The notes under the pieces: generated by a model
Seen by the model: the letters and a program-made list of their open reading frames with translations, nothing else
What the model was told of the DNA's origin: nothing
The model's database searches: none
Assembly: GCF_036971445.1 (NCBI RefSeq)
Contig: NC_091470.1
Coordinates: forward strand, 71,486,001 to 71,550,000
Reading direction: 5' to 3'
From: Narcine bancroftii
Taxonomy: Eukaryota
Length of the DNA stretch: 64,000 nt
Shown here: positions 1 through 64,000 of the stretch, one piece after another
How positions within the stretch are numbered: the first letter of the stretch is position 1
Layout: the number at the start of each line of letters is the position of its first letter
Made by a program: the position numbers and the translations under genes

Positions 1-72
1 TATTTTTGGCACAGACTAGAAGGGCCAAAGGGGCCTGTTTCTGTGCTGTAATGCTCTATGGTTCTCTATGGT
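1..72 (+). mobile_element. CR1-type LINE/SINE 3' tail (truncated by the window edge)
   Basis: agggccaaaggggcctgtttctgtgctgta...ctatggttct, the typical CR1 terminal hairpin and short-repeat tail. Confidence 0.7.
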
Positions 73-435
73 AATGTGTGTATATAATATTGCAGCTTTC
101 TTGAACTTTGAATACTTGACAACCAATGAGTTTGGTCACTGCTGTAATAAAGGAAATATGAGAGTTAATTTGTGGTAAACAAAGATACTATGATGTGAAA
201 ATGACAAGATTTTTATTTGCAATAACAGGGTACATACTGTATTCACTGTATGCAACATTTCTGGAGATAGAAAGAGATAATATTTAAGTTGGGAAGAACT
301 GTGATTAAGCAGTCTGGGTGGAGGCAAAAGATGTACACTGACATTTTGGGTCGAGACCCTACTTCAGTTTTGACGCAGTCTTGACCCCAAATAATATATT
401 CAAATAGGAGTTGGATGTTGCCATATTGGCTAGTC

Positions 436-623
436 CCAATTGTTACTCTAATGTCTTGCTTGAGAAAAATTGTCATTGGCCCATTTCCTTTGGAGCAGTA
501 ATTCTCAATCTTTCCTTCTCAATCACATCCCACCTTAAGCAACCCCTTCCTAATCACAGAGCACCAATGGCATAGGGATTACTTACAGTGGTTTGTGAAT
601 GGAAAGAAAAAGAAAAACCACTG
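436..623. mobile_element. Partial copy of the hAT-type non-autonomous element seen intact at 33190-33536
   Basis: Spacer (reverse complement of about 33346-33405) plus one arm ending AACCACTG. Confidence 0.65.
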
Positions 624-827
624 AGCTAAAGGGATCAAGGATAAGGAGAGAATGGAGGAATGGGGCAGCTTTTCATTTTTTAGATACTGCTTGATCTGCT
701 GAGTTCTTCCAGTTTTTTTTTGCACCAGATTCCAGCATATGTAGACACTTTCGTCATCTTAATATTTAAGGTTCAATGACCTTTCATCAGAACTGAAAGC
801 AAATAAGCCTCAAGTTGCTAGTAAAGG

Positions 828-2062
828 AAATTATCAATTACCAAAACTAATATTGACGCAAAATAAGCTACTCCCTTTTACAATAGACAACCTTTCCTTT
901 AGAAAATGGGAAAAAAAGGGGATTAAAAGAATAGAAAATTGTTTTTCAGGAAGTAGATTCTTATCCTTTGAACAAATGAGAGATAAGTACAATATAACTG
1001 GAGATACAGCGCTGGCATATTACCAACTGAGATCCTACTTGAAAGATAAATTAGGAAGCAATTTGAGTTTACCAGAGGGAAGTAACCTTGAATATGTGAT
1101 TACAGATACAATGTTAATCAAAAGATTTATAACAAATATGTATATTAAACTGCAAGAAAAGGAGAATGAGGAAACAAATGGTAAAACTAAACAAAAATGG
1201 GAACAAGATTTAAATATAAAGATAAAAAAGGAAACATGGGAGAAATTATGTTCTGGAACGATGAGAAATACAATAAATACGAGGCTGCGTATGATACAAT
1301 ATAATTGGTTACACAGACTATACATTACACCGCAAAAGTTAAATAAATGGGACCCAACAGTATCTGATAGATGTTTTCGATGTAAAAAAGAAAGGGGAAC
1401 AACAATTCATGCAATCTGGACATGTGAGAGAGTAGAAAAATTTTGGAATGATCTCAATCAGATATTAAATAAAATAACAGAAAACAATATACCAAAGAAT
1501 CCAGAGATCTTTCTCCTAAGTAACATAAAAAATAAAGAATTTGGAATTGACTTGGAAGATGCACAAAAAAGATTTGTTAAGATAGCCCTAGCCGTAGCAA
1601 AAAAATGTATTATGTCAACCTGGAAATTGGAAGATAATTTGAAAATACAACAATGGTATATAGAAATGAATAAATGTATTCCATTAGAAAAAATAACATA
1701 TAGTTTAAGAAATAATATTGAAATATTCGAACAAGTATGGGAGCCTTACATTAAATACAATAGCGAAAACCTACCGGGAACAAACATTACCTAAGTTGAT
1801 GGAAGGAGAAGAAAAGAAAAGAATGGACTCAGTAGAATTTCTGGTGTATTTTTGTTGAATGACAACATTGTCTGACTGGCTTAATGCAACCTAGATTGTA
1901 TACCTAAAATGGATGAGAGGGGGGGGGGGGTGGGGGGGTGGCTTGGGAGGAGGGAGGGGGGGGGGGAGAAAAAGTCACTGTATATGTGTGAAAAAGAAAA
2001 AGTGTATATCATGGCTAACGTGATTTATGGTGTGAAAAATAAAAAATTTAATAATAAAAAAA
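828..2062 (+). mobile_element. 5'-truncated L1-clade LINE (ORF2 C-terminus 853-1794, 3'UTR, A-rich tail)
   Basis: Open 313-aa frame with the zinc knuckle CFRC...H...C and the HRLYITPQKL motif; G-rich 3'UTR; A-rich tail; perfect 16-bp TSD AAGTTGCTAGTAAAGG at 812-827 and 2063-2078. Confidence 0.92.
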
Positions 2063-2394
2063 AAGTTGCTAGTAAAGGGCAGTGACGGCTGTAATAGCGT
2101 AATACAGTCTGTAATAGATCAGGAGAGACGAAGACAAAATTGGTGAACCCAGCTGAAGTAGGTCAAGACTGGTGAATAAACTATGTGTCTGGGGAAATTT
2201 AAAATGTATGGTAAATGGAATGTAAAAAAAAAACACACACAAGGGGATAACGCTGGAGATGCTGGAAATGAGAAACAAAACTGGAATGGCTAATGATCTA
2301 AATTCTTGAAATCAACATGGAGTCTGGAATACTGTGATGTACTTTACTGACAGTCAGGATGTTGTCATTGAACTTGTATTCAGCTTTCTTGAAT

Positions 2395-3007
2395 AATAAG
2401 ATATAGGAATAGAAGGAGGCCCATTGAGTCTGCTCTGGTATTTAATCATGAGCTGATCCATCCACCCACTCAGCCTCATTCCCTGGCTTTCTCCTTGTAA
2501 CCCTTGATCGGCTGACTAATCAAATACCTGTCAATCTCTGCCTTAAATACACCCAATGACTGCTTCCACTGCTGCCTGTGGCAACAAGTTCCATAGACTC
2601 ACAACCCCCTGACTAAAGACATTTTCCCACAATTCTGTTTTAAAATGAAGCCCTTTTATCTTGAAGTTATGCCCTCTTGTCCTAGAATTCTCTACCATGA
2701 AACATCCTTGCCACATCTAATCTGTCCAGGCCTTTCAGCATTTGAAATGTCTCTGAGGACCCTCATCCTTCTATTCCAACGAGTACAATCCAAGAGCTGA
2801 CAATCGCTCCTCATAAGCTAGGTATCATTCTAGTAAATCTTCTATGAACTATCTCCAACGCCAGCACGTCTTTTCACAAATAAGGTGTCCAAAACTGCAT
2901 ATAGTACTCCAGGTGAGGTCTCACAAGTGCTTTACAGTCTCAAAATTGCATCCCTGCCCTTATATGCTATTCCTCTAGTAATATCAACATTACATTCACC
3001 TTCTTCA
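2395..3007 (-). mobile_element. Decayed CR1 LINE 3' fragment
   Basis: The minus strand resembles the CR1 ORF2 C-terminus (YxxLVRPHLEYxxQFW-type region) and 3' tail. Confidence 0.7.
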
Positions 3008-3499
3008 GTGCAGGAGACCACAGGAGGAAAAGTCAGAATGAGGGTGCCGTTTTAATTGTATAGTAAATGGAAAATGAAATCAAACTAGGGCACTGGGGAT
3101 GTTGGAAATGAGAAACAAAGTGACATTGTTTGATGAAATTGAAGTGACATTGCCCAGGAGCTTGGACTTGTGCACTGAACAGAGGTATCATGCACAGTGA
3201 AAACAGGAGCAGAAAGCCATTTGGCCCTTTAACCCTGTTCCACCATTTGATCATACGACCTCTTTTTTCTCCTTATCCTTGATCCTTTTAGCCAATATGG
3301 CAACATCCAACTCTTATCTGAATGTATCCAAATGAAATGGCCTCAACAAACGTGGTAGGGAGTTCCATATCTCTGAGTGAAAAGGTTTCTCCTCATTTCA
3401 GCCCTAAATGGCTTATACAAGGGTTACCAAACTTGCTTAATGCAAGATCCACATAAGATAAACTTCAGAAGTAAAACAGACACATTAACATTGACTTTT

Positions 3500-3835
3500 C
3501 TGGTTTCTGCTAACTTGCTCTCCCTTTCCGTCCCAGTTTTCTTTCACTCAGCTCTCCACCCCCTTCCCTCTCTATTCATCTAAATATCCCTAGTCCCCTT
3601 GCTTGCTGTTGAGCCCTCCAGCCCAACTCTACCTATTACCTCCTGCTTTTGCTACCATGCTCATCCCCACCCCCCCACGCCTCTCCCCTTACTTTTTTAA
3701 TCAGGTGCCTGCCGACAGTTTTCCATACCTTGACGAAGGTATGCAAACTCGAATCGTTAGTTATGCATTTTTATCTTTGCCGTATAAAGGACTCTATTTG
3801 ACCTGCTGAGTTTCTCCAGTTTTGTGTTTTTACGA
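3500..3835 (+). mobile_element. Penelope-like element 3'/pLTR remnant
   Basis: Pyrimidine-rich tract followed by the family motif tgacgaagg...gacctgctgagtttctccag, which recurs across the window. Confidence 0.55.
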
Positions 3836-4017
3836 CAAACTTCAGATGTTTGAGAGCCACAAGATATGACAATATTTTATATACACGCTTTTACTCTTAC
3901 GTGCTTATTTTGTTGCATTTTAAATAAATATTAAGAAATATGCACGTTTTATTTATTCATGCATGCAGTTTTTAAACTGCTATTTGTATTAGCTTCAATC
4001 ATCAAAAAGTAGGCACA

Positions 4018-4502
4018 CCGTATATACGCATGTGTCAAATATTGTGGACAAATTTTTAGAGCAAAATTTAGGGGGTCAACTATTACACGCATACTACTTT
4101 TGACTGTGGTAAGTATCTGTGATATTCGGGGTGTCAGGAGCTCAGATGAACAGATAGGTGGCCGGGGCCAGGTAGTAAGTATGCGCTCAGAGTGTCAGGA
4201 GCACAGATGGGCAGGAGGGTGGCTGGGACCAGGTGGCAAGTCTGCATTTAGGCCATCGGGAGCTCTGATGGGCAGCCGGCTGGGACCGGGTGGTAAACCG
4301 GGAGCTCAGTTATGCAAGTGGGGCCAAGGCAAGAGTTTGCAACTAGATGGGCGGGTGGCCAGGGCCAAGGCAAGAGTGTGTAGTCAAGGCATCAGAAACT
4401 TGGATGAACTGTAGCTGGGGTCTAGGCGAGAGTACGTGGTCTGGGCAACAGGATCTCCCTGGCCAAGGCCAGGGAATATATGAAAATACACGCGAATATA
4501 TG
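4018..4502. repeat. Decayed non-autonomous DNA transposon-like element with internal imperfect tandem repeats of about 60 bp
   Basis: Ends ccgtatatacgc / cgcgaatatatg; recurring gtcaggagctcagatg...gggaccaggtggcaagt units at 4130-4440. Confidence 0.4.
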
Positions 4503-4710
4503 AAAGTCACACCTACTAAAACTACCACTGTGAGCACAGGTTCATACGATTCCTGTTGCAGCTAACCAATTTCCACAAGCTGCACATTACATGTCAAAGT
4601 GACTCATGAGCTGTGGTTTGGCCCCCTCTAGCTTAGCCCTTATCCTTAGTCCTTAACCCCCTTGTTCTCGATTTCTCATCATGAGAAATATTGTTCTTGT
4701 ATCTAACCCA

Positions 4711-5999
4711 AAGTTCCTCAACATGATTATCCAACTGCACGAAAACCAACAAGGTCGGGTCAGATACAGCAATGAGCTCTCTGAACCCTTCTCCATTAAC
4801 AATGGCGTGAAGCAAGGCTGTGTTCTCGCACCAACCCTCTTTTCAATCTTCTTCAGCATGATGCTGAACCAAGCCATGAAAGACCCCAACAATGAAGACG
4901 CTGTTTACATCCGGTACCGCACGGATGGCAGTCTCTTCAATCTGAGGCGCCTGCAAGCTCACACCAAGACACAAGAGAAACTTGTCCGTGAACTACTCTT
5001 TGCAGACGATGCCGCTTTAGTTGCCCATTCAGAGCCAGCTCTTCAGCGCTTGACGTCCTGCTTTGCGGAAACTGCCAAAATGTTTGGCCTGAAAGTCAGC
5101 CTGAAGAAAACTGAGGTCCTCCATCAGCCAGCTCCCCACCATGACTACCAGCCACCCCACATCTCCATCGGGCACACAAAACTCAAAATGGTCAATCAGT
5201 TTACCTATCTCGGCTGCACCATTTCATCAGATGCAAGGATCGACAATGAGATAGACAACAGACTCGCCAAGGCAAATAGCGCCTTTAGAAGACTACACAA
5301 AAGAGTCTGGAAAAACAACCAACTGAAAAACCTCACAAAGATAAGCGTATACAGAGCCGTTGTCATACCCACACTCCTGTTCGGCTCCGAATCATGGGTC
5401 CTCTACCGGCATCACCTACGGCTCCTAGAACGCTTCCACCAGCGTTGTCTCTGCTCCATCCTCAACATCCATTGGAGCGCTTTCATCCCTAACGTCGAAG
5501 TACTCGAGATGGCAGAGGTCGACAGCATCGAGTCCACGCTGCTGAAGATCCAGCTGCGCTGGATGGGTCACGTCTCCAGAATGGAGGACCATCGCCTTCC
5601 CAAGATCGTGTTATATGGCGAGCTCTCCACTGGCCACCGTGACAGAGGTGCACCAAAGAAAAGGTACAAGGACTGCCTAAAGAAATCTCTTGGTGCCTGC
5701 CACATTGACCACCGCCAGTGGGCTGATATCGCCTCAAACCGTGCATCTTGGCGCCTCACAGTTTGGCGGGCAGCAACCTCCTTTGAAGAAGACCGCAGAG
5801 CCCACCTCACTGACAAAAGGCAAAGGAGGAAAAACCCAACACCCAACCCCAACCAACCAATTTTCCCCTGCAACCGCTGCAACCGTGTCTGCCTGTCCCG
5901 CATCGGACTTGTCAGCCACAAACGAGCCTGCAGCTGACGTGGACTTTTTACCCCCTCCTTAAATCTTCGTCCGCGAAGCCAAGCCAAAGAAGAGAAAGA
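4711..5999 (+). mobile_element. 5'-truncated RTE-clade (BovB-like) LINE, RT and C-terminus in an open frame (ORF 4681-5937)
   Basis: GVKQGCVLAPTLF, ELLFADDAAL, FTYLG and a C-terminal CNRC...SH motif; AAG-rich tail; 10-bp TSD ATCTAACCCA at 4701-4710 and 6000-6009. Confidence 0.93.
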
Positions 6000-6026
6000 A
6001 TCTAACCCATCTAATGTTATCAGACA

Positions 6027-6333
6027 CAGGTACACATCCTTTATCCGGACATCTAAAATCTGGAAAGCTCCAAAAACCGGCATTTTTTTCCTGGTGCTGG
6101 TACAGCAGAGGGAGAGAGAGAGAGAGAGAGAGATGGCAGCGCGACTCGGGTGGGCGAGGGGGGAATAGAGACGGCAGCGCGACTCGGGTGGGCAAGAGGG
6201 AGAGAGACGCCAACGCGACTGGAAGGGGGTGGATACGGCAGCACAATTCGGGTGGGCTTAAATCTGGCTTTAAAAATCTGAAATTCGGAACACACTGTTC
6301 CCCAAGGGTTCCAGATAAAGAATTGTGTACCTG
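6027..6333. mobile_element. Tc1/mariner-pogo (Tigger-like) MITE
   Basis: TIR CAGGTACACA(A)TCCTTTATCCGGA; TA at the right end; internal GCAGCGCGACTCGGGTGGGC repeats; second copy at 30255-30526. Confidence 0.8.
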
Positions 6334-8179
6334 TATTCTAGCAACAATTATAATCTGAAGGGATAAAAGTTGAAATATGGAAAAGTTAATTTTAAAACAC
6401 ACAGAAGTGATTTGGCAGTTAATAAAGCTTATCATGTTCAAAGGTATCTGCAAAAGTGAACCCTGATCTACCATTTTGCACCTCCTATGTTTATATCAGA
6501 TAAGGACTGAATCTGAGCCTTTCAGTGGGATACCGTTACGATACTGCTTCTTGATGGCATTTCATCAAACAACAGCAAATTTTGGCATTTTGTATTCAAT
6601 GTCACCATTTCTAATATTGGCAAACTTACCGCAAAATTTGTTCAATTACCTCCTTGTCATAGGAAAATCATGTCACACTGCCACATGCAGGCATAAGTGG
6701 TACGACAGATAAAATATAACAGTGCAGGAACTCCACCTACTGACACAATATGGAGTCAATGAAGAATAGAAAATAAGGAAAAAAATTACAAAGCACATTT
6801 AAGGACAAACAAACAAAATTACCACAATATTTTTTTTCCACATTGACTCCGTTAAGCAAATGCATAATTACCGGTACATTGGGCAACGTGGCAATCACTG
6901 TCAAAAAAAAGTTTGAATAAATCACAATGCAATCATTCACGAAAAAAGCTTTTCAAAAAATATTTTGGCAAAATAATTTACAACTGTCAAAAACACAGCA
7001 GTTGGTTTCTTGAAACTTGCACTTTTTGGATTTACATATCTTTGTTGGTACAGCTTCATGGTAAATAATTGACAATTCCATGTGTTTATAATTGATTTCT
7101 TCAAAAGAACTTTAGTGATGGTTGCAATTAAGAGACATTTTAAATTTTTTTAAGTTCCTCCAATATCTCAGCCAATAACAAAAAGTGAATCATTACATAT
7201 GGTCCAAAAAAAGTATGATTAAAGTCGTGGTTCAAAACCTTATCTATGCTGAGTTAACCAATAGTAATTAGATAAGAAGGAATAAGGTAAACAGTTATCA
7301 ATTGCTGTCCACTAGCTCGTTGGAAATTGTATGAGCTCATACGCAGCAAAGCTTATCTGCAATATTTAATTGCATAAATTGTTAACACTCGTTGCTTTTG
7401 CTTCTCCATGGAATTATTATTTATTCAAGTCTTTGAGGACTAACAGTGTCCGTGAATCAATATCCCATATTCATACATCCCAAGTAACCGAACAATGAGG
7501 AGACAGAAGAAAGAAGTTATTTACTGAAGTAGACTGTGGCACAAAAAAATTATACAATTGCAAAATCATTCAAAAAGGTTAACAAGAAAAAATTCTCAAA
7601 TGGATTAAAAATATTCCATGGAAAATATAAATTTCTATAAAACTGATGTCAACAGACATTTCTTATCTCCATTCCCTCTAATCATCTCAAATCTCACCAA
7701 TTAGTAACAAAACTTTAAAACTGACAGATCAACCTGAACGTTACATACTGTATATCCCATGCAATTCAATGATATTTGAGTGCATGAGATACAAAACTTA
7801 AGCATTACATGGAAATGTGTAAAATAAACTGATGACACTAGCTAATTTCCACCATCACACAGTCAGGATTTGTCCAATGTTATAGTCTCTACATACAATG
7901 TTGATGAAATGTCATCTGGAGCGTGATAGCCCAATAGTTAGAAAAATAACAATTTACATAAAGTGAAAAATAGCATTTTGAGGTAACTTTAAAAGCAAAA
8001 AAATATTCATTGTAAAATACACAAATTTTGGTAGATTTAGTAGGCAATAGCCAAGGCAATGAAGTCATGATCAGCTGGTCATAATCTGTAACATATCCAG
8101 AATGCAAAATACTGCCCTTCCCAGCCAGGGCTCAATCACTGATCAACGTGCACAGCTGCAAATTCGAGAAATAACCTCC

Positions 8180-8646
8180 AGGTTAAATTCTTCATGTGGC
8201 AGCAGAACATTTCTGCCAGCACAAACTGGATTTTCAAACATCTCCCTCCACCCACCTACCCATCGGCTTGATCTACTGGGATCGTTGTCTGAAGAGTGCG
8301 TGCAAAATCATTGAGGACCCCTTCCACCCTGCACACAGGATCTTTCAGCTGCTCCAGTCAGGTAAGAGGTCCAGGAGTATCAAAGCCAACAGCACCAGGC
8401 TAAAGAATAGCTTCTTCCCACGGGCAGGGAGAATGCTGAATTCTCACATTAACCATCCAAGACTCTCATTTGTACAAAGCAATATTTATTTGTATAGATA
8501 AAATACTTGTCCTGCACATGTATTGTTTGTCTGTATGTGTATTAGGTCTGGTTGTGTGTCTGCATGTTTTGCACCGAGGACCGGAGAATGCAGTTTCCTT
8601 GGGTTGTACTTGTGCAATCAGATGACAATGACTTGACTTGGCTTGA
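8180..8646 (+). mobile_element. Rex1/Babar LINE 3' fragment
   Basis: KIIEDPFHPAHRIFQLLQSGKR...RLKNSFFPRA peptide; (GACTT)n tail. Confidence 0.8.
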
Positions 8647-9463
8647 TGATATTTAATAGGATAATATAAATCCTTCAATTTATGGTGATTAGAGAACACA
8701 GATGGCCTGGGAAGGTAAAATGCTACACTCCCTCAACCACTTCCCTCTCCCATCTATATACAAAATTACAAGGAATAACTGAAAAGAATATACAAAGAGC
8801 TAATGAAAGAAGACCTAAAAAAATAAAGGATACTGAGTGGAAAAGACATCATTGTAAATTAAATCATAAACTTAGGACAAGAGGAAAAGGTTGAAAACAG
8901 AAACATTCTGGACCAGAATCTAAAAGCAACTCCTTTACCACAGTGACAATGAGCATTAGGTTAAAATTCAAAATCAAAAGGTAAACAAGAGGCTTAAAAA
9001 AAACCCACAATTTCACCTACAATTAAATTTGTGAAATAATGTACTTCTTTTAAACTGAAGCAAAAAAAAAAACACCTTGGAATCAGGAGAATTAACAATG
9101 CCTCAATATTGTCCTTGTGTAGGACATTAACCACATGGATGGGTATTTTGATTCAACAAGGAAATACAAATGGGATCAAAAAGAATTAAAGCTTAATTTT
9201 TTGTTCATTGGAAATAGATATTTAATGATGCTTCAAGAACTAGTTAGCAGTAGCAAAACTTTAAATAGGTAAGTTAAAATAGAAATAAAAGCAAGGTGAG
9301 GGAGGAGCAATGGATCTTAATATTCAACTTAAACCTTAAACTCAAACCTAACAAGTTTTCTATTAGGTAAACCCTACCCTGCTCTGATTCCACTGACTCC
9401 ACCGTTTTTTTGTACATACTGCTGTACTCAATTATTTTCCCTCCAACTTTTCTTCTCCCCGCC

Positions 9464-9637
9464 TATAACATATAACCATATAACCATTTACGGAGCGGAA
9501 ACAGGCCATGTTGGCCTTTCGAGTCCGCACCGGTTCACTGATTTTGAGTGCCCTCTTCAGGCAATGGTCCCGATGGGTTTGGCCCTCGAATTCCAACTTC
9601 AGTGGCTGAATTCTTGGCAAACTCCAAGAGTCTCTTT
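9464..9637 (-). mobile_element. Short retroelement with a CR1-type (TGGTTATA)n tail and an internal Rex1-like segment
   Basis: The minus strand ends ggccaacatggcctgtttccgctccgtaaatggttatatggttata; the same tail occurs at about 44370-44415. Confidence 0.6.
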
Positions 9638-9639
9638 TA

Positions 9640-11478
9640 AAAGAAAGAAATTAGAAAGGCCAAAAAAAAGGCATGAAGAGGCTTTGGCTGACAGAGTAGA
9701 AATAAATCCAAAGGGTTTCTATAAGTACATTAAAAGTAAAAGATTAGTGAGAGATAAAATTGGACCCCTTGTAGATAGTGAGGGTAGGCTGAGTGAGAAG
9801 TCTGAGGAAATGGGGGAAATTTTGAATGATTTCTTTGCCTCAGTATTCACTAGGGAAAAAAATGTTGAACCAGAAGTAAAGAAAAATAGTGGGGAGGTCA
9901 TGAAGCATATAAGGATAACCGAGGAGGTAGTGATGGCTGTGTTAAAAAAGATACAGGTGGATAAATCTCCCGGACCGGACAAAATATTCCCTAGGACATT
10001 CAGGGAGGCTAGTGGACAGTTAGTGGGGCCATTAACAGAGATATTTAGGATGTCACTGGCCACGGGGGAGGTACCAAAGGATTGGAGGGTGGTGCATGTA
10101 GTTCCTCTGTTTAAGAAAGGGTCCAAATGCAAACCTGGGAATTATAGGCCTGTAAGTCTGACGTCTGTGGTGGGCAAGTTAATGGAAAGTGTTCGGAGGG
10201 ATGCTATTTACAAATTTTTGGAGGTACAAGGATTGATAGGGAGTAATCAGCATGGTCTTGTCAGGGGTAGATCATGCTTGACAAACCTGATTGAGTTCTT
10301 CGAGGGGGTTACAAAAAAGGTTGATGAAGGGAAAGCTGTGGATTTTGTCTATTTGGACTTTAGTAAAACTTTTGACAAAGTTCCCCATAGGAGGTTAGGA
10401 AAAAAGGTGGAGGCATTAGGTATAAATAAGGAGGTAGTGAAATGGATTCAGCAGTGGTTGGATGGAAGGTGTCAGAGAGTAGTGGTAGAAAATTGTTTGT
10501 CCAATTGGAGGCCGGTGACGAGTGGAGTTCCTCAGGGTTCGGTCCTGGGTCCACTATTATTTATTATATATATTAATGATCTGGATGTAGGGGTAGAGAA
10601 TTGGATAAGCAAGTAGATTAAAAGGTGATTTAGGAAGGCTGGAGGTGTGGGCTGAGAAATGGCTGATGGAATTTAATACAGAGAAATGTGAGGTGCTGCA
10701 TTTTGGAAAGGCAAATTTAAATAGGTCATATACATTGAATGGTAGACAATTGAGGAGTGCAGAGCAACAAAGGGATTTAGGAGTTATGGTAAATAGTACC
10801 CTCAAGGCTGATACTCAGGTAGATGGTGTGGTGAAGAAGGCATTTGGAATGTTGGCCTTCATAAATCGGAGTATTGAATTCAAGAGTAGGGAGGTTATGA
10901 TGAAATTGTACAAGGCATTGGTGAGGCCAAATTTGGAGTACTGTGTACAGTTTTGGTCACCAAATTATAGGAAAGATATAAACAAAATAGAGAGAGTGCA
11001 GAGAAGGTTCACGAGAATGTTGACAGGATTTCAGGGTCTGAGTTACAGGGAAAGGTTGTGCAGACTGGGGCTTTTTTCTCTGGAGCGTAGAAGATTGAGA
11101 GGGGACTTGATAGAGGTGTTTAAGATTTTAAAAGGGACAGAGTAAATGTGGATAGGCTTTTTCAATTTAGAAAGGGGGAGATTCAAACTAGAGGACAAGG
11201 TTTAAGATTGAAGGGGGAAAATTATAAGGGGAACATGAGGGGAAATTTCTTTACGCAGAGGGTGGTGGGGATGTGGAATGAGCTTCCGGCAGACGTGGTC
11301 GAGGCGGGATCATTGGTTACATTTAAGGAAAGACTGGATCGTTACATGGATAGGAGGGGACTAGAGGGATATGGACCGGGTGCTGGTCAGTGGGACTAGG
11401 AGGGTGGGGATTTGCTACGGCATGGACTAGTAGGGCCGAACTGGCCTGTTCTGTGCTGTAAGTGGTTATATGGTTATA
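9640..11478 (+). mobile_element. 5'-truncated CR1 LINE; RT disrupted by a deletion over the FADD motif and a later frameshift
   Basis: [59 protein letters not shown] and NFFTQRVV motifs; (TGGTTATA)2 tail. Confidence 0.93.
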
Positions 11479-11816
11479 AAACGATTCCTAATGGTTTCTC
11501 CCTCTACTTGTCTGTTCACCTTTAACACCTTCCATCCTACAACCTTTCGGCCCCTTCCCCAGCTTTCTCCCCTCCTTATATGTGTAAATTTTACCTTTTT
11601 TATCTTAGTCCTGCTAAAGCTTTTCTACTCAAAGTATTGTTTGACCACTTCTACATGGATGTTGTCTGACCTGCTGAGTTCCTCCAGCAATTCTTTGTCT
11701 CGTCAAGATCTCAGCATCTGCAACTTGCGTGTTTCACTTCTTTAATATTCAAAGTGCTTATTAATGATACTATAATGGTCATACCACAAGTCAGAGCCAT
11801 GATCTACTTGTATTAC

Positions 11817-11822
11817 TTTATT
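11817..11822 (-). terminator. Candidate EMC7 polyadenylation signal AATAAA
   Basis: AATAAA on the minus strand about 420 nt after the stop, just before TE-derived sequence starts. Confidence 0.45.
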
Positions 11823-12239
11823 TTGTGCACTTGAAATAGACATAGCTCTGAAACAAAGTTTTGAATATACTTTCATTAATTTGTGCCCTTCTTATACTAC
11901 AGAAATTAAACAAGGATTTGAAATATTTCAATTTTATATTAATTTCTTGCACAAACTTTGAATGTATTAAAAATACTTACCAAAAGATGTTGTAAATAAA
12001 CTAGGATATTATTTGCATTACACCTTAATTAAATTAGAATAAATCTTCAGATTGTACCAGTCACTGCAAGCACACAGAATTTTCAATGTTTCAAAATATA
12101 CAGACACACTAAACTCTTGTCTTCAAGAAGTCAAATATTGTTTTCAAATTTCACTTTGACTTGCAAGCAGCCTAGTATTCTACTAGTGATTTCTCTTCAG
12201 AGCACAAATAGGCAGTGCATTGAACAACATTCCAAAGGA

Positions 12240-12386
12240 CTACCTCCTCTTCACAGCACCACTTTTCCCAGCCTTGTTGCCACTTCCAGATTTAGATGAT
12301 TTGGAAGAGAAAAGGCGAGTCATAAATTCAGAAACATCTGGTAATTCGTGATTTGGGTTTAGCATGTTCATGGACTGCTCCATTTC
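12240..12386 (-). CDS. EMC7: EMC7 exon 5 (coding part to TAG)
   Basis: Acceptor tttctattccag|GAA; encodes [48 protein letters not shown]. Confidence 0.96.
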
Positions 12387-15300
12387 CTGGAATAGAAATC
12401 AACCAGATATTGCAATAAGGCTTCACAAAGGAGGTGCAACAAATTCAATGACACTAAGTAGGGCTTTTAAGAACACTGAATATACCAGTAAGGTGAGCTT
12501 AGGACTGCAACATCTCAGAGTAAACATTGTGAATTATGAAGATACTGTATCTCAAGAGACAAATGTGAATAACGAAGACAGCAAGTCATCTCCCGTCTCT
12601 CCAAGAAACAGTATGGAGTTTTTATAAACAAATATTCTTTCATAATTGTTAGTTCTTATAGCAACCATCCCTCACTCTGTCCTTAACTACAAGGATGTAC
12701 ATTTTGATTTGACAAGGAGACAGATTGGATCAGACAGAAGAAATAGAACATAGAAAACAGAGTATTTAATAATGCTTTAAGAACAAGTTGGCAGTTCCAA
12801 AATGCATTAGAGGTGAGAGAGGATCAAATGAATCTTAAAACACTCTTGATAAACAATCTTGATAAAGTCTTCATATTAGTATATTTGTAAAATCTACTAT
12901 TGTACAGGTTTAACGATGGGACTTTCAGGGTCTCATGGGCATCAATAGGCACATTATTTTAAAAATTGAAAGGTTTGACTAAACAGATTAGGAAAAATAA
13001 GTCACTTTTTTTTCCCAAATTTACCCTTTACTTCATTATATAAGATTTATAAAATTGGGCTTGGAAATCACAAATGAATTAATCAATTTAAATGATGAAG
13101 TGTGGCGGTACGCTATTAGGCAGGCGAATCTGCCCCGCTTGTCACGCACACAGCGGGGCAGCTGGCCAAAATGGCACTGTCGGGAGTTTCCTCCCGACCT
13201 CGGCACCGGGCTCAGAAGCCTGTGGTGACGTCGGGGGTCCCCAGCGTGGTTCTCAGCCAGGTCCGGCTGGGAGTACAAGACCAGCCAGGCAGCCTGCAAT
13301 AAATTAGTTTTGCTCACTGAACTCAACCCATCTGGTTGTGCAATCCTTCTGTTAGCAGTGTAGCCACCGCTACAATTGGTGACCCCAACAGGTTCAAACG
13401 TCTTTGAACCTGACATGAATGACCCTTCGATCAACGCTATAGACATCAAGCTTCCTGACTTCTGGGTTCAGGAGCTGGAGACCTGGTTCAGCCACGAAGA
13501 GGCTCAGTTTCACCTCTGCCAGATTTCATTGGATTCAACCAAGTTCTACCATGTGGCCACTGCCCTGGACCAGGCCATTGCCAAACAAACAAGTGCTGCA
13601 ACTCGTTCAGCACCCACCTGTGGAAAATAAGTATGGGACCATCAGGCGGGTGCTCACCAGCTCCCTCAGCCTCTCCAGGCACCAGCGTGCCACTTGGATG
13701 CTGCGCCTCAATGCCTTGGGGGACAGAACTCCAATCGAGTTGATGGACGAGATGTTCGAGCTCATGGGCGATCACACCAACTGCCCACTCTTCGAGCGCA
13801 TCTTCCTTGACCATCTGCCTGAAGACATCCGGACGTTGCTGTCCCAGGAGAGCTTCGTTGATCCTAGGAAGGTTGCTCAAAAGGTTCAGGAGCTATCGAA
13901 CAATTCCCGGAGGGCTCAGCAGTCCAGCAGGTTATGAGTCACGGGCATGACCACACCAAGCCTTACTCTAGCGCTGCGGTGGAACACCCGGCCACTGCAG
14001 GGGCCTCAAAGAGAATAGCCAGAAGCAAGCCATCCACTTCAGGCCTTGCTTCTTCCACCAGAGCTGGGGAGCCAGGGCTTGGAAGTGTCGTCAGCCCTAC
14101 TCGTTTCAGGGAAATGAGCAGGCCAGCCGCTGTTAATGGCTGCGGCGGCTGGCCAACAACACAACCTTCTCTACCTGTGAGATTCAGTCAGCGGCTGACA
14201 CTTCCTCTTCGACACTGAGGCCCAGACCAGCGTCATCCCGGCCATAGCCATCAAGACCCGGAACCGGCCTCGAGGACCTCCCCTCCATGCAGCCAATTCG
14301 ACGGAGATCCGAAAATATGGAGACAAAACCATCCACTTCCAGATCGGCCAGTGGAAGTTCTAGTGCAGGTTCACCATTTCGTCCCTCCCAACCGCTATCC
14401 TGGGGGTCGACTTCCTCCTCGCCCACAGAATTCTGGTCGACATTCGAGGTAGGCGACTGGTAGATGCCTATACTTTCCAATCTGTTCACCTCAACGCCTC
14501 CCACGCGGAGCAGCCGCAGATGGCCAGTCAGCACGCCCAAGGACGAATTTCAGTGTATCCTGGACGAGTTCCCGTCCCTCCTCAAGCTGTTCTCCGTCGC
14601 CTCATCACGCCATGGGGTGTTTCATTACATCCGCACCCAAGGCCCGCTGGTCCACGGCGAGGCACACCAGCTCCCGCTGGATAAGCTCCAGATAGCGAAG
14701 GAAGAGTTCTCCCATCTGCAGGAGCTGGGGTTCATTCGATGCTCCGACAGTCCTTGGGCCTCTCCACTTCACCTGGTCCCAAAAGCCTCCAGTGGCTGGC
14801 GCCCTTGCGGAGATTATCGATGGCTTAACGACACGACAGTACCTGACCGTAACCCGATCCCTCACATCCAGGACTTTGCGGCCAACCTGCATGGTGCGAG
14901 GGTATTCTCCAAGGTCGACCTGGTGCGCGGGTATCACCAAATCCCAGTGCACCCCGAGGACATACCCAAAACTGCTATCATCACTCCCTCCAGCTTGTTC
15001 GAGTTCCTACGCATGCCATTCGGGCTCAAGAACGCCGCCCAGACCTTCCAGCGTCTCATGGACACAGTGGGCAGGGATTTGAATTTCGTATTCATTTACC
15101 TGGACGACATCCTTGTCGCCAGCAGAAACCGGGCACAACACGTCTCACCTATACACCCTCTTCTCACAACTGGCCGACTTCAGCCTAATGATCAATCTGG
15201 CAAATTGCCAGTTCGGGAAAGAGTCCATGCAGATCCTGGGCCATACCATCACGGCCGAAGGAGCCACACCTGGTGCTACGAAGGTCGCTGCAGTCAGGGA

Positions 15301-18300
15301 GTTCCCACGCCCGGACAACCTCAAGGGGATACAAGAGTTTGGGGGTATGGTCAATTTCTATAACTGCTTCATTCCAGGCGCTGCGCACATCATGCAGCTG
15401 CTCTTTGCCCTCACTGCGGCCAAAGACAAGACACTCGCCTGGACTCCAGAGGCCAGCAGGGCATTCAAAGCCACTAAAGATGCCCTTGTGAAGGCTACAC
15501 TGCTCGTCCACCCACGCACCAACCTACATATGGCGCTCTCCATCGATACCTCTGCCACAGCCGTCGACGCCGTCCTGGAGCAGCAGGTGAACGGACAGTG
15601 GAAATCACTGGCATTCTTTAGCCGACTTCTTCGCCCGCCAGAGCGCAAGTATAGCGCTTTCGATCGTGAGTTGCTGGGCATGTACCTGGCGGTGTGTCAT
15701 TTCCGCTGTTTCTTGGAGGGGAGGCCTTTCACCATTTTTACCAACCACAAACCCCTCACTCGGGCACTCGCTATGGCAAGAGATCCCTGGTCAGCCCGCC
15801 AACAGCGTCACCTCTCCTTCGTGTCGAAGTTCACCACTGACAATTGGCACAAGGTGGGGAAAGACAACATGGTTGCCGACGCACTCTCACGACTGGCCAT
15901 TTGCGCGCTGACACCCAGCCTCGACTTCGACCAGCTCGCCCTGGACCAGAAGTCTGATGAGGAGACGCGGGCCTTCAGGACTACCATCACGGGCCTGTGG
16001 TTCCAGGACCTCCCAACTCCTCACGGTGAGGGTAGCGTCCTGTGCGATGTCTCCAGGGGCACCCCATGTCCAGTAGTTCCCCAGCAGTGGCACAGGCAAG
16101 TCTTCCACCATATCCATGACCTTTCCTACCCTTCCATCAGGTACACGGTCCATATGGTGGGAGAACGGTTCACCTAGCACGGGTTTCGGAAGCAGATTGC
16201 GGACTGGGCCAGAACCTGCACCCATTGCCAGCTTTCCAAGGTACACAGGGACACCAGAGCGCCCATACAATATTTTAAACGCGTCTGGGAACGGTTCAGC
16301 CATACACGTGGACATCGTCGGACCCTTACCCATTTCCAGAGGTAACCGTTACCTTTTCACAGTGGTAGACCGCACCACTCATTGGCCCGAGGCGATCCCG
16401 ATGCCAGATGCCTCCACAAACTCCTGCTCCCGAGCTATTTTGAATGGTTGGGTTGCCTGGTTCGGCGTCCTGAACCACCTCACCTGTGATCGGGGCGCCC
16501 AGTTCACCTCTGCGCTTTGGGCACAGCTCGCCAACAGGCTGGTGATCGAGTTATATCACACCACGGCCTATCACCCACAGGCCAATGGGCTAGTCGAGTG
16601 ATTGCACCGCCACCTTAAGTCGGCACTGATGGCCTGCCTCACCGGCCCTGACTGGGTGGACGAGCTGCCTTGGGTGCTCCTGGGCATCCGCTTGACACCC
16701 AAAGAAGATCTGCAGGCGTCATCACCCGAGCTGGTCTACGATGCACTGCTAGCCCTACCCGGTGAGTTCATCAGTGCATCTCATAACCCCCAGGAGTCAC
16801 CACACGGTCTACTTCCCTGCTTCCGGCCCAGTTGGACTCCTTCACACCGCCTTGCCATCCAGACACGGCACACGGTCCTCTTATGTCCCCAGCGAGCTGT
16901 ATTTCACAGAGTATGTTCTTAATCAGGCAGGGCCCGTCCACAGCACCTCTACAATGACCATTCGAAGGGCCGTACAAAGTCGTCCAGCATTTAGGATCCA
17001 CTTTCACACTGGACATCGGTGGTAAGAGGGATCTGTTTACTGTGGACAGGTTAAAGCCAGCCCACCTCGACCTCACCGAGCCAGTAGTTCTGGCCCAACC
17101 CAAGAAGCGAGGCCGCCTGGCAAAAAAAGACATGGGGGGGGGGAAGGTACACCATTAGGCAGGCGAACCAGCTCCGCTTGTCACGCACGCGGAGCGGCAG
17201 CCGGCCAAAATGGCACCATCGGGGGGGTTTCCTCCCGACCTTGGCACCGGGCACCCACGTGATGCCCCAGTGATTTCGGGGCACCCCAGCGCTGTTCTCA
17301 GCCAGGTCTGGCCTGGGATTATAAGACCAGCCAGGCAGCCTGCAATAAATCAGTTTTGCTCATTGATCTCAATCCGTCTAATTGTGCAATCCTTCGGTTA
17401 GCAGTGTAGCCATCGCTACAGAAGATCACTATGAATCCAATGTTTCAAATTCACCTTAATACTTCACTCACACTGCATACCAATTATTCATCAGGATACC
17501 ACAGAAGTACAATTTATTATCATATACATTTTTGAACCCAGTATGATTCAGGTGATATTCATCTTCATTAATTTTATCACAGCGTTGGAAGTCAAGTTTT
17601 AGCTCTGTTTACTCACCCGTCTCATCTCAGGATCATTAGTGTTGACTACTTTTGGCAACAAGAGGATGATGAGCAATGGAAGAACCATCATCATTACCTG
17701 TGGAGATGTCACAAATAGAAACCTTAAAAAGTCACCATGAAACAAGTATCCATGAGCTTTCAGCGCAATCTGAAGGAAACGATCTGGTACACCATCAGCA
17801 TTTATAGTTTGAAATAAGAACAGATAATATTGTAATCAAAGAATACACAAGTAGAACAAAGATGGGAAAAGACAGTTGCTAAAGACTGACAAGTGTGTAA
17901 TTTCCTCTTGCCCTGTTTTCTTGAATTTGACGATTCAACAAAAAAAAGTGACCATTGGCTGAACCAATACCATTTATGTTTCTTTAAATTCCATTTAAAG
18001 AAGCATGGGTTGGGTATTTTCAACACTGACTTTTACTGCGACTCATCCAAAATAAGAGACTTGAAAACATCTTTTCATTCTCAGAGGTTCAAAACAAAAC
18101 CAATGTGAATTTTTGAGTTAACTATAGAAAACAACAACCACCACAATCCCAATGCCCTTGTAAACATCCTATGGAGGTCTGTGTCAAAGATGGTGCCTCT
18201 CATGCTCAGCAGCAGAGCCCAAGGAGTTGTGGACTCCAGATGACCAGAGGGGCACAGGGCACAAGAACGGGAGAACATTCCAAATGAGATGCCTGGGAGA

Positions 18301-21300
18301 TGACCCTACAGGAAACGTAACCAAGACAGTGGATCAGATATTGGGACCAGGATTTGAGAGGGGGCCAAGGGAAAGAAGGGGACTTAGGCACTGAAAACTT
18401 CTTGATTGTAACAGAGGTTAGGATCTGGGAGCTCAGTTGTGTCAATGGATTGAACAGGCAGCTGTAGAGGCTGCAGGAGCAGGGGAGGAAAATCCAATAC
18501 ATTCGGTGTCTTTGGAGGGACTCTTTCTCTTATTGTTGGGGGTTGCTGGGTATGGTAGTGGCACCTGCTTTTGTGCCTTTATGCCAGGCAAAAGTTGATT
18601 AATTTCATGTACTTAACGTCCACAATATCTTATGTGAAATTGGGTGTTATGCAATGGGGACATTTTGCTAAGTATTTAATATGGTGTTCGCACAGCTATA
18701 TGCGATACTGTAGTGTACTTTTAAACTTTTTACTTTTAAGTAGGGATCAGTGTTAAAGTTTGACAAATACAACATAAACCGTTTAAATCTTATCATTTAT
18801 TTATCTATTTATTTATTTAAAAATTTGGTCATATGTGCAGATGGGCGCAAGCTGATAGGTCACAAGTCGGGGAGTGCTTGTGTACAATTTCCTATAGCTA
18901 GCATTTGCTTTTTCTAAATTGCTGCGGACTTGCTCGCAGTAACTGAATAATTATGGGTCCACGGACGTACATGCAGTCAGATATTGCCAGTACGGTATTA
19001 AGCGGTGCATACTTGCATTATTACACATACATGAGTACATGACAATAAAGGAATCTTGATATGCAAAGAATGGATGGATATATAATATACAAACAAAAGT
19101 TTGGTTAATTTTCCATTATGCTTGACACAGACGTTGAGTTCAAAAGAGTCTGTTCCTCATTGCACTATTCTATGTTCTCACAAACAGCCTTAATCTAAAA
19201 TGCAAGTTAGTTTGGACCAATGATGTTGAGTAAAAGCTGATCTTCTACTTGGAAAGTATCACAGAAGCTTGCTTTAGTATCGACCTGGCAGAGAATGTCT
19301 TGGTGAAGATCACACGAACTGAACATTACTATCTCTACCTACCAGAGTTTAAAGATATTTACTGACAGGTAATGTAACTCCAAGTAAAATATTTTGAATA
19401 TATTCTGAAGAAGACTTCTTCTCTTTATACGTACGATGTAAAAAGACAACATCATTCACAAGTGCTTACCATAGGATTCATGAGGAAGTCTGTCCATCCC
19501 CATGTTTCTCGCTTCAGAAAGTATGGAGGAGGACCAGAAGATTTGATTTGTATCGGATACGGCAGCCTTATAACTTCAGATGCCTTTAAGTAATTCACCT
19601 GCCGTGCCCTGGTAAGAAAAGAATAAGGAACTATTTTCATCACCTTTGCTTTAAGCTGTTGGTTTTACTTTACTCCCTTGATGCTGAACAATAAATGGCA
19701 ATACACCTGACAAAGGCTGAAAACTACTTAAAAATCAGAGATTCATGATCTATATTAAATAGCCTTAGTTCAATTTGATTAATAGCCCAGTCTACATAAT
19801 ATACATTTTAGAAATGTGAATTAAAAACCTATCAAAATGCACATCATACTGTGAAACCAAAAAAACCATGCCTATAAGATTTGGAGCATTCTTACCTGAT
19901 TTTCCCTTTGGAGGTGATGTCAACGCGCACAGGTTCAAAGCGGTATGCTGGTGAAACAACTTCCACTACATATGATCCAGAAGGGACATCATTTACAGTG
20001 AAAGTTCCATCTATCCTATAAAGCAAATTATTTTGTATGAAATACTTAACAGTTATTCAACTAAACAGTATACATTTGTTTAAGTTCCCAAATGTTGTCA
20101 CTCTGTAATAAAATCTAAAGTACTACAAAAAGTCAAGGGGAAAAATATCTTAGTTTAAAGTTGAAAGCAAAGTATTAGGGTGGTTGGTACTAAACACATC
20201 CCTATTAGAATAATGGTTAGCTCAATGCTATTACAGCATTAATGATCCAGTTTGAAACCTGCTCTCTCTGTAAAGAGTTTGTACATTCTCCCCATGTCTG
20301 TGTGAGTTTCCTCCGTGTGCTCCAGTTTCCTCCCAAGTACAAGTTTGGGGGTTAATTGGTATATTTGGTTTGCATAGGTTGGAATGGCTGTATCTCTAAA
20401 TTTAAATTTAAATTTTTAACAAAAGCATGCGAATCACAACAAAAGGGAAACATTATAGATCTGAATGTGAAGTAAACAGTGAAGGAAATCTAAAATGCTG
20501 CTCAAATACTGAAATTTGAACAAAGTCTTGAAAAATGAGTTTTCATCCCTGAAGAAACAACAGTAAAGGGACCAGACCACTGTGTGGTACTTCCTGTCAA
20601 AGGGCTTAAGCCTGAAATGTTGGTGACCCTTTACTTCCTATGGATGCTGCATGACCTGCTGAGTTTCTCCAGCACTTGTGTATTGCATTGTGTGCTAAGT
20701 GGAGATATTTGTTTCTAATTGAACTGTGTTAATAATAAGGCAAAATATCAAGTCTCATGCAGAGCATAAACATTATACACAAATAACCCTGAACAGTGAA
20801 GGCAAAAGTCTTATAATTAAAACAGCTGGATGGACCTAGGATTGAGAAACCATGGCATCTTTTAGGCTAATGAGCCACAAGTGAACATATTCTTTCACAT
20901 TTGTTATGTACTAAATATAAAGACATTTCTTTCAATTTTGTCAGATTGTTTCTGACTGTAAATCATTAAATCTTGCGAATACTTCAGATTAAGTTAATTC
21001 ACTTTGGTCATTATCAAGGGTTTTAGTGATCTTAAATAAAAAGTGCACCACATCAAAATCTTTCAGATGCAAGATTCCATTGTCATGTAACAAACATGGA
21101 TAAATTGTCACCATTAGCTTAACCAAGCGCCCTCAACAATGTGAAAGAGAAGCAAAAGAGTGTTTCTTCTCCAGTGCTTTCGCTAACCCGCCAGCTGCAC
21201 TTCCTCCTGCCCATTCCATCAGCTCCCAGTTCCAAACCTCTGATATGATCATTGTCTACAGACCTTTCGGAGCCCCTTCTTCCCCCAACAAATCCCGGTC

Positions 21301-24300
21301 CAAATATCCGATTGCTACGACCCAGCCTCCAGTATCCTGCAGCGTGAGACCTTCAGCGGCCAGTCTCCAGTAGCCTGTGAGTATCCTTCAGCCACTGAGC
21401 TCCACACTGGTCTGCTGCTGAGATCACCTTCCCTGTAGGGTCATTTCCAGTCTTCTTCTGGCAGTACGGTGTTCTCCCACTCTTGTGCTCTGCTGATCCC
21501 TTGGAAGCCGTGACTATTGTGGTCTGCAGCTAAGCACTGGCATTGCCATCTAGAGCAGAGAACTTTGCAGGTTTGAAGACATTAAATAAAAAGTCAGCCC
21601 CTTTAACAGACTGTTTTAAACCTGTACAGGGTCGTCAGCATCATGTCCAAGGCAGTAGGACCCCATAGAGGAGCGCTGTGTCTTTACAGCACAGCAAGGT
21701 TTTGTCAATGTAAAAAATGTTAATGAAATAAATAAAGATCATTACTTTTCCCCAATAGTTATTCTCAACATTACAGCCTAAAACTAGTTCTCAACCTTTT
21801 CTTCCCCCACTTACATATCACATTAAGTAGTCCCTTACTAATCTTAGAGCACCTATAGCATAGGATACCATAAAGTTTCACTTAGTAAAGAATCACTTAA
21901 GATGGTATGTGAGTGGAAAAAAAAGTTGAGAACTACTAGAAACAGTCATGCAAAGTACTCAAGAGAATTCTAGCTTGTAAACATCCATCAAACCAACAAG
22001 CCACCTGAAGCCAACTTGACAATAACAACTGAAAGCATAGGGCCTATATTATCCCAATAAATCTTCCAGATATTTCAAGCAAACTGTGATTTAAGGATTT
22101 ATTAGGGCATTGGTCAGAAATGTAGATCTTAATCAGCATATTACAGAGAAATGGAAAGATAGAGAGAAGGATGCAGAGGAGATATAGATCCTGTCAGTCA
22201 AAGATATAGTCAACAATGTAAGAATAAGCGATTCTCAAAATCCTGTAAATAGGGAGCAGATATACTGGAAGGTTTCTTGGGACAGAGTGGAAGGATTTAA
22301 AAATAAACAGCCGTTAACACAACGTTGCTACAGCACCAGTGATTGGAACGAAGGTTCAAATCCAGCGCAGTCTGTTTGTATGTTCTCCCTGTGCCGCTGT
22401 GGGTTTCCTCCAGGGGCTCTGGTTTCCTTCCACTGTTCAAAATGTACTGGAGGTTGTAGGTTAATCGGGTGTAATTGGGAGTCACAGGCTCAAGGGTCGA
22501 AATAGACTGTTACTGCCCTGTTTGTTTAAACTTTAAAAAAAGTGAATCTACAAGTACTTGGAGCAGGACTTGGTGCAAATTAGGAGGAGCAAGAGTTTTC
22601 AATAATTATAATGACAAAAGATGTACTGTGAAATTCCAATAATCTACTCTGACTATTCAGCAATCCTGATAGTTTAGCACTTGGTTCACCAGGAAGCATT
22701 TGATGTGTTCCCTTCCCACTCAATGGGACTCCGGTTCCTACATTCCATCTAACGCACTGCAATTCTCATTCCGTGCTCTCCACTCACTTAAGAGCCTGGT
22801 CCCTTTCCACTTAGCAGGGCCCCCGTTCCCATGTTCCTTTCAATTTTCTGGTTTACTATGCAATATATAAAAAAGTTAAAAGTATGTGGAGGTATGATCA
22901 GAAACAAAATCTAATTGTCCTGAAAATATTGTATCACAGAATTCATTGAAAAATTCGGTAAAATGGTGCCCAATGGATGAAAACAGGCCTAAATTAACAG
23001 TCACCGCACCTTTCTATTCTGGTGTCCACCTGTTTTTTCATATTCCCAACGAAGAGCTCAGGCCTGTAACATTGACTTTTAGTTTCTATGGATGCTGTGG
23101 GACCTGTTGAGTTTCTCTCGCTCTTTTGTTCATTGCATTAGACCCCATCATCTGCAGATTTTTTGTAAAGCTAATCACATTACTTCAAAACAAATTATTT
23201 TAATTTTTCTAATCACTCAAGCAAATTTACTTAACAGCAGTGATATCCTGTTAAAATGAACATTCTTTCTGGATACAATGAGGAAATCCTTCCTTTGGCA
23301 TAGGAGTGAATAATTCAAATCATAAAGCCAGAAATCCAATTTCAGGCATGGATGGAGAGGCTAATTTCACAAAGTAATAACTGGGAATCAATAATTCATC
23401 TCTGGATTCCTCTCGCACTCTACAGTGACATAATCCAGAGACCCTCTGCTGTGTTGACAAGGGATACATCATCAGAATCAGATCTTTTAAATCAGCATTA
23501 AACTGAGGCTTTACTCTCTCAGGCAATCTGATGGCAGAGGTGGAAGTTCATCCCAATCTCCTGCCAATAGTTATATCTCAAACATTACTGCTTGTGGGAA
23601 TCTGCTCTGGGCAAATTGACAGCTGCATTTCCAACATTATAAATACTAAAAGAAAACTACTTCAAAAGGTCATTAAGAAATTTCACAGCAATATAGAACA
23701 TAGAACTTCACTATACAATGCTTCAGCCATAGTCTCATGCCAACTATGCAAACTTACTCCACAACAATCCAATTTTTCCCTACCTCACACTCATGACCCT
23801 CTATTTTTCTTACATTCATGTGCTTACCTTAGAGAAAATGCCCCAAGTGTATCAGCCTCCACCCCCCCCCTCCCCGACCATTCTGTGTAAAAAAAAGGTT
23901 AGCTCTGTCTTTGCTCCAAACTTTCCTCCACGCACTACAGATGACTATAGTGATTTGCTATCATCAAACAGGAAAAAGATACTGACTGTCCTCTGTAAGA
24001 AAAGCCCTCTCTCTGTCAACCTTGCTTCATAAGACATGTTTTCTGATCCAAGCAACATCCTGGTCAACCTCCCTTGCACCATTTCCAAAGCATCTATACG
24101 CTTTTCTGTAATGATTTGATTTAGGTCAAAAACACCAAGACGTAAATGCAACTCTTTAAAGCAATGAGTGGAGATGCAGAAATCCCACCATTTCTTAGTC
24201 CAGTTTAACTCTCCAACCCCACTCTGGCACTGCATAAACTGGATTCTTCCTGTTTCTGTCAAGTTCAGAATGTTTCTGGCATGATTGCGATCTACAGAGA

Positions 24301-24799
24301 AAGAAGGAGGGCCAGGAGCCCCAACTTTCAGAGATCCTATTTGCCAGCAGTGACCCTGTTCTGGGCAGGATATGATCCCAGACCTCGACTCCAACACGCC
24401 CAGTTCGCCCCAAACCTCTTGGTGCTCCCACTTCCCAAGGGGCGACTGACTGAAGATGTCATTTGCCCCTCTCGTCTCTCCGCCTCACAACTATACCCTC
24501 CCTTTTGTCCAGCCCAGTCACCCCCCCCCCACCCCGCCCTCAGCCGCTCCATCCCCATCCACACGTGCCCACGCCCCGGACGTTTACTTGAAGAAACCGA
24601 CGTGCTCCTCTCCCTCCACCAACACCCGGGCCGTGTGGATCCAATCTTGCGGCCTGACTCCCGGCACCACCGCCCTGCCCTCGATCTTAAACCTTTCTCC
24701 TCCGCCGCCCTCCGCCTCCGAGCCAGCGCACAGCCACCAGTGAGCCACGAACAGCAAACACGGGAGCCACCGAGAGCATCTGCGGGCACCAGCCGCCAT
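12240..24799 (-). CDS. EMC7: ER membrane protein complex subunit 7, complete spliced CDS: complement join(24588..24799,19896..20015,19470..19608,17617..17697,12240..12386), 699 nt, 232 aa
   Basis: The spliced translation MAAGARRC...[18 protein letters not shown]...[63 protein letters not shown]...[67 protein letters not shown]...KRR* matches vertebrate EMC7. All four introns are GT-AG with consistent phases. Confidence 0.97.
13101..17420 (+). mobile_element. Near full-length decayed Ty3/Gypsy LTR retrotransposon, CsRn1-like clade, in EMC7 intron 4 (antisense)
   Basis: 5'LTR 13101-13374 (TG..CA); 3'LTR about 17146-17420; 4-bp TSD GAAG; PBS TGGTGACCCC (complementary to tRNA-Trp) at 13377; Gag KLPDFW..WF and CHCC-type CFFHQ..C motif; RT SPWASPL and YLDDILV; RNase [10 protein letters not shown]; integrase HVDIVGPLP and [13 protein letters not shown]; several stops and frameshifts. 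Confidence 0.93.
17617..17697 (-). CDS. EMC7: EMC7 exon 4 (81 nt, transmembrane helix)
   Basis: Acceptor tctccacag|GTA; encodes [27 protein letters not shown]; donor CGG|gtgagt. Confidence 0.96.
19470..19608 (-). CDS. EMC7: EMC7 exon 3 (139 nt)
   Basis: Acceptor ttttcttaccag|G; encodes [46 protein letters not shown]; donor ATG|gtaagc. Confidence 0.96.
19896..20015 (-). CDS. EMC7: EMC7 exon 2 (120 nt)
   Basis: Acceptor ttgctttatag|G; encodes [39 protein letters not shown]; donor AG|gtaaga. Confidence 0.96.
20205..20410 (+). mobile_element. V-SINE (HE1-like) copy
   Basis: V-domain gagtttgtacattctccccatgtctgtgtgagtttcctccgtgtgctccagtttcctccc. Confidence 0.7.
21062..21685 (-). repeat. Unclassified non-coding repeat with a Rex1-like 3' tail (related to 27473-28221 and 63073-63400)
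   Basis: Shared blocks aagagaagcaaaagag, ctgtagggtc and ccctttaacagactgttttaaacc with the other copies. Confidence 0.5.
21784..21938. mobile_element. Palindromic hAT-type MITE (single arm)
   Basis: tagttctcaacctttt...aaaagttgagaacta inverted termini. Confidence 0.65.
22305..22535 (+). mobile_element. V-SINE (HE1-like) copy
   Basis: B-box-like ggttcaaatcc plus V-domain gtttgtatgttctccctgtg...ggtttcc. Confidence 0.7.
23695..24125 (-). mobile_element. Decayed CR1 3' fragment
   Basis: Minus-strand peptide [24 protein letters not shown] and a CR1-like tail. Confidence 0.65.
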
Positions 24800-24885
24800 C
24801 ACGCCGTCTTGGAGGCGGAGATCCGCGCAGCCGCAGTGCCACTGTCAACTTTGACCTCCCGCCGGGCCGTGCATTGTGGGTCAGT
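24500..24885 (-). promoter_or_regulatory. CpG island / EMC7 promoter and exon 1
   Basis: Local high GC and CpG density around the EMC7 start codon in an otherwise CpG-poor window. Confidence 0.75.
24588..24799 (-). CDS. EMC7: EMC7 exon 1 (coding part; signal peptide and start of lumenal domain)
   Basis: ATG at 24799-24797 (ggcgtgATGG); hydrophobic N-terminus; [11 protein letters not shown] motif; donor AA|GTAAAC; lies in a CpG-rich island. Confidence 0.95.
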
Positions 24886-25320
24886 GAAATCGCAAGGTTG
24901 GAGAAGCTCAGCAGGTCAGTCAATATCCTTTACATCACAGAGATAAAGATGCTTGTGCAAGGTATGGAGAAGGTCGGGATAAAAGGGAAAAGCATGGCAG
25001 GAGATAATAGGTGGAGAAGGGCTGGGCGACTCGAGAGGTGGAGAGCTGAGGGGAAAAGGGAGAACAGATATTAATGCCATCCGGCTGGAGAATGGCCAGA
25101 CGGAAAATCAGGGGTTGGTCCTCCAATGTACACGCAGTCTTGGTGGGATAGAACACGAGGCCATGGATGGAAGTGGGACGCAGAACTGAAATGGCCAGCC
25201 ACTGGGATGCTCTGTCACTGGGGCGGACAGAGGGAAGCGATCTCCCGGCCTGCGTTCAGACTTTCCGAGGGGGAGGAGGCCACAGAGGGATCACTGGATG
25301 CAGTAAATCACTTTGAAGCA
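24885..25320 (-). mobile_element. Penelope-like element remnant (GIY-YIG endonuclease region and pLTR) directly upstream of EMC7
   Basis: The minus strand reads VIYCIQ*SLCGLL..G.SERRPGDRF and EDQPLIFRLAILQPDGINI, and ends in gacctgctgagcttctcca. Confidence 0.75.
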
Positions 25321-25349
25321 CTGTTTGGGCTCCGGACTCCATCGGAGAG

Positions 25350-25700
25350 CTGTTGGAAGAGAGAAAAAAAAACTGTTCTTGAACTTCGAGGTACTGATCC
25401 GTACCCAAAAGTGGCAGTGGCATCTAACAGATTGTGTCCAGGGTGACGGGGGTCCTTTATGATGTTGGCTGCTTTCTTGAGGCAGCACCTCAAATACCCG
25501 TCTTCAATGGATGAATAACCATGATGCAAACAATCCATCCGTAGACGTTTGAGAGTATACGACAAATGTCAAATTTATCTTTTTCCACAATTGATTTGAC
25601 ATGCTGGCTAAATTTAAAATAGATGGGACTCCCAGGAACTTGAACATACTAGCTTTATATATCTGCTCCATCAATGCAGACAGGTTTAATGTAACTTTTT
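25350..25700 (-). mobile_element. Rex1/Babar remnant
   Basis: CLKKAANIIKDPRHPGH peptide. Confidence 0.65.
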
Positions 25701-25914
25701 AAAATCTTAAAGCAGTTAAAATAGATCCAAGCTCTTGGCCATGTAATAAAATCCAAAAGAGTGAGGTACCATTAACCCACAATTATGACCTGATTGGGAT
25801 TGCTAAAACATGATGACAGGGCGACCAGGATTGGGAATATTATATTCAAGGGGTGAACCATGAAAGGAAAAAAAGTTGGGGTCGGTTAACACAATAGTAA
25901 GGAAGAAGAAGACC

Positions 25915-26100
25915 GCAGAGCCCACCTCACTGACAAAAGGCAAAGGAGGAAAAACCCAACACCCAACCCCAACCCACCAATTTTCCCCTGCAACCGTGTC
26001 TGCCTGTCCCGCATCGGACTTGTCAGCCACAAACGAGCCTGCAGCTGATGTGGACATTTACCCCCTCCATAAATCTTCGTCCGCGAAGCCAAGCCAAAGA
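25915..26100 (+). mobile_element. RTE 3'-end copy (about 190 bp)
   Basis: Near-identical to 5795-5990; flanked by AAGAAGAAGACC at 25903-25914 and 26101-26112. Confidence 0.9.
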
Positions 26101-26547
26101 AAGAAGAAGACCATCAGCTGAGATAACATGGAATCTGGATATGGAACACCAGAGGGCAGCAAACTTTAGTAGGAGTACTGTAGTACACAGACCACCAAAC
26201 AATAGTTGAGATCTGGAATGGCATCAAACAATAAGTCAGATTATCTGAATGATTATGATAAATTGGGAAAAGGGGAGGTACGAAGAGACATGGGTGTTGA
26301 GGTGCATCAGTCATTGAAGGTTCTCCAGCAGACAAAGAAAGCAAAAAGCATACAGGTATTCATTGTTAGATTTGAATAGGGAAGCAAAAAGGTCTTATTG
26401 CAGCTGTATATGGTTTTGGTAAGATCATCTTACCAAGAGATGATCATTGTGTGTAGAAATGATCACCTATTGAAGGAGTGCAGCAAAGATTCACCAGACT
26501 GATTCCTGGGATTGCAGAAATGACATATGAAAAAAGACTAGCGAGAC

Positions 26548-27136
26548 CAGCCATTCTCAATCTGGGAGGGGTGCACGGTACATTCAAGGGGAGATACGGA
26601 CTAAAATCCTTAATAAAGGGGCTCCAAGGTAATGGGGGGAATCATTGAAACTGAATGGATTAAACATTTTTTGGGGAAAAGAAAGAACTGCTAGGCTTTG
26701 CTGTAGAGATGGCAAGCAATGTGAGAATTTTTCAAGGCTGCAGGAATTTGGAGACTACTTAGAATAACCCGGATAAATGCAGAAAATTAACTGTTTCAGA
26801 GCTTGCTTCGACATGATTTTGACTGTCATGGAACCAGATTCAGCAATGAATGACCTTGCATGTAGTTTTCCTTTTTTTAATATCACCTTCAATTCCTGGA
26901 AATAAGTCTGCACACTGAAGTTTTGCTCCACAGTATTCAGTTGTTATGCTCAGAGTAAAAAGCCTTTTTTTCTTTTCACCTCACGTACCAAATATTTTTT
27001 TGTTTTTTTTTTATGTAGACAATAGGGAGAGAACAGAAGAAACTAGCTAAACTTTACTGCTTCACAGAAAGGGGGCCCATAAACTTTGAGCAGAGTCCTA
27101 AGGGGGCCACAGCCAAAAAAAAGTCAAGACCAACTG
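26548..27136. mobile_element. hAT (Charlie-like) non-autonomous element nested in a decayed CR1 (about 26270-27465)
   Basis: Termini CAGCCATTCTCAA / tcaagaccaaCTG; imperfect 8-bp TSD agcgagac/ggctagac; CR1 sequence continues on both sides. Confidence 0.55.
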
Positions 27137-27472
27137 GGCTAGACTACAATTGTGCTTGGTGGAATTCAAAAATTCGACATGGTTAGTTGAAAGAAGAATA
27201 TTCCTGATGTTGGCAAAGTCCAGAACAAGGGGCCACAATCCAGGGATAATGGGTAAGCCGTTTAGGCCAGAGATGAGGAGAAATCTTTTCACTCAAAGTT
27301 GTGAACTTGTGGAACTACTGTAGAAAATTGTTGATGCCAGTTTGTTAGATATATTCAAAAGGAAGTTGGATGTAGCCAAGAAAACAGAAACTAGATACTG
27401 CGGTCCTATGATTCTATTGAATGGTGGAGCAGGCTCAAAAAGTTGAATGGCCTACTCCTGTATCTCCATTCC

Positions 27473-28221
27473 AAAGTTCCTTTTATTCTGATGTAATAAT
27501 ATAAAAATGTAATATGGATGATACATTTCAACTGTAAGGCAAACAATGAGTTGCCATAAGTATTGCCTGGCTCTCTATCAGTCGGAGAAAGAGAACCAAA
27601 GGAGAGTCCCTTCAGAGACACTGATTGTCCTTGGATTTGCCTCCAGCGCTCCCACAACCTCTGCAGCTGCACTGACTCCAATTCAAACCCAAGCTCAAGA
27701 TACAAATCTCTTTAATGATTAGAAAGTCTTCAGCACCCAAGGTCCTCCTTGCCCTCAGCTCCCTCCAGAACCCCAGTACTGATACTTGGCTCCCATTAGC
27801 CAGTCTCCAGCAGCACACAGCCTGTATTAGTCCTCAGATTGCTAGTCACCAACTGCCGACAGCCTTTATGGGATTTTCAGCAGCTGAGTTCCTCGCTGGT
27901 CCTCTGCTGTAGTCGTCCTATAGGGTCGTCTCCTATAGTTGGAAGGGATGGGGGAAGGGGGGAAATGTTCTTCACATTTTTGGTCCCCTTCACTGGTCCG
28001 CTGTTCCCCTGGAGTCTGCCACCCTTGTGGTACTTTGCCCAGCCAGGCTTCAACATGTTGGGCATAGACTCTGTAGTTGCAGGATTTAAAAAAAAAATCA
28101 CCATCAACCCCTTTAAAAGGTCTTTTAAAGCCAAATGAAGCTGCCAGAAGCCCAGTAAAGCAGCCCTATGTCTCCACTCCTTGCTCTCCCAGGTGTGCAC
28201 CAGCAGCAGGACCGCCATTTT
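27473..28221 (-). repeat. Unclassified repeat with a Rex1-like tail, beginning AAAATGGCGG on the minus strand
   Basis: Homologous to 21062-21685 and to 63073-63400 (opposite strand). Confidence 0.5.
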
Positions 28222-28372
28222 TATTCCATGCTCAACATTCCTGTGTTTATTGGTTGCATTAATATATATTTATCAAAAACAAACCCTCTAAATTGAAAGC
28301 AAACATAAAAGATTTACTGAACAATCCCATTTAAGAAGCTAAATACATGACGTGAATGTCGACAGTATTTTT

Positions 28373-28378
28373 TTTATT
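28373..28378 (-). terminator. Candidate KATNBL1 polyadenylation signal AATAAA (alternative at 28246-28251)
   Basis: AATAAA on the minus strand about 570 nt after the stop, in AT-rich unique sequence. Confidence 0.4.
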
Positions 28379-28950
28379 TAAGTGCAAACTCCCATGAAAT
28401 GTCTACTTTAATGGTTAAATTAAAATAATACAGTACTATGCACATTTTGTTAAGGTCACCTTGCTGACATGATTAGTAAACTCCATGCTCAACTATGAAA
28501 CATTACTGAAATTATAACTTAGTGGTGCACTGCCACTTGCAAACTTTACAATGTTGAATCAAAAATACAGAAAATACATTCATAGTATCCAAGTGCACTG
28601 AAGCAGCAGTTCAGTGGCAGCTGATTGGCACTGGTATGAAGAACACAGATCTCCTGTCCAAGTTAGACTGTACAAATCTGGAACGCAAAACAGTGTCACT
28701 TTGTCAGCTCATGGAGTCGAGTTACGTGCCTCTCGGCTAATAAACCACTTCAATGTGAAGTAGGTTCGTATGGTTCAATAGTGGTTTGAGAACATTCTAA
28801 GCAACGAATGCAGTGCTGAGTTTACTGCTGACCACTCCCTGCAATGCTGATTTCACATACATTTCAAGAAACAAGGTTTATGTGGCGTTGTAAAGCAGAT
28901 GCTACTGCTGATGGTCCTGGAAAATCAAGTCCCCCGGATGCTGAATATAC

Positions 28951-28983
28951 TTAGTATAACTGCTCCAGGTATGTTCCCACATT
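28951..28983 (-). CDS. KATNBL1: KATNBL1 last coding exon (33 nt including TAA)
   Basis: ttttatttctgcag|[10 protein letters not shown]; aligns to human DVDAYLLQLH*. Confidence 0.9.
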   Translation of the reverse strand, partial: NVGTYLEQLY

Positions 28984-31900
28984 CTGCAGAAATAAAAAAA
29001 CCCATCAAATCATTAAACTAATTCTTGCATGAGCCTTGAGAAGTTCATTAGCAATTTTGGCTACTTGTCAGATTTAGGTGGCTGTGAGATAACTTCACAT
29101 CATTGTATTATCAAGTGTAAGGTACATTCTAAAAGATGGTGTTATAACATATTCTTAAATCTGATAATTAGTCTATTTATAGTGCTGGAAGATTGAAGTA
29201 CAAGTTTACCCATCTTTGAATACAGCTTCTTGGATAAATGCTACATATGCTGCTGGCTGGAATAACTAAATCCCTACAGCGGGGGGGGGGGGTGCAACGC
29301 TGGATCTCCTCCTAGGCAATGACATAGGGCAAGTAGTGAGCTCTTTGGGATCAGTGACCATAACTCCATTGGTTTAATATGAAAGATATTGGTAAATTAA
29401 AAAGGATGCACAGGAGATTCACCAGGATGCTACCACATTTAGAGAGCTTAAATTATATAGAGAGAGGTTTGAGAGTCTTGGGTCTTTATTCCCCAAAGTG
29501 TAGGAGTGACCTTAGAGGCTTTTAAAATATGAGGAGCATGGATAAAGTCAAAACTCAGTCTCTGCCCCCCCCCCCCCCCCCCCCCACTACAGGCTAGATG
29601 ATTCTAGAGCTAGGGGATACAAGTTTAAGGTTAGAAGTGAAAGATTTAACAGAGACCTGAAAGGCAAACCTTTTCACTCAGAAAGTGACCCATGTCTGGA
29701 ACAAGCTGCCAGAGGAAACTAGAAATTGATACAAGTTTTGACATTCAAAAGATATTTGAACAGGTTTATGTTCCACGCTGTCGGAATCTACTTGATTAGG
29801 GATGTACTTGATTTTTACATTTAAGGAAATCAACCAATTTTATTTTTCATGATGGCTTGAAAAAAAATTACAATTTTTGCAGACCAGATAAAGGAATGCC
29901 TGATATTTTCTTATTTGCTAATCAAAATAAATCTAAAAGTCATTGTATGATGAACTGAACAAAACTAATAGCAAGAAGAGTTGAATGACATTATATTTTC
30001 TGTTGTAAATATGCATACTTCCTAACAACTGTTGTAACAATAACACTGAAATTACCAAGATGTTTGTTTTCAGGCTTATGCATTCAGTGGACAAAGGCTT
30101 AAAAAATGTAATGGCTTTAATGTGCAAATTCAGCTACAGGACTTGAAATAACTTTTTAAAATAAATTTATGGATTGGACATAAAATTACAAAATTTGGTT
30201 ATGGAAATAATGAAGTGGAGGGAAGTGCAAAAGAGGGATTCAATTTGCATGATACAGGTACACAATCCTTTATCCGGAACCCTTAGGGGACAGTGTGTTC
30301 CGAATTTCAGATTTTTCTGGATTTCGGAAAGCCAGAGCTGCCTATCCATCCCCACCCCTTTCCAGTCGCCTTGCGCTGCCGTCTCCCCCCACCCCCCCGT
30401 CCGCCTGACTCGCGCTGCCGGTCTCCCCCCCACTCGCCCGCCTGACTCACACTGCCGTCTCTCCCCACTTGCCGGATTTTGGAGCTTTCTAGATTTTAGA
30501 TGTCCAGATAAAGGATTGTGTTCCTGTACGAGCCATGAGTAACGGAGCCAAATCCTTTCCTTCTATATACTGTCAATCATTTGATGATGTTTTCATTGGC
30601 CAAGGGGAGGGACTATGATTTGTTTTAGAATTAAGAAAGAGCAAATTTAATTGTGGTTACCTTGTATCAAATTGTCAGATCAAGCCAGAATAATGAAAAA
30701 TAACAAATTTGTAACAACGGCAGCTCCAAAACATTGGTTACCATTTACTTCCTATGGAAGTTCCATGACCTGCTGAGTTTCAGCGAAATGTTTTTGTTAA
30801 CCTTATCAAAATACCATTTAAGGAGCAAAATCTCACTATTGAAGCGATTTGAACTCAGCATTTATGCATTTATACACATGAAAAAATGTAGAATGCACAA
30901 AATGCCTACTTAAAATGTCCAGAAATGCCAGAAGGTCCAAGCAGCTCTTAGGGAGAAACCCATCAATTCTATTCCCCATTCATTTCCCTATACCCTTGCA
31001 ACTTATCCTCGTATATATCGAAAAACTTCCCCATGATTCCATTTCTGCAATCAAGCCCCCCCCCCCACCTTTAAGGGATAAACTATAATTGCCCAGTAAA
31101 TCTACCAGGTCTTTAGGATGAGAGAGGAAACACGAGTTCAGGAATGAACTTGGATCCATGGACTACAAAAATCCTCATCAATACAATTCACGCAGGATTA
31201 AACAGCAATACTTCTAAATATACAAGAAAAATGTAGGCTCTGTAATACCAAGGTGGCAAGTCACTGTTACTCCCAAACACAGGGCACAATATTTTGCTCA
31301 AAGCTGTTAGTTCCACTGATAGGAATCCTGAACAAGTGCTGAATTTTTGCTCAACTGATCACCAATCCAAGGACAAATCCCCACTTCTATGGACTTGTGT
31401 AATCCAGAACGAAAATGCAAATGTTTAAAGATTTCCTAATATGAGGGTTAGAAAGCCAAGTCGATAACTTTATTCTCATATTTAGTAGTTTTTGAAGATT
31501 TTTAAACTTTTGTAAATGTCAGGGGCATTTCATTGAGGCCTAACTAGATACCAAAGCAATTCTTTGGGAATGACCTTTCAGTTTTTATGCAGTGGGCCCT
31601 ATGCCATGCTTTGTCAATCATGTGGCAGTCTACTTCCTGGCAGAAGAGTGCACTCGAGGTGCCAGTCAGTCCAGGTAGATGCATGCTTCAAGAGCATGAG
31701 CAATAATATTGAAGAGTTCAATGGTCAGTTGAAGATTGACCCTGATTTCTTCTCTTTGAAAATATTTAATTTTAGCATGAGTGTTGATAAGAGGCTTGTC
31801 TTCAGAATTTAGTTATTAATATCTCAAATGTTTTGCTGCACCACAACCTTTATTGTGCTTTCCATACATGGATTAAACCTAATTAATTATTTCTGCTTCA

Positions 31901-34900
31901 TGTTTCTTGATTTTAGTTCTGAGAGAATTATTAGAATTAGACAGAATTGTTTAATTTGATTGGTTACAAATACAGATTCTAACTGGTCACGAACCTCGAA
32001 GATCCCAAAAGGGCGAAATAATGAATTGAAGTTTATGAACAACTTGCAAGTTGCCCTTCAAAATCTCAGAAAAGTTGTGAAGAATGGAAGGGGCCGGTGC
32101 TGCTCCAGTGGTAAACACTGAAAAACACAAAGACACTAAGATAAACATTTCTTACCTTAGCTACTTTTCCAGTATACCCTGGAACTGAAGATAGATGATA
32201 GCCCTGTTCCCGTAGTTGTCGTAACTGATCTTTCATAATCACAACGTTTCTGGAAGAAATATTTCAATTCTAAATTTCAAATGGTCCTGATTAATAATGC
32301 TGATGGATAAAATATTTAGAAATACTGCATGTTTAAATAAGTATTAAATATACCATTTTGGGAACAGTTACTGTAAATGATAACATTCCAATATGCACCT
32401 TATAATGAGACCGAAATTGGCTGATGGGCCACAATCTGTTTCTGTTAGTCCTTCTCAATTGATGAATTCTTCACAGAGAGCAGCAGTAAATGATCTATCA
32501 TTAATAACTACATTATAGCCCTTGCTTCTTTGGAATAAATTCACAATAATGCAAATACCAAGCTAACAGTAGCTAACTGAAAGTTTACAAGTGTTTTTTT
32601 TTACACTGTTGGTTGCTTTCAACTAATATTTGGTTAAAAAAAAATCAGCCAGCATTTTTCTTGGTCAAGTGGGAAAATTAAGTTCTGTAAATTAATTTCT
32701 TTTGGGAGGGGTGATTGCTAGAAGAGGATATTTGAATAAATAGTTCTTCATTCATTTAAAAGGTAAAATGAGTTTTTGCTTACTGGTCTTCCACACGAGT
32801 GGCATCATTATTTTTTGATTTTGTGGATAGCTCTGGCCACCATCGTTTAAGGACAGCTCGGAGCCAGTTCAAACCAACAATCAGGTATCTGTAAAAAAAA
32901 CACGTAAAAATGGTTTAGGTCTTTTGCTATTACACATTTTAACAGATATGAAAAAACATAGATCTTTTTCATAAAATTTAAGAGTTATGATGATAACGAA
33001 GGGAACCGTTGAATTTTAGTTTTCTACTTAGTCTGATACAGATAAACTAAGTGAAATTTGTTCCCATAATCACTTGGTTATCATGCAAAGAACAAAATAA
33101 AATTTCTGTGGACATGGTTTAATTCATTTTCCAAGACATGAATAGGCAAGTTGCAGATGCGATTCAAGCACAAACAAATTGTTATAAATCAGTGGTTCTC
33201 AACCTTTTATTTCTACTCACATACCACTTTTAAGTATTCCCTATGCCATAGATTGCTTAAGGTGGTAGGTGGGTGGAAAGAAAAAGTTTGAAAACCACTG
33301 TTTGAATCGTACCTCATTGACTCGTGATGTGCACGGTTTCATAACTCCAAAGGAAATGGGCCAATGACAATTTTTCTCAAGCAAATTATTTCAGTAACAA
33401 TTGGATCGAGAGCAGTGATTCTCAACCTTCCCTTCCCACCCACCTTAAGCAATCGCTTAGTAATCACAATGCACTTATGGCATAGGAATTCCTTAAAGTG
33501 GTATGTGAGTGGAAAGAAAAAGGCTGAGAACCACTGTTATAAACCCTGCTGGAAGATATGGTTAAGGAGTTAGGCAGCATTTAAAAAATAATTGTATCAT
33601 AGTGAACAGCGTTAATGTAAACTACCACCAAAAGATCAAGCCCTACCAAACCAAGTCATGCCTCCCTACTGAATTTCTCAACAATATGGAATTTGCATTG
33701 ACCTTTATACTTATTATTTGCTAATCTTTCAGGCATTCATCTGAACTCAGACTCACCTGATGTATTCATGGTGCACCAGCCAATTTTGTTTTGCTATATG
33801 AAGTTGCAAACTCAGATCCTGCTGCTTACACCAACCCAATACAGACTTCACGTAGCTGCCATGCTATGGATTTCATGAATAAAACAGCAAGAGATCCATC
33901 AGGATTTCTTAAAATAAGTAGTTTGTCAATGAGTTACAATGTAAAATAAATTGGTTATAATTTATTAAAGTGCCAAGAGCCAAGGAAATTGTCAGATATT
34001 TTTCTCCAAAAACTCATCTTTTCTGTGCTGAAAAATATTGTGTGCCATCCTGATGACCATGCAATAGGAAGGATATTATGCGGGAAAGGCTGCAGAAAAG
34101 GCTTATCAGGATTGTACTGGTACACAAGACTTGACTTATAAGGAGACATTTGATAGAATGATTTTTTTTCTCTGAAGTGTGGCAGGCCAAGGGGCAATCT
34201 TATGGTTCATTGAAATCTTGAAGAGTACACACAAGGTGAATGATCGGCCTTTTTCTAAGGATAAAGGAGTTCAGAATAGAAGGTGTAGGTTTAAAGTAAG
34301 TGGAAAAGATTTACAAAGATGGAGGGGCATTTTGTTGGATGAAGCACCATCCAATGAGTTTGGAAGCATTTGCTCGAACTTGAGCAGATAAGATGTTCCT
34401 ATACACCTCAGAATTCATTTTGCTACTGCCATCAGCAGTTACATTATCAATGAAGATAAGTGCCCCAGTGCCTGTGGCAGTCATATTTGCCCAGGCCATA
34501 ACACCCCCCCCACCCCCACCATGTTTCACAGATGAGGTGGTATGCTTTGGATCAAGATTCTTTTACACCTTCACACTTTGCTCTTGCCATCACTCTGATA
34601 CAGGTTAATCTTGGTCTCATCTTTTTCCAGAATTCTGAAGGCTTTTTTAAATACTTCTTAGCAAACTGTAATCTGGCCATCATGTTTCTATGTCTAACTA
34701 GTGGTTTGCATCTTGCAGGGTAACCTCTGTATTTCTGTTCATGAAGTCTTCTTCAGACAGAAGTCATTACTATATCCACACCTACCACCTGAAGAGTGTT
34801 TCTGATCTTTCGGACAACTGTTTTGGGATTTTTCTTCATTATAATGAAAATTCTTCTGTTATCAGCAGTGAAGGTCTTCCTTGGCGATCACCGAGTTCAC

Positions 34901-37900
34901 CAGCACACTTTTTCTTCTTAATGATGCTCCAAACAGTTGGTTTTGGTTATCCTAAGGTTTGGGCACTGTTTTATTCTTGTTTTTAAGCCTCATAATGGCT
35001 TCTTTGACTTTCATTGGCACAACTCTGGTCCTCAAGTAGAAAGATGGCAATTTCAGACTTCAAAGGTGATCAAAAGCTTAGAAGCAAGCCAAGCTCTCTT
35101 ATACCGGCACCAAAGAAGTAATTCAAGATACCTGAATATTCAGAAATACCTGTGAAGCCAAATGTCCCAAGCATTAGGGTGCCCTGAAATGGGGGAACTA
35201 TGTATAATCAGAACTGTAATTTCTACACGGTCAAACCAAACGGTGTACAAATAACCTTGAATAAAATCTGGGTGTGCACTTAAAAATCACATGTAAATTG
35301 ATTGATTACAAATTTAAAACTGTGGAGCACAGGGGCAAATAAAGGGATAAAGTGTCTTTGTCCCAAACATTATGGAGGGCACTGTATATCTCAATCAACA
35401 TACAAATTGTCTTTGCAACCACTGTGAATTCTCCTCCTCCAGTTTTCTAATTCTTAATCCAAAAAGATATAACAAATGCAGAGTAATGCTGTTTTTTTTT
35501 AGAATTTCAGTTATACTTACTCTTCAAACCTGCTTCTTAGTAATTCTTGTACTAATGGTAACAGATCAACACAACAACCCATGGAGATGCTTTCTTTTTC
35601 CTCTTCCAGACTATAACCAAAACAAAATAAAAATTAATTGTAAAAACCACTAGCAACCAATTGGCAAATCTTATTATGGTATGTCACATGTTACCTCTTC
35701 GTCAGTATAGGTAGACAATCTGCAACAACAGCAGTGTCCCGTATCCTACAGGTAACAGAAAGATTCAATGTTATATACAAATACCTCAAGCACTAAAACA
35801 CCAACTAAAATAATTACATTGATATAAAATAATGCACTACTTCTTTAACTTTGGATCTTCCAATTACATATTGCATTCATAACAATAATAATGAAAGTTT
35901 ATTGTGTAATTATGTAAATGTATTAGTGGAGAGGAAGCCATCCAGTAATGAAGATGAAATATGATGCAGGAAAATTACCTGACCAAGTAAGCCACCAGCT
36001 CACTTGCACTTTTTTGCCAGAAAGTCAGGGCTACACTAAGCCTTAGGTTTCTACCAAATAGCACTTGTGTCATAGTAGCATGATCTTTGGAAATCTGTAA
36101 GATTAATAGAATCAAACATTAATATTGAGTCAGGACAAAAAATGGCAACTTTTACACTTTTGGCCCAGAAATTATTGATTGGTAAAGTTCGTCACTTACA
36201 CTGTCCTTGAAGAAAACTCCCAACAAAGATCTAGCAATGGCAGTGATAAATATTTCCTTTTATCTCACAACTTTTGCTACCGGGTTTCATACAAGTTGAG
36301 CTATTTTCTCTATCACCAAGATCATTTACAAGTCGGTTACATTCCATCTCTAATCCTGCCTCAACTTACTTGCTGCTCAAACCTTCCATCTCTCATTTAT
36401 CTACAAATCTTTTCTATTCTAATCTTCTTGTTAATATGCCTATCCTTCTAACTTGTGAATTTCAGATGACCCAACAGCTTGTATAATGTATGGAGAAAAA
36501 AAAGTGAGGGCCACAACTAATAAATCTGGTTGTGAATTGTGCTAACATCGTAACAAGAAACAGATTAACATGGAACACAGCAGTGATGACACACAAGTTT
36601 CAGGAACTTCATTCATTACATTATCGTGTGCACCCATCATTTAATTAAGTGATACAGCACAGCCCACAAACATGTGCCATCCAGATAACCAATTAACCTT
36701 CTCACCTCATACATCTGAAATCTGTAAGGAAACCAGAATACCTGAAGAAAACATATGCAGACAGAGGGAGAATGTACAAAGACCTTACAAACAGTATCAG
36801 ATTATTCTGTAATGAACCCAGTAATTAGGTCTTTGCAAAGCTTATTCTGTAATCAAAACTAAGTTTTTCTGTAATTATGTCCATTAAGTCTACAAAACCT
36901 ATACCAAAATCATGTTCAGGAGATCAGCTTTAAATGGTCTACTCATGTCAAACACTTAATAAATCTACTGTTGTGTCGAACACCAATCCTGCACTGTCTT
37001 TCTCTTTTCTCCTTCAACAGCAATCCCCCATCACACATTTTTGATGCGCATTGACTTGAGCATCAAATTACATTTAAATTACATATAAAATTCATGCTCT
37101 TGCCCCTCCCACATCCTTTTCCAGGCCTATAATCCTCCCAAAAATCTGCATTGCTCAAAAAATGTCTTTGTTCTTCATTATTCTGCATCATTCCACCATA
37201 GATCATGTCTTGGTGCATAGGACAAAGCTTTCGGATTCTCTTTATCAAGCAGAAAAATAAACCGAAACTCACTTTTGTTTAACCAAGCATTTAGACACAT
37301 CCCAAATGTCCTTCATCTTTCGATACTTAATTTTATTAATTAAAGCTTCTCATTTAAAGCAGCACCATTACCATAAAGATGTTTTGCATGCATGTCTCTC
37401 ACTTAAAATCAGTAAGCCATGCACATCTGTGACATATGAATTAAGAGGAGTTTGCCACTCAGCCTCTCAAGTCAGCACCACCATCCAAGATAATAAGCAA
37501 ATCTGAATGAAACCTCAACACTGCATTCACATCTACCAATGGAAATCTTTGATTCCTTCTTGTCGATAGTCTATCCAATTCTGCATTAAAAATATTCAAG
37601 ACAGCTACCACCACTCTTGTAGTTCTTATTTTATTTCCATCTTAAATGACTGACTCTTCATTTTCAAAAAGGATCCCTATTTCTCAATTCTCCCACAAGA
37701 GAAAACATTCTCTCTTCATCCCGACAGACCCCTTATGATTTTATATTTCAAACAGCACACCTCACTTATAGGTTCCAGTGATTATAAAATTAGCCTGTGC
37801 TACCTTCCTTCAAGAACAACCATGCTCAGTTAACGCAGCCACCGCCCTTTCAACAGATGTGTCTGATGCGGACATAGGGGGCGCACTGCAGCAGTATGTT

Positions 37901-40900
37901 GATGGACAATGGAAGCCTTGGCATTCTTCAGCTGCCACCTCCATGAGGCGGAGAAAAGATACAGCACCTTTGATAAAGAGCTCCTAGTCATATATTTGTC
38001 CATCCGTCACTTCCGTTACTTTTTGGAATGCAGACACTTCATCATGTTCTCAGACTATAAACCCTTAACCTTCGCGTTTCCAAAGGGGTCGGAGGCCTGG
38101 TCAGATCGACATAATGGCAGTTATCCTACATTTTGGAATTCTCTACCAGAATAATGCACATTTCTGGAAAAGACAATGTAGTAGCATTTTCCTGCTCAGT
38201 TGCGCTCAAAGCATCAGCTAGGGACCATGTATTAACTCGGCGGCACTCGTCACTGCCCAAGCACAAAACAGTAAGATGGAGTCGTATCACACCTTGATAA
38301 CCCACTACAATGGAAGGATGTGTAAATCGATGCCAATGACCAGCTGCTCTTTTGTGATGTGTCAACAGGACATCCACGGCCAGTGGTTCCAACTTCGTGG
38401 AGATGTTGCATTTTTGATTCTGTTCATGGCCTTTCTCATCCATCCATCAGATCGACCATTTGTTTGATTTCAGACAAATTTGTTTGGCATGGTCTGAAGA
38501 AAGATGTCACGCAAATGGCCAGACCTTGTGTAGCTTGTCAAAAAGTCAAAATCCATCGGGGGGGGGGGGGGGGGGGAGGTAAGAAGCTTATGTCAGCACC
38601 AGTGTTGACCAGGAAACACCTGCCTGACAAGGAGTCCCAGAAACCCACAGGGTGGCCAGCATCGATGGCCCTCTTCAACCCATCGCTGACAATAGTAGCA
38701 TAGCTATCCTGGGGTATTAACTTGCCTCTCCGCTAGTCTTGATCTCGCAGGTGGCTGTTTGTGGTGCTCGCTGATGTGGCCTACGACAGTGCTGGTGTCC
38801 TCCTTTGCTTTCCAGAGCTTGTCCGCCTGGACCGCACCCTCCAAGAGTTGCTGAAGTCCATGAGCATGGGTTGGATATCCTCGGGCAGCTGCTCCAGAAA
38901 GATCTGCTCAAAGAGCAGACAAGGTATATGGCATCTTGCTTATTAGGGTGGATGGGGGCCTGTTCCCCAATCCATCCAAATGTAGCAATCAAGCGGCACA
39001 CTCGCACCAGGAGAGCCCAAAAGTGAGGGTTAACAGCTCTTTGAGGGTCGCATATTTGCCTCACTCTGGAGGCTGCCGTAGGAAGTCTACAACCCATGCC
39101 ACTGTGTCCTGATCGAGGGCATTCACGACCTAGAAGGAGTGGGTATCGGTAGCAGCGATGTGTCGAAGCTGGAACTGAGCCTTAGCCTGCTCAACCATAT
39201 GTGGCTATGACACCCAAAACATTGGGAGCCTGAGTGAGACCGTGTGGTCGCAGGTTTCGCTTGATATGTCATCTTCAGGTCAAACTGCCAGTTGGACCTG
39301 TTGGGGTCACCAATGTAGCGGACATGCTACGCAAGCATGGAGAAGAATGACATGCACACCAAAGCCTTGGAAAAGAAGACTGGTTTATTGCTCTGGACAT
39401 CACACTCAAATGGGCCCCAGGCACTGACGCCAGGACCCCGTGTCATTGGATCGCCGGCCTGGGATTGGCTGGCATTCCCGCCAGAGTTCCCCATCTTCCC
39501 ACTGTGTGGGAGGTCACCTGGGATGACGGCCGGTGTCATCTCCAGCTCTGCACGGTCGCCACATTCGTCGTCTATTTTGTGGGCCAGTCTGTGTCTCTGT
39601 CCGTGGGCCATTACACGCCAACTGTTTCCAATGCATTAATATTCTTCCTTCAGTAAGGATTTCCAAATGTCATTTTATCAGTATCATTATAGCTTTAAAA
39701 CCTTAATCGTATTCAGTTCTATTAGCAAAATATTAGTCTAGTGTAAATTAGATGCTAGGACGCCTAATCCATTATATTTTAGTACTTTGCAGACTCTCAT
39801 CATACAGTCATGCACCACATAACGTTTGTTCAGGCAACGTCCAACTGCATATATGTCTGTGATCCCATAAGGTTATAACAGAGTTCAGAAATCCCGATCG
39901 GAGAATGGTACGTAGCAGACATTATTTTAATGTGAACTTTCCCTACTTACAAATAAAAAGTTTATAGTATTAATCTACTTAACCCATATATTAAATTTGC
40001 CAGAAACAGTACATTAGCTGAAATACAGCTGTATATGTTCAGTATCTTGGCTAACTAGTTAGTACAGGTACACTACAGCATCCTATATAGCTTTGCTAAG
40101 TATATAATTTGCACAGCGTCCAAATCACATTACATCCTATTTCACAGAACGTATGATTGCACTTCTTTTACTTTTTCTCCCTGCCATAATGGAAGATGAC
40201 ACATTTTCTTTCAAATTCAATTTGCCAGATTTCTGTCCACTGACATAACTCATCAATAACTGCCTTTAGTTTCTTTATTCAGTCACATTAATTGTGCTAA
40301 GTTGAGCCCCCAGCATTGATCACTGTGCTGCCACCATTTGCTACAATTCCATTTATACACAATTCTCAAATCTCCATTATCTTGCAAATCTCACTGGATT
40401 GTATGAATAGCAATATTCACTGTTATGGATCACCAATACAAGATGGTTTTGGATTAAATACTGGAATACCCCTGGTAGATCAGAAGTGTGTGTTTCATTA
40501 TAACTAATTAAAGACCTAAAGTTCCTAAATCAAAATAAGCCATGATCATACTGCAAAATGAATGGGCCTCAGTTATATGCACAGATCTTTAATGGTGGGA
40601 AGTCAATTTGGCAAAAATGGTATTAACTTTACAAGTAGATGTAAGATGACCTTTGTAATTCATTGGTAAATTGCAGTAATTTCTCAAAAACTGGGCACAC
40701 TTCAGGAAGAATATCAAGAGATACTGCACCTTCCCTAAGCCTTTACTGGAATGGAACTGTAATGAAGAACTTATGTTTCCTGGAAAGAGAAGGGGGGGGG
40801 GGGGTGAGATTTTATTTCCTTTTAAACACATACAAATTCTTTACTTGAAAAATCATGGGTGTAGATTCACTCATAATCTTGTAAACAAAAATTGGAACTA

Positions 40901-43900
40901 CTTGAAGGAGAAGAAATATTCCAATGGATTTCCAGAAGATTGGAAAACTGGTCTTAAACACTCCTTCAAAGAATTGACACAAGCATTATGGGATGAATAG
41001 TTTCCAATTCTGCATTGTTCTCGGATATTCTACAATTGCAATTCATTTCTTGATTGATGAGTACATAACAGAATAGGATTTTTAAAAAACTTCTATTAAG
41101 TGGTTTCTCATTCTAATTGTTCAATTTCAGAAAGTGGCATAAATAAAATCGCTCAGAAATAAATGATAACAACAAGAAGAAATAATGCTAACATTCCTAC
41201 CTGTGCAAAATAATCAGCGTATGTCACAGAAGCACTGTCAGTCGGTGAAGCAGGAGAATCACCAGAGTTCAGCTGCAAGTTGCGATTGTCATTACAAACT
41301 TTAGATACAGTTCCTGCACAGATTACTTCATTTTCTTTATTTGCCATATCACAGTTCCAAAAGCTTGAATGCTGCTTTTTGTTTCCCACGTTTCTTTGGA
41401 CTCGATGTCTAGCTTTCTTTTTAGAGCACACTGCTTTAGCTGTTTTCAGCAAGGTTTTCTCTGTCTTTTCAGTGGATGATCTGTGAAGACAAACCAACAG
41501 CTTTCAAGATGACATCAGTTGCCAAATTCTATACAAGGACATTCATACAAAAAAGTGTTTCTATTATGGGTCTTCTCTATTTAGAACTACAAAAGGAAAA
41601 TAATCACTGGCTGAACTGAATTAGAGCAGAAGTGGTGAACCTTGAGGCTGAATGACATTAGTCATGGGAAGAAGCACTTCAGGTGTACTGGAATTTCTCT
41701 TTATGATATTTGGAAATGGGTCAATTCAAAGCATTAAACTTCTCATTCATTTTGGAATCAGATAATCATGTAAAATATTCAGTAGCAATAAGGTTTGAGG
41801 TCATTTGCTGGGGAGCTGTAAGGACAATCTTGTTACAAATTTGTTATTTAAATATTTAGAATGTGATCTTCATGTTTCTCTCTACAATTATCAGTATAAT
41901 GGAGACCTAGTAAAAGTAGTCATTAATTTTTTTTATCTTAGGAGAAAAGCAAGTGAAAGAGAAATGAAATGGGATGCTTTGGATTTCAATTAAAAGCAGA
42001 AAGTGCAGGAAAAACATGTGCATCATCTGAGAAAAGAGAAATAGTTAACATTTTGTGTCTGTGACCCTTTGTCCATATCTCATCATTGGAGCAAATATGG
42101 CAGAGATGGAGGAACTGACAGAATGAAGTGGAAATCCTTACCAGAGGCAGAGAGGAAGTGAGCATAAACAAAGTACTGAGTGTCTATGGATATTGGTAGC
42201 TTGTCTATTCACAGAGATGGACAGGCCCAGAAAAGGAGATTCAGAAGATGGTCAATGTGAAGATGAGAACTGGGTGAAAATTAGCCGTAAAAGTGATGCA
42301 TTAAGTTCTGTATTAGTGCAAGAAACAGCATCAATTCAGTCAAAGTACTGAGGAAAGAGTTCAGGGATATTTGAATACTCTCTTTTTTCTCTTTGGCTTG
42401 GCTTCGCGGACGAAGATTTATGGAGGGGGTAAATCAAGAAATATTAAGACTGACATAAATGCGGTTCCACGTGTCCCACACAGGCAGGCATAGCTTGAAT
42501 CTATGTAAGTGCCCATGACTACTTTGTTTTGAAAAAAATAAGCTGAATTAAAGATAAGTTGTTTAATGTGAGGAAAGTTCAACCAGGGAAATGATTATGT
42601 TGGTGGGTAACTTCAGAGCCTCTGTTCAAAGAAGAAGCAAAAAGCCCTCATATCTACTGGATGTGGAATAGAGGTACAGAGTGATTGTACATCCATGATC
42701 CTTTTAGGAGCAGGGAATTGGAAACTGTTGGTGGAGGGCATCCGAAGAGTCTCAGATATACAATGAAAAGGGACTGGACTAGGAAAGAATGGCCTTAAGG
42801 TCGGAAGAAATAAAGTTTGGTGAGGCAAGAGGAGGCTGAAACAACGTGACTGCTTGGAACAACCTTCTTGTATATCTTGGGATGAAGGCACTGTGGGGGT
42901 GAGGCACTACAAGATTGGAAGCTGTGAGTGAATTTGTCCTGATGAATCAAGGGCTCTGACTGTGTGTTCAATTCCTTCAAGTGGTAAATAACACCCTGAT
43001 ATTCACAGGTAGTGTCTTGTTCCAGTGGAAGATATGAGGTGTATGAGAGATGACATTTGGCCTCTGCTATAATAGTACTACCATTGTCAAATTTGATTCT
43101 TAGTAAGCAGGTAGCTTAATATTCAAGGCAGGTGTCATCAAATGCATGAATTGCATTTAAAGATGAATTTCCTTACCTATTAACTTCAGCAGTCGCCTCT
43201 TTACATTCCGAAAGTTTAACCTGGTATAAATGAGCAAATGCATAATGAGTTTAAAAAGTTGAGAAAATAGCTTCCTTTGTTATGTTTTTGTATCTGTATT
43301 TTTATATTTATTATAATCATGCTAAAAATAAAGAACATACATGAAATATTGAATAAATAATTTTGCAAATATCTGAGATGCATTGTATGCTTCTTATAGT
43401 TTTCAGTCTCAGAATCACAATTTATTGTCATGAACAAGTCATGAAATTTGGTGTTTTGTGGCAGCATTAAAGTGCAAACATTCATATACATCACCTTACA
43501 ACAATAAAGTTTTAAAAATATAGTGTACAAAAACTGTCTTTGGTTCATTGATTATTCCGAAATCAGATGGCAGTGGGGAAGAAGCAGTCCTTGTGCTGTT
43601 GAGTACTCATCTTTAGGCTTCTGTACCTTTTTTCCAATGGTAGCATGGCCTAGGTGGTGGGGGTCTTTGAGGATAGAGGCTGCTTTTTTAAGACACTGCT
43701 TCTTGTAGATGTTCTCGATGGAGTGAAATCTGGTGTCTGTGATGTCGCAGACCAAGTTAACAAAACTCTGGAGTATTTTCTTGTCCTGAGAATTTACAAG
43801 TCTTTGGTGTAACATCTCACAAAATATAGCCACTGCCAAGCCTTCTTTGTGACTGCATCAACATGGAGGCTCCAGGATAGATCCTCAGAGTTGTTGACAC

Positions 43901-46900
43901 CAGGAATTTGAAGTTCCTGACCTTCTCTACTACTGAACTCGATGAGGACTGGGTCATGTTCCCTTGACTTCCTCCTGAAGTCCACAATCATCTCCATGGT
44001 TTTGCTGATGTTGAGCACAAGGTTGTTGGCATGACACCACTCAACGAGCTGATCTATTTCCCTCCTGTACGCTTCCTCATTGCAGTTTGTGATTCTGCCA
44101 ACAACTGTGGTGTCATTGGCAAATTTGTAGATAGCACTGGAATTGTGCCCGGCCACACAATCATGGGTGTATAATGAGTTGTGGCCTGTGTTGATAATCA
44201 GTGAGGAGGAGACGTTGTTTCCAATTTGTAGAGTCTGTGGTCTTCCGATGAGAAAGTTGAGGATCCAGTTGCGGGGGGGGGGGGGGGGGGGGTGGGGGGG
44301 GTGCAGAGGCCCAAAGCTTGTAGTTTCTCGACCAGCACTGAGGGAATGATGTTGAAGGCTCAGCTGTAGTTAACCATATAACCATTTACAGAGCGGAAAC
44401 AGGCCACGTCGGCCAATATTGTGTCTGCTGTGGAGCGATTGTGGACCCGAATGACCGGCACATTATAAAGAGAATTACATTTACCAGTACTACCACAAAC
44501 TTTAATTTCACTGTTTTATCATTTTGATAGTCCTCCAGAGTGAACTGTAATGACTAATGAAAATACCAATTTTGAGTTTGAGTTTCTAATTTCAACTGTT
44601 AATTATCATTTATAACTGTAAATAAAGTTGCAGATTTTTTTGTGGGGGGGGGGTTTGCTATTATGCAAAATGTAATCATTGAAAAAGCTGAGCTATGCAC
44701 CCTCACAGCAACTGGCACACTCGAGTAATGGACGCTCAAAGGTGGCTGGGCAGGATGGTAAGTAGTGAATACCTTGTTTTTAAAATGTGTCAGTAAAAAT
44801 AAGGCTGAAATATTCAGATACTTTCCAAGAATGGCCACCTTATCAAGGACACTGGAAATCTTATTTGAATGTTAAGAATGAAATATTATGCATCACAACA
44901 TCCTGCCTAGTTTATTTCAAATTGTAGGTATCTTGATGAAGAGACATTTCCATTTCCTTTTTAAAATAAAAAAAAACTGTACATTCAATGCCCCTGCTCT
45001 TTAAGTGGTGTTTCCAGTTAAAAAATATTGATAAACATGACAATTACACAGAAGACCTACATAATGGACCTACAGTAGTTCCTCTTATCCGCGGGGGATA
45101 TGTTCCAAGACTCCCCCCCCCCAACCCCATGGATGAGTGAATCTGCAGATAGTACCGAACCCTTTACAGGGTATGTGTGCTGCTTAACATCCACAATATG
45201 TTCTATGAAATCAGGCATTATGCAATGTGGTCATTGTGTGGAACACCATATTATATATTTAGCAAAGCTATATGGGATACTGTAGTGTACCTGAAAACGT
45301 TTTATTTTTAAGTATGGATCAGTGTGGGGAGAGAGCGAGGCAGTGGGATCAGTGTGGGGACCGACACGGGGATGTGGGGAGAGAGCAGAGGAGTCAGATC
45401 AGTTTTGGACCACGGGTAACTGAAACCGTGGAAAGCAAAACAGCGGATGGGGGGGGATCTACTGTTTTACGAAATGCAGTGACCACATATTTCATTGAAT
45501 TTTATCTGAACATGTTATTTGTTACATATGCATGTTTCACTAATTATAAGGAAATACATGCTTAATTTAGCTTTAGTTTTTTTTTTAAAAAGGAGTTATC
45601 ATGAACTTATCCACGTGAGATAATGTTATGAATAGGAAATAATTAGTTGATGGCGATATGGAAAATTTCAAGTTTTTTTTTGCTATAAGTCCATCAAATT
45701 TGAAGTAAATGAATCTCCTACATTCATTTCAGAAAATCCCATAATTGGTTAAATTCTGTTTTGTACTCAGTGGACAAAACGTGCAAATTTAGTATCCTAT
45801 CACATCCCAATGTCCTAAACTATTTTACATTTAATTATCTTGAAGAGTTAACTTTTTAAATTTGGAAGCAACTATGAAAACTGTACACATAGCAAGCCTA
45901 CACAAATGTATGCAACCATTCATTTGTTTCATTATATTGTTTATAAATGGGGGTGAGGCGCACAGAGGCACTACAGGACTACTTTCAGACCATGGACTGG
46001 AGCTGGGAGGCAGCCACCAAAAAATTATCATTCGAACATCAAGGAGTACATGAGCTCAGTTACTGGTTACATCAGAAAGTGTATTAAGGATGTCACCAAG
46101 ATTAAATGCTTCACAACCAAGGCTAACCAGAATCCATGGTTGGATGTAGAGGTCTGGGCACTTCCCAGAGCTCATGATGCTGCCTTCAGAACAGGGACTA
46201 AGATAGCACTAAGACAAGCCAATGCTGAATTCTCCCATGCAATCCGGAAGGCAAAGCATGGGTATCCATAGAAAATCCATAGACAGCTGGGTGAAACAAG
46301 GTGCACGAGGCAAGGGGTCAAAACTGTAACAGTTCACAAGTCAAACAAAACGATAACTCTCTTCTGGACAGATTGAATGAATGGTTCAGTGAGAAGAACA
46401 GGCTGAGGCCAAAGAAAGTTCAATGTCTTCCTGATGAAATGGGCGGACTCCTTACATAACTGGGGTTGAATTGAGGAGAACCCAATCCAAGGTGAATCCA
46501 CATAAGGCAGCTGGACCACACAACACACCTGGTCTGGTACTGAAGGACTGCACTGACGGAGGTCCTTACAGTCATCTTCAACATGTCACTGCAGCAATCC
46601 CTCATCCCCATGGGTTTCAAGATAGCCAACATCATCCCAGTACCAAAGTGAGGGATAGTATAGGTCTCAATAACTACCACCCCATGACAATGACCTCCAC
46701 CATTAATGAAATGCTTCAAGTGTCTGGTGATGGAATACATCAAAGTGCACCTCCCAAACACTGGACCCATTTCAATTCACCTACAGATGGAACCATTCCG
46801 CTGATGATAGTCTTGTCCAGCCATTCTGTCCTGACCCACCTGAAAAACTATGCCTCAAATGCCAAGCTGCTGTTCATCAAACTCAGCTCAGTGTTTAATA

Positions 46901-47585
46901 CTATCATTCTCCAGAGGCTGTTGGATACACTGTTCATTGGGACTCAACACCCCTCTTTGTAACTGGATTCTGGATTTCCTAACAGAAAGACCACAGCCTG
47001 TTGTTACAAGCCCAAAGGACCCCAAAACCCAGCAGCAATAGACATTCACCAAGACAAGTGGCTTTTAAAACAAAAGTTTTTTTAATCAACTTTAAACATG
47101 AAAATAGAATCAAACTTTAACTTAATTCTATACTTAACTAACCCAAATTAACCCCCTTCTAATTCTAAGTGCACGTGTATGTAATGTGTGTGTAAATTTA
47201 AGAAAAGTTCTTTGGTTCACAGTTCAATCTCACTTCTTCTTCCAAGTTCTCTGGATGCAGGCAATTCTTATACTGTGCACAGAATTTAACATGTATAAAG
47301 TTCACCAAGCTTTGGTGCTTAAAAGGTAAATGTTCTTGTAGGGTTTGCAGAGAGAGATTTGTTGTTCCAGGATTTCCACAACTGAGGTACTACCATTAGT
47401 CACCTTAATGTCTCGCTGATTAAACTTGCCCCATCATGGTTTTCCAGATGGTAACCTTTTTCTTTCAGGTTACAACAGAGCTCCTTCTGTTCCTCTTATT
47501 CCAAGAGAAACATCAGACAGATAGCACTTCCAGCCATCCACTGCTTTTCATTAGTTTCAACTAGCTCTTCCTGGCCTGCACTGTG

Positions 47586-47663
<78 letters not shown>

Positions 47664-50600
47664 GCTGAGAGGGCTTCTCTTCTCTCTCTCCAACTAACTG
47701 AGACTGCCAGAAAGCCCTATGTGACTCACTTTCAAAACCCCCACCTTCTTCAGCAAACAACAGGAGTTCTTTCTTCTGCTCAACCTGTTGTTAGATAAGC
47801 AAAACCCAGGAGTGACCTTCCTGTAATCACCCTGCAGAAAGGTACTTGCAGCTATCCTGGCTCCAGTTCCAAACAATGGTCATTCATTTCATGACGCCAG
47901 TTCAATTAACACCTACTTGTGAAAGGTGCTTATTCTTCAGAGATCTTCAGTATTTCTTCAGTCTTTCAAATAAGATCTGTTTTAAAATGTGTGTATGTAT
48001 GTAACCTACTCTAAATCTTACCAGATTCTCCCAAAATATTTACCCATTACACTGTCCAGGTCGGTAGTAGAATATTGAGCACCATCACACTGAGCATTGA
48101 GACACCTCAGGGCTTTGTGCTAGCCCTTCCTGTTCACGCTACCTACCCACAACTGCAACAACAGATCCAGCTCCAACAGAGGCATAAAGTTTACAGATGA
48201 CACAACAGTAGTTGGCCTCATCAGGAACAATGATGAGTCATATTACAGAGAAGAGGATGAAAAGCTTGTGTTACAGTGTGAGAAAAACTTGAGTCTCAAT
48301 GTGGACAAGACAAAGCAAATAATTGTGAACTTCAGGAGGACTGGGGATGACCACTCCCTACTACACATCAATAAATCTATAGTTGAGACCACCAAGTTCC
48401 TTGGAGTCCACTTAAGTGACCTATTCTGGACATACAATAACATCTCCTCACTTGTTAGGAAGGCACAACAGCAATTGTACTTGCTGAGAAGACTGAGATG
48501 GACAAAGCTACCAGTCACCATCCAGTCAACATTTACAGGATCTCTATCAAAAGCATCCTGACTGGCTGTAATACTGTGTGGTATGGCTGCTGTAGAGTAT
48601 TGGATCAGGTCAATCCACAGGACCATAAGAGTGGCAGAGAGAATCACTGGGGTCCCCCTCCCCTCCATCGATGTGATCTACCGGGATCGTTGTCGGATGA
48701 GGGCTCACAAAATCATTAAGGACCCCTACCACTTGCACAAAGCATCTTCCAGTTACTCTCATTGGGAAAGAGAGTAAGTAGTATCAGGCTGAGAAACAGC
48801 TTCTTCTCACCAGCAGTGAGACTGCTGAATGACTGAAACTCTACTATTTATTTAATCTCTATCTAAATAATACATTCATTTCAGATTCAATACATTTTTC
48901 TTAGTTCAAAGATTGTCCTTTTCTTTCAACTTTGTTAAAAAATCTTTACAAAATAACTAGATTTAATCAACGTGTTTGAAAACAAATTTGTACTTAGATT
49001 TTAAAGTTTCTTAGATAGACGATTCATGTTACTGTATTAGCTATACAATACCTATCTTATAAACTCCATCCAGCAGTTTGTGGACTATCAAAACACACTG
49101 TTTATATTTAATTTTTTAAAAATCTGATGGATCATCCATCACTGATTTTGATGAAAGACATACTAGTAAATTCATGTAAGAAAATCGGATGAAGTGCCTT
49201 TTCTGGGACTCGAGAACAGAGAAATAGATAAAAAGATAAGACAGACAATAGGTCAGTCAACTTAGCCTGAATAAGCCTTGCTTACAGCATTTATAGTGCA
49301 TCAAGATCAGAATCACTCCGAATATATTATATATGAAATATTTCTGTTATTTTCTGATTTGCAGTAACATTTTTGTACTTTGTTAAAAGTGAAGTTGTAA
49401 TTCTACCCTTTAGCCTAACTTAAACAAGGTAAAGGCTGACAATCTATTAGCGTCTTTAGTTATTTTTGTATCTGTCTCACACCTTTTAATGATTTCTGTG
49501 ATGAACTGGTAAATTTCTCAGATCCTTTTAATTTCTAGCTTCTTACAATTTAGACAACCTAATTCAAGTTATCTAGCTCATATGACCTTAGACTTGGATG
49601 AAACTCCACCAGTCATTTTTTTTAAAACCATTAATCTATCAATGGTTCTTTGCAATTGCCTTTTGATTTCTACATTACTTGCTCTATGACCCAACAACTT
49701 GACTTTTAGTTCCATCATCCATATCACTAATAAATTAGTAAAAAAGGAAGCCCCTATACAGACCACTACAGGCCAATATTAATCAGTCACTAGATGGTAG
49801 AAATTCTAATTATATTTCTATACATTACCTCAGAAATAACTCCTAATCCATGTCAAAAAGTCATCTGAAATGTACCATTTGCACAAATGGAAGCTTCCGA
49901 ATGAATGCCTTTAGCTTGAGAATTCACATCCATATATATCTCTCTTATAAACCACAACATTAGCACCTTCAAAATATTCAACTTGATTTATTGTGTATGA
50001 CTTATCCTTTAAATCAAACTTTAAATATGCTCAGTATTGATTAGTCAAATTAATTTTGACATTTAGCTCCTAGTTAGATTCAGGCAACTGCTTATAAATC
50101 CGAAGTCTATATTATGTGTTCTCTTTAATACCCTTCTTAAACAGTGCTTGTATTTGACAACTTTTTATCCTAGAGAACAAACCTTAAATCAAAAGTCTCT
50201 TCAAGATCATAAACTAAAAAGAACAAAGACCAGTCCAGTCCAGCACAGGAATAAGCTCCTCAACTCATAATCCACACTGACCTTGATGCCCAAGTGAAAC
50301 TAAAATTCTGCAGTTTACACATGATATATAGCCCTCGTTTCCTTGCATATTTAACTAGATGCCTTTTAAAAGATACTACCCCTTGGCAGCCCATTCCAGA
50401 CCTACTGCTGTGTAAAGAACATCACATCTTCATCCTCTCACCTTAAACCCTCACTCTTATCATTTTCCCTGTCTACTAATTCACTTGTTCAGTATCTTAT
50501 TTGAAGACTATTATCCGTTTTTTTTTTCTTTTCTAGCACATCCAAATTAGTTATCTTCAACCAGAGGTTCTCAACCTATTTTCCACTCACATAACACTCT

Positions 50601-51325
50601 AAGTAATCCCTTATTCCCTTAATCCTACACCATAGTAATCCCATGCCATAGGTGCTCTATGATTAGCAAAGGATTACTTAAGTGGTATGTGATTGAAAAA
50701 AAAGATGAGAACTGTCTTAAACAATATACCTCCAGAAATATCAAGATTATAGTGCAAATGCATAAATTATAGATATTTTGCTGTATTAAAAAAATATTAA
50801 AAATTGCCTTCTATCAGAAATAGAGAAGTGATGAAAAGACAAGTGAGACTGAAGGCCTGAAACAATGGTAGTCCATACATAGTACACTGGCAATTTATGG
50901 TTTTCCCTTGTAGTTTCGACAGACCAAGAGTCATTGATGGAGTCATTATTGTTAGCAAATTAGCTGGTACAATATTCAAAGTCAATGAAGACTTAGGCAT
51001 AGTAAGGTCTGAAAAACAACAATAATAAAACTGAAAATAAGGCATCAGCAGGACATATCACAAGATTAGTTCAGGAAGAAACTTGAGGAAGTGAGCTTAG
51101 TGTACCGGACAAAGTTGAGAATAGTTAAAGGTTTCAAACAATCAAGATTTTTCACAATACACATTGTGTCATGTTTTGCAGTTTTATATGAATATTTTGG
51201 CTCACCTTTTTCATAGTCTCCTTGTAGTCACAATGCATTCTTTTACCAACTTGCTTCTCTTCAATAAGTTCATCCTCCACAGCAAACAATACACCTTGCC
51301 TGACATTTTGAAGTCTAGATGCCAT
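28951..51325 (-). CDS. KATNBL1: Katanin p80 subunit B-like 1, complete spliced CDS: complement join(51206..51325,43177..43220,41201..41480,35979..36094,35695..35745,35521..35610,32784..32888,32156..32249,28951..28983), 933 nt, 310 aa
   Basis: Motifs [72 protein letters not shown] and [10 protein letters not shown] match vertebrate KATNBL1. Introns are GT-AG with consistent phases. The gene is adjacent to EMC7, as in human. Confidence 0.95.
29295..29790 (+). mobile_element. Decayed CR1 fragments
   Basis: LGISDHNSI-like endonuclease remnant followed by an RRFTRML / FTQKV..VWNKLPE C-terminal remnant; internal poly-C run. Confidence 0.6.
30255..30526. mobile_element. Tigger-like MITE (same family as 6027-6333, opposite orientation)
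   Basis: TA|CAGGTACACAATCCTTTATCCGGA ... TCCAGATAAAGGATTGTGTTCCTG|TA. Confidence 0.85.
32156..32249 (-). CDS. KATNBL1: KATNBL1 coding exon 8 (94 nt)
   Basis: tttcttccag|[31 protein letters not shown]|gtaaga. Confidence 0.94.
32784..32888 (-). CDS. KATNBL1: KATNBL1 coding exon 7 (105 nt)
   Basis: tttttttacag|[34 protein letters not shown](Q)|gtaagc. Confidence 0.95.
33190..33536. mobile_element. Complete non-autonomous hAT element with two palindromic arms
   Basis: TIR CAGTGGTTCTCA/TGAGAACCACTG; 8-bp TSD ttataaat/ttataaac. Confidence 0.85.
34326..35384 (-). mobile_element. Tc1-like transposon remnant (5' TIR and degraded transposase)
   Basis: [33 protein letters not shown] transposase motifs; TIR TA|CAGTGCCCTCCATAATGTTTGGGACA on the minus strand. 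Confidence 0.85.
35521..35610 (-). CDS. KATNBL1: KATNBL1 coding exon 6 (90 nt)
   Basis: ggttatag|[29 protein letters not shown](E)|gtaagt. Confidence 0.95.
35695..35745 (-). CDS. KATNBL1: KATNBL1 coding exon 5 (51 nt)
   Basis: cctgtag|[16 protein letters not shown](S)|gtaaca. Confidence 0.93.
35979..36094 (-). CDS. KATNBL1: KATNBL1 coding exon 4 (116 nt)
   Basis: ttacag|[38 protein letters not shown](R)|gtaatt. Confidence 0.95.
36645..36812 (-). mobile_element. V-SINE remnant
   Basis: Reverse complement of the V-domain (agggagaatgtacaaa, gaaaccaga). Confidence 0.55.
37775..38557 (+). mobile_element. Gypsy (CsRn1-like) RNase H / integrase-N remnant
   Basis: [31 protein letters not shown]; [24 protein letters not shown]. 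Confidence 0.8.
38600..39615 (-). mobile_element. Gypsy (CsRn1-like) LTR (39314-39615), PBS and gag remnant, inverted relative to the pol fragment
   Basis: Minus strand TGTAATGG...CGCTACA|TTGGTGACCCCAACAGG; gag RLPMFW..AQFQLR..VVNALDQ. Confidence 0.8.
39805..40159 (+). mobile_element. Tigger3/Golem (MER7)-like MITE
   Basis: TA|CAGTCATGCACCACATAACG...GATCCCATAAGGTTATAA at the 5' end and CAGAACGTATGATTG at the 3' end. Confidence 0.65.
41201..41480 (-). CDS. KATNBL1: KATNBL1 coding exon 3 (280 nt)
   Basis: Acceptor gtcttcacag|A; contains [14 protein letters not shown] and ends YADYFAQ; donor CAG|gtagga. Confidence 0.93.
41985..43060 (-). mobile_element. Penelope-like element remnant with RT fragments; interrupted by an RTE 3' stub (about 42378-42434)
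   Basis: [13 protein letters not shown] (PLE MDVxSLYTSIPH), MGT..SSYACL and [10 protein letters not shown] peptides on the minus strand. Confidence 0.75.
43177..43220 (-). CDS. KATNBL1: KATNBL1 coding exon 2 (44 nt)
   Basis: Acceptor tttataccag|GTT; encodes [14 protein letters not shown](R); donor AG|gtaagg; phase links the flanking exons. Confidence 0.8.
43405..44370 (-). mobile_element. Rex1/Babar LINE 3' portion
   Basis: [29 protein letters not shown] and [14 protein letters not shown] peptides; gattctga tail. Confidence 0.85.
45073..45464. mobile_element. Tigger7/MER44-like MITE
   Basis: TA|CAGTAGTTCCTCTTATCCGCGGGGGATATGTTCCAAGAC ... GGGTAACTGAAACCGTGGAAAGC..GCGGATGGGGGGGGATCTACTG. Confidence 0.75.
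47002..48051 (-). mobile_element. Solo LTR (about 1050 bp)
   Basis: TG...CA termini; 4-bp TSD CTGT (46998-47001 and 48052-48055); the host Rex1 frame resumes exactly across it; orientation is inferred. Confidence 0.8.
47587..47662. repeat. (CA)38 microsatellite
   Basis: Uninterrupted CA dinucleotide run. Confidence 0.97.
50562..50714. mobile_element. Single-arm hAT MITE
   Basis: CAGAGGTTCTCAACC ... TGAGAACTG; 8-bp TSD tcttcaac/tcttaaac. Confidence 0.75.
51206..51325 (-). CDS. KATNBL1: KATNBL1 first coding exon (exon starts at 51339 with 14 nt of 5'UTR)
   Basis: Acceptor ttttcaccctag|gattgcaagtgattATG; encodes [10 protein letters not shown]...KETMKK; donor AAG|gtgagc. Confidence 0.85.
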
Positions 51326-54059
51326 AATCACTTGCAATCCTAGGGTGAAAAGAGATCAGAATATATGCTCATGTTTTAACTAGTTCTTAGAAAAGTCAAC
51401 ACAGTGACTCGACCTAGTTGTTGTGCACAGTCCAATTCTCCTAGATTTGGTTCTCTCGCGTGCTCCTTAATTGCAAGATATCCACCTTTTTGTAAATGAC
51501 ACAAAACTGCTGAGTGAACTCCAAATCGTATTAATATCGTAGATGGACTTATTACTATTACTTATCTGTAGAAGTTCCTGCTGTAAATGAACTGAACTTG
51601 CCTGCTAAAATCTTATCAGAAAACAAAAAAATAACTAGAACAAAAATAGATTAGCAAGCACAGGAAAGTGCTCCTCTCAGTAGATGCAGTTGGCTCAAAT
51701 TGGACTAGGGAGCTGACTTGAGAAGTTAAGGCACAATGCTCTGAAGGAATAAATGACGATAAATTCAGGAATAATTTGGAAGCCAATAGCACCTAACCAG
51801 ACATATGTAATAAAATTGCTTCATTGTATATTGCTGCCAAACTCAGCATCTCAAATTTCCCTCCCAGTGCATATGGTTTCCAGATGACGTGCTCTCTGTG
51901 CCCAGATTAAGGCACTTTAAAACAATCTTCACTGTTATTTGTACATAGAAAATTATTTCAAAATGGTTTGAAAATTTTAAGGCAATGTCAATAAAAAACA
52001 GGCAAGAATCATTAACTTAAGATGTTTAAAGCCATACATATTGTCTTGTCTCAAGATTAGCCTTTGCTGTCTCAGAGCAATCCCGTTACCTAATCTATTC
52101 CCTTTCACGTGCTTATCAACTTCACTGTGATGGTTGTGTGGATGATTCTCCCAAAATTTTAATAGCTTGCTCACACGTGAATAAAGAACACGAAAGCATG
52201 GAATGAAAACTGCTCATGGACAATGAAATGCATAATATTACATTTACCAGAGTTCAGGTAGCAATGAATAAAGATCTTTAAAAAAAAAAGGTTTAAATAA
52301 TCTGAACTCAATTTAACTTTTCTCCCCAAGTGAGAAAGTTGAGGATTCCAATACTACTCAACTTTTGCACAATACCTGCACTGGAACCATGATATAGTAT
52401 GACTAGATGCCATCCAATATCGTGTTAAACATATTGTCTGCCCTCTGGGATAGATACAAAATATCTATTACCTCTACCTTGAAGAAATGGGAGCCATTCC
52501 CTGTAGCTCTGACCAACATTAACCTTGCTGCCTCCTGCAGCCTTGAGCATTATTTACCCTTCAACCAAGGGTATTTGGAGATTATCATTATTTTCTACAA
52601 CAAGTGATTTCTCTTGGGATCTTTGGAACATCTTCAAAATCTGAAGAGTGCCAAGTAATACTATTTTTTTACCTTTTCATTGCTATGGGAAATATAACAG
52701 GTCAGCACTTCTTTTGTGCTGCATGAAATGTTACACTTCTCGGCGTGCATCATGGCTAAAACTTGTGAATAGCTGATAATTGTTTTTCCAGATCTTCTTA
52801 ATTTGTAACAACTTCTGAAAAAAATAACCAACTACATCTCCTTTTCAGCCTCGTTTATGTTTCATCGCAACATTACAGTAAACAAATGCACAGAATTGGA
52901 TATTTTAGAAAAGCCTTCAAATAGCCTGCAGAAACAGAGACAGTGCAAAATCAAAAAGAGGATTCTTTGTCAATGAAACGATTATCTGTCATGCTGTAGA
53001 TTGCACTGGTGATTTGAAAATGCAGCTGGGCACCCAAGCACTGCTGCAAGCTTCACTTCTGTAAATCTGGACATAGTCGCAGGCAATTATGTCTATAGGT
53101 CCACTCCTATCACTACTTTTTTCTTAATTGAGATGATCCATTAACCAAAAGACATTGCGGAAAACATACAAGATGTATAGAAAGAAAGACTGAGAACTCT
53201 TTCATTCTGTTGACCTTTGTAAACTTTGTAAGGATTGACACTTCATTCTGGTATCACAACACTATTAACAGTACTGTAAAAACAGAAGCATTATGGGAAT
53301 TAAAAAAAACAATCCTTCAATACCTCAAAAATTAAAAACTTTGGGATATGAAAAATAATGCACATTATCAGAAATAAATTAGGGAAAACATCTCAGAAAC
53401 ACACACTGAAACTGGAATAAAAATCAGAAACAGTTTTAATTTCCATCTCTACAGAACTAGTATCGTATCCTTTGTCTCTTGATTTGATTATTCCCAAAAA
53501 AACTGAAAATGCTGGAAAACAGTCAACAGATCAGAATGAGTTACATTTCAGGTTCAGGACCCCTCATCAAAACAGTTTCTTTCCATAGATGACCTGCTGA
53601 GTATTTCCAGAACTCTGTTTCTATTTCCGATTTTAAGCATCTGCAGTTTTTTTAAAAACTTTTTGTCAACAATTCCAAAAGCTAGTAGCCAATGTTCATT
53701 TACTAACGTTTGTAAACTTGAGAGTCATCAGGAATACTGCTGTAACAACAGCTGTACCTATTGCTCTAGCTAGTGATTGTTGGCTATCATTAGTTCCTAG
53801 TTATCAATGACTTGATGCCAAATTTCTCAGCTTTGGTTTAAAACCACATAATCTCCATGACCCAATAACTCTGATTTAGAGAATCTTCAATTCTAATTGC
53901 TTCAGTGCTGGTGGCCGCACCTTCAGCCACCAAGGAATTTTCATGTTATTTTAAATTCCTCCAACTCTTCTTTTTCTTTGTATTTGGATTTCAGAGGAAA
54001 TCAAAGTGCAAGGAGACCATGGACTAAAATGAGGTTGAAACCCATAATTTGATTAGTCA

Positions 54060-54925
54060 CATTTAGAAAATGAGTATTATTGTCCATATTATAAAAGAGC
54101 ATGGAAACAGGATTTACAGTTAACTTTTTCTGACGATTTGTGGGAAAGGATTTTTAAACATAATACATCCTCCACCTGTGCCGTCACTCGCTCATCCAAT
54201 TTAAGGGGGTTGTCTACAGGGCACACGTCTAAAGATAAATTTGCCCATATATTTCCAGATGTCAACCTTCGTTGTGACAGGTGTAGCAATAGGGTGGCAT
54301 CATTAGTTCATTTATTTTTGTTTTGCCTGGTGTTGGAATCTTATTGGAAATAAATTTTCAATACTTTATCTGCAGTTTTAGCTGTTAACACAGCCGAATC
54401 TAATTACAACATTATTTGGAGTGTTGATGGAAGATGTTCATGTCGCCATCGATCGCCATGTTGTTGCATTCACAACGCTTATGGCAAGATCTACTTGCTT
54501 TGGTGATTCAATTCTGCCTACCTGTGTTCAGTGGATGTGCCAAACATTAGCTTGTTTAAATTTAGAGATTAGATGTGCTATAATTGATACCAATATTGAG
54601 TTTGATAGAATGTGGTGCCCGTTTATGAATTTTTTTCATGATTGTTAAACTTGTTTTACTATGATGTTTTCATTGTTTTTCCTTTTATGTTAAGGGAACA
54701 TTTATGTAAGGGAACATCTTCTTGTTTATTATTGGATTTTATTGTTTTAAGGCATCCCAAATTCTAATTTAGAATATTTATCTTTTCTATTGTTTTTATT
54801 TGAACAATAGAGCTGCGGGGAATCAATTACTGTTTGTTTATGATGTATATCTGTTTAATTTATAATCTGCAACCTCACATTCAATATATTATGTTTTTTT
54901 GTGTGCTTAATAAAGATTGGAAAAG
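54060..54925 (+). mobile_element. Old L1-clade 3' remnant
   Basis: WERIF..SSTCA and RCDRC...HLFLFC..LESYW zinc knuckle; T-rich 3'UTR ending aataaa. Confidence 0.75.
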
Positions 54926-55257
54926 GCCTACTTCTATTCTGATGTTTTAGTGCACCTTCCATCTATCTCTCTCCTTGATACCATGACAACATGGTGTTGG
55001 TATATAAGTAAATGACTTGCAAACCCTACTTCTTCCCCAAAATTACACAGTCCACTTGTGATTATGCAATGTAGAAAAATAAAGGGTAAATTTCACTTTC
55101 ATATATTTAACTCAATTTATTTAATGGGGATATTTGAGCATTTCAGATGATGGCAGTGCATTGCACATTTCAAGTGAGCAATTCCAGCTTGCTTCCCTGA
55201 GCCTCAATGCCACATGCATTTAAATGACCCTCAACAGGGACTTGTGTAACACTGCAA

Positions 55258-55664
55258 CTACTGACATGGTCTTTGCCCTCAGACAGCTCCAAGAAAAGTG
55301 CAGAGAACAAAACAAAGGACTCTACATCACCTTTGTTGACCTCCCCAAAGCCTTCGACACCGTGAGCAGGAAAGGGCTTTGGCAAATACTAGAGCGCATC
55401 GGATGTCCCCCAAAGTTCCTCAACATGATTATCCAACTGCACGAAAACCAACAAGGTCGGGTCAGATACAGCAATGAGCTCTCTGAACCCTTCTCCATTA
55501 ACAATGGCGTGAAGCAAGGCTGTGTTCTCGCACCAACCCTCTTTTCAATCTTCTTCAGCATGATGCTGAACCAAGCCATGAAAGACCCCAACAATGAAGA
55601 CGCTGTTTACATCCGGTACCGCACGGATGGCAGTCTCTTCAATCTGAGGCGCCTGCAAGCTCAC
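55258..55664 (+). mobile_element. Internal RTE RT fragment with a TSD but no 3' tail
   Basis: DMVFALRQLQEKCREQ..FVDL.KAFDTV; by eye identical to 4710-4963 over the overlap; flanked by AACACTGCAA at 55248-55257 and 55665-55674. Confidence 0.88.
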
Positions 55665-56579
55665 AACACTGCAAAGATAATACTGTTAAATCTAACATTG
55701 GTTGGCTCTTTGGGCAGAGGATTCCATTATTTGTTTTCAGGACAGCACAGAGTCACAGGATTAGTGCAAAAGAGATTCACTACACGTATTCCTGTATAAG
55801 AGAGTTGTTACATGAAGAGTGCCATTGTACAGTTTTCAAAAAAGTGATGTTATTGAGTCAAGATTCTGATCAGGACAGGCAAGGCAGGTATCAATCAGCT
55901 GGTAAGCAGTAAAACTGGGGCAGCAGTTTCAGGATAAAGTACAGTATCAACTACTTCAAAGACAAATTAAAAAATATATAATTGTGTGAATGGAAATTTC
56001 TGCATCAGAAGATCCTGAATGCAGAAAAATGATTTAAAAAAACCCCAAAGTTGCTGCCACAATAATAGTGAAGATTTATGAAACTAAGGCCTATTACTGT
56101 CCATACAACATTAATACAGAAACGCGAATCCAGATTCAAATGCTGCTATTTTCATGCAAAACTGTATTGGTTTTGTGCTGCATCGTTTTGTAAACGATAC
56201 ATTTTATATCGCAGTTCGAAGTAAATTGCAAGTTCTCAAATAACAGAATAACTCGTAAAATCGCTTTGACAGCATCCTTTTCACAAGTTCCCTTACGGCC
56301 ACTCCCAAGCAAACAAAATGGATTCAAACGAGGGCAGATTTGCCGTCGATGAGGCGGAATTTCACAATTTTTTGAGATTTACCCCCTACTTTAAAAAAAA
56401 ACCCAGAGCAACTTGCCAGATTTGAGTAGCTTTGGCTGCCAGCTCTGGATGCCCACAACACGTTTTAAATTGATTCGAAGATGTTGTAAACGATTTGAAT
56501 CTCCATAAAGCTTATTGGATAAAATCCTGTTAAAATTTAGGGCCAGCCTCGCTAATCCCCACTCCCCAATGTGTCAAGT

Positions 56580-56900
56580 GCGAAGCCTCAGGCCTCGCAT
56601 CGCCGACGGGGAACAAGACCACTCACCCTAACATTGTACACCATTTCACCGGGGACCGCGAGGGGGTAGAAACCGTGGCGCACGTCCCCCACACCTCCTG
56701 CTCTGCCCCTCGCCGTCGTTCGCTGATCCAACCCTCCTCAATGGGCGTGAGTCAGAGGAGCTCCGCCGGCCTATCGCTACGCCATTGGAAAAAACCCCAG
56801 AGCATCACGGGATCGACGGGCTCCTCCAGCCTGGAGGACCGAGCCGGCAGTACGCATGCGCGCTCCAGCTGACCAGCGCTGTCAATCTGTGCCCTTGAAC
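56580..56900 (-). promoter_or_regulatory. CpG island / KATNBL1 promoter and putative non-coding exon 1
   Basis: CpG-rich island; strong minus-strand donor AGG|GTGAGT (exon end 56627); NRF1-like ACGCATGCGC at about 56852-56861; CCAAT box and AP-1-like TGAGTCA nearby. Confidence 0.7.
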
Positions 56901-57494
56901 GCCTCCACCCAAAATGGCTGGAGAAACGTAGCTCATCACGCTGAGTTCTTATGTAACAAAGGTACCAAATTAACCTCCTTTTTCCGCCTTCTATTTGCAA
57001 GTCCAAATCAACTTTATGTTGTTGGATCAAATGGGTGTAAAACAAAGGGTTAAAAAGAACAAACCATGAAGGTTAACATCAAATTTGCACATTTGGCTTT
57101 GGCAGGTTCTTCATTTGTTTTGGCCATCTCATATCCTTCATGTAATCCCTCTGAATTTTGGTCTCAGTGAAAGGGAAGGCAGTAAACAAAATGGTGAAAT
57201 CTGAACCAGAATTAGTCTGGTTGTTGATTAAATTGTTGCCTCAGCGTCAGCAACATATTGTTATCGTAGATTATTGTAATATTGAGTACAGAATGAATCA
57301 GGAAATTGACAGTCCGTGTAATAGATTCATAGCAAATTTAGGAGGCTAATTTACATAACTGCTGGGTTGTCAAATAACATAGACGAGGAATTTACAGAAT
57401 GTCCACAACATGTTGAGAAATCAACACCAGAAAAAAAATCGCTTTTAGATCTTGCCTAATGAGAAGGAATCTATTTATAGTTTCGGGGGAAGTT

Positions 57495-60400
57495 AGGAGA
57501 ACAAGACCCAGTCCTCATGAGGGCTCAGTAGTGGAGAGGGTCAAGAACTTCAAATTCCTGGGTGTCAACATTTCCGAGGATCTTTCCTGGAGCCTCCATT
57601 TTGATGTAATTACAAAGAAAGCTCACCAGCGGCTATACTTTGTGAGGTGTCTGAGGAGGTTCAGTATGTCACCAAAGACTCATAAACTTCTACATGAGTA
57701 CCATGGAGAGCATTCTAGCTGGTTGCACCACTGCCTGGTATGGAGGCACCAACTCTTAGGACAAGAATAAACTCCAGAGGGTTGTTCACTCGGCCTGCGA
57801 CATCACAGGCACTAGACTTCACTCTATTGAGGACAGCTACATGAGGTGGTGTCTTAAAAAAGCAGCCACATTTCTCAAAGACTCCCACCACCCAGGGCAT
57901 GCCCTTTTCACTCTGCTACCATTGAGAAAAAGGTACAGGAGCCTAAAGGTGATGTGGTGATACAACCACTATTATAGCTGCACTCGTAATGTCAGCCAGC
58001 TGGCAGCTGTCAACCACCGGCCCATATAAAGTCTCGAGCCGGTCCCTTCCTAAATCAGTCGGGCATGTGAAACCAGAGGTTACAGAGACCTGGTGATCAA
58101 CTTTAAGCTGATTAAAGCCTGTAGTACAATCTTCTCAAGTTTTGTGTTTGTTTGCTGCACCACAGCGCATCACAATTTAATCAGCTTAAAATTTTAACGA
58201 CCATGGAGAGATTCCTCGCCCTTGAGAGACTGGACATAAACCCTTAACACCTGGACACTCTAGCATACTTAGAGATCTGAAAGCATACAATCGAGGTGAT
58301 CATCCACATTCAAGCGGAGGTCATCAATACGAACCAGAAGAAGCTCATGGTTCTATTCACCAAGCTGGGCTCCTGAGCTTTCCAGGCCATTAGAATGCAC
58401 AGACTTTGAATCTGCAATGGCCACCCTGGAAGGTGTGTACTGGCCCCCAACAAATATATTCTACAGCTGGTACCTGCTCAGCAACAGAGTACAGCAGCCA
58501 GGTGAGACAGCCAACACTTACCTGGGTGCTGTGCGAGAGCTAGCATGCCCATGCACCATTGGGGAAGTGGAGCAACTCTTCCGAGATGCATTCGTGCAAG
58601 GACTATGGTCAAGGGCAACTCAACAGAGACTGTTGGAGGAGAACAATGCCTCCCTCATCAGGGTCATGGAAGTGGTCCACTCCCTGGATGCTGCAGCTCA
58701 CCATGTGGAGGTCTTTGATGCTTGCCTCCCCCACTCACCAGCCTGACTAACACTGACAACAGCAACAGTTGCCAAAGGGCCCCACAAGGAAGAGACGATT
58801 GCCGCCAACAACACCAGGCACCGCCGTAGGTACTGAGGGTCCCGGTGTGGGTCAGACAGGCGCTCTCGTAAGAACTGCCCTGCGAGGAACTTGCACTGCT
58901 CTTTATGTGGATGAAAGGCCACTTTGCTAAAGAGTACCTCTCCAAACACACCGGGAGCACTGCAGCCCTCCGTGACCAGCCGGGAGTGCCTCCTGACCTC
59001 TGGGCACCTCCATGCCATTACCCTGCCCATTGCTTCTGCCTGCACTGATGTCACTTCCGGCCCAGCTGTCGAACTACACTACTGCCTTGTGCTCACCTTG
59101 GGCGCCATCATCTTTCGCCACCGAACCTCTGCCCTCACAGATGACGTCACTTCCAATGACATAACTTCCAGCCGAACATCTGCCGCAACGGTGACATAAC
59201 TTCCGGCTGGGCTGCCAGGCTGAGCTGACGCTGTGAGCGTACCCTTGGTGCTGCCATCATGGGCCAGCTGACCCCCATCCACACTGACCCGAGCTGCACC
59301 AGCACACCGACCAGATGTCATGATAAACATGTGCGTGCACAGAACCGCGCACTGGTCGCACTCCACGCTCCAAAGGCCATCCAACATCTGCTGCTCATCA
59401 CAACCGTTGGGGAACAGTGACTCAAACCCTGAGGTGGTCCTAGCATCCACCAAGCTGACAGAGGACATTCCCCATGGACCAGGGTGCTCAATAATGGACA
59501 TTGCTGTCAATGGGAAGGTAACAAAATGCCTGTTTGATAGCGGTTGTACTGAGAGCTTTGTGCACCCAATGGTGGTCCAGACAATGAAATTCAAAGTGTA
59601 CCCAACAAACCTCCTCTTCGCTTTTGCATCCCAGGACCACTCGAACATGGCACAGGGGTGCTGCTCAGTGAACTTGACAGTCAGGGGGGAGACTTGGTCA
59701 TGCCCAAGCTCTGTGCTCCAGTTGTCCTGGGACTAGATTTCCAGTGTCACCTCCACAGCCTCACTCTTGCCTTCGTTAGCCCACTCCCCCCACTCACTGT
59801 CCACAACACAAAGACCAGTGAACATTCCAAATCCATCGGCAGACTCTCCACCCTTTGGGTATCTCCGCCATTCCTTTTCAATTACCTAACGCTGGACTGC
59901 AAACCAATAGTGGCCAAAAGCAGGTGCTACTGCACAGCCGAAAGGGGAAATGACTCCTGGCGGAGGGAGTTATAGAACCCAGCAACAACCCCTGGACAGC
60001 CCAGGTCTTAGTAGTAAAAGGGGGCAGCAAGATGAGAATGGTCATCAATTATAGCCAGACCATCAACCAGTACACCCAGCTAGGCGCCTACCCACTGCAT
60101 TGCATTGCTGACATGGTCAATGAGATTGACCTGAAGTCAGCCTACCACCTGTTCCTCATTCACGCCCAGGACAAACCTTTTACTGCCTTTGAGGCAGATG
60201 GACATCTCTACCAGTTCCATCAGGTCCTGTTTTGGGTCTCCTTTTATTAGCAGGAGATGGACCATATAGTAGACTGGCACAAACTAAAAGTGACCTTCCT
60301 GTACCTAGACAATGTCACCATCTGCAGCCATGACAAGCAAGACCATAATGCCAACCTGGAGGGGTTTCTCCAGACAGCAGAGATGCTAAACCTCACCTAT

Positions 60401-62962
60401 AACAGGGAGGAGTGTATGTCCAGCACCACCTTCCTCACCACTGGCCACCCCAGACCCGTCTGACCTTCAAACGGTCCTGCCCTGCAATGGTCCCAGTGAC
60501 AAAGGTGACCGTTGGACTGCTTGAACTTGTAAATACCCTAGAACACCCACCCCCCGACTCTTTTAAGAAGGGGGTGAATGTGGTGATACAATCACTACAA
60601 AAGCCACAATCCTACCAGCCTGGGTTGCATCATAAAACATGGTCCCATTGGTCCCATCCCCGAATGCATGCATCCTCTAATGGAACTGCCCCTCTCTCAT
60701 ACTCTCAAGGCAGGTGCCTAGAGCTTTTTTCGTATTACTCCTAGTGGGTCCCCACTTCTCCAACAAGGTCCATCCACTGGCCAGTCCACCACCTTTCCCC
60801 TCCCCGCAGAGGCACAAGTGGCCTTCTCCCACATCAGACAAGATATCGCCATTGCCACGATGCATGCTTTGGATGAGACCACCCGATTCCAGGTGGATTG
60901 TGATGCCTCTGCCACCTTTAATCAAGGGGGCAGACCCTGGTCTTTTTCTCCAGGACCCTTCACAGTTCAGAGCTCATGCACTCTGCCATCGAAAAGGAGG
61001 CCCAGGCGATTGTGGAAGCAGTCTGCCACTGGTGCCACTACCTGGCAGGCAGGAGGTTTACCCTTCTCACTGACCAGCGAACAGTGGCATTCATGTTCAG
61101 CACCACCCACAGAGGCAAGATCAAAAATGACAAGATCTTACGCTGGAGAGTCGAGCTGGTCACCTTCAGCTATAGTATCCAGTATAAGCCAGAGGAACTC
61201 AATGACTCCCCCGATGCCCTGTCATGGACCTGCGCCAGTGCGCAGTCCGAGCAACTGCATGACACCATCTGCCACACAGGTGTCATGTGCCTGTACCACT
61301 TCATTAAGTCCTGAAACCTCCCCTTCACCGTCCAAGAAGTCCAGACCTGCAGGGTCTATGCAGAGTGCAAAACACGCTTCTTCCGCCCACCACATACCAA
61401 CATGGTGAAGTCCACTCAGTCCTTCAAGGGACCACTGCCTTCCACAAAAAAGAATGAATATCCCCATTTTCCCTTCACCATCTCTTGCCTTGACACCTCC
61501 ACTGGCTCCGTTATCAAGGCACTGGCGCAGATCTTCACCATGTTTGGATACCTGGCATTCAACCATAGCAACCGGGGGTCCAGTTTCATGAGTGAGGAGC
61601 TACACCAGTACCTGGCAGTGTGAGACATTGCTTCTAGTCGTATGAATAGTTACAGCCCCAGGGGCAACGGGCAGGTTGAACGCAAAAATGGGGTAATCTG
61701 GAAGACACTCCTCTTGGCCCTGAGGTCGAACGGATGGTCCATCAACTGTTGGTAAGAGGCCCTCCCCTAGGTGCTTCACACCAAACAGTTGTTCTTGTGC
61801 ACACTACCAATCAGACCCCTCACAAATGCCTTTTCTCTTTTCCTAGGAAATCAGCAACTGGCATCTCTCTGCCAGCGTGGCTGGTGTCTTCAGGACCGAT
61901 GCTCCTCTGTAAACACGTGAGGACCCACCAGTCCAACCCCCTGATTGAGCAGGTGCACCTCCTCCATGCAAACCCAAACTACGCTACACAAGGTACCCCA
62001 ATGGACGGGAGGACACTGCCTCGACCAGGGATCTGGCATCAGCAGTGACCCAGCCCCCTCCTACCTCGGCCACCCCTGACCCATCCAGGACCTCCCCCCC
62101 CCACCCGGGATGGTGTCTACCTACTGCCTCTCCACAGGTCCCCACCCACCGCAGATCTGCCTTGCACCTACACCCCCACTCCGTCAGGCACCATCCTGGT
62201 TACACCACTGGCCGCCCTGACCACCCTGGACTCGTCTGACCTTCAAGCAGCCATTGACCAGGAGCCTGCCCTGCAACGGTCCCAGTGACAAAGGCAACCA
62301 TCGGACTGCTTGAACTTGTAAATACCCTAGATCACCCCCACTCCCCCACCAGACTCTTTTAAGAAGGGGATGAATGTAGTGATACAACCATTATTATAGC
62401 CACACTCCTACCGGCCTACTGCAGGGGGAAACCACTATACCTGTAGGTAGGCAACCTGGGATGCTTGCCCCACCATGCTGGCTGTCAATCACTGGCCCAT
62501 ATAAAGACTCAAGCCGGCCCCTTCCTAAATCAGTCGGTCACGTGGAACCAGAGACTGCAGAGGCCTGGTGTTCAACTTTAAGCTGATTAAAGCCTATAGT
62601 ACAATCTTCTTGAATTTTGTGTTTGTTTGCTGCACCACAGCACATCACAGACGAGCACTCAACGGCCCAAGGTCAGCTTCTTCCCCACTGCTGTCAGATT
62701 CCTGAATGATCCATGAACCACACACACTGCATTAAACCAAAGACACAGCCTTATGTTATATACACTATTATTTTTATTTTTATAGTTCTTTGGCTTGGCT
62801 TCGCGGACGAAGATTTATGGAGGGGGTAAAAGTCCACGTCAGCTGCAGGCTTGTTTGTGGCTGACAAGTCCGATGCGGGACAGGCAGACACGGTTGTAAG
62901 ATGTTTGCTCTATGATGCTGCCACAAAACACTGAATTTCATGATAATAAATTCTGATTCTGT
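57495..62962 (+). mobile_element. Rex1/Babar 3' fragment (57495-57952 and 62650-62962) hosting a Gypsy element and an RTE stub (about 62786-62896, minus)
   Basis: VERVKNFKFLGVNISEDLSW; RYRSLK|TSTQRPKVSFFPTAVR continues across the insertion; gattctgattct-type tail. Confidence 0.8.
57953..62649 (+). mobile_element. Full-length decayed Ty3/Gypsy LTR retrotransposon with a non-tRNA PBS
   Basis: 5'LTR 57953-58174 and 3'LTR 62375-62649 (TG..CA); PPT 62361-62374; degenerate 5-bp TSD GGTGA/GACGA; gag ATG at 58203 (QQPGE motif); protease CLFDSG; RT IDLKSAYH and YLDNVTI; RNase H HSAIEKEAQAIVEAV; integrase FKGPLPS, HSNRGSSFMS and PRGNGQVER. Confidence 0.92.
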
Positions 62963-63072
62963 ATAGAGATCTTAATGGAAGATTAACAATAATATGACAA
63001 CATTTTATATGTGTCTGAAAATTCAATCTAAAACTTCTGTCTTCAATCTAAAATGGGTGGGGGGGGGGGGTG

Positions 63073-63400
63073 GAAATGGTGGGGCTGCCGGAGCTGCTTT
63101 AACAGCAGCATTGCCACTGGTGTGGACCCAGGAGAGTGGGGAGTGGAAACGCAGCACTGCTCCGCAGGGTTTTACTGCCCAGTCCTAATGTTGATAGCTC
63201 TGTACAGGCTTTAAACGGCCTGTTAAAGGATCTGGTGGTGCCTTTTTTATCTAATTTTTGCAACTACAGGCTCCGTGCCCTATCACAGATGGTGACGCCT
63301 AAGGTGGGCGCCGTACCGTAAGGGGTTACAAATTTCGGGTGAGCAGCAGACTAGTGCAGGGCACCAGAAATGGGAAGAACACCCAGTTGAGGAGAATCAC
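63073..63400 (+). repeat. 5' part of the unclassified AAATGG-initiated repeat family
   Basis: Reverse-complement similarity to 28100-28221. Confidence 0.45.
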
Positions 63401-63474
63401 AGGAGGTGATCCTAGTCACGCCCATAATGTCCTCTTGATTGGCATGGACAAGTTGGACTGAAGGTCCTCCATAT

Positions 63475-63640
63475 AAAAACACAGGAACACTGGAGAAACT
63501 CAACAGGTCTCGCAGATCTGGCCTGAAATGTCTGTAATATGTCTTTACCTCCTATGGATGCTGTGAGACCTGCTGAGTTCCTCCAGCATTTCTGTGTCTT
63601 TACAGCAACCACAGCATCTGCAGACTTTTGTGTTTCATTC
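63475..63640. mobile_element. Palindromic Penelope-pLTR-derived mini-element
   Basis: Inverted arms of about 41 bp (63475-63515 and 63561-63601) built from the gacctgctgagttcctccagca motif. Confidence 0.6.
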
Positions 63641-64000
63641 TAATTGACTCCATGCCTCTAAATCAGCAGTTTTTAATTGCAGCTATATTCCACAAGGTGG
63701 TGATAGGTAACCACAGAAAAATGCAGAATGTTCGCCAAAGCTCAGCAATCTGGTTGTGAAGACTTCACAAAGCTGCTTTCATTTCTGTTGGGTAAACCCG
63801 AAACTAAATCTCAGTGAATGGAACTTCCTGCCCCTAAACCCTTAGCTCCGAGGGAAAGAACAACACTTAATAAATCAGTGCATTGCAAAAGACTATACTC
63901 TTTCAATGTGTTTACTTCATGGTTGGAAATTAGAGGAAATCACTACAGCCTGGGGCTAGTGGGCTGTTTGGATGAGCTGTACCATGTAGCTGTCCTTGAA

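Follow-up and report, generated by a model that had tools for sequence, protein, structure and literature searches.

A chromodomain-less Gypsy clade that likely primes its minus strand with an arm of its own LTR

A clade of Gypsy elements lacking a chromodomain was found to carry, after the 5' LTR, a PBS complementary to an arm of the LTR itself, and likely primes its minus strand with the arm of its own 5' LTR after a cut at the 3' end of this arm. When covariation between the PBS and the R motif was checked, as an earlier note on this DNA had proposed, pairing was found to covary across about 20 families and inside families, which is inexplicable by a fixed host RNA and thus supports self-priming well. 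What the sequences show directly is the duplex, conserved and covarying, together with a 2-nt spacer, no TGG and a position apart from sushi-like elements; where the RNA starts, that it is cut and by which enzyme are what we infer.

Pairing of the LTR and PBS in the window element

The element lies in the window (the whole 64-kb stretch of DNA that was analyzed), where its left flank is a LINE-like 3' end (ORF 57417-57770, with a match to PF09004). Its features, followed by those of the two tRNA-primed Gypsy elements of the window, are listed below.

57953-62649, plus strand: decayed Gypsy element with TG...CA LTRs, PPT and short TSD
57948..57952, plus strand: left TSD, GGTGA, with 3 of 5 bases shared with the right copy
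57953..58174, plus strand: 5' LTR (TG...CA), with a U3 about 53 nt shorter than in the 3' LTR
58025..58030, plus strand: predicted TATA box, TATAAA
58055..58060, plus strand: Inr-like TCAGTC, with the predicted start at 58057, 32 nt past the TATA
58102..58116, plus strand: putative self-primer arm, its 3' end being the poly(A) hexamer ATTAAA (58111-58116); predicted cut after 58115
58116..58131, plus strand: A-GCC motif directly 3' of the predicted cut; the RCCT..AGGY hairpin is absent in this copy
~58140..58155, plus strand: GT-rich downstream element in U5
58175..58176, plus strand: 2-nt spacer past the CA of the LTR, mirrored by AA ahead of TG at the PPT end
58177..58190, plus strand: PBS, complementary to the LTR arm and without TGG
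58204..62288, plus strand: decayed gag-PR-RT-RH-IN coding region with many stops and frameshifts; RT motif YLDN
60441..60621, plus strand: internal duplicate of the 3' end of the element (PPT and U3 start) between RT and RH, 79% to 62217-62417
62361..62374, plus strand: PPT, ending GAA before the TG of the 3' LTR
62375..62649, plus strand: 3' LTR with unchanged arm at 62577-62591 (18-nt form 62574-62591)
62650..62654, plus strand: right TSD, GACGA
~13107-17420, plus strand: tRNA-primed Gypsy element, CA-AT-TGGTGACCCC, TGG PBS
~38550-39600, minus strand: second tRNA-primed Gypsy element, rearranged, with CA-T-TGGTGACCCC near 39300 and an RH-IN piece at 37830-38540 (plus strand)

The arms at 58099-58116 and 58176-58193 are 18 nt in length, 94% complementary (17/18) and 59 nt apart. 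Their perfect core of 15 nt is the exact reverse complement between 58176-58190 and 58102-58116 that the earlier note had described. The same arm was detected in the 3' LTR at 62574-62591, where it is also complementary to the PBS and, in agreement with the original description, unchanged although the two LTRs differ (89% identity over 169 nt). In 20,000 dinucleotide shuffles of the LTR, matches to the 25 nt that follow it reached at most 12 nt, on a single occasion, and a match of 15 nt was never obtained. The folding stability of the whole 161-nt region was unremarkable (z -1.4); thus, the signal is the single arm-PBS duplex. The TATA box, Inr-like TCAGTC, ATTAAA and GT-rich tract were all found to be present in the sequence, and the coding region was split into short frames, as expected of a copy that had been called coding-dead; domains PR and RH can still be recognized in it. 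Both other Gypsy elements of the window, which we take to be CsRN1-like based on a gag motif, were confirmed to have a TGG PBS in contrast to the element under study. By ARAGORN, no tRNA was found in the 64-kb window.

The edge of the duplex required revision. Pairing does extend to 58176, but the one-base spacer proposed at first was not upheld, as the relatives favor a PBS starting at 58177, with 2 nt of spacer ahead of it. The tRNA-primed neighbor at 13376 likewise has a 2-nt spacer.

Covariation of the duplex across the clade

The clade was surveyed by an integrase search, which returned 68 polyproteins, the named ones from rays, catshark, the sea anemone Nematostella and butterfly; the host is thus probably a cartilaginous fish. 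With gag, a word-index search returned 0 relatives and a full HMMER scan 1226, and contigs could not be scanned with the gag alignment because of its variability. An alignment of 37 polyproteins was used to obtain 88 loci from metagenome and MAG contigs, of which 30 had a gag start and 28 had enough upstream DNA; no relative was found in the viral contigs searched. By this approach, a duplex score of at least 10 at the LTR edge was detected in 23 of the 28 assessable distant loci. The other five scored below 10, with a duplex that by eye appeared decayed in L085, L106 and L113 and with no remnant in L088 and L093. Eight contigs filed in bacterial MAGs (L131-L138) encode this same animal-type retrotransposon and are probably host contamination.

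Covariation was assessed in 22 representatives (17 from contigs, families A and B, and three sister subfamilies), which were chosen for having the duplex and anchored on CA plus 2 nt. Of 242 positions, 236 were paired. At the variable positions 5-11, 150 of 154 were paired compared to a permuted mean of 84.8 and a maximum of 110 in 10,000 permutations, a result that shows covariation and provides no p-value for function, since the set was pre-selected for the duplex and the permutation ignores relatedness. The representatives had 21 distinct PBS 11-mers, and none of the 22 started with TGG. Judged by these comparisons, the feature is considered real, clade-wide and under selection; the covariation indicates that the pairing matters, which is not the same as proof of priming.

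Family A, that of the window copy, was collected by a DNA search of its own genome. Scores were obtained for 40 of the 2298 candidates, and 30 were fetched, the window copy included. All 15 positions were paired in 10 of the 30 copies and at least 13 of 15 in 26, and a PBS starting with TGG, which the earlier note had regarded as evidence against self-priming if found in family members, was present in 0/30. A loose pattern that left eight positions open per side gave control and real matches in about equal number (81 vs 64); it served solely for selecting, by eye, sixteen further loci with family-A flanks. In the sister subfamilies L212-L214, L217 and L211, arm and PBS were found to have changed together, with 15/15 positions paired and differing cores in L212, L213, L214 and L217. 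The lower variation of the arm (3.4%) and PBS (4.5%) compared to 7-11% nearby was set aside, both being without CpG. At L031 (G000:C1:73334500-73343000), the LTR-PBS-gag of a family A element is closely preceded by an integrase of family B, representing nested or chimeric elements.

Family B was reached through an integrase and has an LTR unrelated to that of family A and a gag ~22-48% identical in local matches. The same junction was nonetheless detected in 14 of 20 fetched loci, with AATAAA replacing ATTAAA and the PBS changed to match. Among 714 family B copies that matched a pattern with the flanks alone fixed, the arm carried T>C in 18 and the PBS A>G in 13, and both changes occurred together in 4 copies compared to 0.33 expected (p=1.8e-4), although these four double changes could be one event in a tree that is star-like. 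C was present in both LTRs of 2/3 readable doubles and of none of the 6 readable arm-only copies (11 fetched); thus, the doubles were inherited. A search for poly(A)-tailed retrocopies to map the 3' end of family B returned 0 matches and was uninformative. The LTRs of family B (L040 and others) also contain a second inverted repeat of 9 bp, through which the poly(A) hexamer is paired in the 5' and 3' LTR alike.

Matched changes were also observed between close copies. L054, which is ~98-99% identical to four siblings (about 1.1% difference, with 36-48 mismatches per pair), differs from them by a matched transversion pair (G>T / C>A), with the arm change in both LTRs, and a similar matched difference was found for L101 and L105. 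Retroviral tRNA primers are known to be copied into the PBS. Matched changes within families would be expected if the primer is copied into the PBS here as well, and selection alone would also be a possible cause. In L055, both LTR arms carry the same mismatch and the PBS is unchanged, as expected of an intermediate one generation before compensation.

Priming geometry, poly(A) signal and alternative explanations

The register of the pairing at the LTR edge was found to be nearly fixed. Pairing with the LTR begins at the second base past CA in 20 of the 22 representatives and at the third in L062 and L102, and the first base is unpaired in all 22. At the left end, AA precedes TG in the window copy, in family B and in 9 of the 17 loci where an AA-demanding pattern could be tied to the LTR start. 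The 2-nt spacer likely puts the 3' end of the primer after AA, one base inside the hexamer and just before A-RCC. At this junction motif, RCC is present in 19/22 representatives, and the motif opens a small RCCT..AGGY hairpin in 11/22. The loop between arm and PBS spans 40-68 nt in 21/22, and the gag ATG is located 13-44 nt past the PBS start.

By analogy with Tf1, the hairpin would fold during RNA synthesis and RNase H would cut after the terminal AA of the arm, just before the conserved A-RCC. The paired end of 11-18 nt would then prime a short strong-stop DNA, which would jump via the ~15-25 nt of R between the cut and the poly(A) site. For the window family alone, a capped leader of ~45 nt is predicted to stay on the primer, and masking of the poly(A) hexamer in the 5' LTR is predicted as an added advantage of the duplex.

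The proposal of the earlier note that the element is self-primed is supported by the covariation, and its further proposal, that the primer comes from inside R, fits part of the family as a prediction. In raw counts with no chance baseline, a TATA-like box was detected in 19 of 28 parsed family-A-type copies (of 46 loci) and an Inr-like motif 28-33 nt after the TATA in 17 of these 28, at 32-64 nt ahead of the arm. L057 differs, with its TATA ~30 nt ahead of the arm, which is the classic Tf1 geometry and leaves no room for a leader. Most other relatives had no TATA within 110 nt. A leader on an internal primer may thus not be general.

The arm ends in a canonical hexamer in 16/22 representatives. 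In the other six, the arm is without one: a canonical hexamer is located 27 nt downstream in L051 and 6 nt downstream in L052, and the remaining four are without a detected hexamer. The downstream position in L051 and L052 means that a cut is needed, and the placement of the hexamer across the representatives means that the arm is not simply the RNA 3' end and that no poly(A) switch is required. The RNA 3' end, which had been raised as a second option for the primer, is therefore disfavored.

A related possibility is that self-priming makes use of the arm in the 3' LTR, as the RNA's own 3' end or on a second packaged RNA, with the leader providing homology for strand transfer. The identity of the arm in the 3' LTR, the predicted leader of 32-64 nt in family-A-type copies and the hexamer at the end of the arm in 16/22 representatives are consistent with this possibility. 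By contrast, only 59 nt separate the PBS from the 5' arm, which should thus pair before the 3' arm at a distance of 4.4 kb. RNA cleavage normally occurs 10-30 nt past the poly(A) hexamer, which would leave the RNA end off the PBS, and neither the downstream hexamers of L051 and L052 nor the TATA position of L057, which leaves no leader, would be compatible. Priming from the 3' LTR is thus considered unlikely.

About equally improbable is that the duplex is merely regulatory, hiding the 5' poly(A) signal or gating gag translation, and that another primer is used. HIV-1 has a poly(A) hairpin that hides its 5' poly(A) signal. By predicted folding, the hexamer was less accessible with the PBS in 16/16 representatives with a hexamer in the arm; for the window copy, the unpaired value was ~0.05 with the PBS compared to 0.6 without. 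In family B and L054 the hexamer was predicted to be paired whether the PBS was present or absent (for family B, 0.08 unpaired when absent). This fold result follows from the duplex itself and does not lend independent support, but a regulatory role would also be in keeping with the gag ATG 13-44 nt past the PBS start. Arguing against it, pairing is kept in the 6/22 representatives without a canonical hexamer inside, it starts at a fixed 1-2 nt after CA as expected for a primer, and no other primer site was found at the LTR edge. The poly(A) switch suggested by the earlier note is, in the same way, predicted by folding for the window family but not obligatory in view of these six.

It is also conceivable, but very unlikely, that DNA synthesis generates the mirror copy as a by-product, by fold-back or template switch at the linear cDNA end, and rewrites it from the LTR each cycle, with no role in priming. 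Matched changes between copies as similar as L054 and its siblings would likewise result from such a process. It would leave minus-strand priming unexplained and does not account for the fixed register or for the conserved A-RCC (19/22). Finally, the primer could be derived from the host, as a tRNA, a piece of one or another small RNA, with the LTR match a coincidence. Host priming of this kind is usual in most Gypsy elements and applies to the other two of the window. It is highly improbable here, as TGG starts 0/22 of the sites, the 21 different 11-mers each match their own LTR, and a chance match is expected in <1 in 20,000 for the window copy.

Relationship to known elements

The clade is Ty3/Gypsy (Metaviridae), with TG...CA LTRs, PPT, short TSD and the order gag-PR-RT-RH-IN, and the best PDB match of relative P0014 was Ty3 Gag-Pol (1e-56). 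Neither the chromodomain PF00385 nor PF24626 (SH3_Tf2-1) was detected in any of 37 polyproteins, domains that are listed for most of the fish sushi-like proteins used as control. The RT-RH of the clade was 31-35% identical to that of fish sushi-like proteins and branched apart from them with 100/100 support in a tree of 19 proteins. When loci were added (40 rows, none dropped), the clade was separate from sushi-like, Gmr1-like and CsRN1-like elements, with families A and B beside the ray and catshark proteins; support is quoted from the 19-protein tree, as labels on the re-rooting path of the 40-row tree may be displaced. The trees included 6-10 fish chromodomain elements for comparison, and Tf1, Cigr-1 and Mag were not among the rows. 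Thus, placement of the RT relative to sushi, which had been proposed as a check, set the clade apart from fish chromodomain elements, in a tree without Tf1.

Like the clade, Tf1/Tf2 of S. pombe and Tj1 of S. japonicus have no tRNA PBS and have a site after the 5' LTR that pairs with an LTR segment. In these elements and in Tf1/sushi chromoviruses, the paired segment is described as cut off to serve as primer in the available text of PMC10085805, PMC4600332 and PMC5341516, and Tf1 is described as needing two flanking duplexes around the primer duplex (PMC10085805, in the portion available). For the clade, two such flanking duplexes of the Tf1 pretzel were no better than those of permuted partners (4521 and 1258 of 5000) by a simple energy test that could miss short helices. 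The clade differs from Tf1/sushi in having no chromodomain, no three-duplex pretzel and an RT that is often YxDN. Its arm also usually ends in a poly(A) hexamer and, in the window family, is predicted ~45 nt inside R, whereas the Tf1 primer is the RNA 5' end. From these sequence comparisons, the clade is regarded as Tf1-like in priming but not as Tf1/sushi.

Self-priming of the plant elements Tcn1 (Gypsy) and TAR/Houba/Osr-1 (copia) has been inferred from LTR-PBS complementarity of at least 10 nt, according to the accessible part of PMC6317226. Tcn1 is a chromovirus and TAR a copia element, and no link to a poly(A) signal was found in that part of PMC6317226. The plant self-primers show that the trait arose more than once. 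Skipper of Dictyostelium, the fungal GalEa copia elements and the bivalve TRIMs are without TGG, and unconventional priming has been proposed for them (PMC5006619, PMC6934838, in the sections available). By contrast to the clade, Skipper has a polypyrimidine tract without an LTR complement, and GalEa and the TRIMs have a hairpin within the internal region (same sections of PMC5006619 and PMC6934838).

Two CCHC arrays were found in 8 of 9 relative proteins examined (the ninth being without gag), with IN last and no chromodomain. Cigr-1 is a compact element with a single ORF of ~4.2 kb. Its markers, as given in the accessible part of PMC2774666 supplement 3, are two CCHC arrays, IN after RH, loss of GPY/F, no chromodomain and no env; these fit the clade, but as a match by markers alone, which other clades share, the likeness is a lead only.

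No account of the PBS of the clade was found in the open PMC and bioRxiv text covered by our search, a scope that excludes Repbase, GyDB and subscription papers, and two surveys of mollusc and annelid clades never mention a PBS in their main text. In the available portions of this literature, self-priming is tied to Tf1/sushi, Tcn1 and the plant TAR copia elements (PMC3601003, PMC6934838, PMC6317226, PMC6238403, PMC8556966, PMC4600332, PMC2774666, PMC10085805, PMC5341516, PMC5006619), and animal self-priming to Tf1/sushi chromoviruses so far. Self-priming by a separate and widespread clade would, if true, mean that tRNA independence arose again. The clade also bears on whether hairpin priming is ancestral, as has been speculated (PMC3601003, in the part available). 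Such elements would be expected to escape silencing by tRNA 3' fragments and programs for LTR detection that demand a tRNA PBS would overlook them or rank them low. Exact, testable predictions for how an RT recognizes and cuts its primer without the Tf1 pretzel are provided by the covarying duplex, fixed register and natural YxDN. We entertain only tentatively, and with more doubt than confidence, the broader proposal of an animal-wide clade with priming independent of Tf1 in origin, in which the primer would come from inside R via a cut through the hexamer, the same duplex would silence the 5' poly(A) site, the PBS would be rewritten by plus-strand copying of the primer and thereby stay matched to the arm, and the RT would mostly be YxDN.

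The RT active site was YxDN in 46 of 65 readable polyproteins and YxDD in 19, with 3 unread (of 68, P0003-P0070); in the window copy, the motif is YLDN at 60305-60316. YxDN was also found in young-looking copies with LTRs 99-100% identical (L051, L054). A chromovirus set had 42 DD, 0 DN and 24 unread. Members with YLDD also self-pair; thus, YxDN and the self-priming duplex are not strictly linked. The corresponding change in Ty3, D214N, is reported as active in vitro and lethal for transposition (PMC5371799), and D211N of Ty1 as lethal for transposition (PMC2148107), each in the text available. No paper on YLDN together with reverse transcriptase and retrotransposon was found in an open PMC/bioRxiv search.

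Other elements were observed in the course of this work. L182, L184, L186 and L188, which we presume to be Gmr1-like, are abundant in G000 and have IN before RT and the PBS TAATTTGG after the LTR, and L181 is a decayed chromovirus. In the window, two 260-nt stretches at 4707-4966 and 55409-55668 are 100% identical at a distance of 50.7 kb and resemble a piece of a recently active LINE RT.
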